Below, in pieces: positions 1-64,000 of a stretch of 64,000 nucleotides of DNA. Location of the stretch: the NCBI GenBank assembly GCA_047602405.1, contig JASGHJ010000002.1:2560001-2624000 (forward strand), given 5' to 3'. Under the pieces are notes generated by a model. That model was given only the letters and a program-made list of their open reading frames with translations, was not told where the DNA came from and ran no database searches. Within the stretch, counting starts at the first letter, position 1. Every line of letters starts with the position of its first letter. A program made the translations under genes and the position numbers. Origin of the DNA: Anaeromyxobacteraceae bacterium. GTDB lineage: Bacteria > Myxococcota > Myxococcia > Myxococcales > Anaeromyxobacteraceae.

Positions 1-1293
1 CGCGCCGACGCCTTCCGCGACGCGCTCGCCACCACCGAGGCCAAGATCGCCGCCGCGCGGAAGCGGGGCGAGCAGGCCCTGCTCGTCGTCTACTACTCCG
101 GCCACGCCGGCCCGGGTGGCCTCGAGTTCGGCCCCGCCCGCGTCGCCTTCGACGAGCTCCGCGCGCTCGTGGCCGCCTCCGCCGCCGAGACCCGCATCGT
201 CATCGTGGACGCCTGCGAGGCCGGCGCGCTCACCCAGGTGAAGGGCGCCTCGCCCGCCCCGAGCGTCGACTTCGCCCTCCCCTCGCAGGAGGTGAAGGGC
301 ACCGCGTTCCTCGCCTCGACCGCGGTCGGCGAGGCCGCGCAGGAGTCCGGCCGCCTCGGCGGCAGCTTCTTCACGCACCACCTCGAGGTCGCGATGCGCG
401 GCGCGGGCGACGCGGACGACGACGGCGTCGTGACGCTGTCGGAGGCGTTCCGCTACACGGCGTCCCGCACCGTCGCCGAGACCGCCGGCACGACCCAGGG
501 GCCCCAGCACCCGACGTACGACTTCCGGATGTCCGGCCGCGGCGACGTGGTCCTCTCCGACCTGCGCCGCGCGGAGGCCCACCTGCGCGTCCCCGCCGAC
601 CCCGGCGCGCTCTACGTCCTGAAGGGCCCGAAGGGGCTCGTCGCCGAGGTGCAGGCCGGCCCCGCGCCGCTGCGGCTCGCGATGCCCGCGGGCCGCTACG
701 ACGTCGAGCGCCGCGCGCGCAACGGCCGCGCCTCGGGCGGCGTCTCGCTCGGCAAGGGCGACGACGCCACCCTCCCCCAGCTCGAGCCGACCCGCTACGA
801 GGTCGCGCGCTCGAAGGGCGGCCCGCTGCCGACCGAGAGCTTCGCGGGCATGGGCGTGCACGCGATCTCGCTGCCGGGCGGCGGCTTCGCCCCGGCGCTG
901 CGCGGCGGCGTGCGCCGCGAGGTCGGGCCGGCGGGGCTCGTCGTCTCCCTCGAGTACGCGGCGCGCGACGTGACCGACCAGGGGAAGCGCTACGCCTACT
1001 CGCGGATGGGGGCCTCGGCCGCGCTCGTGCTCCCGGTGTTCGGCGGCTCGAAGCTCGTCGAGGCCGGCGTGTTCGGCGGCTACGGCTACGCGACGCAGAC
1101 CTGGAAGGCCGACCGCCGCTCCTTCAGCGCGGGCGACGTGACCGGCGGCTTCGCGCTGCGGGCGTCGGTGCCGGTCGGGCGGCTGCGCGCCGCGGTGGAC
1201 GCCGAGGGCGGCGTCCGCACGTTCCAGCTCGATGGCGCCCGCACGACGCGCCCGGCGGCCTCGGCCGCGCTCGTCATCCTGTACGGGTTCTGA
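1..1293 (+). CDS. Caspase-like (peptidase C14) domain protein, 5'-truncated by the window, with a beta-rich C-terminal domain
   Basis: Frame is open from base 1: ...LLVVYYSGHAG (His motif), IVIVDACEAG (Cys motif), AQESGRLGGSFFTHHL. The C-terminus has alternating beta strands ending in YGF. Confidence 0.85.
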   Translation, partial: RADAFRDALATTEAKIAAARKRGEQALLVVYYSGHAGPGGLEFGPARVAFDELRALVAASAAETRIVIVDACEAGALTQVKGASPAPSVDFALPSQEVKGTAFLASTAVGEAAQESGRLGGSFFTHHLEVAMRGAGDADDDGVVTLSEAFRYTASRTVAETAGTTQGPQHPTYDFRMSGRGDVVLSDLRRAEAHLRVPADPGALYVLKGPKGLVAEVQAGPAPLRLAMPAGRYDVERRARNGRASGGVSLGKGDDATLPQLEPTRYEVARSKGGPLPTESFAGMGVHAISLPGGGFAPALRGGVRREVGPAGLVVSLEYAARDVTDQGKRYAYSRMGASAALVLPVFGGSKLVEAGVFGGYGYATQTWKADRRSFSAGDVTGGFALRASVPVGRLRAAVDAEGGVRTFQLDGARTTRPAASAALVILYGF

Positions 1294-1296
1294 ACC

Positions 1297-2730
1297 ATGA
1301 GCCTCCTCGTCCGCCACGATCCGCTCGTGCTGAGCGTAGCGCCCGCGAAGCGGGCGCGGAGTCGAAGCACGCCCTTCGCCTTCGCGCTCGTCCTCCTCGC
1401 CGCCTGCGGCGACGGCGTCTACACGACGCGCGGGCTGCCCTCGACCGGCGGCCCTGGCGACGGCAACACCTGCGACGCGAACCAGGTCTTGTGCGCCGAC
1501 GACCCCACCCGCACCTGCCGCCAAGAGACAGACGCGAGATGTGGATCCAGCTGCGACCCGTGCCCTGACGGGCCCTCCGGGACCCAGAAGGTCTGCAACC
1601 TCGGGCGGGCGCCCGACGGTCACGGACAGTGCGGCTACGCCTGCGCCGACGGCTTCTTCGCGTGCGCCACCGGCTGCTGCGGCACGACCGCGGTCGCGGC
1701 GGGCGGGGACTCGAGCTACGCGATCGTCTCGGACGGCACCGTCCACGCCTGGGGCGCGAACGGGTCGGGCCAGCTCGGCGACGGGTCGACGATCGACCGG
1801 AAGGCGCCCGTGCTCGTGAAGCTCGCGGCCGGCGCGGCGGCCTCGGGGATCGCCGCGGGCCCGACGCACGCCTGCGCCATCGTGGGCGGCGGCGCGGTCC
1901 GCTGCTGGGGGTCGAACACGAGCGGCGAGGTCACGGGCGCGGCGACGAGCGGCGCCATCTCGACCCCGACGGTCACACCGGTCACCGCGAACGCCGTGGC
2001 GGTGGCCGCGGGCGGCGCGCACACCTGCGCCGTGCTCGACACCGGGGCCGTCACCTGCTGGGGCGCCGCCGCGCAGACGGCGGGCGCGGCCTCGATCACC
2101 GGCGCGACCGCGATCGCCGCGGGCGCCGGCCACACCTGCGCGCTCGTCGCGGGCGGCGCCGTGAAGTGCTGGGGCGCGAACGACGCAGGACAGCTCGGCG
2201 GGACACCGGCGAACGGCGTCGCGACGCCGATCGCGGCGGGCATCGAGAAGCTCGCCGCGTACGGCGACCACACCTGCGCCGCCACCCGGAACACGAATGG
2301 TGACAGCAAGATCGTGGATGGGCTCCGCTGCTGGGGCGCGGTGCTCGGGGCGAGCTGGCAGTTCGCGACGCCGTTCCAGCCCACGCCCGCCATCCCGATG
2401 AAGGACGCCTCGCAGTCCAGCATCCGCAAGCCCGTGGTGTCCGTCGCGACCGGGCGCACCCAGGTCTGCCTCTTCGCAGAGCTCGCGCCCGCGTGCCTCG
2501 GCCCCGAGAACGCCCTCGGCCAGCTCGGCGGAGCGGCCATCGTGCCCGAGCCCTCGACCGTCTCCGCCGCGGGCGGCGCGACCGACCTCGCGACCGGCGA
2601 CGATCACGCCTGCGCCATCCTCCCCTCCGGTGCGCTCCGCTGCTGGGGCGACAACTCGAGCGGCCAGCTCGGCGACGACACGAAGATCACCCCGGACGTC
2701 GGGATCCTGAAGGCGCCGAAGGGCACCTGA
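1297..2730 (+). CDS. RCC1-repeat lipoprotein with Cys-rich N-terminal region
   Basis: Lipobox LLAAC, a Cys-rich segment, and repeated AGxxHTCA...V(R/K)CWGxNxxGQLG units. Confidence 0.85.
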   Translation: MSLLVRHDPLVLSVAPAKRARSRSTPFAFALVLLAACGDGVYTTRGLPSTGGPGDGNTCDANQVLCADDPTRTCRQETDARCGSSCDPCPDGPSGTQKVCNLGRAPDGHGQCGYACADGFFACATGCCGTTAVAAGGDSSYAIVSDGTVHAWGANGSGQLGDGSTIDRKAPVLVKLAAGAAASGIAAGPTHACAIVGGGAVRCWGSNTSGEVTGAATSGAISTPTVTPVTANAVAVAAGGAHTCAVLDTGAVTCWGAAAQTAGAASITGATAIAAGAGHTCALVAGGAVKCWGANDAGQLGGTPANGVATPIAAGIEKLAAYGDHTCAATRNTNGDSKIVDGLRCWGAVLGASWQFATPFQPTPAIPMKDASQSSIRKPVVSVATGRTQVCLFAELAPACLGPENALGQLGGAAIVPEPSTVSAAGGATDLATGDDHACAILPSGALRCWGDNSSGQLGDDTKITPDVGILKAPKGT

Positions 2731-2833
2731 ACCCGGCAAGTTCTGCAGCGTTTCGCGTCCCCCGAAGGCGCGACCGCCCGGCACTTAACGCCCGGCGCCA
2801 TCGTGTCGAAGAGCCCATCGGACAAGGCGGCCG

Positions 2834-2856
2834 CCACCCCGTCGCAAGCGGGGTGG
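2834..2856. terminator. GC hairpin between convergent genes (possible terminator)
   Basis: CCACCCCG-tcgcaag-CGGGGTGG with no U-tract. Confidence 0.35.
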
Positions 2857-2881
2857 GGCCTCGCCTGCCAGCTCCGGCGGC

Positions 2882-4714
2882 TCACACCCGCTGCGAGCGG
2901 TCGCGCCCGAACTCCGCACCGACCCACTTCCTCCCCTTCACGATCCACTCGATGGTGTCCGGCACGCGCCCGAAGACCTCGGCGATGCCGCCGTGAACCA
3001 CCACGAGGTGGTGGAACGGGCAGAGCGGGAGGATGTTCCACGGCTCGTCGGGCCCGCCGCGGCTCCTCCACCAGACATGGTGACCGTGCTTCGCCCGGCC
3101 GCTGCACCCGGGCGCCTGGCACCTCGACATGAGGCTGCGCTGCTTCTGGGACAGGGTCCGCGGTGGCACGACCTCCGCGCCCCAGACGGCGTTGAAGTGG
3201 CGCGCGAGGTCGCCGTAGCAGGCGCCGAGCTCGCGCTTCAGGTCGTTCCGGGCCTTGCGGGCCGCCCGGATCGCGAGCTCGACGAGGTCCGCCACCCCCT
3301 TCGGGACCCAGACGTCGAGCTCCCGCCGCGCACACATCTGCGCATCGAGCTTCGCCGCGACGGCCTCCCGGACCTCGACGACCGTGAGCCGCTGCGCGTC
3401 CGCCGCGAGCGTCGCCCGCTCGGCCTCGGGGAGCGCCGCGACGAGCGCGAGCTTCGAGTAGGAGAGGCCCTCCTTTCGGGCCCGCTGCAGCGCGGGGCTG
3501 TCCCAGACCTTCAGCTCGAGCGCCGCGCGCGCCTCGACCGTCCGCGCCGCGAGGCCGAGGCGCTCCTTCGCGTAGTGACGGAAGTCGACGAAGCCCGCCC
3601 GGCGATGCCCCTGGGTGCCCTTCACGATCGCGGCACAGTAGCCGACGACGTCGTCCCAGGCCTTCCGCTCCTGGCACAGCCCGACGAGCGTCGCGTCGAG
3701 CTCCTCCGCGGTCGCGTACTCGAGCGGGACGACCTCGGGCGCCGCGACCTCGGAGTACCCCTCGAGCTTCGCCCAGTCGTCGGTCACGAGCTCGGACTGG
3801 TACTCCGAGACCTCCCGCCTCGTCGGCTGCTCGTGCGTCGGCCACGCGTCGGCGGTCGCCTCGCCCGAGGCCGGGTCGGCGGCTCCTGCGACCGGACCGG
3901 CCTCCAGGGGAACGAGGTCGGCCTCGTCGATGGGATGCTCCGAGAGGAACTCCTGCGCGAGCGCCTCGAGGTGCGCGGTGCGCAGCGGGGTCTCGAGGAG
4001 CTCCTTCGCGAGCTCGAAGGCGACGTCGAGGTCCTTCCGGTCCTCCGCGCCGAGCGGGACGCGCAGACGGACGTAGACCTCCTCCTCCTGCGTCGCCTCG
4101 GGTCCGGCCCCGGCGCCCGCGGAGGCCCCACCCTCCGCGTGCGCCGCGTCGTGCAGCGCGAGCCTCACCGCGCGCTCGAGCCTGCGCACGGTCCAGCGCC
4201 GGGCGCGCTCGACCCACACCGCCTCGGCGTCGCCCACCGCGACCCGGAGGACCGTGAGCGCGGCCCGCGGCGTCACCTGCCCGGCGTGCACCGCGGCGCG
4301 GAGGAGCGGCCGCTTCTCGAGCCCGCGCGCGAGCTGGATCGCCACCTGCGTCGTGCGGCGCTTCATCCCCAGGATGTTCTCTGCGTAGTCGCACACGTTC
4401 GCGAAGCCGAGCTGCGCGAGCCAGCGTCCCTCGGCGAGCGCCGAGAGGAGACGCCCGATCGCGAGGTCGACCGCGCTCGCCATCTGCGCGGACCACGCGA
4501 GGACGCGCTCATGCTCCTCGACGGCATCCGGGGTGCCCTCGATCCGGCGGAGCGCGGCGTGCGTGAGCGTGGGCAGGTCGACGCGTGGCGCGCGCAGGTC
4601 CGGGCGCCCGTCGAGCGGGCGCTTCGGCCCCTGTGGCGCCTCCGGGGCGCCGGCCTCGGGAGCCTTGGGCTCCACTGCCGTGGCCTCGGCGACGATGGGT
4701 TCCACCGCGTTCAT
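2882..4714 (-). CDS. HNH endonuclease signature protein with long DUF222-like helical N-terminus
   Basis: C-terminal CQAPGC...HGHHVWWRSRGGPDEPWNILPLCPFHH. An LGFxxxxxYAxExLG-type helical unit occurs twice. Confidence 0.8.
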   Translation of the reverse strand: MNAVEPIVAEATAVEPKAPEAGAPEAPQGPKRPLDGRPDLRAPRVDLPTLTHAALRRIEGTPDAVEEHERVLAWSAQMASAVDLAIGRLLSALAEGRWLAQLGFANVCDYAENILGMKRRTTQVAIQLARGLEKRPLLRAAVHAGQVTPRAALTVLRVAVGDAEAVWVERARRWTVRRLERAVRLALHDAAHAEGGASAGAGAGPEATQEEEVYVRLRVPLGAEDRKDLDVAFELAKELLETPLRTAHLEALAQEFLSEHPIDEADLVPLEAGPVAGAADPASGEATADAWPTHEQPTRREVSEYQSELVTDDWAKLEGYSEVAAPEVVPLEYATAEELDATLVGLCQERKAWDDVVGYCAAIVKGTQGHRRAGFVDFRHYAKERLGLAARTVEARAALELKVWDSPALQRARKEGLSYSKLALVAALPEAERATLAADAQRLTVVEVREAVAAKLDAQMCARRELDVWVPKGVADLVELAIRAARKARNDLKRELGACYGDLARHFNAVWGAEVVPPRTLSQKQRSLMSRCQAPGCSGRAKHGHHVWWRSRGGPDEPWNILPLCPFHHLVVVHGGIAEVFGRVPDTIEWIVKGRKWVGAEFGRDRSQRV

Positions 4715-4847
4715 CGCTCGTGATCATCGCACCCCACCCTGACAGTGAGATCGCACGATCCACCTGGGGCTCAGGGCAGAATCCGAGGGTCCACCCCGTC
4801 CGGATCGGCCCCTCGACCCCGGCGCCCACCCGCGTTACATCCCCGCC

Positions 4848-5240
4848 ATGCCCCGCGGATCCGCCTCGAACACCCGCGCCGTCGCGCGCCTCCGCAAGCT
4901 CTGCCTCGCCCTCCCCTGCGCCGTCGAGAAGGCCTCGCACGGCGAGCCCACCTGGTTCGCCGGCGAGAAGGGCAAGGTCTTCGCCTCGCTCGACGACCAC
5001 CACCACGGGGCCGAGCACCTCTCGGTCTGGATGCCGCTCCCGCTCGGCGCGCAGGAGGACCTCGTGGCGCGCGACCCGGCCCGCTTCTTCCGCCCGCCGT
5101 ACGTCGGCGGGAGGGGCTGGGTCGGCATCGTCCTCGACGGGAAGCCCGACTGGGGCGAGGTGGAGGCGCTGCTCCGGGAGGCGTTCCTGAAGGTCGCGGG
5201 GGCGCGGCTGCGCGACGCCTTCCGGGAGCGCCGGATGTAG
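4848..5240 (+). CDS. MmcQ/YjbR family DNA-binding protein
   Basis: LRKLCLALP..E..SHGEPTW...KVFA, FFRPPYVGGRGWVGIVLD and DWGEV motifs. Confidence 0.85.
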   Translation: MPRGSASNTRAVARLRKLCLALPCAVEKASHGEPTWFAGEKGKVFASLDDHHHGAEHLSVWMPLPLGAQEDLVARDPARFFRPPYVGGRGWVGIVLDGKPDWGEVEALLREAFLKVAGARLRDAFRERRM

Positions 5241-5260
5241 TCCGGAGTGCCCCTCAGGAC

Positions 5261-6214
5261 CTACCCCCGCCCCGCGAGCTCCTTCGCCTTCCTCGCCTTC
5301 CAGGCCTCGATGGCCGCGCGCAGCCTGGGCACCGCGTCGCGCGCCGCCTGGATGCCGGCCTGCATGCAGCGCTTCTTCTGCGTGAAGTCGAGCATGCCGA
5401 CGCCGTCCACGTTCGGCGTCACGAGCACGTCCGCGCCCTGGCGGCGGAAGCCGGTGTTGACCGCGAACATGATGTTCGTCGACTGGAGGATCACGTCGAC
5501 GACGCCCTTGATGTTGGTGTTGCCGACCTTCTCGCCGATGTCGACCGCGACGACGAGGTCCGCCCCGCGGGCACGGGCGACCTCGATCGGGATGTTGTCG
5601 ACGACGCCGCCGTCCACGAGCAGCTTCCCCTGGTGCAGCACCGGCTCGAAGATCCCCGGGATGGCGGAGGAGGCGCGCACGGCCTTCGCGACCGACCCCC
5701 GGTCGAGCACCACCCGCTCGCCCCAGTTGAGATCGGTCGCCACCGCGGCGAACGGCACCTGGAGCTGCTCGATGTTCTCGTGCTTCACCCGCGCCTTCAC
5801 GAAGGCCTCGAGCTTCTCGCCCTTCGCGTAGCCCATGCCCATCACGGCGTTCGCGATGCGGAAGTCGAAGAGGTCGTCCTGCTCGAGCTGGAACGCGGTC
5901 CACTCGAGGTCGAAGCTGTCGCGGTCGCTCGCGTAGATCGCGCCGATGAGCGAGCCGACGCTCGTGCCGACGACCTGCGCGATGGGGATCCGCTCCTGCT
6001 CGAGGACGCGGATGACCCCGATGTGCGCGAACCCGCGGGCGGCCCCGCCCCCGAGGACGAGCGCGATGCGCGGCTCGGGCACCTGCACCGGGGTGCGTGG
6101 CGGCTCCTGGGCGGCGACCGGCGGCGAAGCCGGCTCCGGGGACTTCGGGGGCGCGGTGGGCGTGGTGGCGCAGGCCGCGAGGGCGAGCGCGAGGGGCGCG
6201 ATGACACGGTGCAT
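5261..6214 (-). CDS. Patatin-like phospholipase, lipoprotein
   Basis: Start MHRVIAP...LAAC, then GGGAARG, GTSVG nucleophile and DGG motifs. Confidence 0.9.
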   Translation of the reverse strand: MHRVIAPLALALAACATTPTAPPKSPEPASPPVAAQEPPRTPVQVPEPRIALVLGGGAARGFAHIGVIRVLEQERIPIAQVVGTSVGSLIGAIYASDRDSFDLEWTAFQLEQDDLFDFRIANAVMGMGYAKGEKLEAFVKARVKHENIEQLQVPFAAVATDLNWGERVVLDRGSVAKAVRASSAIPGIFEPVLHQGKLLVDGGVVDNIPIEVARARGADLVVAVDIGEKVGNTNIKGVVDVILQSTNIMFAVNTGFRRQGADVLVTPNVDGVGMLDFTQKKRCMQAGIQAARDAVPRLRAAIEAWKARKAKELAGRG

Positions 6215-6245
6215 GGTGCCCGAGGATACGCTAGCTTGCGGCCCG

Positions 6246-6773
6246 ATGCCGACCGCCCCGACCCCGCGCGTGGAGGTGATCCGCGCACCCGACCGCGTCG
6301 TGCTGCGCTTCCGCGCTCCGCGGGGCCCACGGGTCGCGCTCGGGATCTTCTTCGCCTCGTTCCTCGTGGCCTGGCTCGCCGGGACCGCCGCCGTGATCTC
6401 GATGTTCGCCGACGGCCGGGTCGAGGGGCAGGCGGCGACGCTCGCAGGCATGTGGCTCGTGCTCTGGTGCGGCGGCGCGGCCATCGGGGTGTGGGGCCTG
6501 TGGCGGCTCGTCCTCGCCCGCGAGGTCGTCGAGGCGACCGCGGCCGGGATCGCGGTGCGCCGGGTGCTCGGCCCGCTCGCGACCGGCAGCCGGTACGAGG
6601 CCCGCCGCATCAAGCACCTCCGCCACGACCCCGCCGCCCGCGCGGCCTTCCTGTTCGAGTACGGCGGCGCGGCGGTGCGCTTCGGCCCCGGAACCCCGGC
6701 CGAGGAGGCCGGCCCGGCCCTCGAGGCGCTGCGCTCCGCGCTGCCCGCCGCGGAGATCCTGCCGAAAAATTGA
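6246..6773 (+). CDS. Hypothetical membrane protein (2 TM)
   Basis: ATG at 6246, two hydrophobic helices, typical GC3 codon bias. Confidence 0.65.
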   Translation: MPTAPTPRVEVIRAPDRVVLRFRAPRGPRVALGIFFASFLVAWLAGTAAVISMFADGRVEGQAATLAGMWLVLWCGGAAIGVWGLWRLVLAREVVEATAAGIAVRRVLGPLATGSRYEARRIKHLRHDPAARAAFLFEYGGAAVRFGPGTPAEEAGPALEALRSALPAAEILPKN

Positions 6774-6806
6774 CCAGTTGCGCTCGATATCGGACCTTGG
6801 GCTGGC

Positions 6807-9260
<2,454 letters not shown>

Positions 9261-9309
9261 GCCGGACCCGGCCTCGCGCCGGCGAGGGTGGAGCGCGTAG
9301 ACTGGCGGC

Positions 9310-11426
9310 GTGAGCCGATCCACGCCGGCCCCCACCGCGGCCCTGGCCGGGAGCCTCGCCGTCCTCGCGGTCGCGATCGCGCTCGGCGCCACGGTCATCG
9401 GCCAGGCCGAGCGCGCCTGGCGCGCCGAGCAGCGGGCCGCCGCCTCCGCCCGGGCGGCCACCGCGGCCTTCGCCCTGGAGCACGAGGTGTCCCGCGGCCT
9501 CTCGGCCACCTTCACGCTCGCCGCGCTCGTGCTGGTCGACCCGAACTTCGAGGGCTTCGAGGAGCTCGCCGCCCAGCTCCTGCCCAACTACGGCGCGATC
9601 GACACGGTGCAGCTCGCCCCGAGCGGCGTCATCACGCGCATCTTCCCGCTCGACGGGAACGAGTCCGCGATCGGACACGACCTGCTCCGCGACCCCGACC
9701 GGCGCTTCCAGGCGCTCGAGGCGATGCGCACCCGGCAGCTCGTCGTGGCGGGCCCCTTCGAGCTCCGGCAGGGCGGCGTCGGGCTCGTCGGCCGGGTCGC
9801 CGTCTTCCTCCGCGACCCCCGCGCGCCGCAGGGCGAGCGCTTCTGGGGCTTCGTCACGGCGGTGCTCCGCGTCGAGCGCCTGCTCCGCGCGGCGAACCTG
9901 GAGCACCTGCAGGCGGAGGGCTACCGCTACTCGCTCTCGCGGCTCGACCCGGAGCGGCAGGAGGTGGCGTGCTTCGCGGGCTGCGGCGAGCCGCTGGAGG
10001 CGCCGACCACCTTCCCGGTCTCGGTCCCGAACGGCAGCTGGACGCTCTCGCTCGCCCCGGGCGGCGGGTGGCCCGCGCCGCCCTGGCTCCTGCGCGCGTG
10101 GCTCGTCGCCGGCGCGGTGGCGCTCGCCTTCGCGGGGCTCTCCTGGCGGATCTTCCGCTCGCCCGCGGTGCTCCAGCGGGAGGTGGCGGCGCGCACCGAG
10201 GAGCTCGCGCGCGCCAACGAGGCGCTCGCGCGGGAGATGGCGCGGCTGCGCGAGGCGGAGGAGGCCGCCCGCGCCGCGGAGGAGCAGCTGCGCCAGTCGC
10301 AGAAGCTCGAGGCGGTGGGGCAGCTCGCCGGCGGCGTCGCCCACGACTTCAACAACCTCCTCACCGGCATCATGGGCGAGGCCTCCGTGCTCGCCGAGCG
10401 GACCGCGCCCGGCACGGAGGAGCGCGAGGCGGTGGACGCGATCACCTCCACCGCCCGGCGCGCCGCGGAGCTCACCCGCCGGCTGCTCGGCTTCGCCCGG
10501 CGCGAGCCGCTGCGGAGCGAGCGGTTCGACGTGCACGAGGTGATCCGGGAGCTCGCCCGCCTGCTGGCGAGGACGCTCGACGCCCGCGTGGTCGTGGAGC
10601 TCCGGCTCGAGGCGCCCCGCTCGACGGTGAGCGGGGATCCCGGGCGGCTCCAGCAGGCGCTCCTCAACCTCGCGCTGAACGCGCGCGACGCGATGCCCGG
10701 GGGCGGCCGGCTGGTCTTCGAGACCCGGGTCGTCGAGCGCGACGAGGGGTGGCGCACGCGCCAGCACCCCGGGGCGGCCGCGGGGCCGCACCTCGTGGTC
10801 GCGGTGACCGACTCGGGGCCGGGCGTGCCGCCGGAGCTGCAGGGCGGATCTTCGAGCCGTTCTTCACGACGAAGCCGCGCGGCCACGGGACCGGCCTCGG
10901 GCTGGCGCTCGTCTACGGCACCGCCGCCGCGCACGGCGGCGCGGTCGAGCTCGAGAGCCCGCCCGGCGGCGGCGCCCGGTTCGTCGTCTCGCTGCCGCTC
11001 GCGGAGGGGGAGGCCGAGGCCGGGCCGCGGCCGCTGCCCGGGGCGGCGCCGGCCGGGCGCGGTGGCCTCGTGCTCGTCATCGACGACCACGACGTCCCGC
11101 GCGACACGGCGGTCCGGCTCCTCCGCGCGGCGGGGTACGCGGCCCACGGCGCACCCGGCGCCGCCGAGGGGATCGCCTGGTTCCGCCAGCACGGCGCGGC
11201 CGTCCAGGCGGTGCTGCTCGACGTGGCGATGCCCGGCATGGACGGCCTCGCCTGCCGCGAGGAGCTGCTGCGGATCCGGGCGAACGTGCCCGTCGTCTTC
11301 ACCTCCGGCTACGCGAGCGACGGGCGGGCCCAGGGCCTGGCCGCGCGCGGCGAGGCGGGGTTCGTCCAGAAGCCGTTCGACGGGCCGGCCCTGCTCGAGG
11401 CGATCGCGCGCGCGGCGGGGCCTTAG
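9310..11426 (+). CDS. CHASE-domain hybrid sensor histidine kinase/response regulator (apparent 1-bp deletion near 10843)
   Basis: CHASE motif [12 protein letters not shown]-box AHDFNNLL and N-box NARDAM are in one frame. [16 protein letters not shown] and the receiver domain continue in another frame. Adding 1 bp gives 706 codons. Confidence 0.85.
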
Positions 11427-11887
11427 CCCCTGCCCTTGCGCCGCACGTACACCACCTTCTCGACCTCCGCGCAGGCGAGCCCTTCCTCGGAGAGGAGCCG
11501 GACCGTGTACGTGCGGTCCACCGAGCGCGCCCCGGCGTCCAGGGCGGCGCGGATCGCCCGGAGCTCCTCCTCGTCGAGCCGGAGCGTCGCCCGCAGCGTG
11601 TCCCGGCCCGGCTTGAGGAACCGGATGGAAGCCGCCTTGTCCCAGACCACGTAGTCCGGGCCGAGGTTCTTCATCAGCATGATCATGTAGAAGGGATCCA
11701 CGGCGCCGTAGATCGAGCCGCCGAAGATCGTGCCGACGTAGTTCCGCGTCCTGACCGAAAGCGGGAGCTCGACCCTAACCTCGCGCCAGTCCGAGGCGAT
11801 GTAGGTCACCTTCCCGCCGGTGCCGAAGTAGGCCGGGAAGACGTTGAAGCCGTGGCGGGTCACGCGCGTGCGGAGCGACTCGGGCAT
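11423..11887 (-). CDS. DUF4442/hotdog-fold thioesterase-like protein
   Basis: [28 protein letters not shown] and [11 protein letters not shown] motifs. Confidence 0.85.
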
Positions 11888-11952
11888 ACGGCCCTGGTTC
11901 TACGTCACGGAGGGTTCACGCGCGAGCCCTTCGGCGGTGTTAGGAGACCCGC

Positions 11953-13092
11953 ATGGGCGAGGGATGCGGCCAGGGGCCGCTCCGGGAGGTGGCCGCGGTG
12001 TTCCTCCGGCTGGGGCTGACCGCGTTCGGGGGGCCGGCGGCGCACGTCGCGTTGATGCAGGCGGAGCTCGTGGAGCGGCGCCGGTGGGTGAGCCGCGAGC
12101 GGTTCCTCGACCTCGTCGCGGCGGCGAACCTCATCCCGGGGCCGAACTCGACCGAGCTCGCCATCCACCTCGGCTACCTGCGGGCGGGGTGGCCCGGGCT
12201 CCTCGTCGCGGGCGCGTGCTTCATCGTCCCCGCCGCGCTCTCGACGGCCGGCCTGGCCTGGGCGTACCTCCGCTTCGGCGCCCTCCCCGACGCGGTGGCG
12301 GTGCTGGCCGCCGTGAAGCCGGTGGTGTTCGTGATCGTCGCCGACGCGCTCTGGAAGTTCCTGCGGTCGAGCGTGCGGCGGACGGCGGACGGCCTGCTCG
12401 CCGCGGCCGCGCTCGCGGCGGCGGCGCTGGGCGCGCCGGAGCTCGCCGTGCTCCTGGCCGGCGGGCTCCTCGCGGCCCTCCGGGCGGGCCCGGCGCGCGG
12501 CGTGGCGGCCGGGCTGGTCGCGCCGCTCGTCGTGCCGCTCGCGGCCGCCGCCGCGCCGGCGGCGCCCGCCACCGCCGCGGGGCTGTTCTGGGTGTTCGCG
12601 AAGATCGGCTCGGTGCTCTTCGGCTCGGGCTACGTGCTGCTCGCGTTCCTGCGCGCCGAGCTCGTCGAGCGGCTGGGCTGGCTCACGACGCCGCAGCTCC
12701 TCGACGCGATCGCGGCGGGCCAGCTCACGCCCGGGCCCCTGTTCTCCACCGCCACGTTCGTCGGGTGGGTGGCCGGCGGCCCCGCGGGGGCGGCGGCGGC
12801 GACGGCCGGGATCTTCCTCCCCGCGTTCGTCTTCGTCGCCCTCTCCGGTCCGCTCGTGCCGCGGGTCAGGGCCTCGCCCACCGCGCGGGCGTTCCTCGAG
12901 GGCGTGGTGCTCGCCTCGCTCGGCCTCATGGCGCTCGTGACGGCGCAGCTCGGTGCCGAGGCGTTCGGCTCGATCACCCAGCTCCTGATCGGGCTCGCCG
13001 CCGCGGTCCTGGTGATCCGCTCCACCGTCGGTCCGGCCTGGATCGTCGCCAGCGCCGCCGCGGCGGGCTGGGCGCTCGCGCTCCTCCGTTGA
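11953..13092 (+). CDS. chrA: Chromate efflux transporter (CHR family)
   Basis: Two CHR halves: FGGP...IPGPNSTELA and FGSGY...GQLTPGP. Confidence 0.9.
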   Translation: MGEGCGQGPLREVAAVFLRLGLTAFGGPAAHVALMQAELVERRRWVSRERFLDLVAAANLIPGPNSTELAIHLGYLRAGWPGLLVAGACFIVPAALSTAGLAWAYLRFGALPDAVAVLAAVKPVVFVIVADALWKFLRSSVRRTADGLLAAAALAAAALGAPELAVLLAGGLLAALRAGPARGVAAGLVAPLVVPLAAAAAPAAPATAAGLFWVFAKIGSVLFGSGYVLLAFLRAELVERLGWLTTPQLLDAIAAGQLTPGPLFSTATFVGWVAGGPAGAAAATAGIFLPAFVFVALSGPLVPRVRASPTARAFLEGVVLASLGLMALVTAQLGAEAFGSITQLLIGLAAAVLVIRSTVGPAWIVASAAAAGWALALLR

Positions 13093-13099
13093 AGGGGCG

Positions 13100-14356
13100 T
13101 CAGGGCGACCGCGCCGGGGCCACCCGCCCGGCTCCGCGCCCGGCCTCCTCCGCCGCGGCCCCCTCGAGCCGGCGCCGGCGCGGCCCCGCGATGAGCAGGT
13201 GGAGCCCGGCGGCGGCGGCGCCCAGCACGAGGCACGCCCCCCACAGCGCACCGCCGCCCGAGCGCGCCAGCACGGCGCCGCCCGTCGCGGGCGCGAGGAA
13301 GCTCGCGAGCCCCCAGCTCATCGAGAGCGCGCCCTGGTACCGGCCCCGCCGGTCCGGCGGCGCGAGGCTCGCCACCGTCGAGGCCTGGAACGGCTCGCCC
13401 ACCACCTCACCCACCGTCCAGATCAGGACCCCGAGCGCGTAGAGCCCCGGCGTGTGCCCCACGCCGTGGAACGCGTAGCCCGCGCCGGTGAGGAGCGCCG
13501 AGAGCGCGAGCACCCGCCCCGGGTCGCGCCGCGCCACGAGCGCCAGCACGGGCGCCTGGAGGAGCACCACGCCGGCGCCGTTCAGCGCCATGAGCGCGCC
13601 GTAGGTCGACGGCTCGATGCCGTGGGCCGCCATGTCGACGGGCAGCGCCACCTGGAACTGGAAGTAGACGAGCAGCGTGACGAGGTTCACCCCCAGGAAC
13701 GCGAGGAGGTGCGCGTCGCGGAAGGCCACCGCCAGCCCGCGCAGGGCCGGCTCGTGCGCGGCCTGCGCCGCCGGCCGGGTCTCCGGCACGCGGGCCAGCA
13801 CGACGCCGGCGAAGGCGAGGCTGGTCGCGCCGTCGAGGAGGAAGAGCGCGGCGAAGCTGCGCTCGGCGACGAACCCCGCCGCCGCGAGCCCGACCGCCGT
13901 GCCGAGGTTCACCGCCCAGTAGAGGAGCGCGTAGGCGCGCACGCGGTCGGGCGGCGGCACGACGTCCGCGACGGCGGCCTGCAGCGCCGGGCGGTAGAGA
14001 TCGCCGAAGAGCCCGAGCGCGCAGGTGAGCGCCGCCACCGCCCGCACGTCCCGCACGAACCCGAGCGCGACCGCGATGGCGCCGCCGACGACGAGCCCCG
14101 CCGCGAGCGTGGGCCGGCGCCCCACGCGGTCGGCGAGGAACCCGCCGAGGAGGTTCCCGGCCACCGCGCCGAGCCCCCACAGCGAGACGACGAGCCCCGC
14201 CTCTCCCGCGTCGAGCCCGCGCTCGCGCGTCAGGTAGAGGCTCATGAACGGCACGACGAAGGTCGCGAGCCGGTTCACGAGGAGGCCGGTCCAGAGCGTC
14301 CAGTAGACGCGCGGCAGGCCACGGACGACGGCGGAGAGCGCGGGCACGGCGTCCAC
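13100..14356 (-). CDS. MFS transporter
   Basis: Motif A GFLADRVGRR and about 12 TM helices. Confidence 0.9.
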   Translation of the reverse strand: MDAVPALSAVVRGLPRVYWTLWTGLLVNRLATFVVPFMSLYLTRERGLDAGEAGLVVSLWGLGAVAGNLLGGFLADRVGRRPTLAAGLVVGGAIAVALGFVRDVRAVAALTCALGLFGDLYRPALQAAVADVVPPPDRVRAYALLYWAVNLGTAVGLAAAGFVAERSFAALFLLDGATSLAFAGVVLARVPETRPAAQAAHEPALRGLAVAFRDAHLLAFLGVNLVTLLVYFQFQVALPVDMAAHGIEPSTYGALMALNGAGVVLLQAPVLALVARRDPGRVLALSALLTGAGYAFHGVGHTPGLYALGVLIWTVGEVVGEPFQASTVASLAPPDRRGRYQGALSMSWGLASFLAPATGGAVLARSGGGALWGACLVLGAAAAGLHLLIAGPRRRRLEGAAAEEAGRGAGRVAPARSP

Positions 14357-14417
14357 CGTAGCGGAGGGCCGCCCGGCCGACCACGTGCAGCCCTGCGCGG
14401 GGGCCCCGCGCGGACGC

Positions 14418-14993
14418 TCACCCCTCGCCGGCGGGCTCCGGGCGGTAGAGCCCGCGCTCGGCGACGTACGCGAGGACCTTCCGCGGCACGAGGCCGGAGA
14501 CGTCCTCGCCGCGGGCGATGCGCGCGCGGACCTCGGTCGAGGAGATGCGCGGGAGCACCGGCGCGCCCGGCACGGGGGGCCACCCCTCGCGCCCGACGAC
14601 CACGACGCGCGCGAGCTCCTGCACGCGGTCCCAGCGGTACCACTTGTCGGTGTCGGGCAGGATGTCCGCCCCGACGAGCAGGGTGAACCGGTGGTCCGGG
14701 TGCTTCGCGACGAGGTGCTCGAGCGTGCGGGCGGTTCGCCCGGCGAGCGGGTCGTCCCGGAGCTCCGCCTCGGCGCCGCAGACGCCGACGCCGCGCACGT
14801 GCCGGGCCGCGAGCTCGCACATGCGCAGGCGATCCGCCCACGGCGCGAGCACCTTCCCGAAGGCGTGGCGCCAGGTGGGGAGGAGCCAGACCTCAGAGAC
14901 GTCCTGGGTGGCGAGCGCCCAGTACGCGGCCATCAGGTGGGCGACGTGGGGCGGGTTGAAGGACCCGCCGAGGAGCGCGACCGAGCGGGGCAT
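14418..14993 (-). CDS. nadD: Nicotinate-nucleotide adenylyltransferase
   Basis: GGSFNPPHVAH, LLVGAD...KWYRW and ISSTEVR motifs. Start MPRSVALL at 14993. Confidence 0.88.
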   Translation of the reverse strand: MPRSVALLGGSFNPPHVAHLMAAYWALATQDVSEVWLLPTWRHAFGKVLAPWADRLRMCELAARHVRGVGVCGAEAELRDDPLAGRTARTLEHLVAKHPDHRFTLLVGADILPDTDKWYRWDRVQELARVVVVGREGWPPVPGAPVLPRISSTEVRARIARGEDVSGLVPRKVLAYVAERGLYRPEPAGEG

Positions 14994-15541
14994 CACTTCA
15001 CCGAGAGCTTCGTCACCCGCTGGAGCGTGACCTTCTCCTTGCGGAGCTCGCGGGCGTCCTCCGAGAAGACCGTCATCTCCACGAGCACCGGCCCGGCGTC
15101 GAGCAGCACGAAGGTGGCCGGGCTGCCGTTCGGCGCGGGGCTGCGCAGGTGACCCGGGGTCACGAAGCAGCGCGGCCCGATCCCGACGAGGGCGGCCTGC
15201 GCGCTGTTGCCGTGCAGGATGAGCACCGCGTTCTCGATGTCGTCCCGGGAGAGCTCCGACTTGTCGTGGACGAGGCACGCGACGCGCCCGTCCACGAGGT
15301 CGACCTGCTTCCTCGGCACCACCTTCGCCTCGTACTCGGGGCAGGCCCGGCTCGCGACCTTCACCACGTTCCTCAGCGGCCCGCCGGCCGGCGGCCCGCG
15401 CCGCACCAGCACGGCCTCGAGGTCGGAGACCCGGCCGCCCAGGAAGAAGACGCGCTCGGCCTGGGCGCGCACGAAGAGGTCGAGCGCGCGGTCGAGCGCG
15501 TCGAGGTTCCCGAACGTGTCGCTGACGATGCCCAGCCTCAC
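14993..15541 (-). CDS. Calcineurin-like metallophosphoesterase-fold protein (degenerate metal motifs)
   Basis: MRLGIVSDTFGN, FFLGG, LVHD, ILHGNS and VTPG resemble YfcE-type motifs. Confidence 0.7.
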   Translation of the reverse strand: MRLGIVSDTFGNLDALDRALDLFVRAQAERVFFLGGRVSDLEAVLVRRGPPAGGPLRNVVKVASRACPEYEAKVVPRKQVDLVDGRVACLVHDKSELSRDDIENAVLILHGNSAQAALVGIGPRCFVTPGHLRSPAPNGSPATFVLLDAGPVLVEMTVFSEDARELRKEKVTLQRVTKLSVK

Positions 15542-15545
15542 GCGA

Positions 15546-15589
15546 AACGCAGCCTCAAGGAAAACGCAGCCTCGGGGGAACGCAGCCTC
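15546..15589. repeat. Three direct repeats of AACGCAGCCTC (period 17/16 bp)
   Basis: Copies at 15546, 15563 and 15579. Confidence 0.85.
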
Positions 15590-15606
15590 GAGGGACCGAG
15601 CCTACC

Positions 15607-16863
15607 TCACGGGCCGTACCGCAGGTAAGGCGCCCGGCGTCGTGCGAACGCGCGGGCCTCCGCGTCGCCCGGCGCCGCCACCTCCCGGAGCCCCGCCCCC
15701 GCCTGGAGCGCGGCCCGCTCCCGGGCGGAGCCCGCCAGCAGGTCGAACGCCGGCACGCCCTCCACGAACTCGTAGGTCTCGGTCCGCCAGCGGAACCGCT
15801 GCGGATCCTGCCGCCGGGCGTGCAGGACGACGGCGAGGCCCGTCCGCCAGGGCCGGAACCGATCGGGCTCGTTCACGAGGAGCTCCACGCCGTGGCACCT
15901 CACCCCGGCGTGCTTGTCCCAGGTGGGCACGAAGGACGCCGGGCGGAAGCCCACGCCCGGGAGCCGCTCCGCCGCGAGGTCGGCGGCGAGCCGGGCCCCG
16001 TCGAGCCACGGCGCGCCCATGAGCTCGAAGGGCTTCGTCGTGCCCCGCCCCTCCGAGAGGTTGGTGCCCTCGAGCAGGCACATCCCCGGGTACACGAGCG
16101 CGGTCTCCGGGGTCGGCATGTTGGGCGACGGGAGCACCCACGGCAGCCCGGTCTCGCGGTACCGCGCGCCGCGCCGCCACCCCTCGCACGGCACGACCTC
16201 GAGCGCCACGTCGAGGCCCCGCTCGGCGCGGAAGAGCGCCGCGAGCTCGCCCACGGTCAGCCCGTGGCGCACCGCGAGGTCGTGGAGGCCGCAGAAGCTC
16301 TCGAACCCCGGGGTGAGCCGCGGCCCCTCGACGTCGAGCCCGCCGATGGGGTTCGGCCGGTCGAGCACGACGAAGCCGATCCCCGCCTCGGCCGCCGCCT
16401 CCATGCAGAGCATCATGGTGGCCTGGTAGGTGTACCAGCGCGTGCCGACGTCCTGGATGTCGAAGACGAGCGCGTCGAGCCCGCGGAGCGCCTCGGCGGT
16501 GGGGCGCAGCGAGGCCTCGGTCGAGCCGTAGAGCGAGTGGACCGGCACGCCGGTGCGCGGGTCCCGCTCGCCGCCGACCGCGGCCATGTACTGGGCGTCC
16601 CCGCGTACGCCGTGCTCCGGCCCGAACAGGGCCGCGAGCGTGACGCCCTTCGCCGCGTGCAGGAGGTCGGCCGCGTGCTCGAGCCGGGCGGTGACCGCGG
16701 TCGGGTTGCACACGAGCCCGACGCGCCGCCCGCGCAGCGCGCGGAAGCGCGTGGCGGCGAGCGCGTCGAGGCCCGACCGGACCCGCCCGCGGTCAGGCGC
16801 CCGGGTTCGTGAAGTTGAACGTGAACGAGTAGCGGCCGGGGCGGCTCGCCGGGTAGGTCGCAT
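15607..16863 (-). CDS. Exo-beta-N-acetylmuramidase NamZ (DUF1343) family; start uncertain
   Basis: VGLVCNPT, LFGPEHG, SLYG, FDIQDVGTRWYTY, LDRPNP, PSPNMP and SEGRGT motifs. Homology starts at VRSGLD, around 16782. Confidence 0.88.
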   Translation of the reverse strand: MRPTRRAAPAATRSRSTSRTRAPDRGRVRSGLDALAATRFRALRGRRVGLVCNPTAVTARLEHAADLLHAAKGVTLAALFGPEHGVRGDAQYMAAVGGERDPRTGVPVHSLYGSTEASLRPTAEALRGLDALVFDIQDVGTRWYTYQATMMLCMEAAAEAGIGFVVLDRPNPIGGLDVEGPRLTPGFESFCGLHDLAVRHGLTVGELAALFRAERGLDVALEVVPCEGWRRGARYRETGLPWVLPSPNMPTPETALVYPGMCLLEGTNLSEGRGTTKPFELMGAPWLDGARLAADLAAERLPGVGFRPASFVPTWDKHAGVRCHGVELLVNEPDRFRPWRTGLAVVLHARRQDPQRFRWRTETYEFVEGVPAFDLLAGSARERAALQAGAGLREVAAPGDAEARAFARRRAPYLRYGP

Positions 16864-18247
16864 CGCGGAGGTTCCAGTAGGCGCTGGCGCGGACGTCGCC
16901 GTCGTGCATCGAGTCCTCGAGCACCTCGACGAGGGTGGCGGACCCCGAGGCGTCCACGGTCACCCGCACCTTGAGGACGCCGTTCAGGGCGGGCGCCTCG
17001 GCGAGGCGGGCACGGAAGGTCCGGTCCACGAGGCCCGAGACCGCCTTCTGCAGCGCGTTCACGTCCGACTTCTTGAGGCGCTTCAGGTTGACCCGCTCCT
17101 CGACCTTCGCGAGCTCGGGCTGCGCGGCGGGGCCCGCGGCCCGGAGCGACTCGATGGCCTCCAGCGTCTCGCCGCGCGCGAGGTGGACCTTCCCGAGGCC
17201 GAGCTGCGCCGCCCCGTCCCTCGGATCGACCGCGAGGGCGCGCTTCAGCGCCTTCTCGGCGAGGTCCCACTCCTGCGCGTCGATCCGGAGCTCGGCGAGG
17301 CGGCGCCAGCGCGGGGTCTGCGGGTCGAGCGCGCCGAGGCGCTCGAGGGCCTTCTTCTCGGTCTCCACGTCGGCCGCGGCCCGCGCGGTGTCGGCGAGCG
17401 CCTCGAGGCCCTGCGGGTCCTCCCGGAGCGCCACCGCGGCCTTCCACTGCTCCTTCGCGCTCGCGGGGTCGCCCGCCTTCACGTAGAGCCCCGCGAGCGT
17501 GGCGCGGGCGCGGCGGTCCGAGGGGCTCGCCTCGACCGCCCGGGCCCAGAGCGAGATGGCCTCCCGGTCCTGCCCGGCCGCGAGCGCGAGCTCGCCGAGG
17601 AGCTCGAGCGACGGCACGTAGCGGGCGTCCCCGGCGAGGGCCGCCTCCGCCTCGCGCCTCGCGCCGTCCACGTCCCCGGCCCGGCGCGCGAGCCGGGCGA
17701 GGCCGAGGTGCGCGTCGGGGTTCCCGGCGTCGGCGGCGAGCACGGCGCGGTAGTCCGCGGCGGCCTCGGCGTCGCGCTCCTTCCGCTCGTGGGCCCGGGC
17801 GCGCGCGTGGATCGCGAGCCAGCAGTCCGGCTCGATCGCCAGCGCGCGGGCCACGGCCTGCTCGGCCTGGTCGATCACGTTCCAGTCGACGTACACGAGC
17901 GCCATCCCGACGTGCGGCAGGGCCGACTGCGGGAACTTCTTCGCGAGCGCCTTGAAGGCGGCCCACCGGGCCTCGCCGGCGGGCTGCGCGTACACCGCGA
18001 GGAAGGCCGCCGGCGCGTCGACCGGCGCCCGCGCGGCCGCCTCGGACCAGCGGCGGCGCTCGTCGGCCACGTCGCCCCGCCGGTCGGCGCCGTCGATCGC
18101 GGTCATGGCGCGGGCGACCGGCACGAGGTCCTGCCGCGGCAGCCCGGCCTGGGCCTGCCCCGCGCCCGTCGGACGGGCGGGTTCCGCGGCCGCGGCGAGG
18201 GCCGGGGTGGCGGCGAGGACGAGGAGCGCGAGCCGGGGGAGTCGCAT
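16793..18247 (-). CDS. Secreted TPR protein with C-terminal TonB-C/AgmX-PglI-like domain
   Basis: Signal peptide, multiple TPR helices, C-terminal LNGVLKVRVTVDASG...YSFTF. Confidence 0.75.
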   Translation of the reverse strand: MRLPRLALLVLAATPALAAAAEPARPTGAGQAQAGLPRQDLVPVARAMTAIDGADRRGDVADERRRWSEAAARAPVDAPAAFLAVYAQPAGEARWAAFKALAKKFPQSALPHVGMALVYVDWNVIDQAEQAVARALAIEPDCWLAIHARARAHERKERDAEAAADYRAVLAADAGNPDAHLGLARLARRAGDVDGARREAEAALAGDARYVPSLELLGELALAAGQDREAISLWARAVEASPSDRRARATLAGLYVKAGDPASAKEQWKAAVALREDPQGLEALADTARAAADVETEKKALERLGALDPQTPRWRRLAELRIDAQEWDLAEKALKRALAVDPRDGAAQLGLGKVHLARGETLEAIESLRAAGPAAQPELAKVEERVNLKRLKKSDVNALQKAVSGLVDRTFRARLAEAPALNGVLKVRVTVDASGSATLVEVLEDSMHDGDVRASAYWNLRDATYPASRPGRYSFTFNFTNPGA

Positions 18248-18309
18248 CGGAGGTGCCTCCGCGGCGAGCGTACCACGCGATCCCGCCCGCGGCGCGGGCG
18301 CACCCGACC

Positions 18310-19428
18310 TCAGCCGCGGACCCCGATCGCTCGGTAGACGCCGAGGATCTCCCGCGCCACCCCGGGCCAGGCGAGCCGGCGCGCCTCGCGGCGGCCGCGC
18401 TCGCCGTAGGCCACCCGCCGGGCCGGCTCCCGCGCCATCCGGAGGATGGCGCGCGCCCAGGCGTTCACGTCGGCGGGGCGGAGCAGCTCGCCCTCCCGTC
18501 CGTGCTGCACGAGCTCGCGGTAGCCGTCCACGTCGGAGGCGAGCAGCGGCCGGCCCGCCGCCATCGCCTCGAGGAGCGTCACCCCGGTGCTCGGCGCCTG
18601 CGACGGGGCGCAGAAGACGTCGGCGCTCGCGTACCAGTCCGGGAGCGCGTCGTCGGGCACCCGGCCGGCGAAGACGACCTCGCCCGGGTCACCGGGGGCG
18701 ACCGCCGCCCGGGCGCGCGCGAGCCACGGCCCATCGCCGACCACGAGGAGACGGAGCCCCTCCACCTGCCGGGCCGCCCGCTGGTACGCCGCGAGGAGCA
18801 CCGCGAGGCCGTTCTTCGGCTGGACGGTCCCCACCCAGAGGAGGTTGATCCGGCCGTCGGCGAAGACGCGCTGGCGCCGGCCGCGGGCGAAGCGGTCGGC
18901 GTCCACCCCGCCGGGCACGATCTTCACCTCGGCCTGCAGGCGCGGGCCGAGCGCGCCGAGCGCGGCCCGGCAAGGCGCGAGCGCGGCGTCGAGCCGGTCG
19001 AGGTGGCGCTGGAGCGTCCGGCCGGCGAGGAGGGCCGCGAGGCCGCGCCGGGGCGGCGCGCCGGGGTGCAGGGTCCCCACGACCGGACCCGGCGCGTGAT
19101 GCACCGCGAGGAGCGGGAGCACCGGCGAGAGCGGCGCGTGCACGTGGATGACGTCGAACCGCTCGCGCCCGAGCACGTCGCGCAGCGCTCCACCGAGGAA
19201 GGCTCCCGAGGTGCGGCGGGCCAGGGCGCCGCGCGCGAGCACGGTCCGGGACGTGCCGATGCGGATGACGTCCTCGGGCCGCTCGACGCCGGGCGGCAGC
19301 GGCCCGCCCCCCGTCACGATGCGCACCTGGTGGCCCAGCCGGCGGGCCTCGCGCGCGAAGCCCTGCACCTGCGCGGCGAGCCCACCCATGGCGGGCCGGT
19401 ACTCCTCGGTGACGATGCCGATCTTCAC
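18310..19428 (-). CDS. Glycosyltransferase family 4 (PimA-like)
   Basis: GTG start VKIGIVTEEY, DVIHVH and GVTLLEAMAAGRP...SDVDGYRE motifs. Confidence 0.88.
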   Translation of the reverse strand: MKIGIVTEEYRPAMGGLAAQVQGFAREARRLGHQVRIVTGGGPLPPGVERPEDVIRIGTSRTVLARGALARRTSGAFLGGALRDVLGRERFDVIHVHAPLSPVLPLLAVHHAPGPVVGTLHPGAPPRRGLAALLAGRTLQRHLDRLDAALAPCRAALGALGPRLQAEVKIVPGGVDADRFARGRRQRVFADGRINLLWVGTVQPKNGLAVLLAAYQRAARQVEGLRLLVVGDGPWLARARAAVAPGDPGEVVFAGRVPDDALPDWYASADVFCAPSQAPSTGVTLLEAMAAGRPLLASDVDGYRELVQHGREGELLRPADVNAWARAILRMAREPARRVAYGERGRREARRLAWPGVAREILGVYRAIGVRG

Positions 19429-19442
19429 GGGCCCTGGCTCGG

Positions 19443-19733
19443 CTAGCGCGGGACGGCAGTCCGCGGCGGCTGGAACGGGATCACCCGGGCGCGCCGGGTC
19501 GCGAGCGGCCGGAGCCGGCGGCCCTGGGGGCCGCGGCGGCCCGCGAGCGGCAGGAGCGCGAGGGCGAGCGACAGCCAGGACCGCGCGGTGGCGAGCGCGA
19601 GCGCCAGGAGCGCGAGCAGGGTACGCAGCACGAGCCAGGCGCGAGCGCCGGGACGGCGGGCAGCGGGCCGCGCGGGCAGGAGCCTGAGATGGACGCGAGA
19701 GGTCGTGAAGCCGGTGGGCACGGGCGCTGCCAC
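19443..19733 (-). CDS. Small hypothetical membrane protein
   Basis: 96-aa ORF with a hydrophobic core, preceded by GGAG. Ends RRARVIPFQPP. Confidence 0.5.
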   Translation of the reverse strand: MAAPVPTGFTTSRVHLRLLPARPAARRPGARAWLVLRTLLALLALALATARSWLSLALALLPLAGRRGPQGRRLRPLATRRARVIPFQPPRTAVPR

Positions 19734-19758
19734 CTCCGGTCTGCATCATGATCACTGT

Positions 19759-20024
19759 GTTGCCGGGGGGCTCGGCGCCCCCCGCCCCGCTGAGCGAAGC
19801 TCATCGGGGCCCCACCCCGGCAGCAGTTGCCGGGAGGCTCGGCGCCCCCCGCCCCGCTGAGCGAAGCTCATCGGGGCCCCACCCCGGCAGCAGTTGCCGG
19901 GGGGGTCGGCGCCGGCCGCCCCGCTGAGCGAAGCTCATCGGGGCCCCACCCCGGCAGCGTTGCCGGGGGGCTCGGCGCCGGCCGTTCCGCTGAGCGGAGC
20001 TCATCGGGGCCCTTCCCGGCAGCA
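19759..20024. repeat. Four tandem ~67-bp palindromic units (REP/BIME-like)
   Basis: Units start at 19759, 19826, 19893 and 19959. Each reads GTTGCCGGG...CCCGCTGAGCGAAGCTCATCGGGGCCC...CCCGGCAGC. Confidence 0.95.
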
Positions 20025-20098
20025 GGCGGCGGGCTCGTCCACGCATGGGTCCTTCCCCCTGGCGCGCTGGGCCGGGCCGGGGTAATCCAACGCCCGCC

Positions 20099-22486
20099 AT
20101 GGAGCGGACGCTCGCCGAGCTGGGCTGGCCGGACGTGCTCGCGGCGCTGGCGGCCCGCTGCAGGCTGCCGGCGGGCCGCGCGGCCGCGCTCGCCCGCACC
20201 TTTCTTCCCACCGCCCCCGACGTGCGCGAGGAGCTCCTGCGCGTCGAGGAGGCCCGGCGCCTGTCCGAGGCGGGCGCCAGCCTGCCGCTCGGCGGGGTGG
20301 GCGACGTCGAGGGGCACCTCGACCGTGCCGCGAAGGGCGGGACCCTGGAGCCGCTCGCCCTGCGTGAGTGCGCGGCGCTCGTCCGCGCCGCCGCCCGCAC
20401 CCGCGAGGCCCTGTCGGCCCGTGGCGGGGACCTGCCGCGCCTGTGGGCCATCGCGGAGCCGCTGTCGGCGTCCGACGGCCTCGCGGACCGGATCGAGCGG
20501 GCCATCGACCCCTCCGGCCAGGTGTCCGACCGGGCGAGCCCCGAGCTCGCCGCCGCGCGCGAGCGCGCCCGCGGCCTCCACCGCGCGCTCAAGGCCCAGG
20601 TCGAAACGCTCCTCGAGGACCCGGAGATGCAGCGGCACCTCCGGGACACCTACTTCACCATCCGCAACGAGCGGTACGTGCTGCCGGTGCTGGCGAGCGC
20701 CCGCGGCGCGGTGCCGGGCATCGTCCACAACGCCTCGCAGTCCGGGCAGACCCTCTTCGTCGAGCCCGACTCGATGGTCGAGCTCGGCAACGAGCTCTCC
20801 ATCGCGACCGCGATGGCGCTCGAGGAGGAGCACCGGATCCTGCGCGAGCTCACCGCGGCGCTCGGGCGCGGCGCGGGCGGCCTCGTCGGAGACCTCGCGG
20901 TGCTCGGCCGGCTCGACGCGCTGGAGGCCGCGGCACGCCTCGCGTCCGATCTCGACGCGCACACGCCGGAGGTCTCGCCCGCCTCCGCCGGCTTCGAGCT
21001 CCTCTCCCTGCGCCACCCCATCCTCGTCCTGCAGGGGAAGAAGGTGGTGGCGAGCCACGTGCGGCTCGAGGCGCCCGCCCGGGCGCTCATCGTGTCCGGC
21101 CCGAACGGCGGCGGGAAGACGGTGGCGATCACCGCGGTCGGGCTCTCGGCGCTCATGCTGCGGGCCGGCCTGCCGGTGGCGGCGGCGCGCGGCTCGCGCC
21201 TGCCCTTCTTCCTGGAGGTCAAGGCGGCGGTCGACGAGCGCGGCGACCTCGCCCGGGACCTCTCCACGTTCACCGCCCACCTGACCGCCGTGAAGGAGAT
21301 GCTCGCCGGCGCGGTGCCCGGCTCCCTCGTCCTCGTGGACGAGATCGCGGCCGACACCGACCCCCGCGAGGGCGCGGCGCTCGGGGCGGCGGTGCTCGAG
21401 GCGCTCGTCGACCGCGGCGCGACCGTGCTCGTCACGACCCACCTCGACGAGCTGAAGGCGCTCGCCCTCACCGACCCGCGCTACGCGAACGCGCGGGTGG
21501 GCTTCGACGCCGAGGCGCTCCGCCCGACGTACCAGCTCCACCTCGGCACCCCGGGCAGCTCCTCGGCGATCGAGGTGGCGGCCCGGGTCGGCCTGCCGGC
21601 GGCGGTCGTCGAGCGCGCGCGCGCGGCGATGGTGGGCCAGGGCGGCGCGCTGGGCCAGGCGCTCCGGGCGCTCGACGACGAGCGCGCCGGGCTCGCCGCC
21701 GAGCGGCGGCGCGCGGAGGAGGCCCTCGAGCGCGCGCGGCAGGCGGAGGCCCGCGCCCGCGCCGCCGAGGACGCCGCCCGCAAGAGCGAGCGGGAGGCGG
21801 CGGCCCGCCTCGGCGCCGCGCTCGCCGACGAGATCGAGCAGGCGCGCGACGTGGTGGCCGACCTCGTCGCGTCGCTCCAGGCGAAGCCGACGATGAAGGC
21901 GGCGACCGACGCCGCCGCGAAGCTCGAGGCCTGGAAGGCCCAGCTCGCGGGCGCCTCCGCCGCCGCGAAGGCGAAGTCCGACGCCGGGCCCGAGCTCCTC
22001 GAGGGCGCCGCGCTCGCGCCGGGCATGCGGGTCCGCATCGTCTCGCTGGGCCACGAGGGCGAGGTGCTCGAGATCGGCGAGGGCGAGGCGCTCGTGCGCG
22101 CCGGCGCCCTCAAGGTGCGGCGGCCGGTCGCGGATCTGCTGCCGCTCAAGGGTGCCGCGAAGGAGGGCGCGCGGCTCGCGCGCTCGCGCGACGAGAAGCT
22201 CGCGGCGGCGGAGGAGGCGCGACCGGCGGCGGTGCGCGGCGCCGAGCGCAGGCTGGACGTACGCGGGCTGCGGGTGGAGGAGCTGCTCCGCGAGGTGGAC
22301 CGGTTCCTGGACACGCTGTACTCAAACGGGGAGTCCGACTGCGTCATCCTGCACGGCCATGGGACCGGCGCCCTGAAGCAGGCCCTCCGGGATCACCTCG
22401 GTGCGTCGCCGTACGTCGGAGCGTTTCGCAGGGGACACGACCACGAGGGCGGCGACGCGGTGACGCTCGTCACCTTCCGGCGATGA
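20099..22486 (+). CDS. mutS2: Endonuclease MutS2
   Basis: SGQTLFVEP, GPNGGGKT, LSTFTAH, VTTH, KOW-like region and C-terminal Smr domain LDVRG...HGHGTGAL. Confidence 0.95.
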   Translation: MERTLAELGWPDVLAALAARCRLPAGRAAALARTFLPTAPDVREELLRVEEARRLSEAGASLPLGGVGDVEGHLDRAAKGGTLEPLALRECAALVRAAARTREALSARGGDLPRLWAIAEPLSASDGLADRIERAIDPSGQVSDRASPELAAARERARGLHRALKAQVETLLEDPEMQRHLRDTYFTIRNERYVLPVLASARGAVPGIVHNASQSGQTLFVEPDSMVELGNELSIATAMALEEEHRILRELTAALGRGAGGLVGDLAVLGRLDALEAAARLASDLDAHTPEVSPASAGFELLSLRHPILVLQGKKVVASHVRLEAPARALIVSGPNGGGKTVAITAVGLSALMLRAGLPVAAARGSRLPFFLEVKAAVDERGDLARDLSTFTAHLTAVKEMLAGAVPGSLVLVDEIAADTDPREGAALGAAVLEALVDRGATVLVTTHLDELKALALTDPRYANARVGFDAEALRPTYQLHLGTPGSSSAIEVAARVGLPAAVVERARAAMVGQGGALGQALRALDDERAGLAAERRRAEEALERARQAEARARAAEDAARKSEREAAARLGAALADEIEQARDVVADLVASLQAKPTMKAATDAAAKLEAWKAQLAGASAAAKAKSDAGPELLEGAALAPGMRVRIVSLGHEGEVLEIGEGEALVRAGALKVRRPVADLLPLKGAAKEGARLARSRDEKLAAAEEARPAAVRGAERRLDVRGLRVEELLREVDRFLDTLYSNGESDCVILHGHGTGALKQALRDHLGASPYVGAFRRGHDHEGGDAVTLVTFRR

Positions 22487-22701
22487 CTGGGGTTTTGCTG
22501 GGCCGACGCCGCGCGTTATTGCACTTCGCGTAGAAATGCCCGTGATGCTGGCGCGTTGCGGCAATCGGATCGCCCCCCGTCGTGCACCCCGGGTGTGGTA
22601 CATACCCGAGAATCCGGGTCCCACCGTTTCGTCCCCCATAGCCGCGACGGGCGGTGCGCTCCGGACACACACCTCGAATCACTCCCGCCGGAGGAACCTG
22701 C

Positions 22702-24090
22702 ATGAAGTCTCCCTGGAAGCAGATCCTGGCTGCCCTCGCCGTCTGTCTGCCGCTGGTGACGTTCGCCCAGACCCCGGCCGCCGAGCCCGCGAAGCCCGCG
22801 GACACCGCGGCCCCCGCCCCGGCGCCCGCGCCCGCGAAGGAGGAGGGCGTCAAGATCACCTGGTACGGCTTCATCCTCGCGAACATGTACTTCGACAGCG
22901 GCACCTTCTCCGCGAAGGACTACCCGGGCGCCGTCGCCCGCGATCCCGCCGGCGCCGGCGGCGCGACGCTCTTCAGCGCCCGCCAGACCCGCTTCGGCAT
23001 CCGCCTGTCCACGAAGGACGCGAACATCACCGGCGCCGAGCTGACCGGTAACGCCGAGTTCGACTTCAAGGGCGGCAACATCCCCTCGACGTTCGCGAGC
23101 ACGACGACCTGCACGGCGCCGGTGCCGCCGGCGACCGCCAACACCTGCACGACGACCACCACCGCGGGCGGCAACTCGAACGCCTGGAACGCGAACGTCC
23201 TCCGCATGCGCATCGGCACGGTCACCGCCACCTGGAAGACCTCGGCCGGCAGCATCGCGGTCCTGGCCGGTCAGGCCCCGGGCCTCGTGAACGGCCTCTT
23301 CGCCGAGTCCGTGACCTGGGTCGCCGACCCGCTCTTCTGGCAGGCCGGCAACATCTGGCGGCGCGCCCCGCAGATCCGTCTCTCCTACGGCAACACCTTC
23401 GGCCCCGCCGCCCTCGGCGTCGAGGTCGCGGCGCTCTCCGGCACGGACGCCACCCCGACCGGCTCCGTCCCCGGCCTCTCCTTCGACTACGGCGCGGCCA
23501 ACCGCTCCCGCAACCCCGAGCTCGAGGCGCACGCCTCCCTCACCGTGAAGCCGATGGCCGGCGTCTCCGCGATGGTCGGCCTGGGCGTCAACCGCGCGAA
23601 GCGCACCTACGACGTCTCCACGAACAAGAAGAACCTCAACGCCTCGGCGTTCGGCCTCGAGTGGGACGTCAACGTCCCGTACGCGCAGCTGAAGGGCGAG
23701 TACTACACGACGAAGGGCGAGGAGGATTCGTACAACGGCGCGACGGCGGTCATCGTCGGCGCGGCCGGCGCCCGTGAGCTCGTGAAGAGCTCCGGCTACT
23801 GGGCGCAGCTCATCCTGAAGCCGGTCGACGCCGTGTGGGTCTACGGCGGCATGGGCTCGGTGAAGGGTGACGACGCGGGCAACGACAAGGTCGCGGCGGC
23901 CGCCCGCGCGACCACCCGCGCGAAGAACCAGCAGACGGCCGCGGGCCTGATCGTCAACTTCTCGAAGGCCTGGCGGCTCGGCGTCGAGTACGTGATGGTC
24001 AAGACCACGTGGCTCGGCGCGACGAACACGGCCGCCGAGATCGCGAACAAGTCGAACCAGTTCGCCATCTCGACCCAGCTGAAGTTCTAG
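22702..24090 (+). CDS. Outer membrane porin (DcaP-like)
   Basis: GGAGG RBS, signal peptide, WYGFI, FSARQTRFG, EFDF and WRRAPQIR motifs, terminal Phe. Confidence 0.75.
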   Translation: MKSPWKQILAALAVCLPLVTFAQTPAAEPAKPADTAAPAPAPAPAKEEGVKITWYGFILANMYFDSGTFSAKDYPGAVARDPAGAGGATLFSARQTRFGIRLSTKDANITGAELTGNAEFDFKGGNIPSTFASTTTCTAPVPPATANTCTTTTTAGGNSNAWNANVLRMRIGTVTATWKTSAGSIAVLAGQAPGLVNGLFAESVTWVADPLFWQAGNIWRRAPQIRLSYGNTFGPAALGVEVAALSGTDATPTGSVPGLSFDYGAANRSRNPELEAHASLTVKPMAGVSAMVGLGVNRAKRTYDVSTNKKNLNASAFGLEWDVNVPYAQLKGEYYTTKGEEDSYNGATAVIVGAAGARELVKSSGYWAQLILKPVDAVWVYGGMGSVKGDDAGNDKVAAAARATTRAKNQQTAAGLIVNFSKAWRLGVEYVMVKTTWLGATNTAAEIANKSNQFAISTQLKF

Positions 24091-24108
24091 GCAAGAGACG
24101 CTCCAGGG

Positions 24109-24138
24109 GGCCCGTCCGGGAGAATTCCCGGACGGGCC
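24109..24138. terminator. 13-bp stem hairpin after the porin gene (terminator or mRNA stabiliser)
   Basis: GGCCCGTCCGGGA-gaat-TCCCGGACGGGCC. Confidence 0.6.
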
Positions 24139-24185
24139 TCTTCGTCCGAAGCTTGCTGCATCACCGGAACCCACAAGGAGTGGAC

Positions 24186-25340
24186 ATGATGAAGAAGCTC
24201 GCGCTCGTGGTCGCCGCCGCGCTCCTCGCCCTGCCGGGCAGGGGCCTCGCCCAGGTCAAGGTCGGCTTCATCAACTCCATCACGGGGCCGGAGGCCCCCA
24301 TCGGCGAGACCCTGACGAACGGGGTCGAGCTCGCGATGGAGGACCTCGCCAAGAAGGGCATCAAGATCCAGCTCGTGAAGCAGGACGATACGGGCAAGCC
24401 GCCGGTCGCGATGAGCGCGATGGAGCAGCTCGCCACCGGTGACGAGGTCGCGGCCGTGGTCGGCCCCTACACCTCCGCCAACGCCAACGCCGTGGCGAAG
24501 CTCGCCGCCCAGTACAAGGTCGCCCAGGTGATCCCGGCGGCCTCGAAGGAGGACATCACCCGGCAGGGCAACAAGTACGTGTTCCGGGTGAACGCCCCCT
24601 CGCACAGCTACGCCGAGTCCCTCATCGACCTCGCGCTCTCGCAGGGCAAGCCGAAGACCATCGCCTTCATCTACGAGTCCACCGACTTCGGCACCTCCGC
24701 CGCGGCCGCCGGCAAGGAGTACTCCGCGAAGAAGGGGCTCCAGGTCGTCGGCGACGAGGCCTACCAGAAGGGCGCGCCGGACTACCGCTCCACCCTCACG
24801 AAGGTGAAGGCCGCCAACCCCGACCTCGTCTTCATGGTCTCCTACGTGGCCGACGCGATCCTGCTCATGCGGCAGGCGCGCGAGGTGGGCCTGAAGCCCA
24901 TGGCGTTCCTGGGCGGCGGCGCGGGCTTCGACACGACCCAGTTCGAGAGCGAGAAGGACATCTCCAACCTCGTGTTCTCGACCACCCAGTGGACGCCCGA
25001 CATGGGCACGCCGGGCGCGGCCGACTTCGCGAAGCGGTACCAGGCGAAGTACGGCAAGCCGGCCACCTACCACGCGGCCTGCGCCTACGCCTCGATGATG
25101 ATCGTCGGCGAGACCGTCGGGAAGGTCGGCGGCGACAAGGAGAAGGTCCGGGACGCGCTCGCGAGCGGCAGCTGGACCGGCATCATGGGCGAGGTGAAGT
25201 TCGAGACGTTCGACGGCTTCACGAACCAGAACAAGCACGACATGGCCGTCGTGCAGTACCAGGCCGGCGTGAAGGAGACGGTCTTCCCGCCGAAGTTCGC
25301 GAAGAAGAAGCCGGTGTGGCCCTTCACCTGGGGCAAGTGA
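24186..25340 (+). CDS. ABC transporter substrate-binding protein (LivK-like)
   Basis: Signal peptide, VKVGFINSITG, VVGPYTS and YVFRV; heads the liv-type operon. Confidence 0.9.
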   Translation: MMKKLALVVAAALLALPGRGLAQVKVGFINSITGPEAPIGETLTNGVELAMEDLAKKGIKIQLVKQDDTGKPPVAMSAMEQLATGDEVAAVVGPYTSANANAVAKLAAQYKVAQVIPAASKEDITRQGNKYVFRVNAPSHSYAESLIDLALSQGKPKTIAFIYESTDFGTSAAAAGKEYSAKKGLQVVGDEAYQKGAPDYRSTLTKVKAANPDLVFMVSYVADAILLMRQAREVGLKPMAFLGGGAGFDTTQFESEKDISNLVFSTTQWTPDMGTPGAADFAKRYQAKYGKPATYHAACAYASMMIVGETVGKVGGDKEKVRDALASGSWTGIMGEVKFETFDGFTNQNKHDMAVVQYQAGVKETVFPPKFAKKKPVWPFTWGK

Positions 25341-25390
25341 TCCAGCGCAACCCGCGCGCGCGCTCCGCCGAGGGGCCCGCGCGTTGACGC

Positions 25391-25428
25391 GGGGCGGCGT
25401 GCCTTCGGGCCGCCGCCCCTTTCTTTTC
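25391..25428 (+). terminator. Intrinsic terminator
   Basis: GGGGCGGCG...CGCCGCCCC stem followed by TTTCTTTT. Confidence 0.75.
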
Positions 25429-25540
25429 CGACGCCGAAGGAGCGAGTTTTTCTGCTCCTCGACGACCCGAAGTCATTGCGAGCCGGCGGTCGCATTCTGT
25501 ACCCTTCCGGACCTTCCCGCTGCACCGCAGAGAGGCACCG

Positions 25541-26407
25541 ATGACCCTGTTCCTGCAGTCCGTGATCAGCGGCGTGCTCGTGGGCGGCGTCTACGCGCTC
25601 ATCGGCATCGGGCTCACGATCATCTTCGGCGTGATGCGCGTCATCAACTTCGCGCACGGCGACCTGCTCATGCTGGGCATGTACGTCACCTGGCTCGTCT
25701 TCAGGTTCCTCGGGCTCGACCCGTTCCTGTCGATCGTGGTCACCGCCCCGGTGATGTTCCTCTTCGGCGCCTTCCTGCAGAAGACGTTCATCAACCGCGC
25801 GCTGAACGCGCTCCCGCAGAACCAGATCCTGCTCACCATCGGCCTCGGGCTCGTGATGTCCAACACGGTGATGCTGATCTTCACCTCGGACTACCAGATC
25901 CTGACCACGACCTACTCGTCCTCGAGCTACAGCCTCGGCGGCATCTCGATCTCCCAGCCGCTCCTCTTCGCCTTCCTCATCACGGCGGCGATCACCGGGG
26001 CGCTGTACTGGTTCCTCCTCAAGACCGACACCGGGCAGGCCATCCGCGCCACCGCGCAGGACCGCGACGCCGCCCAGCTCATGGGCATCAACGTGGGCGC
26101 GATGTCGGTGCTCGCCTTCGGCCTCGGCGCGGCGCTCGCCGGCACGGCCGGCGCGCTGATCTCGCCGACCTACTACATCTTCCCGCAGGTCGGCGGCACC
26201 TTCACCCTGAAGGCCTTCGTGATCGTGGTGCTCGGCGGCATGGGCAGCGTCATCGGCGCGACGCTGGGCGGGATCATCATCGGCGTGACCGAGTCGCTCG
26301 CCGCCGTCTACGTCGCCTCCGGCCTGAAGGAGCTCGTGGTCTTCGTGCTCTTCCTCGCCCTCCTCCTCTTCAAGCCATCCGGCCTCCTGGGCAAGACCCG
26401 GGCATGA
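25541..26407 (+). CDS. livH: Branched-chain-type ABC transporter permease
   Basis: GLTIIFGVMRVINFAHG, GQAIRATAQD and LGGMGS motifs. Confidence 0.9.
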   Translation: MTLFLQSVISGVLVGGVYALIGIGLTIIFGVMRVINFAHGDLLMLGMYVTWLVFRFLGLDPFLSIVVTAPVMFLFGAFLQKTFINRALNALPQNQILLTIGLGLVMSNTVMLIFTSDYQILTTTYSSSSYSLGGISISQPLLFAFLITAAITGALYWFLLKTDTGQAIRATAQDRDAAQLMGINVGAMSVLAFGLGAALAGTAGALISPTYYIFPQVGGTFTLKAFVIVVLGGMGSVIGATLGGIIIGVTESLAAVYVASGLKELVVFVLFLALLLFKPSGLLGKTRA

Positions 26408-27528
26408 CGGGAGCCACCATGCACCGCGCCGATCCCCTCCCCGCTCGCCCGCCCGCCCCGCGCGGCAGCGCCCTCGTCTGGACCCTCGTGGCCGTCGCCG
26501 CGGTGGTGTTCCTGGCCATCTTCCCGCAGTTCGTGAAGAAGCCCTACGTGCTGCACATGGGCATCATGCTGTTCCTCGCGATCATCCAGGGCCAGGCCTG
26601 GAACGTGATCGGCGGGTACACCGGCCAGTACTCGGTCGGCCACGCCGCCTACTTCGGCGTGGGCGCCTACACGACCATGATGCTGCTCGTGGGCTACCAG
26701 ATGCCGCCGTGGTGGGGCATCTGGCTGGCGGTCGTGAACGCCGTGATCCTCTCGCTCGTGATCGGCTCCATCACGTTCCGCCTGCGCGGGCCGTACTTCG
26801 TGCTCGCCTCGATCTCGGTCGCGGAGATCATCCGGCTCGCCACCCTCCACTTCAAGGGCTTCACCCGCGGCGCCGAGGGCTACCTCCTCGACGCCATCCC
26901 GACGCTCAACCTGTTCGGGACCGAGATCGAGTTCTTCACGAAGCGGCCCTTCTATTACATCGCGCTCGCGCTCGCGGTGGTGTCCGTGATCGTCAACTGG
27001 GCCGTGCAGCACTCGAAGCTCGGCTACTACTTCCAGGCCATCCGCGAGGACCAGGACGCGGCCCACTCGCTCGGGATCAACCTCACCATCTACAAGAACG
27101 TGGCGCTCGCCATCTCGGCGGCCTTCACCGCGCTCGCGGGCGGCTTCTACGCGATGTACGTGAAGTTCGTCGACCCGAACGTCTTCAGCCTCCCCGAGAT
27201 CTCGATCCCCATCGTGCTGGTCGCCATCATCGGCGGCATCGGCACGATCGTGGGGCCGGTCATCGGCGCGATGGTCCTCATCCCGCTCTCCGAGATCCTC
27301 CGCAACCCGAAGGGGCTCGTGCAGGTCGGCATCCTCTCCTCCGACTCCGCCATCGTGACCTTCATCGACGCCCACCTCTCGAACGCCCACCTCCTCTTCT
27401 ACGGCGGGCTCGTGGTCGTGGTGATCCTCTTCGCGCCGGACGGCGTCCTCGGCGTCCTCCGCTCGCTCGCCCAGAAGGCCCGCCGCCGCCGCGCCCCCCA
27501 GGCCGCGCCGCCCGCGGCCGCGGCCTAG
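26404..27528 (+). CDS. livM: Branched-chain-type ABC transporter permease
   Basis: ATGA overlap with livH; GYTGQYSVGHAAYFG, RLRGPYF, AIREDQDAA and GGIG motifs. Confidence 0.9.
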   Translation: MTGATMHRADPLPARPPAPRGSALVWTLVAVAAVVFLAIFPQFVKKPYVLHMGIMLFLAIIQGQAWNVIGGYTGQYSVGHAAYFGVGAYTTMMLLVGYQMPPWWGIWLAVVNAVILSLVIGSITFRLRGPYFVLASISVAEIIRLATLHFKGFTRGAEGYLLDAIPTLNLFGTEIEFFTKRPFYYIALALAVVSVIVNWAVQHSKLGYYFQAIREDQDAAHSLGINLTIYKNVALAISAAFTALAGGFYAMYVKFVDPNVFSLPEISIPIVLVAIIGGIGTIVGPVIGAMVLIPLSEILRNPKGLVQVGILSSDSAIVTFIDAHLSNAHLLFYGGLVVVVILFAPDGVLGVLRSLAQKARRRRAPQAAPPAAAA

Positions 27529-27537
27529 GAGACCGAC

Positions 27538-28263
27538 ATGGCCGACCCCATCCTCAAGATCGAGCACGTCTCCAAGTTCTTCGGAGGCCTCGCCGCCAAC
27601 TCCGACGTCTCGTTCCAGATGGAGCACGGGATGATCATGGGCCTCATCGGCCCGAACGGCGCGGGCAAGACCACCCTCTTCAACTGCATCACCGGCTACT
27701 ACCCGCCCTCCCGCGGCGAGGTGGTGTTCAAGGGCGTGCGCCTCAACGGCCTCGAGCCGGACGACGTCTGCCGCCTCGGGATGGTCCGCACCTGGCAGAA
27801 GGTGCGCCCGCTCGCGAAGCTCAGCGTGCTCGACAACGTCATGGTGGGCGCGCTCGCGCGGACCAACAGCCTCAAGGTCGCCCGCGAGGTCGCCCACGAG
27901 CAGCTCCGGATCGTGAAGCTCGACCATAAATCCTCGTTCCTCGCCGGCGGGCTCCCCATCGGCGAGCGCAAGAAGCTCGAGGTGGCCCGGGCCCTCGCGA
28001 CGAAGCCCGAGCTCCTCCTCCTCGACGAGGTGATGGGCGGCCTCAACCCGGCCGAGTCCGAGGAGATCATCCAGCTCATCCTGGAGCTCAAGAAGGCCGG
28101 CCTCACGCAGATGGTCATCGAGCACGACATGAAGGCCATCATGCGGATCTCCGACCGCATCGTGGTCCTCACCTCCGGCGAGAAGCTCGCCGAGGGCGGG
28201 CCGCGGGAGATCGCCGATCACCCCGACGTCATCGCCGCCTACCTCGGCGAGCGGGTGGAGTGA
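27538..28263 (+). CDS. livG: ABC transporter ATP-binding protein
   Basis: GPNGAGKTT, LLDE and IEHDM motifs. Confidence 0.92.
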   Translation: MADPILKIEHVSKFFGGLAANSDVSFQMEHGMIMGLIGPNGAGKTTLFNCITGYYPPSRGEVVFKGVRLNGLEPDDVCRLGMVRTWQKVRPLAKLSVLDNVMVGALARTNSLKVAREVAHEQLRIVKLDHKSSFLAGGLPIGERKKLEVARALATKPELLLLDEVMGGLNPAESEEIIQLILELKKAGLTQMVIEHDMKAIMRISDRIVVLTSGEKLAEGGPREIADHPDVIAAYLGERVE

Positions 28264-28267
28264 CGCC

Positions 28268-28972
28268 ATGCTGAAGATCGAGAACCTCAACTTCGCGTAC
28301 GGGGACCTCCAGGTCCTCTGGGACGTCTCGCTCGAGGTGAAGCAGGGCGAGATCGTGACCGTGGTCGGCGCGAACGGCGCCGGCAAGTCGACCACGCTCC
28401 GCAACGTCTCCCGCCTCGTCCGCCCGACCTCGGGCCGGATCACCTTCGAGGGGCAGGAGATCAACCGGATCCCCTCCCACAAGGTCGTCGAGCTCGGCCT
28501 CATCCAGGTCCCCGAGGCGCGCCGCATCTTCCCGGAGATGACGGTCGTCGAGAACCTCCGCATGGGCTCGTTCGTCAAGACCGCCCGGGCCGACCGCGAC
28601 CGGAACATGGAGCGGGTCTTCTCGCTCTTCCCCCGCCTCGCCGAGCGCAAGGGCCAGCTCGGCGGCACGATGTCCGGCGGCGAGCAGCAGATGCTCGCCA
28701 TCGGCCGCGGCCTCATGGCGAACCCGAAGGTGCTGCTCCTCGACGAGCCGTCCCTGGGCCTCTCCCCGCTGCTCGTGAAGAACATCTTCTCGATCATCCA
28801 GGAGATCAACCGGCAGGGGACGACCGTGCTGCTCGTCGAGCAGAACGTCTACCAGTCCCTCCACATCTCCCACCGCGCCTACGTCATGGAGACCGGGCGG
28901 GTGGTACTCTCCGGCACCGGCGCGGAGCTCCTGGCCGACCCGCACGTGAAGAAGGCCTTCCTGGGCATGTAG
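28268..28972 (+). CDS. livF: ABC transporter ATP-binding protein
   Basis: GANGAGKST, MSGGEQQM, LDEPSLGL and VEQN motifs. Confidence 0.92.
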   Translation: MLKIENLNFAYGDLQVLWDVSLEVKQGEIVTVVGANGAGKSTTLRNVSRLVRPTSGRITFEGQEINRIPSHKVVELGLIQVPEARRIFPEMTVVENLRMGSFVKTARADRDRNMERVFSLFPRLAERKGQLGGTMSGGEQQMLAIGRGLMANPKVLLLDEPSLGLSPLLVKNIFSIIQEINRQGTTVLLVEQNVYQSLHISHRAYVMETGRVVLSGTGAELLADPHVKKAFLGM

Positions 28973-28989
28973 CAGCTGAGGACCATCAC

Positions 28990-29418
28990 ATGGCGAACGA
29001 GAAGAAGACCGTCGGCGACTGGATGACGAAGAGCCCGATCACGGTCGACGCCGGCGCGTCGATCATCGAGGCGGTCCACCTCCTGCGCGAGCGCAACATC
29101 CGGCGCCTCCCGGTCATGAAGGGCGGCCGCCTCGTGGGGCTCGTGACCGAGCGCATGCTCCTCGGCTACATGCCGGCGAAGGCCACCACCCTCGACCAGT
29201 GGGAGATGCACTACCTCCTGTCGAAGACGCCGGTGACCGAGGCCATGAACCCGACCCCGCACACCGTCCGCGCCGACACGCCCCTCTCCGAGGCGGCCCG
29301 GCTGCTCCACGACCGCAAGCTCAACGGCGTCATCGTGGTGGACGAGGGCGGCGACATGGTCGGCATCATGACGACCACGAACGCCCTCGAGGCGCTGATC
29401 CACTTCTCGGCGCGGTAA
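28990..29418 (+). CDS. CBS domain pair protein (AcuB-like)
   Basis: VGDWMT..PIT, IRRLPV, LVGLVT and a second CBS repeat. Confidence 0.88.
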   Translation: MANEKKTVGDWMTKSPITVDAGASIIEAVHLLRERNIRRLPVMKGGRLVGLVTERMLLGYMPAKATTLDQWEMHYLLSKTPVTEAMNPTPHTVRADTPLSEAARLLHDRKLNGVIVVDEGGDMVGIMTTTNALEALIHFSAR

Positions 29419-29440
29419 ACCCCGTCGCTACAGCGCCGTT

Positions 29441-29487
29441 CGTCCCTCGTCTCCGGGCCCGCGAAGCGGGCCCGGAGACGAGGGACG
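29441..29487. terminator. Perfect 22-bp hairpin with GAA loop
   Basis: CGTCCCTCGTCTCCGGGCCCGC-GAA-GCGGGCCCGGAGACGAGGGACG, just after the operon. Confidence 0.7.
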
Positions 29488-29500
29488 CCCCTGGCCCCTC

Positions 29501-30150
29501 TCCTGGTGGCGGGTCCGTAGGGCCGCCTCGCGGGGTCTCTCCGCTCCTCGGGCGCAAGGCAAAGGCCCGCCGCGTCGGGGATCCTGGAGACGGCGCCGAG
29601 GATGGGAAGGCCGCGGCACCACCACGCGCGCCATGCGAGGCGGGGGGAGCGTGGTGATCGACGGGAGCAACAGGTCCTTGATGACTGAGGCGGTGCTGGC
29701 CGCCTCGCATGTCACGCTTGGTGCAGATCGCGGCTCCGATCTCGGGCGGGCCTGCCGGCGCCCTGCGGGGCAGAGAGACCCCGCAGGCGGCCTACGAAGC
29801 GTGGAGATGTGGTGAGGCCGCGAGGACGAGCGACGAAGGCCTCTCCAACGCCAACATAGGCGCTCCCACCGCAACCGCCCCCTGCGGCCGTATCGCTGGG
29901 CCTCTCCGCCCGGAGGGCCCTCGGCAGGCCCGCCCAAGATCGGAGCCGCGATCTGCGCGGAGCGTGCCAGGCGAACAACGGCGCCGTCGCCCTCACCTGC
30001 GCGCCCCGCTCGCCTGGCACGCGTGGACGCGCCGCGGGTCACCATCAGCTCCCTGCCGCCCACCAGGATCCCCTCCGCGGCGGGCCTTTGCCCAAGGGCC
30101 CGAGGACGGAGAGGCCCAGCGAGGAGGCCGCCACGGCGACGCCGGCAGGA
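29501..30150. repeat. Nested inverted-repeat non-coding element (MITE-like or structured RNA)
   Basis: Arms 29521-29587/30063-30129, 29723-29757/29922-29956, 29632-29643/29700-29711 and 29962-29974/30010-30022. Confidence 0.85.
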
Positions 30151-30185
30151 ATGCCGGGAGACGCCGACGGGAGACGCCGGCAGGT

Positions 30186-30935
30186 TCAGCTCTTGAGGAA
30201 GAAGCGGGCCGCGGCCACGAGGCCGATGGAGATCGCGATCCCGCGCATCAGCGTGGGCGAGAGGCGCTGCGCGAAGTGCGCGCCCACGAACCCGCCCACG
30301 ATGGACGCGACCGCCATGACGCCGGCCTCGAGCCAGTGCACGTCGCCGACGATCACGAACAGGCTCGCCGCCATGGTGTTCGTGAAGAGGGCGTTCAGGT
30401 TCTTGAGCGCGTTCGCGTGCTGCTGGCCCTCCCTGAGGAGGAGCCCCATGGCCGCGAGCATCAGGATGCCGATGCCGGCGCCGAAGTAGCCGCCGTAGAT
30501 CGAGATCAGGAGCTGCGCGAGCCAGAGCGCGGCCGGGTGGTTACCGTGGGGCCACCGCGCGAGCGCCGCCTTGAGCGGGTTCTGCAGTGCGAGGAGCAGG
30601 CAGGCGAAGAGGATGAGCCACGGCACCACGAGCGCGAAGACCTTGCCGGGCAGGAGCAACAAGAGGGACGACCCGATGATCCCGCCGATGAGCGACGGGA
30701 CCGCGAAGAAGACCACCCGGTGGCGCATCTCGCCGATGTGCCCGCGGTAGGCGAGCGCGGAGGCGACCTGGCCCGGGTAGAGCGCGATCGTGCTCGTCAC
30801 GTTCGCCGAGACCGGCGTGAGGCCCGCCGCGAGCAGCGACGGGAAGGTCACGAGCGTGCCGCCGCCGGCCACGGCGTTCATCGAGCCGGCCAGGGCGGCG
30901 GAGCCTGCGATCAGGGCGGCGGTCCCGGGCGTCAC
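30186..30935 (-). CDS. Sulfite exporter TauE/SafE (TSUP) family protein
   Basis: AGSMNAVAGGGTLVTFP, YGGYFGAGIG and ANALKN motifs. GTG start at 30935. Confidence 0.88.
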   Translation of the reverse strand: MTPGTAALIAGSAALAGSMNAVAGGGTLVTFPSLLAAGLTPVSANVTSTIALYPGQVASALAYRGHIGEMRHRVVFFAVPSLIGGIIGSSLLLLLPGKVFALVVPWLILFACLLLALQNPLKAALARWPHGNHPAALWLAQLLISIYGGYFGAGIGILMLAAMGLLLREGQQHANALKNLNALFTNTMAASLFVIVGDVHWLEAGVMAVASIVGGFVGAHFAQRLSPTLMRGIAISIGLVAAARFFLKS

Positions 30936-30960
30936 GGACGTGAGGGTATAAGATGTGGGC

Positions 30961-31179
30961 ATGGCCCTCACCACCGATCGCGGCGAGATCCTCCACTTCT
31001 GCGGGCGGCACGCCCTCTCACCCGCGGTCCGCGACGGCGCGCCCGCCCTGGCGGGCCACGGCGACGGCGCCGGCCGCTGCGGCTGGGCGCGGTTCTTCGA
31101 GGCGATGGCGGAGCGCGGGGTCGGGTTGAAGGTCCCGGACCCCGAGTCCGAGGCGGCGACGTTCGAGAAGCTGTCCTGA
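30961..31179 (+). CDS. Small hypothetical protein
   Basis: 72-aa ORF with coding-like codon bias, preceded by a TAAGAT -10 element. Confidence 0.6.
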   Translation: MALTTDRGEILHFCGRHALSPAVRDGAPALAGHGDGAGRCGWARFFEAMAERGVGLKVPDPESEAATFEKLS

Positions 31180-31186
31180 GCCCCTC

Positions 31187-33625
31187 TTAGCGCCGCCGCT
31201 TCTTCCCCCTGCCCTGCTCGCGGTGGCCTTCGCCGCGGCGCTGCGACTTGCCGCCGCCAGGCTGCTTTCCCGAAGGCGCGGGGCCTCGCCCCGCCTTCCC
31301 GCCGCGCGGGGCCTGCTTGCCGCCCTTGCGCCGCTCGGCGAGCGCGTCCGCGAGCCGCCGCGGCGGGCCGCCCGGCGCGGTCTCGCCGCGCCGTCCGCGC
31401 GGCGCCTCGGGCCACGCCCCGGCCTCCTGGCGAGCCCGGACCTCGCCCGCCGCGTTGACCGGGGCGAGCTCGATACGCCGCCTGAGGAGCGACACCGAGA
31501 GGATCTCCACGTGCAGGGCGTCGCCGACCCGGTAGGCGCGGCCGCTCGCGGCGTCCACGAGCGCGTGCTGCACCGGGTCGAGCCGCACCTCCGCGCCGAG
31601 CTCCTCGGCGCGCACCATGCCCTCCACGAAGAACGGGCGCAGCTCGACGAACACCCCCGGCTCGGCCACGGCGGCGATGAGGCCGTCGAACCGCTCGCCG
31701 ACCTTGTCCTTCATGAAGAGCGCCGCGTAGAACGCCGCGATCTCGCGCTCGCCCTCCATGGCGGCGCGCTCGCGGTCCGAGGAGAGCGCCGCGAGCTCGG
31801 CGAGCGCCGGCTCGGGCGTCCGCTTCACGTTGCGGCCCTGCCGGATGGCCCACTCCTCCTTCAGCAGCCGGTGCACGAGGAGGTCCGGGTAGCGGCGGAT
31901 CGGCGAGGTGAAGTGCAGGTAGTGCTCGGCGGCGAGGCCGTAGTGGCCGATGTTCTCGGTCGCGTACACCGCCTGCATCATCGCGCGCAGGAGGAGCTGG
32001 TTGAGCGCGCGCTGCTGTCCGTGGCCCTTGAGCCGCTCGAGGAGCGCGTTCAGCGCGGTGGGCGCGACCGGCGGCTCGGGCACCTCGAAGCCGTGCAGCG
32101 CCGCGAGCGCCAGGAACGAGGCGAGCTTCTCGTCGTCCGGCACGCCGTGCACCCGGTAGACGGTGGGGAGCTCGCGCGCCCCGAACCAGCGGGCGACGGC
32201 CTCGTTCGCCGCGAGCATGAACTCTTCCACGATCCGGTGCGCGCGGTTCCGCGGCCGCCGCTCGATGCCGACCACCCGGCCGTCCGGATCGAGCACGATC
32301 TTGGACTCGGGGAGGTCGAAGTCGATGGCCCCGCGGCGGCCCCGCATCGCGGTGAGCCGCTCCTGCAGCTCCGCCATGATCTCGAACCGCTCGCGGAAGG
32401 CCTCGCGGTGCGGCACGTGCTCGCCGTCGAGCACGCGGGCCACCTCGGTGTACGTGCAGCGGGCGTGGCTGCGCATCACCGCCTGGTAGACCTCGGCCGA
32501 CTGGGTCTCGCCCCGGCCGTCGATCACCATGTCGGCGACCATGCAGAGCCGCTCGACGTCCGGGTTGAGCGAGCAGATGCCGTTCGAGAGCCGCTCCGGC
32601 AGCATCGGCAGGACCTGCATCGGGAAGTAGACGCTCGTGCCGCGGCGGGCGGCCTCGACGTCGAGCGGCTCCCCCGCCTTCACGTAGTGCGCGACGTCGG
32701 CGATGGCGACCACGAGCCGCCAGCGCGGCGCGCCCTTCTTGGAGGGGACGCGCTCGACGTGCACGGCGTCGTCGAAGTCCCGTGCGTCCTCGCCGTCGAT
32801 GGTGACGAGCGGGAGCGAGGTGAGGTCCTTGCGATCCCGGCGGTCCTCGGCGCGGACGTGGTCGGGGACCGCCTCGGCGGCCTGCACGACCGGCTCCGGG
32901 AAGAGGTCCGCGAAGCCCTTCGCGTAGGCGACCTTCAGCACCTCCACGCGCGGCTCGCCGGGCCGCCCGATGGTCTCGAGCACCTCGCCGCGCAGGCCGG
33001 CGGCGTCGGGGTCGAGCGCGACCTTCACGACCTCCCCGTCGCGGGCCGCGGCGGTCTCGGGCACCGGCACGGCGCCCTCGAGCTGCGGGTCGGACGGCAC
33101 GACGAAGCTCGACTTGCCGCGCGCGTGGTAGGTGCCGAGGAGGAGCCGGCGGCGGCGCTCGACCACCTCGAGCACGCGGCCCATGGTGCGCCCGCCGCGG
33201 GCGGGGACGATCTCGAGGCGCACGAGGTCGCCGTCGAGGGCCTTCGCCGCCTCGTCGGGCGGCACGAACACGTCGTCACCCTGGCGGTCGAGGCGCGCCG
33301 CGAAGCCGAAGCCGTCGCGGTGCTTCTTGAGCGTCGCGAGGAGGCCGCCCCGCCCGCCCTTCCCGCCCGCCCGGCCGGCGCGCGGCGTGGCGAGCTTGCC
33401 CGCCGGCGCGGGCGCCGGCTTCGCGCCCGGCACCGACCAGCGCTTGCCGTCGCGCACGAGCGCGCCGTCGCGCACGAGGTCGCGCAGCACGCGCTTCACC
33501 TCGGTGCGCTCGCCCGGGTGCAGCTTCGCGCGCTGCATGAGCTCGCCGATGCCGAGCGGCTTCCCGCCGGACTCACGCACCACCTCGAGGAGCCGCGTGC
33601 GCCGCGCATCCGTCCTGTCAGTCAC
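31187..33625 (-). CDS. rnr: Ribonuclease R
   Basis: CSD (GFGF), RNB domain TIDGEDARDFDDA, HFTSPIRRYPD, S1 domain and basic tail. Confidence 0.95.
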   Translation of the reverse strand: MTDRTDARRTRLLEVVRESGGKPLGIGELMQRAKLHPGERTEVKRVLRDLVRDGALVRDGKRWSVPGAKPAPAPAGKLATPRAGRAGGKGGRGGLLATLKKHRDGFGFAARLDRQGDDVFVPPDEAAKALDGDLVRLEIVPARGGRTMGRVLEVVERRRRLLLGTYHARGKSSFVVPSDPQLEGAVPVPETAAARDGEVVKVALDPDAAGLRGEVLETIGRPGEPRVEVLKVAYAKGFADLFPEPVVQAAEAVPDHVRAEDRRDRKDLTSLPLVTIDGEDARDFDDAVHVERVPSKKGAPRWRLVVAIADVAHYVKAGEPLDVEAARRGTSVYFPMQVLPMLPERLSNGICSLNPDVERLCMVADMVIDGRGETQSAEVYQAVMRSHARCTYTEVARVLDGEHVPHREAFRERFEIMAELQERLTAMRGRRGAIDFDLPESKIVLDPDGRVVGIERRPRNRAHRIVEEFMLAANEAVARWFGARELPTVYRVHGVPDDEKLASFLALAALHGFEVPEPPVAPTALNALLERLKGHGQQRALNQLLLRAMMQAVYATENIGHYGLAAEHYLHFTSPIRRYPDLLVHRLLKEEWAIRQGRNVKRTPEPALAELAALSSDRERAAMEGEREIAAFYAALFMKDKVGERFDGLIAAVAEPGVFVELRPFFVEGMVRAEELGAEVRLDPVQHALVDAASGRAYRVGDALHVEILSVSLLRRRIELAPVNAAGEVRARQEAGAWPEAPRGRRGETAPGGPPRRLADALAERRKGGKQAPRGGKAGRGPAPSGKQPGGGKSQRRGEGHREQGRGKKRRR

Positions 33626-34457
33626 CGAGCACCTGGGACCAGCCGCCGCCCTGCCCCTGGGAGGGGAAGAGCGGGAAGAGCGCGCCCGCGAGGGAGCGCA
33701 GGTTGCGGGTCTGGAGCCACACGTCTCCGGGCCCGGTGAACTCGACGACCAGCGCCTCGCCCGAGAGCAGCGAGCGCATCCACCCGCGCCGGGAGGCCTT
33801 CCTGACCTGGTACGGGATCCGCGCGTCGAACGCGACCACGTGACCGGTGTCGACGAGGTAGCGGCTCCCGGCGGGCAGCGGCCGGCGCACGATCGCGCCG
33901 AAGGAGGAGAGGAGCGCGAGCCCGGCGCCGGACAGCCGGATGAAGAAGAGCCCCTCGCCGGCGAACAGCCCCCGGAACCCGGCGAACTCGCTGTCCACCG
34001 AGACGGTGGGCTCGGAGGCGAGCCAGGACGACGACTGCACGAGCAGGGCGCGCCCTGCGAGGTCGACGCCGATGACGTCGCCGGGGACCGGCGGCGCGAG
34101 GATGACCTCGCCGGGCGCGCCGACCGCCGTGAACGTGGAGACGAACAGCGACTCCCGGGTGACCATCCGCTTCAGGGCGCCCATCACGCCGCCCGAGAGC
34201 TGCGACTGGAGGTCGATGGAGCCGCTCATCGAGACCATGGCCCCGGCCTCGGCCTTCACGGCCTGGCCGGGGGCGAGCTCGACGCGGGCCGCCGCGAACG
34301 CGTTCCCGCCGACGAGCTGGTAGCGCAGGCCCGCGCCGGCGGGCGTCGTGGCGAGGACCGGAGCCCCGGCGGGCTCGGCCATCACGGGGAGCGCGGCGCC
34401 GCACGCAGAGCAGGTGGGCCCGGGGTAGACCTCGGAGGCGCAGGTGGGGCACTTCAT
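33618..34457 (-). CDS. TIGR00266/AIM24 family protein with N-terminal zinc ribbon
   Basis: MKCPTC...CSACG, AEAGAMV, GEGLF, VDTGHVVAF and GPGDVWLQTR motifs. Confidence 0.85.
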   Translation of the reverse strand: MKCPTCASEVYPGPTCSACGAALPVMAEPAGAPVLATTPAGAGLRYQLVGGNAFAAARVELAPGQAVKAEAGAMVSMSGSIDLQSQLSGGVMGALKRMVTRESLFVSTFTAVGAPGEVILAPPVPGDVIGVDLAGRALLVQSSSWLASEPTVSVDSEFAGFRGLFAGEGLFFIRLSGAGLALLSSFGAIVRRPLPAGSRYLVDTGHVVAFDARIPYQVRKASRRGWMRSLLSGEALVVEFTGPGDVWLQTRNLRSLAGALFPLFPSQGQGGGWSQVLGD

Positions 34458-34532
34458 CGCGGGCGAGTGTACACGCGCCGCGACCCTTGGCGTCGTGGAC
34501 TTCGCACCCCTGAGCGGGCTATCCAGGCGTTC

Positions 34533-35747
34533 GTGCTCACGCCCGAGCGCGCCCTGGCGCGCATCCTCGACGCCGTGTCCGACGTGGCTCCCCTCCCGGC
34601 CGAGCGCGTGCCGCTCTCCGCCGCGCTCGACCGCGTGGTCGCCGAGGACGTCCGCTCCCCGGTCGATCTGCCGGGCTTCGACGCGTCCACCATGGACGGC
34701 TACGCGCTCCGCGCCGCCGACGCGGGCTCGGCCGGAGTGCGGCTCCCCGTCGCCTTCGAGGTGTTCGCCGGCGACCCCACGGGCCGCCCGCTCCCGCCGG
34801 GCGCCTGCGCGCGCATCTTCACCGGGGCGCCGCTGCCCGCGGGCGCGGACGCGGTGGAGATGCAGGAGCGGGTGCGCCGGGCCGGAGGGGCCGCGCGCTT
34901 CGACCGGCCCGCCGAGGCCGGGCGGTTCGTGAAGGCGATGGGCTCCGACCTCACCGCGGGCGCCGTGGCCATCCCGGCCGGCACGCCGGTCGACGTGGGC
35001 ACGGTGGGCCTCGCGGCGGGCTCCGGGGTGTCGGAGCTCCCGGTGCACCGCAGGCCGCGCGTCGCGGTGCTCCCGACCGGCGACGAGCTCGGCGCGCCGG
35101 GTGCCCCCCTTCGCCCGGGGCAGATCTACGAGTCGAACGGCCCCGCCATCGCGGCGGCGGTCCGCGAGGCCGGCGGCGAGCCCGTGCTGCTCCCGGTGGC
35201 GCGCGACGACGCGGGCTCCCTGGCGCGCGCGCTCGAGGCCGCGCGGGGCTGCGACGCGCTGGTCACGAGTGGTGGCGTGTCGGTTGGTGACCGAGATTTC
35301 GTCAGAACCGCTCTGGAATCGGCGGGAGCGTCCCTCGACTTCTGGAAGATCGCCATCCGTCCAGGCAAGCCGTTCACGTTCGGCCGCTGGGGCCGCGCCT
35401 TCACCTTCGGGCTGCCCGGCAATCCGGCCTCGACGCTGGTCACGTTCGAACTGTTCGTGCGCCCTGCACTGAGAGCGCTGGCCGGTCTCGCGGGTCATGG
35501 ACGTTTCGAGGTGGAGGCGCGCCTGAGTTCCCCTCAGGAGAAACCCGAGGAGCTCGAAGTGTACGTACGCGTACGCCTCAAGCGAACGCTGACCGGGTAC
35601 GTCGCGGAGCCGCTGCGTACGCAGGTCTCGGGGCACCTGACCTCGACGGCAGGGCACGACGGGCTCGCGATCCTCCCGCGGGGCAAGGCGCGCCTCGCGC
35701 GAGGCGCGAAGGTCCGCATCCGGGTGCTGCGCCCGCCCTCTCCCTGA
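34533..35747 (+). CDS. moeA: Molybdopterin molybdenumtransferase
   Basis: STMDGYA, IFTGAPLP, TGDEL, SGGVSVGD, RPGKP and GLPGNP motifs. Confidence 0.93.
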   Translation: MLTPERALARILDAVSDVAPLPAERVPLSAALDRVVAEDVRSPVDLPGFDASTMDGYALRAADAGSAGVRLPVAFEVFAGDPTGRPLPPGACARIFTGAPLPAGADAVEMQERVRRAGGAARFDRPAEAGRFVKAMGSDLTAGAVAIPAGTPVDVGTVGLAAGSGVSELPVHRRPRVAVLPTGDELGAPGAPLRPGQIYESNGPAIAAAVREAGGEPVLLPVARDDAGSLARALEAARGCDALVTSGGVSVGDRDFVRTALESAGASLDFWKIAIRPGKPFTFGRWGRAFTFGLPGNPASTLVTFELFVRPALRALAGLAGHGRFEVEARLSSPQEKPEELEVYVRVRLKRTLTGYVAEPLRTQVSGHLTSTAGHDGLAILPRGKARLARGAKVRIRVLRPPSP

Positions 35748-35946
35748 GCGCGTCGGTGCGCCACGCCCCACCGCGCCTGGGTTCACTTCACCCCACGCAA
35801 AGTACGACCAGGTTTGCTATTCGTACAGTCACGCACGACTTCACGGGTAGAGCGAACACAGGACAAGCGAGCAGACGCTCCAGGTGTTAATTCACTTCCG
35901 GGAACGCAGCGGGCCACCCAACCACCAACCTGACACGGAGTGAATC

Positions 35947-36153
35947 ATGGCCGGTCTTGCCGACAAGTTCGCAGTCAACCTCAAGAGCGAGCGGCTCCGC
36001 CGCAAGCTTTCGCAGGAGACCCTCGCCGCGAAGGCCGGGCTCTCCGTCTCGTACATCTCGATGCTCGAGCGCGGGCAGCGCACGCCGCCGCTCGACACGC
36101 TCGAGTCGCTGGCGAAGGCGCTCAGCGTCTCGCCGGTCTCCCTCCTCGGCTAG
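35947..36153 (+). CDS. XRE-family HTH transcriptional regulator
   Basis: LSQETLAAKAGLSVSYISMLERGQRTP; GGAG RBS. Confidence 0.9.
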   Translation: MAGLADKFAVNLKSERLRRKLSQETLAAKAGLSVSYISMLERGQRTPPLDTLESLAKALSVSPVSLLG

Positions 36154-36276
36154 CGCTCCGCGCGGCGGGCCGGCCTCCGGCGACGAGGTCCGGCCCGCAC
36201 GGCCTCGACGCCGTCCACGATCCGGGGTCCTCGGGTGCCGTGCATCCGGGCCCCGGATCGCTTATGTTCCCCGCCC

Positions 36277-36555
36277 ATGGCGCGCATGGTCCAGTGCAAG
36301 AAGCTCGGCAAGGAACTGCCGGGTCTCGGCTTCAAGCCCTTCCCGAACGAGCTCGGCCAGAAGATCTACGACTCGGTCTCCGCGGAGGCGTGGAAGCTCT
36401 GGCTCGAGCACTTCAAGATGATCCTGAACGAGTATCGCCTCGCCCCGGGTGACCCGCGGACGCAGGAGATCCTCTACCAGCAGGCCGAGCAGTTCTTCTT
36501 CGGCGAGGGCGCCCAGCTCCCGCCCGACTACAAGCCGCCCAGGGCGAAGGGCTAG
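36277..36555 (+). CDS. yggX: Fe(II)-trafficking / oxidative damage protection protein
   Basis: [10 protein letters not shown]...GL...PFP.ELGQKIY..VS.EAW..W...MILNEYRL. Confidence 0.9.
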
Positions 36556-36607
36556 CGCCGCCCCGGCCGTCCGCCGAGGCAGCACGCCAGCGACCCGGAG
36601 CACCCGC

Positions 36608-38011
36608 GTGCGCGGCCCCGGCGAGATCCTCCTCCTCTCCACCTACGAGCTCGGGCACGCCCCGCACGGCATCGCCGTGCCGATGGCGTTCCTCGAGCGC
36701 GCCGGCTTCCGCCCCGCCGCGCTCGACCTCGCCGTGGAGCAGCTCGATCCCGCGCGCGCGGGGCGGGCGCGCCTCGCGCTCGTCTCCATCCCCATGCACA
36801 CGGCGACGCGCCTGGGCCTCGAGGCCGCCGCCCGCCTGCGCGCGCTCGCGCCCGGGATCGCCATCGCGTTTCACGGGCTCTACGCCGCGCTGAACGCCGA
36901 CCTCCTCCTGCGCGCGGGGGCGGTGGCGGTGGTCGGCCCCGACCAGGAGGACGCGCTCGTTGCGCTCGCGGAGGCGCTCGAGCGCGGCGCGCCGCCGCCG
37001 GCCACCCGGCCCGCACCCGGCACGCGCCCGCGCCGCCTCGAGCTCCCCGTCCCGAGCCGCTGGGGGCTGCCCCCGCCGGACCGCTACGCCCGCCTCCTCG
37101 CCGCCGACGGCGACCGGCTCGCGGGCTACACCGAGGCGACGCGCGGCTGCAAGCACCGCTGCCGCCACTGCCCCCTGCCCCCGTTCCACGACGGCCGCTT
37201 CACCGCCGTCCCCGCCGACGTCGTGGTCGCCGACGTGGCGCAGCAGGTCGCCGCCGGCGTCCGCCACGTCACCTTCGGTGATCCCGACTTCCTGAACGGC
37301 CCGGGGCACGCCCTGCGGATCGCGCGGGCGCTCCACGCACGCTGGCCGGGCCTGACCTTCGACTTCACCGCGAAGGTCGAGCACCTCGTCGCCCGCCCCG
37401 AGGACGTCGGGGAGCTCGCCCGGCTCGGCGCGCTGTTCGTGACCTCGGCGGTCGAGTCCTTCTCCGGCGAGGTCCTCGCCCGCCTCGCGAAGGGCCACGA
37501 CCGCGAGGGCGCCCTGCGCGCGTTCCGGGTGTGCGAGGACGCCGGGCTCGCGCTCAGGCCGACGTTCGTGCCGTTCACGCCCTGGGAGACGCTCGCGTCG
37601 TACCTCGACCTCCTCGAGACGCTCGAGCGGCACGGCTGGCTCTCGCACGTCGACCCGGTGCAGCTCTCCCTGCGCCTGCTCGTGCCGCCGGGCTCGCTCC
37701 TCGAGGGTGACCCCTCCATCCCCTTCGACGCCCTCGACGACGACGCGCTGGGCTGGCGCTGGCACCACCCGGACCCGCGCATGGACGCCCTGCAGGCGCG
37801 GGTCGCCGCCGAGGTGCACGCCGGCGAGGCGGCCCACGCGCCGCCGCGGGAGATCCTGGAGCGGGTGCACGCCCTCGCCGCCGCCGCGGCGGGCGCGCCG
37901 CACCAGCACCGCCGCATGCTCTCGCCCGAGGCGCGGCGGGTGCCGCGGCTCAGCGAGAGCTGGTTCTGTTGAGCGGAGCCCCTGCGCCCGGCGGGCGCGG
38001 ACGAGCGGTAG
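36608..38011 (+). CDS. CUAEP-tail radical SAM protein, probable selenoprotein (UGA at 37970-37972)
   Basis: B12-binding-like N-terminus, CKHRCRHC motif, TFGDPDF. The tail reads SESWFC-TGA-AEPLRPAGADER-TAG, with a hairpin just downstream of the UGA. Confidence 0.85.
37973..38002 (+). promoter_or_regulatory. Putative bacterial SECIS element
   Basis: CTGCGCCC-GGC-GGGCGCGG stem-loop. The apical loop starts with G about 18 nt after the UGA. Confidence 0.6.
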
Positions 38012-38042
38012 AGGGCCGTCGGAAAGGCGATAGAGTGCGCCC

Positions 38043-38960
38043 ATGGCGCCCTTCGCCGCCCGCCCCGCCCCGGCCGCCGTGCTGCCGCGCATCGCCCCGC
38101 CGCCGCGCGCCCCGCCGCCGCGCGCCGTGCCCTGGTCGCTCCGCGCCCGCCTGTGGTTCGGCGGGTTCGGGAGCTTCGGCTGGCTCTGGCTCGCGTTCTC
38201 GATCGCGTTCACCGCCCCCTTCCTCCGCGCCACTGACGTCTCGCGCTTCACCACCTTCAGGGGCGAGCTGGTCCGGGAGCAGGGGCTCACCTCGAGCTGC
38301 ACCGGGACCGGCTACTCGGTCGGCGGCAGCGAGGGCCAGAACGGCACCCCGGTGCACGCGAACCACTACCGGTTCGAGTCGAACGGCGCCGAGTACCACG
38401 GGGTCTCCTACGCCACCGGCCGCTGCCTCCTCGCCGGGACCGACGTCACCGTCGAGTTCCCCGCCGGGCACCCGGAGCGGTCGCGCATCGCCGGCATGCG
38501 GACGCGCCCGCTCGACGCGACCGGACTCCTCGTGCTGATCTTCCCGGCCTTCGGGATCCTCTCCGTGGTGGTCGCGTTCTTCGTCGGCCAGCGCCGCACC
38601 GGCCTCCTCTCGCGCGGGCGGCTCGCGCTCGGGACGCTCCTCGGGAAGGAGCCCACCCGCACGAAGATCAACGGGCGCACGGTGATGAAGCTCCGGTTCG
38701 CGCTCGAGACCGACCGCGGCACGCGCCACGAGATCGTGGTGAAGACCACCGAGCCCGAGGTGCTCGAGGACGACCCGAAGGAGCGGATCTTCTACGACCC
38801 GGACCGCCCCTCCCGCGCCGTCGCGTGGGACTCACTCCCGGGCAGCCCCGCGCTCGACGCCGCGGGCGAGCTCATGCCCGCCCCGGCCTGGCCGGCGCTC
38901 CGGGTGCTCATCGGACCCGCGCTCACGGGCGCCGCGCTCCTCGGGGCCCTCCTGTGGTGA
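38043..38960 (+). CDS. Membrane protein, DUF3592-like (paralog 1)
   Basis: TM, ANHYRFE, VTVEFPAGHPERSRIAG, TM, LEDDPKE..FYDP. Confidence 0.7.
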   Translation: MAPFAARPAPAAVLPRIAPPPRAPPPRAVPWSLRARLWFGGFGSFGWLWLAFSIAFTAPFLRATDVSRFTTFRGELVREQGLTSSCTGTGYSVGGSEGQNGTPVHANHYRFESNGAEYHGVSYATGRCLLAGTDVTVEFPAGHPERSRIAGMRTRPLDATGLLVLIFPAFGILSVVVAFFVGQRRTGLLSRGRLALGTLLGKEPTRTKINGRTVMKLRFALETDRGTRHEIVVKTTEPEVLEDDPKERIFYDPDRPSRAVAWDSLPGSPALDAAGELMPAPAWPALRVLIGPALTGAALLGALLW

Positions 38961-39850
38961 CCGGCTCCGACGGCTTCCTCCCGCGCCTCGCGCCGCCCCC
39001 GCGCCGCGTGCCGCTCTCCTGGCGCCTGCGGCTCCTCTTCGGCGGCCCCGCGCTCTTCGCCTGGCTCTGGCTCGCGTTCGCGGGCGGGCTGGGCACCGTC
39101 TTCCTCGCGCAGGCCGATCTCGTCTCGTGGGTCCACTTCCTCGGGAAGGTCGAGCGCACGGAGGGGACGTCCGACGGCTGCGAGGCCACGCAGGCGTCCT
39201 CCAACAAGCAGCGCATCTACGCGAACCACTACCGCTTCGAGGTGCCGGATCTCCGCGTGGAGGCGGGCGGCGCCGGCCCCGCGGAGCTCACCGGCACCTC
39301 CTACGGCCGCTGCGCCGAGGCCGGCTCGGCGGTGACCGTGGAGTGGCCCGCCGGCCACCCCGAGCGCTCGCGGATCGCCGGCCAGGACCGGGCCACCTTC
39401 GGCCCGGAGGTGGCGTTCGTCGCGATCTTCCCGCTGGTGGGCCTCCTGTTCGTGGCCGCCACCCTCGTCGCCGGCCTGCGCCAGCTCGCGCTGCTCGAGC
39501 ACGGCAAGCTCACGCTCGGGACGCTCCTCTCGAAGGAGCTCGCCGCGCGCGGCGGCAAGGGGCCGCCGGTCTGGGCCTGCCGCTTCGCGCTCGAGACCGA
39601 GCGCGGCAAGGCGGAGATCACCGTGCGGACGACGAGGCCGCAGCGGCTCGAGGACGACCCGCGCGAGAAGTTCTTCTACGACCCCCGCCGCGCCGATCGT
39701 GCGGTCGCGTGGGACGACCTCGACCCGAAGCCCCGCGTGGACGGGCTCGGCGCGTTCGAGCCGCTCGGGCCGGGCGCGACGCTCCTCGCGCTCCTCGGCC
39801 CGCTCCTCGCGGGCGCGGCGATCGTGGCGGTCGTGAAGCTCCTCGGCTAG
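38957..39850 (+). CDS. Membrane protein, DUF3592-like (paralog 2)
   Basis: GTGA overlap. Shares ANHYRFE, PAGHPERSRIAG, FALET and LEDDP.E..FYDP with the upstream gene. Confidence 0.7.
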   Translation: MTGSDGFLPRLAPPPRRVPLSWRLRLLFGGPALFAWLWLAFAGGLGTVFLAQADLVSWVHFLGKVERTEGTSDGCEATQASSNKQRIYANHYRFEVPDLRVEAGGAGPAELTGTSYGRCAEAGSAVTVEWPAGHPERSRIAGQDRATFGPEVAFVAIFPLVGLLFVAATLVAGLRQLALLEHGKLTLGTLLSKELAARGGKGPPVWACRFALETERGKAEITVRTTRPQRLEDDPREKFFYDPRRADRAVAWDDLDPKPRVDGLGAFEPLGPGATLLALLGPLLAGAAIVAVVKLLG

Positions 39851-41125
39851 CGCCCGGACGCGACCGGCAGCGGCGCGCGGAGGTCGAACGCGAGGCGCGC
39901 GTGCGCGGCCCGCAGCGCGGCCTCGACGTCGGCGGGCGTCTCGCCCTTCGCGAACAGGAAGCCGAGGTAGCTGTCGCCCTCGGGCAAGGGCACGATCTCG
40001 CGCCCCTCGGGGGCGGTGATCACGACGTCCACCACGCCCGGCACCGCCCGCGCGGCCTCGAGGCCCGCGACGCCGTGGAGCACGCCGCGCCGCGGGATGG
40101 GCAGCATCATCACGCCCGAGGCCCGCGCCTCGCGCCGCACGTCGGCGAGCGGGATCCCCATGGCGTGCGCGACGAGCACCTCCTCGAGCGTGAGGCCCGC
40201 CCCGAACTTCAGCGTGCGCGAGCAGAGCCCGCCGATCGAGCGGGCGGCGATCTCGAGGATCACCGGCCCCGCCGGCGAGAGCCGGAGCTCCGCGTGGACC
40301 GGCCCCTCGCCGAGCCCGAGCGCGCGGCAGCCCTCGCCGACGAGCCGCGCGACCTCGGCCTGCAGCGCCGCCGGGTGGCGCGACGGCGTGACGTACAGGG
40401 TCTCCTCGAAGTAGGGGCCATCGAGCGGGTCGGGCTTGTCGAAGAACGCGAGCACCTCCAGCGCGCCCGCGACGAGGAGCCCCTCCAGCGCGACCTCCGC
40501 CCCGGGGACGAACCCCTCCACGAGGAGCCGGGCGCCCTCCCCTTCCTCCCGGGCGCGGCGCTCGAGCTTCGTGTCGTGGAGCAGCTTCTGGATCCGGCGC
40601 CACGCGGCGACGAACGCCGCCGGGTCGTCGGCCCGGATGACGCCCCGGCTCGCCGAGAAGATGAGCGGCTTCAGCACGACCGGGAACCGGACGCCGCGGG
40701 CGACGGCCTGCGGATCCTCATGCACGGCGTGGTCCTCGAAGGGCGGCACCGGCAGCCCGGCGTCGCGCAGGGCGCGGCGCTGGGCGAGCTTGTTGCCGGC
40801 CTTGCGGGCCGCGGCCGCGGCGCTGCCCGGGAGGCCCAGGCGCTCGGCGGCGAGCGCACCGATGACCGCGGTCGCGTCGGAGGTCGGGACGATGCCCGCG
40901 ATCGGCCGGCGCGCGGCGGCCTCGGCGATCTGCTCCGCGGCGTGCTCGGGCTTGCGGTAGTCGAGCGAGAGCAGGTCGGGGAGCTCGCCGAACGTGTCCT
41001 CGATTCTGGTGGCAGAGGTCGCTGCCGAGGAGGAGCGGGACCTTCAGCCGGCGGGCCGCGGCCTGGAAGTCGTCGAGCCGGTAGCTCGTGGTCGGGACGA
41101 GGAGGAGGAGCGAGCCGTCGCGCAT
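39847..41125 (-). CDS. ATP-grasp domain protein (apparent +1 frameshift at 41004-41005)
   Basis: The N-terminus VPTTSYR..DF joins ...NKLAQR..L, FPVVLKP...SASRGV, LVEGFVPG.E and HAELR..EIAAR when one base is removed (426 codons). Confidence 0.85.
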
Positions 41126-41271
41126 CGGGGCCTTTCATGCCGCGAAGCGGCGCCGGGCGCAACCCGGGCGGTGCCTCTCGGGGCCAGCCGCCCCCCTCGC
41201 CGACGCCCCTGCGCCGCCCGGCCATCGACGGGGTCTTTCCCGGCGGGCTGCGCCCGCGGTACGCCGTGCGC

Positions 41272-41688
41272 ATGCGCCACGCCGGAAGCTGCCACTGCGG
41301 CAACCTCACCGTCGTCTTCGAGTCCGCCCGCGCGCCGGCTGAGGCCCCGCTCCGGACCTGCGGCTGCACCTTCTGCGCGCGGCACCGCCCGACGTACACG
41401 ACCGATCCTGCCGGACGCCTCGAGGTGCGCTGGCGCGATCCCGCGCACGTCACCCGCTACCGCTTCGGCCTCGCCACCGCGGACTTCCTCCTCTGTTCAC
41501 GCTGCGGCGTGTTCGTGGCCGCCGTGGGTGAGGTGGACGGCCGGCTGCTCGGCACGCTCAACGTGAACGTGCTCGAGGACCGCCCCGCGTTCACGCAGGC
41601 GCCGGTGCCGGTGAACTACGACGCCGAGGACGTCGAGGCGCGCCTCGCCAGGCGCGCACGGGCGTGGACGCCAGCGGTGGTGGGGTAG
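41272..41688 (+). CDS. GFA/CENP-V family zinc-binding protein
   Basis: GSCHCG, CGCTFC and LCSRCG motifs. Confidence 0.88.
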   Translation: MRHAGSCHCGNLTVVFESARAPAEAPLRTCGCTFCARHRPTYTTDPAGRLEVRWRDPAHVTRYRFGLATADFLLCSRCGVFVAAVGEVDGRLLGTLNVNVLEDRPAFTQAPVPVNYDAEDVEARLARRARAWTPAVVG

Positions 41689-42921
41689 CGCAGCGGGTCG
41701 CGGGGCGGGCGACCGCTGGGGCCAGGGTTCGGCCGGCTCCTTGGCGAGGAGCGGCGGAGGACCGGCGAGGGCGGTTTCGAGGTCCCTCTCCAGCCGCCGC
41801 TCCTTCCGCTCCCGCCGGCCGTCGTCGATGCACCGCCTCATGTGGGCGGTGCCATACCGCAGGTACGCGCGGTACTGGTTGTGCGTCCGGCACTTCGTGA
41901 CGAGGTCGTCCACCGTGGAAGACCCGGTCTCCTTGGCCGGGTTCAGATGATCCATCTCGAGCCGCTCCGTCTCCGGACACCGCTCGCCGTCCGGCGCGAG
42001 CTCGGTGCAGCGATGGCCGTCGCGCTCCAGTACGGCGCGCCGCACCGGGAGCGGGATCCGCTGCCGGAGCCCCGGGGTCGGGGCCTTCGCGGGTGCCGGC
42101 TTCCGCGCGCGACCCGGCTTGACGAAGCCGAGCCGCTTGCCGTGCTTCTCGAGCGAGTCGGCGAGCATCTGGTCGAAGACCTTCGTGAGGTCACCGGACG
42201 GGAACTTGTGAGAGAGGTAGCCCTTGAGCGTGTCGAGCCTTCCTTTCTGCTCGGCGTCGAGCTCGACCCGCCAGTGCCAGCGTCCCGCCGCGACCGGTTC
42301 GAGGGGGCTCCTCCGAGGAGCACGGAACGGAGCCGCGACGGGAAGCGCGAGCGAAGCCGGAGCCGTGCCCTCAGGACTGCGTGGCATCACCGGTGGCGCA
42401 ACTTCTGGGGCGTGCGCAGCCATCGCGGATGAGCCCGCAGACGTCTGCGCGACCTCCGGCGCCCCCACGACCTCGGTCAGCGACACCCCCGTGGGAGGCG
42501 CCTTCCGCAGCCCCGGCGCTGCCACGTCCCTCGGCCGGATCGAGACGACGAGCTCCTCCGTCTTCCGCTTCGTGAGGTGGGTCGCCTTTCGGATGAGCTC
42601 GCTCACGTTGTCGTCGGCGATGACCGCGGCCAGGATCCCGAGCTGGGTTGCGTTCACGAGCCTCGCCTCCAGCGCGTCCGCGACCTGCGGATATCGCCGG
42701 AGCAGCCTCATGGCCGTGATGCGCCGGAACGCCGTCCCCTCGGCGAAGTGAAGCCTGCGGACGAGGTACTCGAAGAGCGAGGGGCAGTTGAACACCGCGT
42801 ACCCCATCGCCCGGTCGAACCCGTCGAGCCGCCGCAGGAAGACGACGAGGCCATTCCCTTCCTTGCTGGCCAGGGCCTGGAGCTCCGCGTCGATGGACTG
42901 GATGGTCTCGAGCTGCATCAT
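41497..42921 (-). CDS. HNH endonuclease signature protein (DUF222-like N-terminus)
   Basis: SLFEYLV..L.F.EG.AFRRI, IPLPVRRAVLERDGHRC...RC...LEMDH...CRTHN. The 3' tail overlaps the GFA gene. Confidence 0.8.
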   Translation of the reverse strand: MMQLETIQSIDAELQALASKEGNGLVVFLRRLDGFDRAMGYAVFNCPSLFEYLVRRLHFAEGTAFRRITAMRLLRRYPQVADALEARLVNATQLGILAAVIADDNVSELIRKATHLTKRKTEELVVSIRPRDVAAPGLRKAPPTGVSLTEVVGAPEVAQTSAGSSAMAAHAPEVAPPVMPRSPEGTAPASLALPVAAPFRAPRRSPLEPVAAGRWHWRVELDAEQKGRLDTLKGYLSHKFPSGDLTKVFDQMLADSLEKHGKRLGFVKPGRARKPAPAKAPTPGLRQRIPLPVRRAVLERDGHRCTELAPDGERCPETERLEMDHLNPAKETGSSTVDDLVTKCRTHNQYRAYLRYGTAHMRRCIDDGRRERKERRLERDLETALAGPPPLLAKEPAEPWPQRSPAPRPAALPHHRWRPRPCAPGEARLDVLGVVVHRHRRLRERGAVLEHVHVERAEQPAVHLTHGGHEHAAA

Positions 42922-42935
42922 GGCTCACCTCGCCG

Positions 42936-42952
42936 TCTGAACGCATGCGCAG
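42936..42952 (-). promoter_or_regulatory. Putative Myxococcus-type LexA box
   Basis: Minus strand CTGCGCATGCGTTCAGA matches CTRHAMRYBYGTTCAGS at 15/17 positions and overlaps the TAGACT -10 element. Confidence 0.6.
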
Positions 42953-43011
42953 TCTACACACGCGGGGTGACATTCGTGGACGCGGACCACCGCGGGTCCG
43001 ATGATGAGCGC

Positions 43012-43551
43012 ATGAGCGACTCCGCCGTGACGTTCGTCCCCGTGAACCTGGGCGCCGCCGAAGCCCCGGAGCGCGCTCGGGCGGTGCTCGCGTGGCTCGT
43101 GGAGTCGGGCGTGGTCGCCGCGGAGCCTTCGGCCTGCGCGCTCGGGGGCGAAGGGCACCCGCCCGGTCCCTGCGCGAGCGACGCGACGGGCGGTGAGCCG
43201 CCGGACGCGCTCGAGGTGAACGGAGTCGAGCTCGTCCTGGGCCGCACGGTGTTCGACGCCGGCGAGAACGGGCTCGAGCTCGCGTGCGGTGCCTGCGACG
43301 CCCGCTTCGAGCCGGACGAGGCGTGGTACGCCGCGGTGGGCCCCTGGGCTGAGGGTGACGACGGCGCGCGCTTCGCCTGCCCGTCCTGTGGCAAGGCCGC
43401 TCCGCTCGTCGACTGGACGGGCCCGTCGCCGTGGGCGTTCGGCCACCTCGGCGTCCGCTTCTGGAACTGGCCGCCGCTCTCGAAGGCGTTCGCGGAGGAG
43501 CTCTCCAGGCGGCTCGGCGGCCGGGTGGCCGTCGTGCGGACGCACGCGTAG
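43012..43551 (+). CDS. Hypothetical zinc-ribbon protein
   Basis: CGAC...CPSCG and WAFGHLGVRFWNWPPL motifs. Confidence 0.7.
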   Translation: MSDSAVTFVPVNLGAAEAPERARAVLAWLVESGVVAAEPSACALGGEGHPPGPCASDATGGEPPDALEVNGVELVLGRTVFDAGENGLELACGACDARFEPDEAWYAAVGPWAEGDDGARFACPSCGKAAPLVDWTGPSPWAFGHLGVRFWNWPPLSKAFAEELSRRLGGRVAVVRTHA

Positions 43552-43634
43552 AGCAGCGGGCCCATCATGAGCAGCGCGGGGCAGCCCCCTCGAGGACCGC
43601 CCCGCGTCGCCTCTTCCCTGCTCCCCTACGGCCT

Positions 43635-44081
43635 TTACCTGCTCCCCACCAGCGGCTTCGCGTCGGTCCTGGGCACGTGGCACGAGATGCACACCCACCG
43701 CGCCCCGGCGACGGTCTCGGCCTTCCGCCCGTCGTGGCGGAAGTCCACGTGGTGCGAGGCCGGGATCGGCGTCGGCTCGCCCTTCTTCTTCGGGCCGGGC
43801 GTGTCGTGGCAGGCGACGCAGGCGTTCGACTCGCGCGTGATGGGCAGCAGCTCGTCGATCCCGTGCGGGATGACCGGCGGGATCTCGGTCGAGAGCCGCT
43901 TCGGGAGCGGCTTCTCGCCGGGAGTGGAGTCCTCGGCCTTGTAGGCCGGCGGGGCCGGGATCTCGAAGACGCTCGTCTTCGAGAGGCCGAGCTTCGTGTC
44001 GGGGGTCCCCGGCCTCCCGGGGACCGGCGCGGCGAGGGCGAGGAGCGCGAGGGCGGCGAGCGGGGCGCGGAGCGTGGTCAT
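43635..44081 (-). CDS. napB: Periplasmic nitrate reductase diheme cytochrome c subunit
   Basis: Signal peptide, PPVIPH, two CxxCH motifs (CVACH, CISCH), SHH; downstream of napA. Confidence 0.9.
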
Positions 44082-44091
44082 GGTGGCCTCC

Positions 44092-46837
44092 TCAGACCTG
44101 CGTCGCGCGGGAGACCTTGACCGCGCACTTCTTGTAGTCGGTCTCCTTGGAGATGGGGCAGGTGGCGTCGAGCGTCACCTTGTTGATGAACACACCCTCG
44201 TCGAACCACGGCACGTACACGAGCCCGCGCGGCACGTGGTTGCGGCCGCCGACCGTCACGCGCGCCTGGATGCGCCCGCGCCGGGACTCGATCCACGCGA
44301 GCTCGCCGATCTTCAGGCCGCGGGCCTCCGCGTCCTTCGGGTGCATGAAGAGCAGCGCCTCCGGCACCGCCGCGTGCAGCTGCGGCACCCGGCGGGTCAT
44401 CGTGCCCGAGTGCCAGTGCTCGAGCACGCGGCCGGTGCAGAGCCAGAGATCGAACCTCGCGTCCGGAAGCTCCGGGGCCTCCTGCCAGGGGCGGAAGAAG
44501 ATTCTTGGCCCGGCCCGGGATGGCGACCGGGTCACCCGGCTTCGGGCCCGAGAGATCACCCTGCGGCAGCTTCTTCGCGAAGGGGCCGTAGAAGTCGTAG
44601 CCGGCGCCCTTCTTCGCGTACGGGTCGTGCTCGTCGTTGAAGCGCCAGCGCGTCTCCTTCCCGTCGACGACCGGCCAGCGCAGGCCGCGCACGTCGTCGC
44701 GGTGGTAGACGTCGAAGGGCGCGAGGTCGTGGCCGTGGCCGCGGCCGAACCTCGCGTACTCCTCGAAGAGCGCCTTCTCCGGGAACCAGGCGAGCTTGCC
44801 CGCCTGGACGGTCGCGTTCTTCTTCCCCTTCGCGACCGGGTCCGGCCAGCGCACCTTCGTGAGCTCCGGGGTCCCGAAGAGCACGTCGTAGAGCGTCGCG
44901 TCCGGCCCGTGTCCCGCGGCCTTCGCCGCCTCGAGGACCGACGGCAGCTTCCCCTTCTCGAAGCCGTCCGCCTCGAGCCCGGGCACCGCCTGCTCGCCCC
45001 AGACCTCGGAGAGCTTGAAGCGCTTCGAGAACTCGAGCATCTGCCACACGTCGGTGCGCGCCTCTCCCGGCGGATCGACGAGCTGCCGCCAGAGCTGCGT
45101 GCGCCGCTCCGAGTTCCCGTAGCCGCCCCACTTCTCGTAGATCATCGCCGACGGCAGGATCAGGTCGGCGACCTTGGCCGAGAGCGTCGGGTAGACGTCC
45201 GAGACCACGATGAAGTTGTCCATCTTCCGCGCCGCCTCGATCCAGTGGTTGGCGTTCGCGGTGGACTGGAACGGGTTCGTCACCTGGACCCAGAGCCAGC
45301 GGATCTTCCCGTCCTCGAGGTCGCGCATCATCTGGACGATGTGGCTGCCGACCTTGGGGTTGACGGTCCTCGCCGGCAGGCCCCACAGCTCCTCGGCGTG
45401 CTCGCGGTGCTTCGGGTCGTCGACCGTCATGTCGGCGGGGAGCCGGTGCGCGAAGGTGCCGACCTCGCGGGCGGTGCCGCACGCGGAGGGCTGGCCGGTG
45501 AGCGAGAACGCCCCGGCGCCGGGCCGCGCCTGCTTCCCGGTGAGCAGGTGCAGCATGTACGCCTGCTCGTTCACCCAGGTGCCGCGGGTGTGCTGGTTGA
45601 AGCCCATGGTCCAGAACGAGACCTGCTTGCGGGCCTTGTCGCAGTAGTCGTCGGCGAGCGCCTGGAGCTTCGCCTTGAACGCCTCGAGCGGCTCGTCGGG
45701 GTCGCCCTTCGCGAGCGGCGCGACGAAGTCGAGGGTGTAGGGCTCGAGCCCCTTCGCGAACTCCTCGAAGGAGACGAGCCAGTGCTTCTGCGGCGCGGCG
45801 GCGCCGTCCTGGGCGCGCTCGCGCGGCGCGTCCGGCGCGAGCCCGCGGGCGGCGGCCTCCTCCTTCGTGAGCACCACCGTGCGCTCGCGCAGGCGGGTGT
45901 CCTTCTCGGCGTCGAAGGCGGCCTTGTCGTCGCGGCGCATGCCGAAGCCGATCTCGGTCGGGCCCGCGGCGAAGGCGCAGTGTGCGTCGACGAAGGCCCG
46001 GTCCACCGCGCCGCGCTTCACGACCTCGCGGGCGAGGTAGTTCCAGATGGCGAGGTCCGCGTTCGGGCGGAAGACGATCTCGACGTCGCAGGCCTCGGAG
46101 GTCGCGTTCGCGTAGGTCGTGAGGTTGAAGATCTTGTAGGTGGGGCGGCGGAGCCGCTCGTCGACGATGCGCGCCCAGAGCATGGGGTGCATCTCGGCCA
46201 TGTTCGAGCCCCAGCACACGATCGAGTCGGTGAGCTCGATGTCGTCGTAGCAGCCGGAGGGCTCGTCGACGCCGAAGGTCTGCATGAAGGCCGCCACCGC
46301 GGAGGCCATGCAGTGCCGGGCGTTCGGGTCGAGGTTGTTGGAGCGCCAGCCCGCCTTCACGAGCTTCACCGCGGCGTAGCCCTCCATGATGGTGTACTGG
46401 CCGGACCCCATCACCGCGACGCCCGTCGGGCCGAGCGCCGAGTGGGCGCGGGTCCACTCGGCCTTCATCACGTCGAGGGCCTCCTGCCAGGACACCGGCT
46501 CGAAGTCGCCGTGCTTGTCGAACTTGCCGTTCCGCTTGCGCAGGAGCGGCTTCGTGAGCCGGTCCTCCGCGTACATGATCTGCGCGCAGGCGTAGCCCTT
46601 CGCGCAGAGGAGGCCGCGGTTCACCGGGCTGTCGGGATCGCCCTTCACCGCGACCACCCGGCCGTCCTTCGTCGCGATCTGGACGCCACAGCCGGTGCCG
46701 CAGAACCGGCAGACCCCCTTGTCCCAGGTCCAGCCCTTCGCCTCCGCCGGCAGGACCGGCAGCGGGATCCCCGCCGCGCCGACCACCGCCGTCGTGAACC
46801 CCGCCTCGAGGAACTCGCGCCGCGTGAGCTTCGCCAT
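44092..46837 (-). CDS. napA: Periplasmic nitrate reductase catalytic subunit (apparent +1 frameshift at ~44502)
   Basis: Tat signal [35 protein letters not shown]. The C-terminus [11 protein letters not shown]...DYKKCAV is in the second frame. 915 codons after repair. Confidence 0.93.
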
Positions 46838-46874
46838 GGTTGGTCTCCCGTTTCGCTGCGGTGCTGCCGGTGCG

Positions 46875-47276
46875 TCACCGGTCGTGCCGGACGTCCGCCA
46901 CGGTGGTGTCGTCGAGGAACGCCTCGTAAGCTTGCTTCACTCCGGTCCAGGCCGGGTGGGCCGCGCACGCGCCGCGCCCGCGACACACGGCCCCGGGCCG
47001 GAGGAGGCAGCCCGGCCGGGCGCGCGCCCCCTCGAGCGGGCGGACCACCTCGCCGAGGGCGATGCGCTCGGGGGGCCGGGCGAGCCGGTAGCCGCCGCCG
47101 GCGCCGCGGGTCGCCTTCACGATCCCTGCGCGGGCGAGCCGGCCGAGCACCTTCGCGAGGTAGTCGGGCGGCATCTTGAGCGCGCGCGCGAGCTCCCGGC
47201 CCTGCACCGCCTCGCCGCGGGCGGCGAGCACCGAGAGGGCCCGCAGCGCGTGCACGGTGGTGGTGGAGAGGAACAC
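46875..47276 (-). CDS. Rrf2 family transcriptional regulator with Fe-S Cys motif
   Basis: [14 protein letters not shown]...[16 protein letters not shown] and C-x7-C-x5-C-x2-H motifs. Confidence 0.9.
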
Positions 47277-47292
47277 GCCCGGGAGGCTAGGC

Positions 47293-47318
47293 CATTGTGG
47301 ACATCCGTGTCCACAATG
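47293..47318. promoter_or_regulatory. Perfect 11-4-11 palindrome, candidate Rrf2 operator
   Basis: CATTGTGGACA-TCCG-TGTCCACAATG, just upstream of the TAGCCT -10 of rrf2. Confidence 0.7.
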
Positions 47319-47385
47319 AATCGCACCCCATCATGCTGCCCCCTCCGGGCGAGGAGGCTCTCCCACGGCCCTGGCGCTTCGCGCT

Positions 47386-48795
47386 CTAGCGCGACGCGGC
47401 GCGGAGCTCCTCCCAGAGCCGCTCGACGTCCGGACGCTCGGTCCGGGCGGAGCCCACCGAAAGCCGCAGCGTCTGGCGGCCCTTGAGGACGCTCGGCGTC
47501 ACGTACGCGCGCCCGCCCGCGTTCACCTTCGCCGCGATGGCGAGGTTGTGCTCGGCGAGGTGCGCCTCCTCCGCGACGCCCGCCGGCACGTGCCGGACCA
47601 CCACCGTCTGGAACGGCACCGGCGCGAGCCGCTCCCAGCCCGGCGCGGCGTCCACCTCGGCGGCGAGCCACCGCGCGTGCTCGAGGTCGCGGCGCAGCCT
47701 CGCCTGCATGCCCTCCACGCCCTCGTCCACCAGGTGGAACCAGGCCTTCAGCGCCCGGAACCGCCGCCCGAGCGGGATGCCCCAGTCCCGGAAGTTGTTC
47801 ACGGCGCCGTCCTGCGCGGTGCGCAGGTAGGAGGGGTTCGTGCTCATCACGCGCACGAGGTGCTGCGGGTCGCGCACGTAGTAGGCGCTGAAGTCGAAGC
47901 CGATGCCCATCCACTTGTGCGGGTTGAAGACGAGCGAGTCCGCCCGCTCCACGCCCGCCCAGAGCGGCCGGCACTCCGGGAGCACCATCGCCGTGCCCGC
48001 GAGCGCCGCGTCCACGTGCAACCACGCCCCGTGGCGCGCCGCGACGTCCGCCACGGCCGCGATCGGGTCCACGGCGGTCGTGCCGGTGGTGCCGACGGTC
48101 GCGACGACCGCGGCCGGGCGCCAGCCGCGCGCGACGTCCTCGGCGATCGCGCGCTCGAGCGCGTCGACCCGGAGCGCGTGGGCCTCGTCGGTCGGCAGCA
48201 GGCGCAGGTGCGCCTTCCCGAAGCCCGCGAGGAGCGCCCCCTTCTCGACCGACGCGTGCGCCTGGTCGGAGGCGTAGACCGCGAGCGGCGGGCCGCCGGC
48301 GAGTCCGCCCGCGTTCTGCGCGAAGCCGCTCGCCCGCTCGCGCGCGCACAGGAGGGCGGTGAGGGTCGCCCCCGACGCGGTGTCCTGCACCACGCCCGTG
48401 AACGCCTCGGGCAGGCCGACCAGCTGCCGGAGCCAGGCCATCACCACCTCCTCCAGCTCGGTCGCGGCCGGGGAGGTCTGCCAGCTCATGCCCTGCGCGC
48501 CGAGCCCGGCCGCCACGAGGTCGCCGAGGATCGACGCGTAGCTCGTGTTGGACGGGAAGTAGGCGAAGAACCCCGGGTGGTTCCAGTGGGTGATGCCGGG
48601 CAGGACCGCCCGGTCGAGGAGCGGCAGCGCGGCCTCGAGGCCGCCGCCCTTCGCCGGCGGCGCGGCGGGGAAGGCCGCCCGCACCTCGCCGGGCTTCACC
48701 CGGCTCATCACGGGCAGGCGCGCCATGCCCTCGCGGTAGTCGGCCACCCAGTCGACGAGGGCGTGGCCGAGGCGGCGGAACGCTTCGTGGTCCAT
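47386..48795 (-). CDS. PLP-dependent aromatic-L-amino-acid decarboxylase family protein
   Basis: PGITHWNHP.FFAYFP, TSPAATELE, HVDAA, NPHKW and RRFRALK motifs. Confidence 0.92.
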   Translation of the reverse strand: MDHEAFRRLGHALVDWVADYREGMARLPVMSRVKPGEVRAAFPAAPPAKGGGLEAALPLLDRAVLPGITHWNHPGFFAYFPSNTSYASILGDLVAAGLGAQGMSWQTSPAATELEEVVMAWLRQLVGLPEAFTGVVQDTASGATLTALLCARERASGFAQNAGGLAGGPPLAVYASDQAHASVEKGALLAGFGKAHLRLLPTDEAHALRVDALERAIAEDVARGWRPAAVVATVGTTGTTAVDPIAAVADVAARHGAWLHVDAALAGTAMVLPECRPLWAGVERADSLVFNPHKWMGIGFDFSAYYVRDPQHLVRVMSTNPSYLRTAQDGAVNNFRDWGIPLGRRFRALKAWFHLVDEGVEGMQARLRRDLEHARWLAAEVDAAPGWERLAPVPFQTVVVRHVPAGVAEEAHLAEHNLAIAAKVNAGGRAYVTPSVLKGRQTLRLSVGSARTERPDVERLWEELRAASR

Positions 48796-48821
48796 GGCGC
48801 CGCAGTCTACAATCCGCCCCC

Positions 48822-49817
48822 GTGCACGTCCTCGTCATCGGCGGAAACCGCTTCGTGGGCTGGCTGCTCGGGTTCAGGCTCCTCGCCGGCGGGCACCGGC
48901 TGACCCTGCTCAACCGCGGGTCGCTCCCGGACCCGTTCGGCGACCGGGCGGAGCGGCTGGTGGGCGACCGGCGGCGCGACCTCGAGCGGCTCGTGGCCGG
49001 CCGCACGTTCGACGCGGTGGTCGACCTCGCCGCCTACACCGGCGAGGACGGCCGGCGTGCGGCCGAGGTGCTCCGGGGCCGGGTCGGCCACTACGTGATG
49101 ATCTCGACGGGGCAGGTCTACCTCGTGCGCGACGGCTGCCCGCGCCCGGCGGCCGAACGCGACTACGAGGGCCCGCTCCTCCCGCGCCCGGCGGAGCCGC
49201 ACGAGCTCGAGGAGTGGACGTACGGCGTGGACAAGCGCGCCTGCGAGGACGCCCTCGCCGAGGCGCACGCGCGCCATGGGTTCCCGGCGACGCGCCTCAG
49301 GCTGCCCATGGTGAACGGCGAGCGCGACTTCCACCGCCGCATGGAGGGCTACCTCTGGCGCCTCCTGGATGGCGGGCCGGTGATCCTCCCCGACGGCGGC
49401 ACGCACCCGGTGCGCCACGTCTACGGCGGCGAGGTGGCCCGCTTCATCGTCGAGCTCCTCCTGCGCGCCGACACGTACGGCCACGCGTACAACCTCGCCC
49501 AGCACGAGACGCCGACGCTCGCCGGGATGATCGGCCGCCTGCGGGACCTCCTCGGGTCGCGGAGCCCGCTCGTGCCGGTCGCCCGCGAGCGGCTCGTCGC
49601 CGCCGGGCTCCGGCCGGCGGCGGTGTCGCCCTTCAGCGGGACCTGGATGTCGTTCCTGGATCCGCGGCGCGTCGAGCACGAGCTCGGGTTCCGCCACGAG
49701 CCGCTCGAGCTCTACCTCGGCAAGATCGTGGCGGCCTTCCTCGCCCACCCGCCACCGGACCTGCCCCCCGCGCTCGCGGGCCGGGCGCTCGAGCTCGAGG
49801 TCGCGAGCCGCGCGTAG
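48822..49817 (+). CDS. NAD-dependent epimerase/dehydratase family protein
   Basis: VIGGNRFVG, LNRG, IST..VY and YGVDK motifs. Confidence 0.88.
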   Translation: MHVLVIGGNRFVGWLLGFRLLAGGHRLTLLNRGSLPDPFGDRAERLVGDRRRDLERLVAGRTFDAVVDLAAYTGEDGRRAAEVLRGRVGHYVMISTGQVYLVRDGCPRPAAERDYEGPLLPRPAEPHELEEWTYGVDKRACEDALAEAHARHGFPATRLRLPMVNGERDFHRRMEGYLWRLLDGGPVILPDGGTHPVRHVYGGEVARFIVELLLRADTYGHAYNLAQHETPTLAGMIGRLRDLLGSRSPLVPVARERLVAAGLRPAAVSPFSGTWMSFLDPRRVEHELGFRHEPLELYLGKIVAAFLAHPPPDLPPALAGRALELEVASRA

Positions 49818-50905
49818 AGCGCCTCGTGCTCGGCGACGAGCCGCTCGATCGACAGCGAGGCCTCCACGTACCGGCGCGCCGCGCGCCCCATCGCCCGCGC
49901 GCGGTCGGGGTCGCCCGCGAGCCGCACCAGCGCGCGGGCCATCGCGTCCGGCCTGCGCACGGGGACGACGAGCCCGCGCTCGCCGTGCTCGACGAGCTCC
50001 GGGTTCCCGCCGGCGCGCGTCACCACGAGGGGGAGCCCCGCCGCCATCTTCTCGATGATCGCGTTCGAGAGCCCCTCCCGCGCGGAGGCGAGCGCGCCGA
50101 TCGTCGCCCGGCGGAGCAGGGCCGGCACGTCGACGCGGCCGCCCAGGAAGTGCGCCGCGCCCGAGACCCCGAGCAGCGCCGCCCTGCGCTTGAGCTCCGG
50201 CTCGCGGGAGCCTTCCCCGACGAGCCAGGCCTCGAGATCCGGCCGCTCGCGCCGGGCGAGCGCGAGCGCCTCGAGGAAGTCCTCCTGCCGCTTCACCTCG
50301 TGCCGCATGTTCGCGACGAGGACCACGATGGGCGCGCCGGGCCGGCCCGGCAGCGGCCCCTCGGGTGGCGCCGCCGCGCGGGCGTCGAAGCGCGCGAGGT
50401 CGATCCCGTTGCGGATGACGGCGATGCGCCGGCGGGGGACGCCCTCGGCGACCACCGCGTCCCGGATGGCGTCGCAGTTCGCGACCGCGGCGTCGGCGGC
50501 ATGCGTCAGCGCCGCGAGCAGCACCCGCTGCGCGGGCCCCTGCAGGTGCCCGAGATCGAGCCGGCCGATGACCGAGCGCGCGCCGGCGAGCCGCGCCGCG
50601 GGGATGGCGACCGCCGCCGAGTAGAAGTCGTGGGCGTGGACGACCTCGGCCCGCTGTGCCCGGAACGCCGACGCGAGCGCGCGGACCTGGCGCAGGGCGG
50701 CCCGGCTCGCGAGCGACCCGCCGAGCGGGTGCCCGCTCGGCTCGACCCCGAGGGCCCGGAGCCGCGGGAGCAGCGTGCCCCGGACCTCCAGCGCGTGCAC
50801 CCCGAGCTGGTGCGCGCCCTGCAGCCCGCGAACGAGCTCGAGGAGCTGCACCTCGCCGCCCCCCACGTCGAACGAGTTGATGACCTCCGCGATCCTCAGC
50901 CTCAC
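49712..50905 (-). CDS. Glycosyltransferase family 4
   Basis: GTG start RIAEVINSFDVGGGE, IRNGID and EGLSNAIIE..A.GLP...GGNPE motifs. Confidence 0.85.
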   Translation of the reverse strand: MRLRIAEVINSFDVGGGEVQLLELVRGLQGAHQLGVHALEVRGTLLPRLRALGVEPSGHPLGGSLASRAALRQVRALASAFRAQRAEVVHAHDFYSAAVAIPAARLAGARSVIGRLDLGHLQGPAQRVLLAALTHAADAAVANCDAIRDAVVAEGVPRRRIAVIRNGIDLARFDARAAAPPEGPLPGRPGAPIVVLVANMRHEVKRQEDFLEALALARRERPDLEAWLVGEGSREPELKRRAALLGVSGAAHFLGGRVDVPALLRRATIGALASAREGLSNAIIEKMAAGLPLVVTRAGGNPELVEHGERGLVVPVRRPDAMARALVRLAGDPDRARAMGRAARRYVEASLSIERLVAEHEALYARLATSSSSARPASAGGRSGGGWARKAATILPR

Positions 50906-51021
50906 GTCCCTCCCCGCCCCCGAAAGCTCGCCCCGCACGCGCCGGCGCGCAGGGTCCCTTTCGGTGCCTGCCGCCGGGCGCGCGGCGTGGCGACCGTGTC
51001 GGCCGGAGCCCTTCCCGCCCC

Positions 51022-52221
51022 GTGCACGTCGCCCTGCTCACGAGCCTCTACCCGCCGTCGGTCGGCGGCATCCAGAGCCACACCCACGCCCTCGCCGAGG
51101 CGCTCGCCGCCCGCGGCGCTCGCGTCGAGGTGGTCACCCGCCGCGCCCAGGGCCACCCCGCCGTCGCGCACCCCCGGCGCCACCTCGGCGTGCACCGGGT
51201 GGGCGCCCCACCCGGCACCCCGGGCCCTGCCGCGACGGTCGCGTACGTGGCCGGGGCGGTCCGGGCGGTGCTGCGCCTCCGGCCCGACGTGCTCCACGCG
51301 CACCAGCTCCTCTCGCCGACCTCGGCCGCGCTCGCGGCCTCCGCCCTCGGCGGCGCCCCCGCCCTCCTCAACCCCCACGCCTGCGGCGCGATCGGCGACG
51401 TCGGCGTCCTCTCCGCGACCGCGCTCGGGCGGCTGCGCCTGCGCGCGGCCATGCGGCGCGCCGCGGGCTTCGTCGCGATCAGCGGATCCATCCGCGACGA
51501 GCTCCTCGCCGCCGGCGCCCCGGAGCGCAAGGTCCACGCGCTGCCGAACGGCGTCGACCTCGAGCGGTTCCGGCCCCCCTCGGCCGCGGAGCGCCACGCC
51601 GCCCGCGCGCGGCTCGGCGTGCGCGGACCGCTGGCCGTTTACTGCGGGCGGCTCTCCCCGGAGAAGGGCGTCGACGTCCTCGTCGCGGCCTGGCCCCGCG
51701 TGCTCGCGGCGGCGCCCGGCGCGCGCCTCGTCGTCCTCGGAGAAGGCCCCGAGGCGGCCCGCCTGCTCGCGGGCGTGCGCGCGCTCGGCGTGGACGCGTC
51801 CGTGTCGCTCCCGGGCCCGGGCGACCCCGCCGCGCTGCTCGCCGCGGCCGACGCCTTCGTGCTGCCCTCCCGCACCGAGGGGCTGCCGGTGGCGCTGCTC
51901 GAGGCGATGGCGGCCCGCGTGCCGGTCGTCGCGACGGCGGTGGGCGGCAGCGCGGAGCTCCTCGCCGACGGCCTCACCGGCCGCCTCGTGCCGCCCGGCG
52001 ATCCGGTGCGCCTCGGCGACGCCCTCGCCGGCCTGTTCAGCGATCCCCAGGGTGCGGCCACGCGCGCGGCCGCGGCCCTCGACCTCGTCCGGCGGCGCCA
52101 CGGGATCGGCGCCGTCGCGGACCACCTGCTCGCCCTCTACGCGCGCCTCGCGGCCGGCGTGCGGGCGCGCCAACGCGGGCGGGCCCAGCCGGCCGTCGGG
52201 CCGCGCGGGGCGGTGCCCTGA
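51022..52221 (+). CDS. Glycosyltransferase family 4
   Basis: YPPSVGGI, PNGVD, GRLSPEKG and EGLPVALLEAMA motifs. Confidence 0.9.
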   Translation: MHVALLTSLYPPSVGGIQSHTHALAEALAARGARVEVVTRRAQGHPAVAHPRRHLGVHRVGAPPGTPGPAATVAYVAGAVRAVLRLRPDVLHAHQLLSPTSAALAASALGGAPALLNPHACGAIGDVGVLSATALGRLRLRAAMRRAAGFVAISGSIRDELLAAGAPERKVHALPNGVDLERFRPPSAAERHAARARLGVRGPLAVYCGRLSPEKGVDVLVAAWPRVLAAAPGARLVVLGEGPEAARLLAGVRALGVDASVSLPGPGDPAALLAAADAFVLPSRTEGLPVALLEAMAARVPVVATAVGGSAELLADGLTGRLVPPGDPVRLGDALAGLFSDPQGAATRAAAALDLVRRRHGIGAVADHLLALYARLAAGVRARQRGRAQPAVGPRGAVP

Positions 52222-53501
52222 TGGCGGGGCCGCGGGTCGCGTACGTCGTGTCGTGGTTCCCGGCGCCGACCGAGACCTTCATCCTGCACGAGGTGCTGGG
52301 CGTGCTCGCGCTCGGCCTCGACGTGGACGTCTTCCCGCTCTTCGGGGCCGCGAAGGGGCCCCGCCACCCGGGCACCGACGACGTGCTGCGCCGCACCCAC
52401 CGCATCCCGCTCCTCGGCATCCTGCTCGCCCAGGTGTACTGGCTGCGCCGGCGGCCACGCGCGTACCTGGCGGCCTTCGCGGCGGCGCTGCGCGCCCACC
52501 GGCGCTCGCCCCTGGGCCTCGCGAAGGCGCTCGTGGTGCTCCCGCGGGGCGCCTACGTCGCCCGGGAGGTCGAGCGGCGCGGCATCACCCACCTCCACGC
52601 GCACTGGGCGACGCACCCGGCCCTCGCGGCCTGGATGGTGCGGGCCCTCACCGGCGTGAGCTACAGCTTCACCGCCCACGCGCACGATCTCTACCTCGAC
52701 CGCGCGATGCTCGCGGAGAAGGTCGCCGCCGCGCGGTTCGTCGTCACGATCAGCGAGTTCAACCGGCGGCTCATCGGCGCCGCCTGCGGCCCGGGGGCCG
52801 AGGCGAAGACCCGGGTGATCCGCTGCGGCGTGGACCCGGAGGCGTACCGCAGGCCCCCGGCCCTGGCGCCGGCGGCGGGGCCGCCGCTCGTCCTGTGCGT
52901 CGCGGGCCTGCGCGACTACAAGGGGCAGCTCCACCTCGTCGAGGCGTGCGCGCGGCTGCGGGACGCGGGGATCGCCTTCCGCTGCGTCGTCGTGGGCGAG
53001 GGTCCGGAGCGCGCGGCCCTCGAGCGCCGCATCGGCGAGCGCTGGCTCGCGCGCCACGTCGAGCTCACCGGGGCGCTCCCGCAGGACCGCGTGCGCGCGC
53101 TCGTGCGGGAGGCCGCGGTCGTGGTCCACCCGAGCGTCGTGACGCCCTCGGGCATGATGGACGGCATCCCGGTCGCGCTGATGGAGGCGATGGCCGCCGA
53201 GTGCGCGGTCGTGACCACCCGCGTCTCGGGCATCCCGGAGCTCGTGCAGGACGGCGTGGGAGGGCTCCTCGTCGCGCCAGGCGACGCGGCGGGGCTCGCG
53301 GAGGCCGTCGCGCGCCTCCTCGGCGACGCGGCGCTCCGGGCCCGGCTCGGCCGGGGCGCGCGGCAGGCCGTGCTGGCGCGCTTCACCCTGCAGCAGAACG
53401 TCGCGCTCCTCTTCGCGGAGCTCGCGCGGGCGGCCGTGACGGTCTCGCCGGGGTCGAGGCGCGGCGCCGCGCCTTCACCCACGGTGCCGGCGCCGGCCTG
53501 A
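52221..53501 (+). CDS. Glycosyltransferase family 4 (WcaL-like)
   Basis: FPAPTETFI.HE, HLHAHW, YSFTAHAHD and DGIPVALMEAMA...SGIPEL motifs. Confidence 0.88.
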   Translation: MAGPRVAYVVSWFPAPTETFILHEVLGVLALGLDVDVFPLFGAAKGPRHPGTDDVLRRTHRIPLLGILLAQVYWLRRRPRAYLAAFAAALRAHRRSPLGLAKALVVLPRGAYVAREVERRGITHLHAHWATHPALAAWMVRALTGVSYSFTAHAHDLYLDRAMLAEKVAAARFVVTISEFNRRLIGAACGPGAEAKTRVIRCGVDPEAYRRPPALAPAAGPPLVLCVAGLRDYKGQLHLVEACARLRDAGIAFRCVVVGEGPERAALERRIGERWLARHVELTGALPQDRVRALVREAAVVVHPSVVTPSGMMDGIPVALMEAMAAECAVVTTRVSGIPELVQDGVGGLLVAPGDAAGLAEAVARLLGDAALRARLGRGARQAVLARFTLQQNVALLFAELARAAVTVSPGSRRGAAPSPTVPAPA

Positions 53502-53605
53502 CCCGCTGGCGCGGCACCGCAGTCGTTCGCGCGAACCCGGACTGTCGGTTGCACCCAGGATCCCGCCGGTCCACGCTGGGGGACGCCTCGCACCGGGAGG
53601 ATCCC

Positions 53606-54778
53606 ATGGCACGCATCGCACGCAGCCTCGCGCTCGCCGCGGTCGCGGCGGCCGCGCTCGCAGGAGGATGCAGCTCGAACGAGAATGACGCGGCGCCCGG
53701 CACCGGGGCGTGGCGACCCACCCGGCCGATGCAATCGGCGCGGGCCTTCGCAGCGCACACCATCCTGGCGGACGGGACGGTGCTCGCGATGGGCGGCGAC
53801 CGGCACACCGAAGGCCCGGCCTGGGCGGTCGGCACCGCCGAGCGGTTCGACCCGGCCACGGAGACCTGGTCCGGCGCCGGCGTGCTGGCCGTCGCGCGCG
53901 GCTACCCGGCGGCGGCGCGGCTCGGGGACGGCCGCGTGCTCCTGCTGGGCGGGATCGGCGCGGCCGACGTCCTCCTGAAGTCGGCGGAGCTGCACGACCC
54001 GTCGAACTCGAGCTGGACGCTCACCGAGGGCGGTCTCGCGGTCGCGCGGGCCGGCCCGTCGGCCACCTTGCTGCCCACCGGCAAGGTGCTGGTGGCCGGT
54101 GGGAGCACCTGGACGACCGCCGATTCAGGGCAGGCGATCGCGAGCGCGGAGGTCTTCGACCCTGCGAGCGGCACGTTCACGACCACCGGCGCGATGCACC
54201 ACGCGCGGTTCAACCACGGCGTCACGCTGCTCCCGTCCGGCAAGGTGCTCGTCGCCGGAGGGTGCGACAGCGGGGCATGCACGAGCGGCACCGAGACCGC
54301 GGAGCTCTACGATCCCGGAGCGGGCACGTGGACCCTGGTGGCCTCGTTGCCGGCCGCCCGCGTTGGTCTCCAGCTCACCCTGCTCCCGTCGGGTTCGGTG
54401 CTCGCGACGGGGGGCTGCCTCAACGAGGAATCGTGCGGCGGCGAGATGCGCTCGACCTACCTCTGGCGCGAGGGCGAGAGCGCATGGCATCCGGCCGCCC
54501 CGATGGCCTGGGGTCACGGGCTGCACTTCGCGGGCCTCCTCCCGTCCGGGAAGGTGCTCGTGGTTGCAGGCGACAATCCACACGGCCGTGCCGTCGCCGG
54601 CGAGGTCTACGACCCGGCGACCGACAGTTGGGCAGTGACCGGAGACCCCTGGACCTTCCACGGCGCGGGCGTGGTCGGCGCGGTGCTCTCCGACGGCCGC
54701 GTGCTCCTCGCCGGCGGCTCGCACTTCGAGGAGAGCGCCCTCGACGCGACCCGCGAGGCCGAGCTGTACGGACCGTGA
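53606..54778 (+). CDS. Kelch-repeat lipoprotein
   Basis: GGGAGG RBS, lipobox AGGC, repeated LPSGKVLVAGG...AELYDP..W units. Confidence 0.85.
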   Translation: MARIARSLALAAVAAAALAGGCSSNENDAAPGTGAWRPTRPMQSARAFAAHTILADGTVLAMGGDRHTEGPAWAVGTAERFDPATETWSGAGVLAVARGYPAAARLGDGRVLLLGGIGAADVLLKSAELHDPSNSSWTLTEGGLAVARAGPSATLLPTGKVLVAGGSTWTTADSGQAIASAEVFDPASGTFTTTGAMHHARFNHGVTLLPSGKVLVAGGCDSGACTSGTETAELYDPGAGTWTLVASLPAARVGLQLTLLPSGSVLATGGCLNEESCGGEMRSTYLWREGESAWHPAAPMAWGHGLHFAGLLPSGKVLVVAGDNPHGRAVAGEVYDPATDSWAVTGDPWTFHGAGVVGAVLSDGRVLLAGGSHFEESALDATREAELYGP

Positions 54779-54840
54779 GACGCGAGCGGGCCGCCCCGTC
54801 CCCGGAGCGGCCCGCCCGGATCATCGCCCCGGGGGCGGAG

Positions 54841-56922
54841 CTACCTCCCCGCGACCGGCGTGACCTTCGGCGCCTCCGCCGGCTTCGTCCAGCGGTCGAG
54901 CCAGCCGAGCACCGCCCGGTGCCACTGGATCGAGTTGAGCGGCTTCACGACCCAGTGGTTCTCGTCCGGGAAGTAGAGCAGCTCGGAGGGGACCCCGCGC
55001 CGCTGCGCGGCGGTGAAGGTCGCCATGCCCTCGGTCTCCACGACGCGGAAGTCCTTCCCGCCGTGGATGACGAGCATCGGCGTCTTCCAGTTCTTCACGA
55101 GGTTGAGCGGGTTGTGCTTCTCGTAGCTCGCGGGGTTGTCCCAGGGCGCGCCGCCGTGATCGCGCTCCGGGAACCAGAGCTCCTCGGTCGCGAAGTAGGC
55201 GAAGCGCTCGTCCAGGTTGCCGTCGTGCGCGACGAGGCAGCGGAAGCGGTCCGGCCAGGCCCCGGCGATCCAGTTGATCATGTAGCCGCCGTAGGACGCG
55301 CCGAGCGCGGCCACCCGGTCACCGTCGAGGAACGGGTACTTCGCGAGCGCCGCCGCGAGCCCCTTCTGCAGGTCCTCGAGGGGCTTGCCGCCCCAGTCGC
55401 CGCCGATGCTGTCGGAGAACGCCTGCCCGTAGCCGGTGGAGCCGTGGAAGTCGACCATGATGGCCGCGTACCCTGCGCCGGCGTAGGTCTGCGGGTTCCA
55501 GCGGTAGTGGAAGTGGTCGCCGAAGGAGCCCTGCGGGCCGCCGTGGATGAGGAACGCGATCGGCCACTTCTTCGCCGGGTCGAAGCCGACCGGCTTCACG
55601 AGCCAGGCGTGGACCTTCTCGCCGTTCCAGCCGGCGAAGGTGAACTGCTCCGCCTCGCCGAGCTTGAACCCGGCCATGAGGTCGGCGTTGAGCTTCGTGA
55701 TCGCGGCGAGCCCCGTGCCGTCCGGCCGGAGCGTGTGGAGGTCGGCCGGGCTGCGGAGGTCGTCGCGGGCCACCACGAGCTTCCCCTTCGCGACGGCCAC
55801 GCCGCCCACGCTGCCGGTCGAGACGAGCTCCTTCACGGCGCCCGAGGCGACGTCGATCGCGAAGAGGCCCGTGTGGCCGAGGCTGTCGGCGGTGACGTAG
55901 AGCGTCTTCCCGTCGGCGGACCAGGTGAGGCCGTGCGGCGAGCGATCCCACCCCGCGGCGAGCTCCCGCTCGGCGCCGCCCGGCCAGGCGCGCAGCATGA
56001 CGTGCCAGCGATCGGCCTCGTAGCCCGGCGTGCGCATCGCGCGGTAGGCGAGCCACTTGCCATCGGGCGAGAAGACCGGGCCGGCGTCCCAGGCCTCGTT
56101 CGTGGTGAGCCTCCTCGGCGCGGCCGAGCCGTCGAGCGGCGCGAGGAAGAGGTCGTGGTTGGTGGACCACGCCGCCGCGCGGCCGACGTCCTTCGCCGAG
56201 AAGACGACGCCCTTCCCGTCCGGGGTGAGCGCGTAGTCGTCGTCGCCGCCGAACGGCTTCGTCGGGCAGTCGACGTCGAGGCCCTTCATCGCGTCGCGGG
56301 CCTCGCCCGGCGTCGCGAGCGAGACGGCGAAGACGTGGGCGCGCAGCCCGTCCTCCCACTCGTCCCAGTGGCGGAACAGGAGCTCCCTGTAGACGCGGCC
56401 CGTCGCCTTCTCCTTCGCCTTCGCCGCGGCGCGGTCCGCGGTGCAGGCGAGGTCGGCGCAGTCCGGGTAGACCTCGAGCGAGACGAGGAGCCCCTTGCCG
56501 TCCGGGGCGACCTCGAAGCTGCCCACGTCGAGCGGCAGCGCCGTGGCCGCGCTCGCCTCGCCGCCGTCGAGCGGCAGCCGGAAGACCTGGGTGGTGTCCC
56601 CGCCGCGCCTCGCGAGGAAGTAGATCGCCTTGCCGTCGGGCGCCCACCGCGGGCTCGCCTCGGACTCCGGGGTGTGCGTGAGCTGGCGCGCGCCGGTGCC
56701 GTCGGCGTTCACGAGCCAGAGGTCGGTGCGCCGCTTGTTGGCGGCGAGGTCGACCGAGGAGAGGGCGTAGACGATCCGGCCGCCGTCGGGCGAGACGCGG
56801 AACTCGCCGAGGCGGCGCAGCGCGACGAGGTCGTCGACGGCGAAGGGGTGCGGGGCGTCGGCGGCGGGCGCCGGGAAGGACGCGGCGGCGAGCGCGAGCG
56901 CGGCGAGCGTGCGAAGGGACAT
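54841..56922 (-). CDS. S9 family peptidase (secreted dipeptidyl/acylaminoacyl peptidase)
   Basis: PD40-like repeats, HGGP, GASYGG, DFRV and DENH motifs. Confidence 0.93.
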   Translation of the reverse strand: MSLRTLAALALAAASFPAPAADAPHPFAVDDLVALRRLGEFRVSPDGGRIVYALSSVDLAANKRRTDLWLVNADGTGARQLTHTPESEASPRWAPDGKAIYFLARRGGDTTQVFRLPLDGGEASAATALPLDVGSFEVAPDGKGLLVSLEVYPDCADLACTADRAAAKAKEKATGRVYRELLFRHWDEWEDGLRAHVFAVSLATPGEARDAMKGLDVDCPTKPFGGDDDYALTPDGKGVVFSAKDVGRAAAWSTNHDLFLAPLDGSAAPRRLTTNEAWDAGPVFSPDGKWLAYRAMRTPGYEADRWHVMLRAWPGGAERELAAGWDRSPHGLTWSADGKTLYVTADSLGHTGLFAIDVASGAVKELVSTGSVGGVAVAKGKLVVARDDLRSPADLHTLRPDGTGLAAITKLNADLMAGFKLGEAEQFTFAGWNGEKVHAWLVKPVGFDPAKKWPIAFLIHGGPQGSFGDHFHYRWNPQTYAGAGYAAIMVDFHGSTGYGQAFSDSIGGDWGGKPLEDLQKGLAAALAKYPFLDGDRVAALGASYGGYMINWIAGAWPDRFRCLVAHDGNLDERFAYFATEELWFPERDHGGAPWDNPASYEKHNPLNLVKNWKTPMLVIHGGKDFRVVETEGMATFTAAQRRGVPSELLYFPDENHWVVKPLNSIQWHRAVLGWLDRWTKPAEAPKVTPVAGR

Positions 56923-57012
56923 GGGCTCCTCTCGGGGTTCGCTGGTGGCGGCGCAGCGTAGCAGGGAGCGGGCGGGCGGGCCATGCCCGGCCGGGATGCG
57001 CAGGTCTCCTCC

Positions 57013-57636
57013 ATGCGCATGCTCGTGCTCGGGTTCGTCATGGGGTTGCCGCTCGCCGCGGCAGGACAGATCGGGCCGACGGGGCCCACGGGACCGTCGA
57101 CCACCGGACCGTCGACGACCGCCGGTACCGGCAGCGGAGGGATGGCGGACCCCGCCGGCACGGCCGGCGCCACGGGGCCGACCGGCACCACCGGCACGAC
57201 GGGCCGCGCCGCGCCCGCCGCCGTCTGCCCGCCCGGCACGATGCCCGACACGTCGGCGAGCTCCACCGGGACCGGCGGCACCGGGAGCTCCGCCACGGCT
57301 GGCACGTCCGGCGTCGGGACGCCGGCGGGCGCGCCGACGGACACCGGCCCGGGCGCAGGCACCGGGACGGGATCGGGGACGGCGGCGGGCAGCACGGGCA
57401 CCGGCTCCGGCGCCGTGGCCGGCGGAACGACGTCCGGCGCGACCACCACGCGCTGCGTCCCCATCGGGACCGGCGGCACCACCGGACCGGGCAGCACCGG
57501 CACCGGCACCGGCGCCACCGGGACCGAGCAGCCCGGGGGCCCGGGCTCCACCGGGACCGGCCCCACGGGCGGCGCCACCCCCGGGTCGACGACCGGGTCC
57601 GGCACCGGCACGGGGACCACGCCGCCTCGGCCCTGA
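57013..57636 (+). CDS. Secreted Gly/Thr-rich low-complexity protein
   Basis: Signal peptide MRMLVLGFVMGLPLAAAG followed by GT/GPT repeats. Confidence 0.6.
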   Translation: MRMLVLGFVMGLPLAAAGQIGPTGPTGPSTTGPSTTAGTGSGGMADPAGTAGATGPTGTTGTTGRAAPAAVCPPGTMPDTSASSTGTGGTGSSATAGTSGVGTPAGAPTDTGPGAGTGTGSGTAAGSTGTGSGAVAGGTTSGATTTRCVPIGTGGTTGPGSTGTGTGATGTEQPGGPGSTGTGPTGGATPGSTTGSGTGTGTTPPRP

Positions 57637-57639
57637 CCC

Positions 57640-58800
57640 CTGCTGACGCTCCTCCTCGCCTTCTCGGGCACGCTCGTCCTCGCCGTGCTCGTCTCCGAGC
57701 GGGCGCGGCGGACGATCCTCTCGACCTCGGTGCTGTTCCTCGCGGCGGGCGTGGCCTTCGGACTCGCCCGCGGGCCGCTGCCGGACGCGGCGGTGCACGC
57801 CACCGCGGAGGCCGCGCTCGTCGCGGTGCTCTTCAACGACGCGATGCGGGCGTCATGGTCGGAGCTCCGGCGCGGCTGGCGCCTGCCCGGGCGGGCGCTC
57901 CTCGTGGGCTTCCCGCTCACGGGGCTCCTCACGGCGCTGGCCGCGCGCGCGCTCGGCGGCTTGCCCTGGCCCGACGCGTTCCTCGTGGGCGCGGCCCTCG
58001 CCTCGACCGACCCGGTCTTCGCGGCCGCCGTGATCGGCAGCGAGGAGGTCCCCGGCCGGATCCGGCACCTCCTCAACGTCGAGAGCGGCCTCAACGACGG
58101 CCTCGCCCTGCCATTCGTCGTCGCCTTCCTCGCGCTCTCCTCGCACGAGGCGTTCCAGGGCGGCGCGCTCCTCGCCGAGCTCTCGGGCGGGGTCGCGCTC
58201 GGTGTCGCCGTGCCGTGGGCCCTCGTGCGGCTCGAGCGCTCGCGGGTGTTCGGCGCGGCGGACGAGTACCGCCCGGTCGGCGTCCTCGCGACCGGGCTGT
58301 TGACCTGGACGCTCGCGCGCGCGCTGCACGCGAACGCCTACCTCGCGGCGTTCGCGGCCGGAGCGACGCTCGTCACCGTCGCGCCCCGCGCGCGCCGGAC
58401 CTTCTCGGCGGTCGGCGACGTCCTCACCGAGGTCGCGAAGCTCGGCGCGCTCCTCGTCTTCGCGACTCGGTTGACGCCGGAGCTCGTCGCGGGCGCCGGG
58501 CCCGGCGGCTGGGCCTTCGCGGCCTTCGCCCTCTTCGTGGCGCGCCCCGCGGCGCTGCTCGTCGCGCTCCACGGGACCGAGCTCACGCTCAAGGAGCGGC
58601 TCTTCGCGGGCTGGTTCGGCCCGCGCGGGTTCGCGTCCGTGGTCTACGGGCTCCTCGTCGCCGGCGGCGGCTCCCCGGCGGCGGGGCGGGCGTTCCTGCT
58701 CGTCGCGCTCACGACGGCGCTCTCGATGCTGCTGCACTCGTCGAGCGACGTCGTGCTCGTGCGCTGGCTGCGCCGGAGCCTGGGGCCCGCGCCAGCCTGA
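57640..58800 (+). CDS. Cation:proton antiporter (CPA1/NhaP-like); start uncertain
   Basis: LASTDPV, LNVESGLNDG and GWFGPRG motifs. The frame is open upstream of GTG 57685, with a hydrophobic helix from about 57640. Confidence 0.85.
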   Translation: MLTLLLAFSGTLVLAVLVSERARRTILSTSVLFLAAGVAFGLARGPLPDAAVHATAEAALVAVLFNDAMRASWSELRRGWRLPGRALLVGFPLTGLLTALAARALGGLPWPDAFLVGAALASTDPVFAAAVIGSEEVPGRIRHLLNVESGLNDGLALPFVVAFLALSSHEAFQGGALLAELSGGVALGVAVPWALVRLERSRVFGAADEYRPVGVLATGLLTWTLARALHANAYLAAFAAGATLVTVAPRARRTFSAVGDVLTEVAKLGALLVFATRLTPELVAGAGPGGWAFAAFALFVARPAALLVALHGTELTLKERLFAGWFGPRGFASVVYGLLVAGGGSPAAGRAFLLVALTTALSMLLHSSSDVVLVRWLRRSLGPAPA

Positions 58801-58823
58801 GGCCGGCGCGGGCGTCGGGCTCG

Positions 58824-60378
58824 CTACTTCACGCGCTTCTTCGCGTCGTCGAGCGCCTGCTGCGCCTCGGGAGACTTCGCGCCCTGCACGGCGACCACGG
58901 CCTGGAAGGCCGCCTTCGCCTCCGCCTTCTTCTTCACGTAGTCGTAGAGGCGGCCCGCGCGGTAGTACGCGAGCAGCGACCCGTCCGGGCTCTCCTTCGT
59001 GCAGTCGGCGTCGGCGCCGAACCGCTCGTACTTCTTCGCGGCCTCGACCCACTGCTCGGCCTGATCGGACGAGATGGCCGCGTTGCGGAGCACGGCGCAG
59101 CGCTGCGTGCCCTTCGGCCACCGCTCGAGCCAGGTCTCGTACAGCTTCGCCGCGGCGGCGTGATCGCCCGCCTTCGAGCGCAGCCCCGCGAGCGCGAGCG
59201 TGGCGCCCGGCGCGACCTCGGAGTCCTTGTAGTCCTTCACGACCTTCTCGCGGAGCGCGGCGGCCTTCTTCGCGTCGCCGGCCTTCTCCCAGGCGAAGCC
59301 CGCCGCGTCGAGCGCGGCCGCCGGGTCGCCGCCCTTCGTGCCCGCCGCGAGCTGCTCGAACGCACCCCCGGCCTCGGCGAACTTGCCCTGCTCGAAGAGG
59401 CGCCGCGCCGCGCCGTAGCGGATCGAGAAGTCCGCCGCGTCGACGGCCTTCACCGGATTCCGCCGCCTTCGCGTCGGCCGAGCCGTCGCCGGTGCCCTGC
59501 GCGGGCGGGCTCGCCTGCGCCATCGTCTGGGCCTGCGCGCGCAGCTTCGCGAGCGCGGCCTCGTAGCCCTGCGTGTCGCCCGCGTCGGCCCAGGTCCTCA
59601 GGTAGAGCGGCGCGGCGGCGGCGAAGACCTCGGGCTGGCCGGCCCCGCGCTCGAGCGCGGTCGCGAGGAGCCCGCGCGCGGGCTCCATCCGGTCGAAGGC
59701 GAACTCGGCCTGCCCGGCCACGAGCGCGAGCTGGGCGGGGCTGACGCTGCGCTTCGCGGCCTCGGCGCCGGCCTCCCCGGCGGGCGCCGGGGCGGCGAGG
59801 GCCTCGCGGGCGGCGTCCGTGAAGCTCTTCCAGCTGCTCGTCAGCTCCCGGGGCTGGGGCGGGCTCTTCCGCTCCTCGGCGGGGATGATGCGCGGCGGCT
59901 GGAGGTCCTTCGCGCGGACGCGGGCGTTCGCGGCGAGGAGCCAGCCGAGCGCCCTCGACATCGGGTCCTTCGAGTTCTCCGCGAGGGTCTCGGCGGTGCC
60001 GACGGCCTGCGGGAGGCGCCCGCCCTCCATGTACAGCTCGGCCGCGTGGTACCGGAGGGACTCGTCCCAGTTCGAGCCCGTGTACTTGTTCGCGAAGCCC
60101 ATGAGGCCGTCGGCGGCCTGCACGTAGAGCGCCCGGGCCTCCGGCTTCTTGCCGGCGTCCTCCGCCTCGTGCGCCCGCTGCTCGGCCATGAGCGCCTCGC
60201 GGTACTTCTCGCGGATCTCGCCCTCGGGCATCACGTTGGGGACCGGGAGGGGCTCGCCCGCGAGGTGCAGGCGGCCACCGCGCGGGATCTTCGCCGCGCC
60301 AGATTCACCCTTGCCCGGGGTCGCACACGCGAGGGTGGAGAGGACGACGAGGACGATGCCGGATCTCTGAAGTGACAT
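58824..60378 (-). CDS. TPR-repeat lipoprotein (apparent +1 frameshift at ~59458)
   Basis: Lipobox TLAC and TPR-like helices in two frames, joined as AKAADPVKAVD when one base is removed (518 codons). Confidence 0.7.
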
Positions 60379-60522
60379 TCGACGGTCGGCTCCTGCCAAG
60401 AGTCTGCCAAGAGGTTTAGGGATGGGGCACGCGAGCGGCCATGGGATTCCTCGCCGATCCGCCCCGAGGCGGCCTCGGTTAGACCCCGAACCTGGCCGGG
60501 ATGGAAGAGCCTCTTGGGTGCC

Positions 60523-61050
60523 GTGGAACTGAACGCCGATACCAAGCTGGGCGACGTGCTCGATCGCTGGCCGGCGCTCGAGCAGGTGCTGCTCGATCTC
60601 TCGCCAGCCTTCCGCGCGCTCCGCGCACCCGTCGTGCGCAAGGCCCTGGGCCGCGCGGCCACCCTCCGTCAGGCCGCCCGCGCGGGCGGTGTCTCCCTCG
60701 CGCTCCTCCTCTCCCGGCTCCGCGAGGCGGCCGGGCTCCCGCCCGACCTCCACGCGCCGTACGAGCCCTCGGGGGCACCCCGACCGCCGGCCTGGGCGAT
60801 CCCTGACCCATCCCGCCGCCGCGACGCCCGCCTGGACGTCGAGGCCGGGGTCCACCCCCTGCCGCTCGTGCTGGCCGAGCTCGAGGCCCTCGCGGAGGGT
60901 GAAACCTACGAGCTCTTGACCCCGCTCGTGCCGGCGCCGCTCATCGACCTCGCGCGCCGGAAGGGCTTCGAGGCCCACGCCTGGATCGAGCCGGGTGGGC
61001 ACGCGCGGACCGTCTTCCGCCGGGCCCCACCCGGTCCGGGCAGCCCGTAG
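60523..61050 (+). CDS. DUF1858 + DUF2249/TusA-like domain protein
   Basis: TKLGDVLDRWP.LE.VL...F..L...ATL.QAA and LDV...HPL..VL..L...P.PLI motifs. Confidence 0.7.
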   Translation: MELNADTKLGDVLDRWPALEQVLLDLSPAFRALRAPVVRKALGRAATLRQAARAGGVSLALLLSRLREAAGLPPDLHAPYEPSGAPRPPAWAIPDPSRRRDARLDVEAGVHPLPLVLAELEALAEGETYELLTPLVPAPLIDLARRKGFEAHAWIEPGGHARTVFRRAPPGPGSP

Positions 61051-61142
61051 CCGCCCCGGACGGCTACGCCCCGGCCACCGCGCGGGCGGCCGGGGCGCAT
61101 CGAGGCCGGGCGCGAGGAACACCCGGCGCGCTCGGCGCTGCG

Positions 61143-62303
61143 TCACATCCCGGGGAACGGGTACGGGGTCGAGCCGGTGAAGTCGATCTTCGAGAAGTCG
61201 AGGTCCTTCGAGCCGTCGGCGAGCACGGGCACCGGACCGAACTGCGGGTCGCACGCGCTCGCGTCGGTGCCGTTCACCTCGTGCGAGGCGCCCACGATGG
61301 TCGCGCCCGCCGCGTCCTCGGCCTTCATGAGCCAGTAGCTCTCGGCGAAGTCGGAGGAGCCCTCGTCCGGCGAGGCGTGGCAGGTCACGCCGACGACGCG
61401 GTCGATCGTGTGGGCGGGCAGCTGGCCGTTCACCATCAGCGCGTCGGAGCGGCCGTGCACGGCGCCGGCGGCGGTGCGGTACCAGCGTGAGACGAGCGAG
61501 ACGTCCGCGGGGAGGAGCGACGGGTTCGAGGGGCACGCGAAGACCATGTCCTCGTCGACGAGCAGGCTGCCGCCCTTGCCCTTCTCGTGCAGGTAGACCT
61601 GGTGCGTGGAGCGCGGGGCGGCCTTCACGGCGGAGAGGGCGTCGGTGTCCCAGATGACGTCCTTCGCGTCGGCGACCACGGTGCGGGTGCCGGCGAGCGA
61701 GGAGAAGGTGAACACGAGGGTGCCGGCGACGTCCTGCCCGGTCACCGAGGCGAGCTTCGTGAGGTCGATGGAGACGTGGCCCGAGCCCTCACCCGGCCTC
61801 GTCGCGTCCTTGCGATCGACGTCACCCGTCGTGACGGTCGTGAAGTCCGCGTCGGCGAGCTTCCTGAGCTGGAGCGTCCAGGTGTAGGTCGTGTCGCCGG
61901 TGCGGGTGACCGTGAACTTCCGCTCGAGCGTCGGGCCGACCGTGTCCCAGGTCGCGCTCTCGCCGACCTGGACCGGGTTGCCCTTCATCGCGAGCGCGAC
62001 GTGGCGCAGCGCGTGCCACAGGTGGCGGTTCACCCGGCGCGCGGTGTCGTGCGTGCGGACGAAGAGGTGCGGGTGGCAGGGGTCCTCGGTGACGGCCGAC
62101 TGGATGCCGGCGAGCTCGGAGGCGCTGGCCGGGGTGACGGCTTCGGAGAGCGCCGGGGAGACGGCGTCGGCGGCGGTGACGTCCATCGCGACCGCGTCGT
62201 AGGACGGCGCGCTCGCGGAGAGCGCTTCGACCGTGGTCGACTGCGAGGCGCCGCCGCAGGCGGCGAGGAACGCGGCGGCGAGGAAGAGGGAGAGGCGCTT
62301 CAT
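61143..62303 (-). CDS. Hypothetical lipoprotein
   Basis: AGGAG RBS and MKRLSLFLAAAFLAAC lipobox. Confidence 0.8.
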   Translation of the reverse strand: MKRLSLFLAAAFLAACGGASQSTTVEALSASAPSYDAVAMDVTAADAVSPALSEAVTPASASELAGIQSAVTEDPCHPHLFVRTHDTARRVNRHLWHALRHVALAMKGNPVQVGESATWDTVGPTLERKFTVTRTGDTTYTWTLQLRKLADADFTTVTTGDVDRKDATRPGEGSGHVSIDLTKLASVTGQDVAGTLVFTFSSLAGTRTVVADAKDVIWDTDALSAVKAAPRSTHQVYLHEKGKGGSLLVDEDMVFACPSNPSLLPADVSLVSRWYRTAAGAVHGRSDALMVNGQLPAHTIDRVVGVTCHASPDEGSSDFAESYWLMKAEDAAGATIVGASHEVNGTDASACDPQFGPVPVLADGSKDLDFSKIDFTGSTPYPFPGM

Positions 62304-62345
62304 GTTCGGCTCCTGGAAGGGGGGTGCAGCGGGTCCGCCTCTTCG

Positions 62346-62370
62346 AACACGCGACCGCAGGCAAGGTTGC
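62346..62370 (-). promoter_or_regulatory. Candidate ECF sigma promoter
   Basis: GCAAC-N17-GTT upstream of the lipoprotein gene, divergent from the ECF sigma gene. Confidence 0.35.
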
Positions 62371-62516
62371 GCCCCGTAACGCCGGGCCCGCTCCGGAGAC
62401 CGCAGTGATCCGGAGGTCCCGCCGTGAGCAGCCCTGCAGCGGAAGCGCCAGGTACCCGGGTGGGACACAGGCTCCGCGAGCGTATCCGTACGCCTCCCAC
62501 ACCGGAATCGTGGGGT

Positions 62517-63221
62517 ATGGTGTTCGCTCGCGTGCTGTCCGATCCCGACGCCCCTGGCGAGGTCCGCGACGCGGGCCGCCCCTCCGGCTCCATCCCCGGG
62601 GTGGAGGAGTGGGCGCTCGTCGAGGCGCTCCAGGCCGGGGACGAGGCGGCGTTCCTCGCGCTCGTGGATCGCTACCACGCGGAGATGGTGCGGGTGGCCT
62701 CGACGATCGTGCGGACGCGGGCCTCGGCCGAGGACGTCGTCCAGGAGGCCTGGCTCGGCGTCGTGCAGCGCGTGCACGCGTTCGAGTCGCGCAGCAGCGT
62801 CCGGACGTGGCTCTTCCGGATCGTGACCAACTGCGCGAAGGGGCGGCGCGCGCGCGAGCGCGACGTCCCCTTCTCCGCGCTCGCCGAGCAGGGCGCCGAG
62901 GAGGGCCCGACGGTGGACCCCGATCGTTTCCACGCCGCCTCCGAGACGTACGCCGGGCAGTGGTCGCGTCCGCCGGAGGCCTGGGCCGACGACAAGCTCG
63001 CGGCACATCAGGCCGCCCGCCGGGTGCACGAGGAGATCGAGCGGCTCCCGGCCGCGCAGCGCGCGGTCATCGTGCTGCGCGACGTCGAGGGCCTGTCGTC
63101 GGAGGAGGTCTGCGAGTCGCTCGGGATCTCCGACGGCAACCAGCGCGTGCTGCTCCACCGCGCGCGCGCCCGGGTGCGGGCCGCCGTCGAGGCCCTGCTC
63201 GCCGAGGGAGGGCGCCCGTGA
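62517..63221 (+). CDS. ECF RNA polymerase sigma factor
   Basis: AEDVVQEAW...FE.RSSVRTWLFRI..N (region 2) and LP..QR.VIVLRDVEG...LHRAR (region 4). Start is 62517 or 62532. Confidence 0.92.
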   Translation: MVFARVLSDPDAPGEVRDAGRPSGSIPGVEEWALVEALQAGDEAAFLALVDRYHAEMVRVASTIVRTRASAEDVVQEAWLGVVQRVHAFESRSSVRTWLFRIVTNCAKGRRARERDVPFSALAEQGAEEGPTVDPDRFHAASETYAGQWSRPPEAWADDKLAAHQAARRVHEEIERLPAAQRAVIVLRDVEGLSSEEVCESLGISDGNQRVLLHRARARVRAAVEALLAEGGRP

Positions 63222-63484
63222 GCGACGGCCGACCCGACATCTCCTGCGCCGAGCTCGTCGAGCTCGTGACCGACTACCTCGAGGACCGCATGGGCGAGGA
63301 CGAGCGCACCCGCCTCGAGCTCCACCTCGCCTACTGCCCGCCCTGCCGCGTGTACCTCGAGCAGGTGCGCGCCACGGTGGCGCTCGCCGGACGGCTGACG
63401 GAGGAGAGCGTGCCCGCGACGAAGCGCGACGAGCTCCTCGAGGCCTTCCGCGGCTGGGGCGGCGGCAGCCGGGGGCGCCGGTGA
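63218..63484 (+). CDS. Zinc-finger (zf-HC2) anti-sigma factor
   Basis: SC.ELVELVTDYLE...HLAYCPPC; GTGA overlap with the sigma gene. Confidence 0.9.
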   Translation: MSDGRPDISCAELVELVTDYLEDRMGEDERTRLELHLAYCPPCRVYLEQVRATVALAGRLTEESVPATKRDELLEAFRGWGGGSRGRR

Positions 63485-64000
63485 TCGCGTACAAGTTCCT
63501 CGAGCGCGGCGCGGTCGGCCCGTTCAGCCGGTTCGTGTGGCCCCTGCCCGCCCCGGGAGAGCCCGGCCCCTGGGTCGAGGCGCGCGAGGCGCACGGGCGT
63601 CGCCGCGGCGTGTACGCCTGCCGGGCCGATCAGCTCGCCTGGTGGATCGACGAGGGAGCTCTTCCGGATCGAGCTCGGCGGCGAGATCTCCGTCGGGCCG
63701 GTGCAGGTGGTGGCCGAGCGCGCGCGCCTCCTCGAGCCCGTCGAGGCCTGGGCCTCCGGCGGCGCGGCGCGCTTCGCGGCCGACTGCGCCGGGCGCCTCG
63801 CCGCGGCGGCCGCCGCGACCGCCCGGGCCGCGGGCCTGCGCGACGCCGCCGACGCCCTCGCGGACGCTTCCGGGCTCGGCGCCCTCTCGGCGGCGGCCCG
63901 GGCGGCGGCGGGCGCGACGTCCGGGCCCTGCCGCCTCGTGCTCGCGCTCGCGGCGGACGGCGCCGCGCTCGCCGGCGCCGGCAGCGCGTCCGGCGCGGCC
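63481..64000 (+). CDS. Hypothetical protein, 3'-truncated by the window (apparent +1 frameshift at 63654-63656)
   Basis: GTGA overlap; VIAYKFL..GAVGPFS.F.WP...GVYAC...WWIDE, then ELFRIELGGEI...VVAERARLL after removing one G. Confidence 0.6.
   Translation, partial: MIAYKFLERGAVGPFSRFVWPLPAPGEPGPWVEAREAHGRRRGVYACRADQLAWWIDEGALPDRARRRDLRRAGAGGGRARAPPRARRGLGLRRRGALRGRLRRAPRRGGRRDRPGRGPARRRRRPRGRFRARRPLGGGPGGGGRDVRALPPRARARGGRRRARRRRQRVRRG

Follow-up and report, generated by a model that had tools for sequence, protein, structure and literature searches.

The locus described here raises two questions: whether the TGA at 37970-37972 terminates a radical SAM gene or encodes selenocysteine (Sec) within it, and what a Cys-Sec pair on the tail of such an enzyme may be used for. 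The gene is located on the plus strand at 36608..38011 of the window, by which we mean the whole stretch of 64,000 nucleotides that was analyzed. Its frame starts at GTG 36608, passes through PRLSESWFC to the TGA, continues with GCG GAG CCC (A-E-P), and after nine further codons reaches TAG 38009-38011, which confirmed all of the coordinates that a preliminary description of this DNA had given for a frame running past the TGA. When the UGA is read as Sec, the readthrough product consists of 467 aa with Sec at U455. It contains a CxxxCxxC [4Fe-4S] motif at 181-188 (C181/C185/C188; 37148..37171, plus strand), which is invariant in 70 aligned members of its family, and it matches PF04055 of Pfam with 51.6 bits. 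The motif Cys454-UGA (Sec455)-Ala-Glu-Pro, which is defined by the sequence and by homologous tails, occupies 37967..37981 on the same strand. The preliminary description also held that gene callers truncate the protein, and 119 of its 120 nearest database proteins indeed end at WxC. A correction of the gene call restores 13 residues, which are the most conserved part of the protein, and the same truncation error is carried by those 119 database entries.

Reading of the UGA codon

Homologous loci were taken from 41 related genomes, 24 of which were over the family cut-off, and from 80 loci of a species-genome collection. The tail motif was observed in 102 of the 118 gathered loci; the 16 loci without it comprised 13 that do not belong to the family and three family loci in which the motif was unmatched or cut off. 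After the removal of duplicates and with the window included, 95 distinct tails were obtained, 81 with TGA and 14 with TGC or TGT, and the residues following this codon were AEP in 87 and SEP in eight (in these counts, as in those of hairpins and gene co-occurrence given below, kin are not independent). The preliminary description had proposed that the C-termini of homologs be examined for CCAEP, and a Cys codon was present in these 14 of the 95 tails, with AEP or SEP after the codon in all 95. It had also proposed a search of the genome for Sec genes: selA, selB, and selD are present, all over their cut-offs, together with tRNA-Sec, and the selD of this genome itself has an in-frame TGA. Neither homologs ending at WFC without AEP nor a genome without Sec machinery, the two results that it had named as contrary to Sec, were encountered. 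Regarding the distribution of the machinery, selA was found in 33 of 36 genomes with the TGA form and in 5 of 14 with the Cys form, a count that covers 50 of the 80 loci in incomplete assemblies, includes kin that are not independent, and contains one unpublished genome (G061).

The UGA is followed by a SECIS-type hairpin, CTGCGCCC-GGC-GGGCGCGG, at 37982..38000 (plus strand). This hairpin is present in the minimum-energy fold, with an 8-bp stem, a 3-nt loop, and an energy of -13.9 kcal/mol. The distance from the UGA to the GGC loop is 17 nt and the first loop base is G, which is the SECIS-type geometry that the preliminary description had recognized in a G-first apical loop placed approximately 18 nt past the UGA. 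The consensus model of the bacterial SECIS, as given in PMC13188914, has its loop 16-37 nt downstream and a G within the first two loop positions; the hairpin of the window satisfies all four constraints of the model, and its spacing of 17 nt falls at the short end of the allowed range. An Rfam scan of 37850-38150 identified no SECIS family, and its three chance matches were far below the gathering score. Folding z-scores of regions of 42-78 nt (+0.15 to +0.53) were no better than those of shuffles and were set aside as uninformative for the hairpin; the 26-nt hairpin piece had a z-score of -1.8, with 10 of 200 shuffles being as good. A hairpin of equal strength arose in 74 of 2000 tails that had been recoded synonymously and was also present at 32 of 2000 TGAs sampled at random in the genome. 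Taken alone, the hairpin is weak-to-modest evidence in DNA with a GC content of 74%, and it is the comparative data, namely, the interchange of TGA and Cys with a conserved AEP and the covariation of the stem, that make the support for Sec decisive.

A hairpin test was passed by 79 of the 81 TGA tails and by 1 of the 14 Cys tails and, in a second set of 80 further metagenome loci from which one spurious row was dropped, by 43 of 56 TGA tails and 2 of 9 Cys tails. Since this test is loose (865 of 2000 TGAs drawn at random from the genome also pass it) and since some of the Cys forms are from lower-GC genomes, covariation is the stronger evidence. Across 37 TGA tails picked for diversity, 83% of the stem cells pair and 54 cells show a two-sided compensatory change; none of 500 shuffles was as high, and every slid register was lower.

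Judging from these sequence comparisons, it is very likely that the UGA codes for Sec, inserted via SelB reading the hairpin, and the interchange of TGA and Cys, the covarying hairpin, and the Sec machinery all agree with the Cys-Sec pair that had been suggested for the tail. That the UGA is a genuine stop in this organism, with a protein ending at WFC, appears highly improbable. Two peculiarities of the window would fit a stop: the loop is located 19-20 nt after the UGA in 71 of the 81 TGA members and the hairpin of the window is one codon nearer, and the tail Gln, which is kept in 88 of the 95 tails, is lost in the window protein. However, a spacing of 17 nt is inside the published model (PMC13188914) and is matched by another candidate gene in the same genome, the other TGA/Cys candidates of which have their loop at 17-21 nt in 6 of the 9 listed. 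The close relative G010 keeps the TGA, the AEP, and the same short spacing despite changes in the stem, and the conservation of AEP or SEP past the codon, the occurrence of Cys in its place, and the complete Sec machinery of the genome also argue against a stop.

Further in-frame TGA/Cys candidates with hairpins lie elsewhere in this genome (G000), at C1:235315, C1:1570133, C2:707865, C2:776837, C2:3601568, and C2:525753; judging by their motifs, they include peroxiredoxin-like and formate-dehydrogenase-like genes. In a Planctomycetota member (L114:5971-5988), the tail reads WF-TGA-TGA-AEP with a good hairpin. This is a possible Sec-Sec pair, and as a single record it could also be a sequencing error.

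Family membership and relation to ArsL

In a search of the NCBIfam profiles, the protein matched NF040546 (CUAEP/CCAEP-tail radical SAM (seleno)protein) over its full length with 611.5 bits against a cut-off of 500, and the closest named proteins are Anaeromyxobacter members with 68-92% identity. Together with the CU-AEP tail, the CxxxCxxC motif, and the radical SAM fold, this result upheld the family assignment of the preliminary description. The gene is an ordinary member of an already curated, uncharacterized selenoprotein family; the call was correct, and the family is not new. Haft and Gwadz (10.1101/2022.07.06.499078) mention the CUAEP/CCAEP family once, as uncharacterized, and a literature search outside subscription journals turned up no work that treats its function or connects it with ArsL. 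A divergent branch, one member of which is named Ferrimicrobium, ends in WFCCAAP (P0351, P0358, P0366, P0370, and P0382).

The second-ranked NCBIfam family was ArsL, NF040542 (E 1.5e-70), the match to which had 238.5 bits and was below the cut-off of 450; all families other than these two had E values of at least 2.7e-7. By the criteria of NF040542 itself, the protein is not an ArsL. Over 405 aa, it is 33% identical to a named ArsL of Burkholderia. In a joint alignment of 70 CUAEP/CCAEP members and 38 ArsL homologs, conservation reaches at least 85% in each of the two families at 109 positions, with the same residue at 70 and different residues at 39, and the vicinal CC of ArsL lines up with CU; 119 of 120 ArsL homologs end in KRCCLKC. 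A quick tree with 57 CUAEP-family, 19 ArsL, and 9 outgroup rows placed the CUAEP family and ArsL on one branch (SH-aLRT 99). Since this was only a quick tree with nine long-branched outgroup rows, the designation of ArsL as the nearest family rests mainly on the HMM ranks. A plasmid collection yielded 37 matches, consisting of one CUAEP-family member and 36 ArsL-type genes. In the fusion protein P0368, GNAT and ArsM-like methyltransferase domains precede an ArsL-type part, which would unite a complete predicted arsinothricin-type set in a single chain.

ArsL converts SAM to methylthioadenosine and an aminocarboxypropyl species, which is joined to As(III) bound to its tail (10.1101/2024.02.01.577332). 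In another source (10.64898/2026.04.29.721666), the binding of arsenic by three cysteines is supported, single Cys-to-Ala changes are cited as losing activity, and among radical SAM enzymes of the standard fold, ArsL alone is said to make an aminocarboxypropyl species. According to a review (PMC13598754), an 'MCCA' tail variant of ArsL is most active on methylarsenate, and our own reading of this name is that the variant retains only two Cys. The preliminary description had left the role of the tail at metal, Fe-S, or sulfur/selenium; by analogy with ArsL, the nearest characterized relative, which has an As(III)-binding tail, this range can be narrowed, and the CUAEP enzyme probably works like ArsL. 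The residues behind the unusual cleavage in ArsL are not known, as stated in 10.64898/2026.04.29.721666, and a shared SAM chemistry is consequently unreadable from the sequence. On the strength of the analogy, we consider it reasonably probable that SAM is cleaved in the manner of ArsL to methylthioadenosine and an aminocarboxypropyl species.

The predicted structure has a pLDDT of 92.8 overall and approximately 80 for the tail block 451-460. In a fold search with this model, the nearest solved structure was AprD4 (TM 0.70), followed by MiaB and TsrM, and no structure of ArsL or of the NF040546 family was found; a sequence search of the PDB returned AprD4 as the sole match (E 1e-5). These neighbors of the modeled fold, and an N-terminal domain that resembles a B12-binding fold (PF02310, E 7e-6), would suit a canonical 5'-deoxyadenosyl-radical enzyme, possibly assisted by cobalamin, which acts on a small molecule or protein and employs the Cys-Sec pair in redox or substrate binding. 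Nearly all radical SAM enzymes are canonical, according to 10.64898/2026.04.29.721666. Nevertheless, the PF02310 score of 26.2 bits is under the cut-off of 32.1, ArsL has the same N-terminal domain and works without reported cobalamin, and the CUAEP family and ArsL share replacements in the SAM barrel, e.g., F-x-P-W at 323-326 versus G-x-P/D-G/A, that are absent from an outgroup as small as three proteins. We regard a canonical enzyme as unlikely and retain cleavage of the ArsL type in what follows.

Neighboring genes and the possible acceptor

The co-occurring partner of the radical SAM gene is an L-amino-acid-ligase-type ATP-grasp gene at 39847..41125 (minus strand), which was assigned to the L-amino acid ligases by Pfam and a fold search. 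Among 151 genomes of the phylum, an ortholog of this ligase is present in 17 of the 17 that bear the CUAEP family and in none of the 134 others, four of which have weaker ATP-grasp paralogs (<190 bits). Among the 41 relatives, the four Anaeromyxobacter genomes without the CUAEP family are also without the ligase. Of 80 loci, 45 contain the ATP-grasp ligase gene, and the ligase is present in 46 of the 50 distant genomes that were tested. Ligases of this family share an invariant Cys in IGGLCS (alignment A2; C293 in L093), located just after the catalytic Glu/Arg loop, and ArsL-linked ligases are without this Cys. Since the ligases beside ArsL genes are only approximately 25% identical to that of the window, they need not be its orthologs. 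In the window, the gene is split into two frames by one extra base near 41004, which is absent from G010 and, in three of four runs, from related contigs (the related contig of the fourth run does not cover 41004), and is most likely an assembly error. P0366, a single database record of the WFCCAAP branch, fuses the ligase and the radical SAM protein. The RCCLKC-tail (ArsL-family) clusters of Priestia and Alicyclobacillus (L121:1480-2703 and L122:1433-2665) also carry an L-amino-acid-ligase-type ATP-grasp gene, together with a gene of the carboxymuconolactone decarboxylase family; the combination hints at peptides of arsinothricin.

Two tandem paralogous membrane-protein genes are sited between the radical SAM gene and the ligase gene (38043..39850, plus strand). 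They are approximately 70% alike in DNA, belong to no clear family, with a weak match to PF12158 of Pfam that is below the cut-off, and are also present in G010; they do not recur at distant loci and are outside the conserved set. A promoter scan of the window locus found none, and terminator-like matches were judged to be due to chance.

On the other side of the radical SAM gene, 52 nt upstream, is yggX (Fe(II)-trafficking / oxidative damage protection protein; 36277..36555, plus strand), which matches NF003817 with 125 bits against a cut-off of 74 and also matches PF04362. It adjoins the radical SAM gene in 17 of the 17 family-bearing genomes of the phylum. In the first set of 80 loci, an Nfu-domain gene was found in 27 and yggX in 24, never both together, and yggX was present in 40 of the 80 loci of the second (metagenome) set; DUF169 was found in nine and a CDGSH protein in five of 80 loci. 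No Nfu-domain gene was found in this genome. YggX was rejected as a dedicated partner because it is present in 72 of the 151 genomes of the phylum, 55 of which are without the CUAEP family.

Nfu assists in the turnover of lipoyl synthase. In a comparable manner, the tail of the CUAEP enzyme might hold sulfur or selenium, as a persulfide/selenide or a sacrificial Fe-S cluster, for insertion into a product by ArsL-like or ordinary radical chemistry, with Nfu or YggX rebuilding the consumed part as in lipoyl synthase. The counts of Nfu and yggX in both sets would be consistent with such insertion, as would the two loci that lie within a suf-type run, two others that lie beside selD, and the Nfu genes that stay beside the ligase where the radical SAM gene is apart from it; the methylthiotransferase MiaB is also among the nearest solved folds of the predicted model. 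On the other hand, a pair of ligands is a small number for a cluster, the tail of ArsL was shown to hold no extra cluster (10.1101/2024.02.01.577332), yggX is general in the phylum, and the ordinary supply of clusters accounts equally well for these neighbors. The insertion of sulfur or selenium accordingly appears rather improbable, and we return to a metalloid held by the tail.

Regarding arsenic, ArsR, Acr3/ArsB, ArsC, and ArsP were all missing from the neighbor clusters scanned with Pfam (150 of 390 and 90 of 199), as was a formyltransferase partner. A tblastn search with ars proteins gave nothing but weak methyltransferase matches in the first set of loci and no matches in the second, and the acr3 of this genome sits on the other contig. 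What speaks most against arsenic is the lack of ars genes among the neighbors scanned, along with a tail that has only two ligands. The acceptor of the same transfer could be a different heavy element that is likewise soft, for instance mercury or antimony: Haft and Gwadz (10.1101/2022.07.06.499078) tie CU motifs of the HgcA, SaoL, and MerT types to heavy-metal binding, and in P0248, a CCAEP radical SAM protein is joined in one chain to a MerB domain (organomercury lyase; PF03243, E 1e-14). However, P0248 rests on one record, alone in its cluster, and may be an artifact of read-through, its MerB part matched none of the loci, and the same Pfam scans (150 of 390 and 90 of 199 neighbor clusters) found no mer genes. 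The link to MerB was rejected, and we consider another heavy element to be a decidedly unlikely acceptor.

Proposed reaction and comparison with known systems

The gene very likely encodes a radical SAM selenoprotein of 467 residues whose C-terminal tail bears a Cys-Sec pair, and we propose that this enzyme works like ArsL. SelB would read the hairpin and Sec would be inserted at the UGA; SAM would be cut at the gamma-carbon in the ArsL way to give methylthioadenosine and an aminocarboxypropyl species; and SAM's 3-amino-3-carboxypropyl group would be transferred to a soft metalloid in the trivalent state, arsenic being the likeliest, which Cys454-Sec455 would hold. This acceptor may be As(III) or methylarsenite, and a two-ligand tail would suit an acceptor on which an OH or methyl group is retained. 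The ligase would then couple the amino acid so formed with a second one, yielding a peptide, and YggX or an Nfu protein would supply or repair the [4Fe-4S] cluster.

Certainty falls in the order of Sec insertion, ArsL-type cleavage, metalloid acceptor, ligation, and cluster upkeep by YggX or Nfu. As(III) or methylarsenite as the acceptor would take about half of the remainder. The whole chain, in which aminocarboxypropyl transfer to a metalloid held by Cys-Sec is followed by peptide ligation, is plausible without being probable; more tentative still is a three-part pathway, consisting of the Cys-Sec radical SAM enzyme, a dedicated ligase, and an Fe-S helper, that makes an organo-metalloid peptide independently of ars operons. 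Considering its single-copy presence in most of the genus and in many phyla, the function looks more like housekeeping than antibiotic synthesis.

If these proposals are true, a pathway spread over many bacterial phyla would produce an as yet undiscovered amino acid of the organo-arsenic or another organo-metalloid type, capped as a peptide, a selenoenzyme would forge carbon-metalloid bonds, and there would be a second, much larger family of non-canonical radical SAM enzymes that transfer the aminocarboxypropyl group. As a widespread sister of ArsL that combines a Cys-Sec tail with an obligate ligase, the CUAEP family offers a test of whether ArsL chemistry is general, and it could bring to light a new metabolite of arsenic, selenium, or sulfur in bacteria of soils and sediments.

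In comparison with NF040546, the window protein has the TGA at the Sec position and the CU-AEP tail, whereas its hairpin is one codon nearer the UGA than in a typical member, the usual tail Gln is absent, and its locus has two membrane genes inserted before the ligase. AprD4 and the cobalamin-type radical SAM folds (MiaB, TsrM, and OxsB) are at most 20% identical to the window protein, and the Cys-Sec tail is a feature of the latter that is absent from those enzymes. With ArsL, the window protein shares a two-domain layout, approximately 30-33% identity from end to end, and barrel motifs; it differs in that its WFCUAEP tail has two soft ligands and the RCCLKC tail of ArsL three cysteines, in the approximately 55 extra residues that precede the tail in the CUAEP family, and in the Sec of its tail. 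ArsL loci lie in ars neighborhoods (arsM, arsQ, arsR, arsN; PMC8552651), whereas CUAEP loci have Fe/Fe-S helper genes as neighbors and no ars gene among the neighbors scanned; the two types of loci are nevertheless alike in that an L-amino-acid-ligase-type ATP-grasp gene sometimes adjoins ArsL genes as well.
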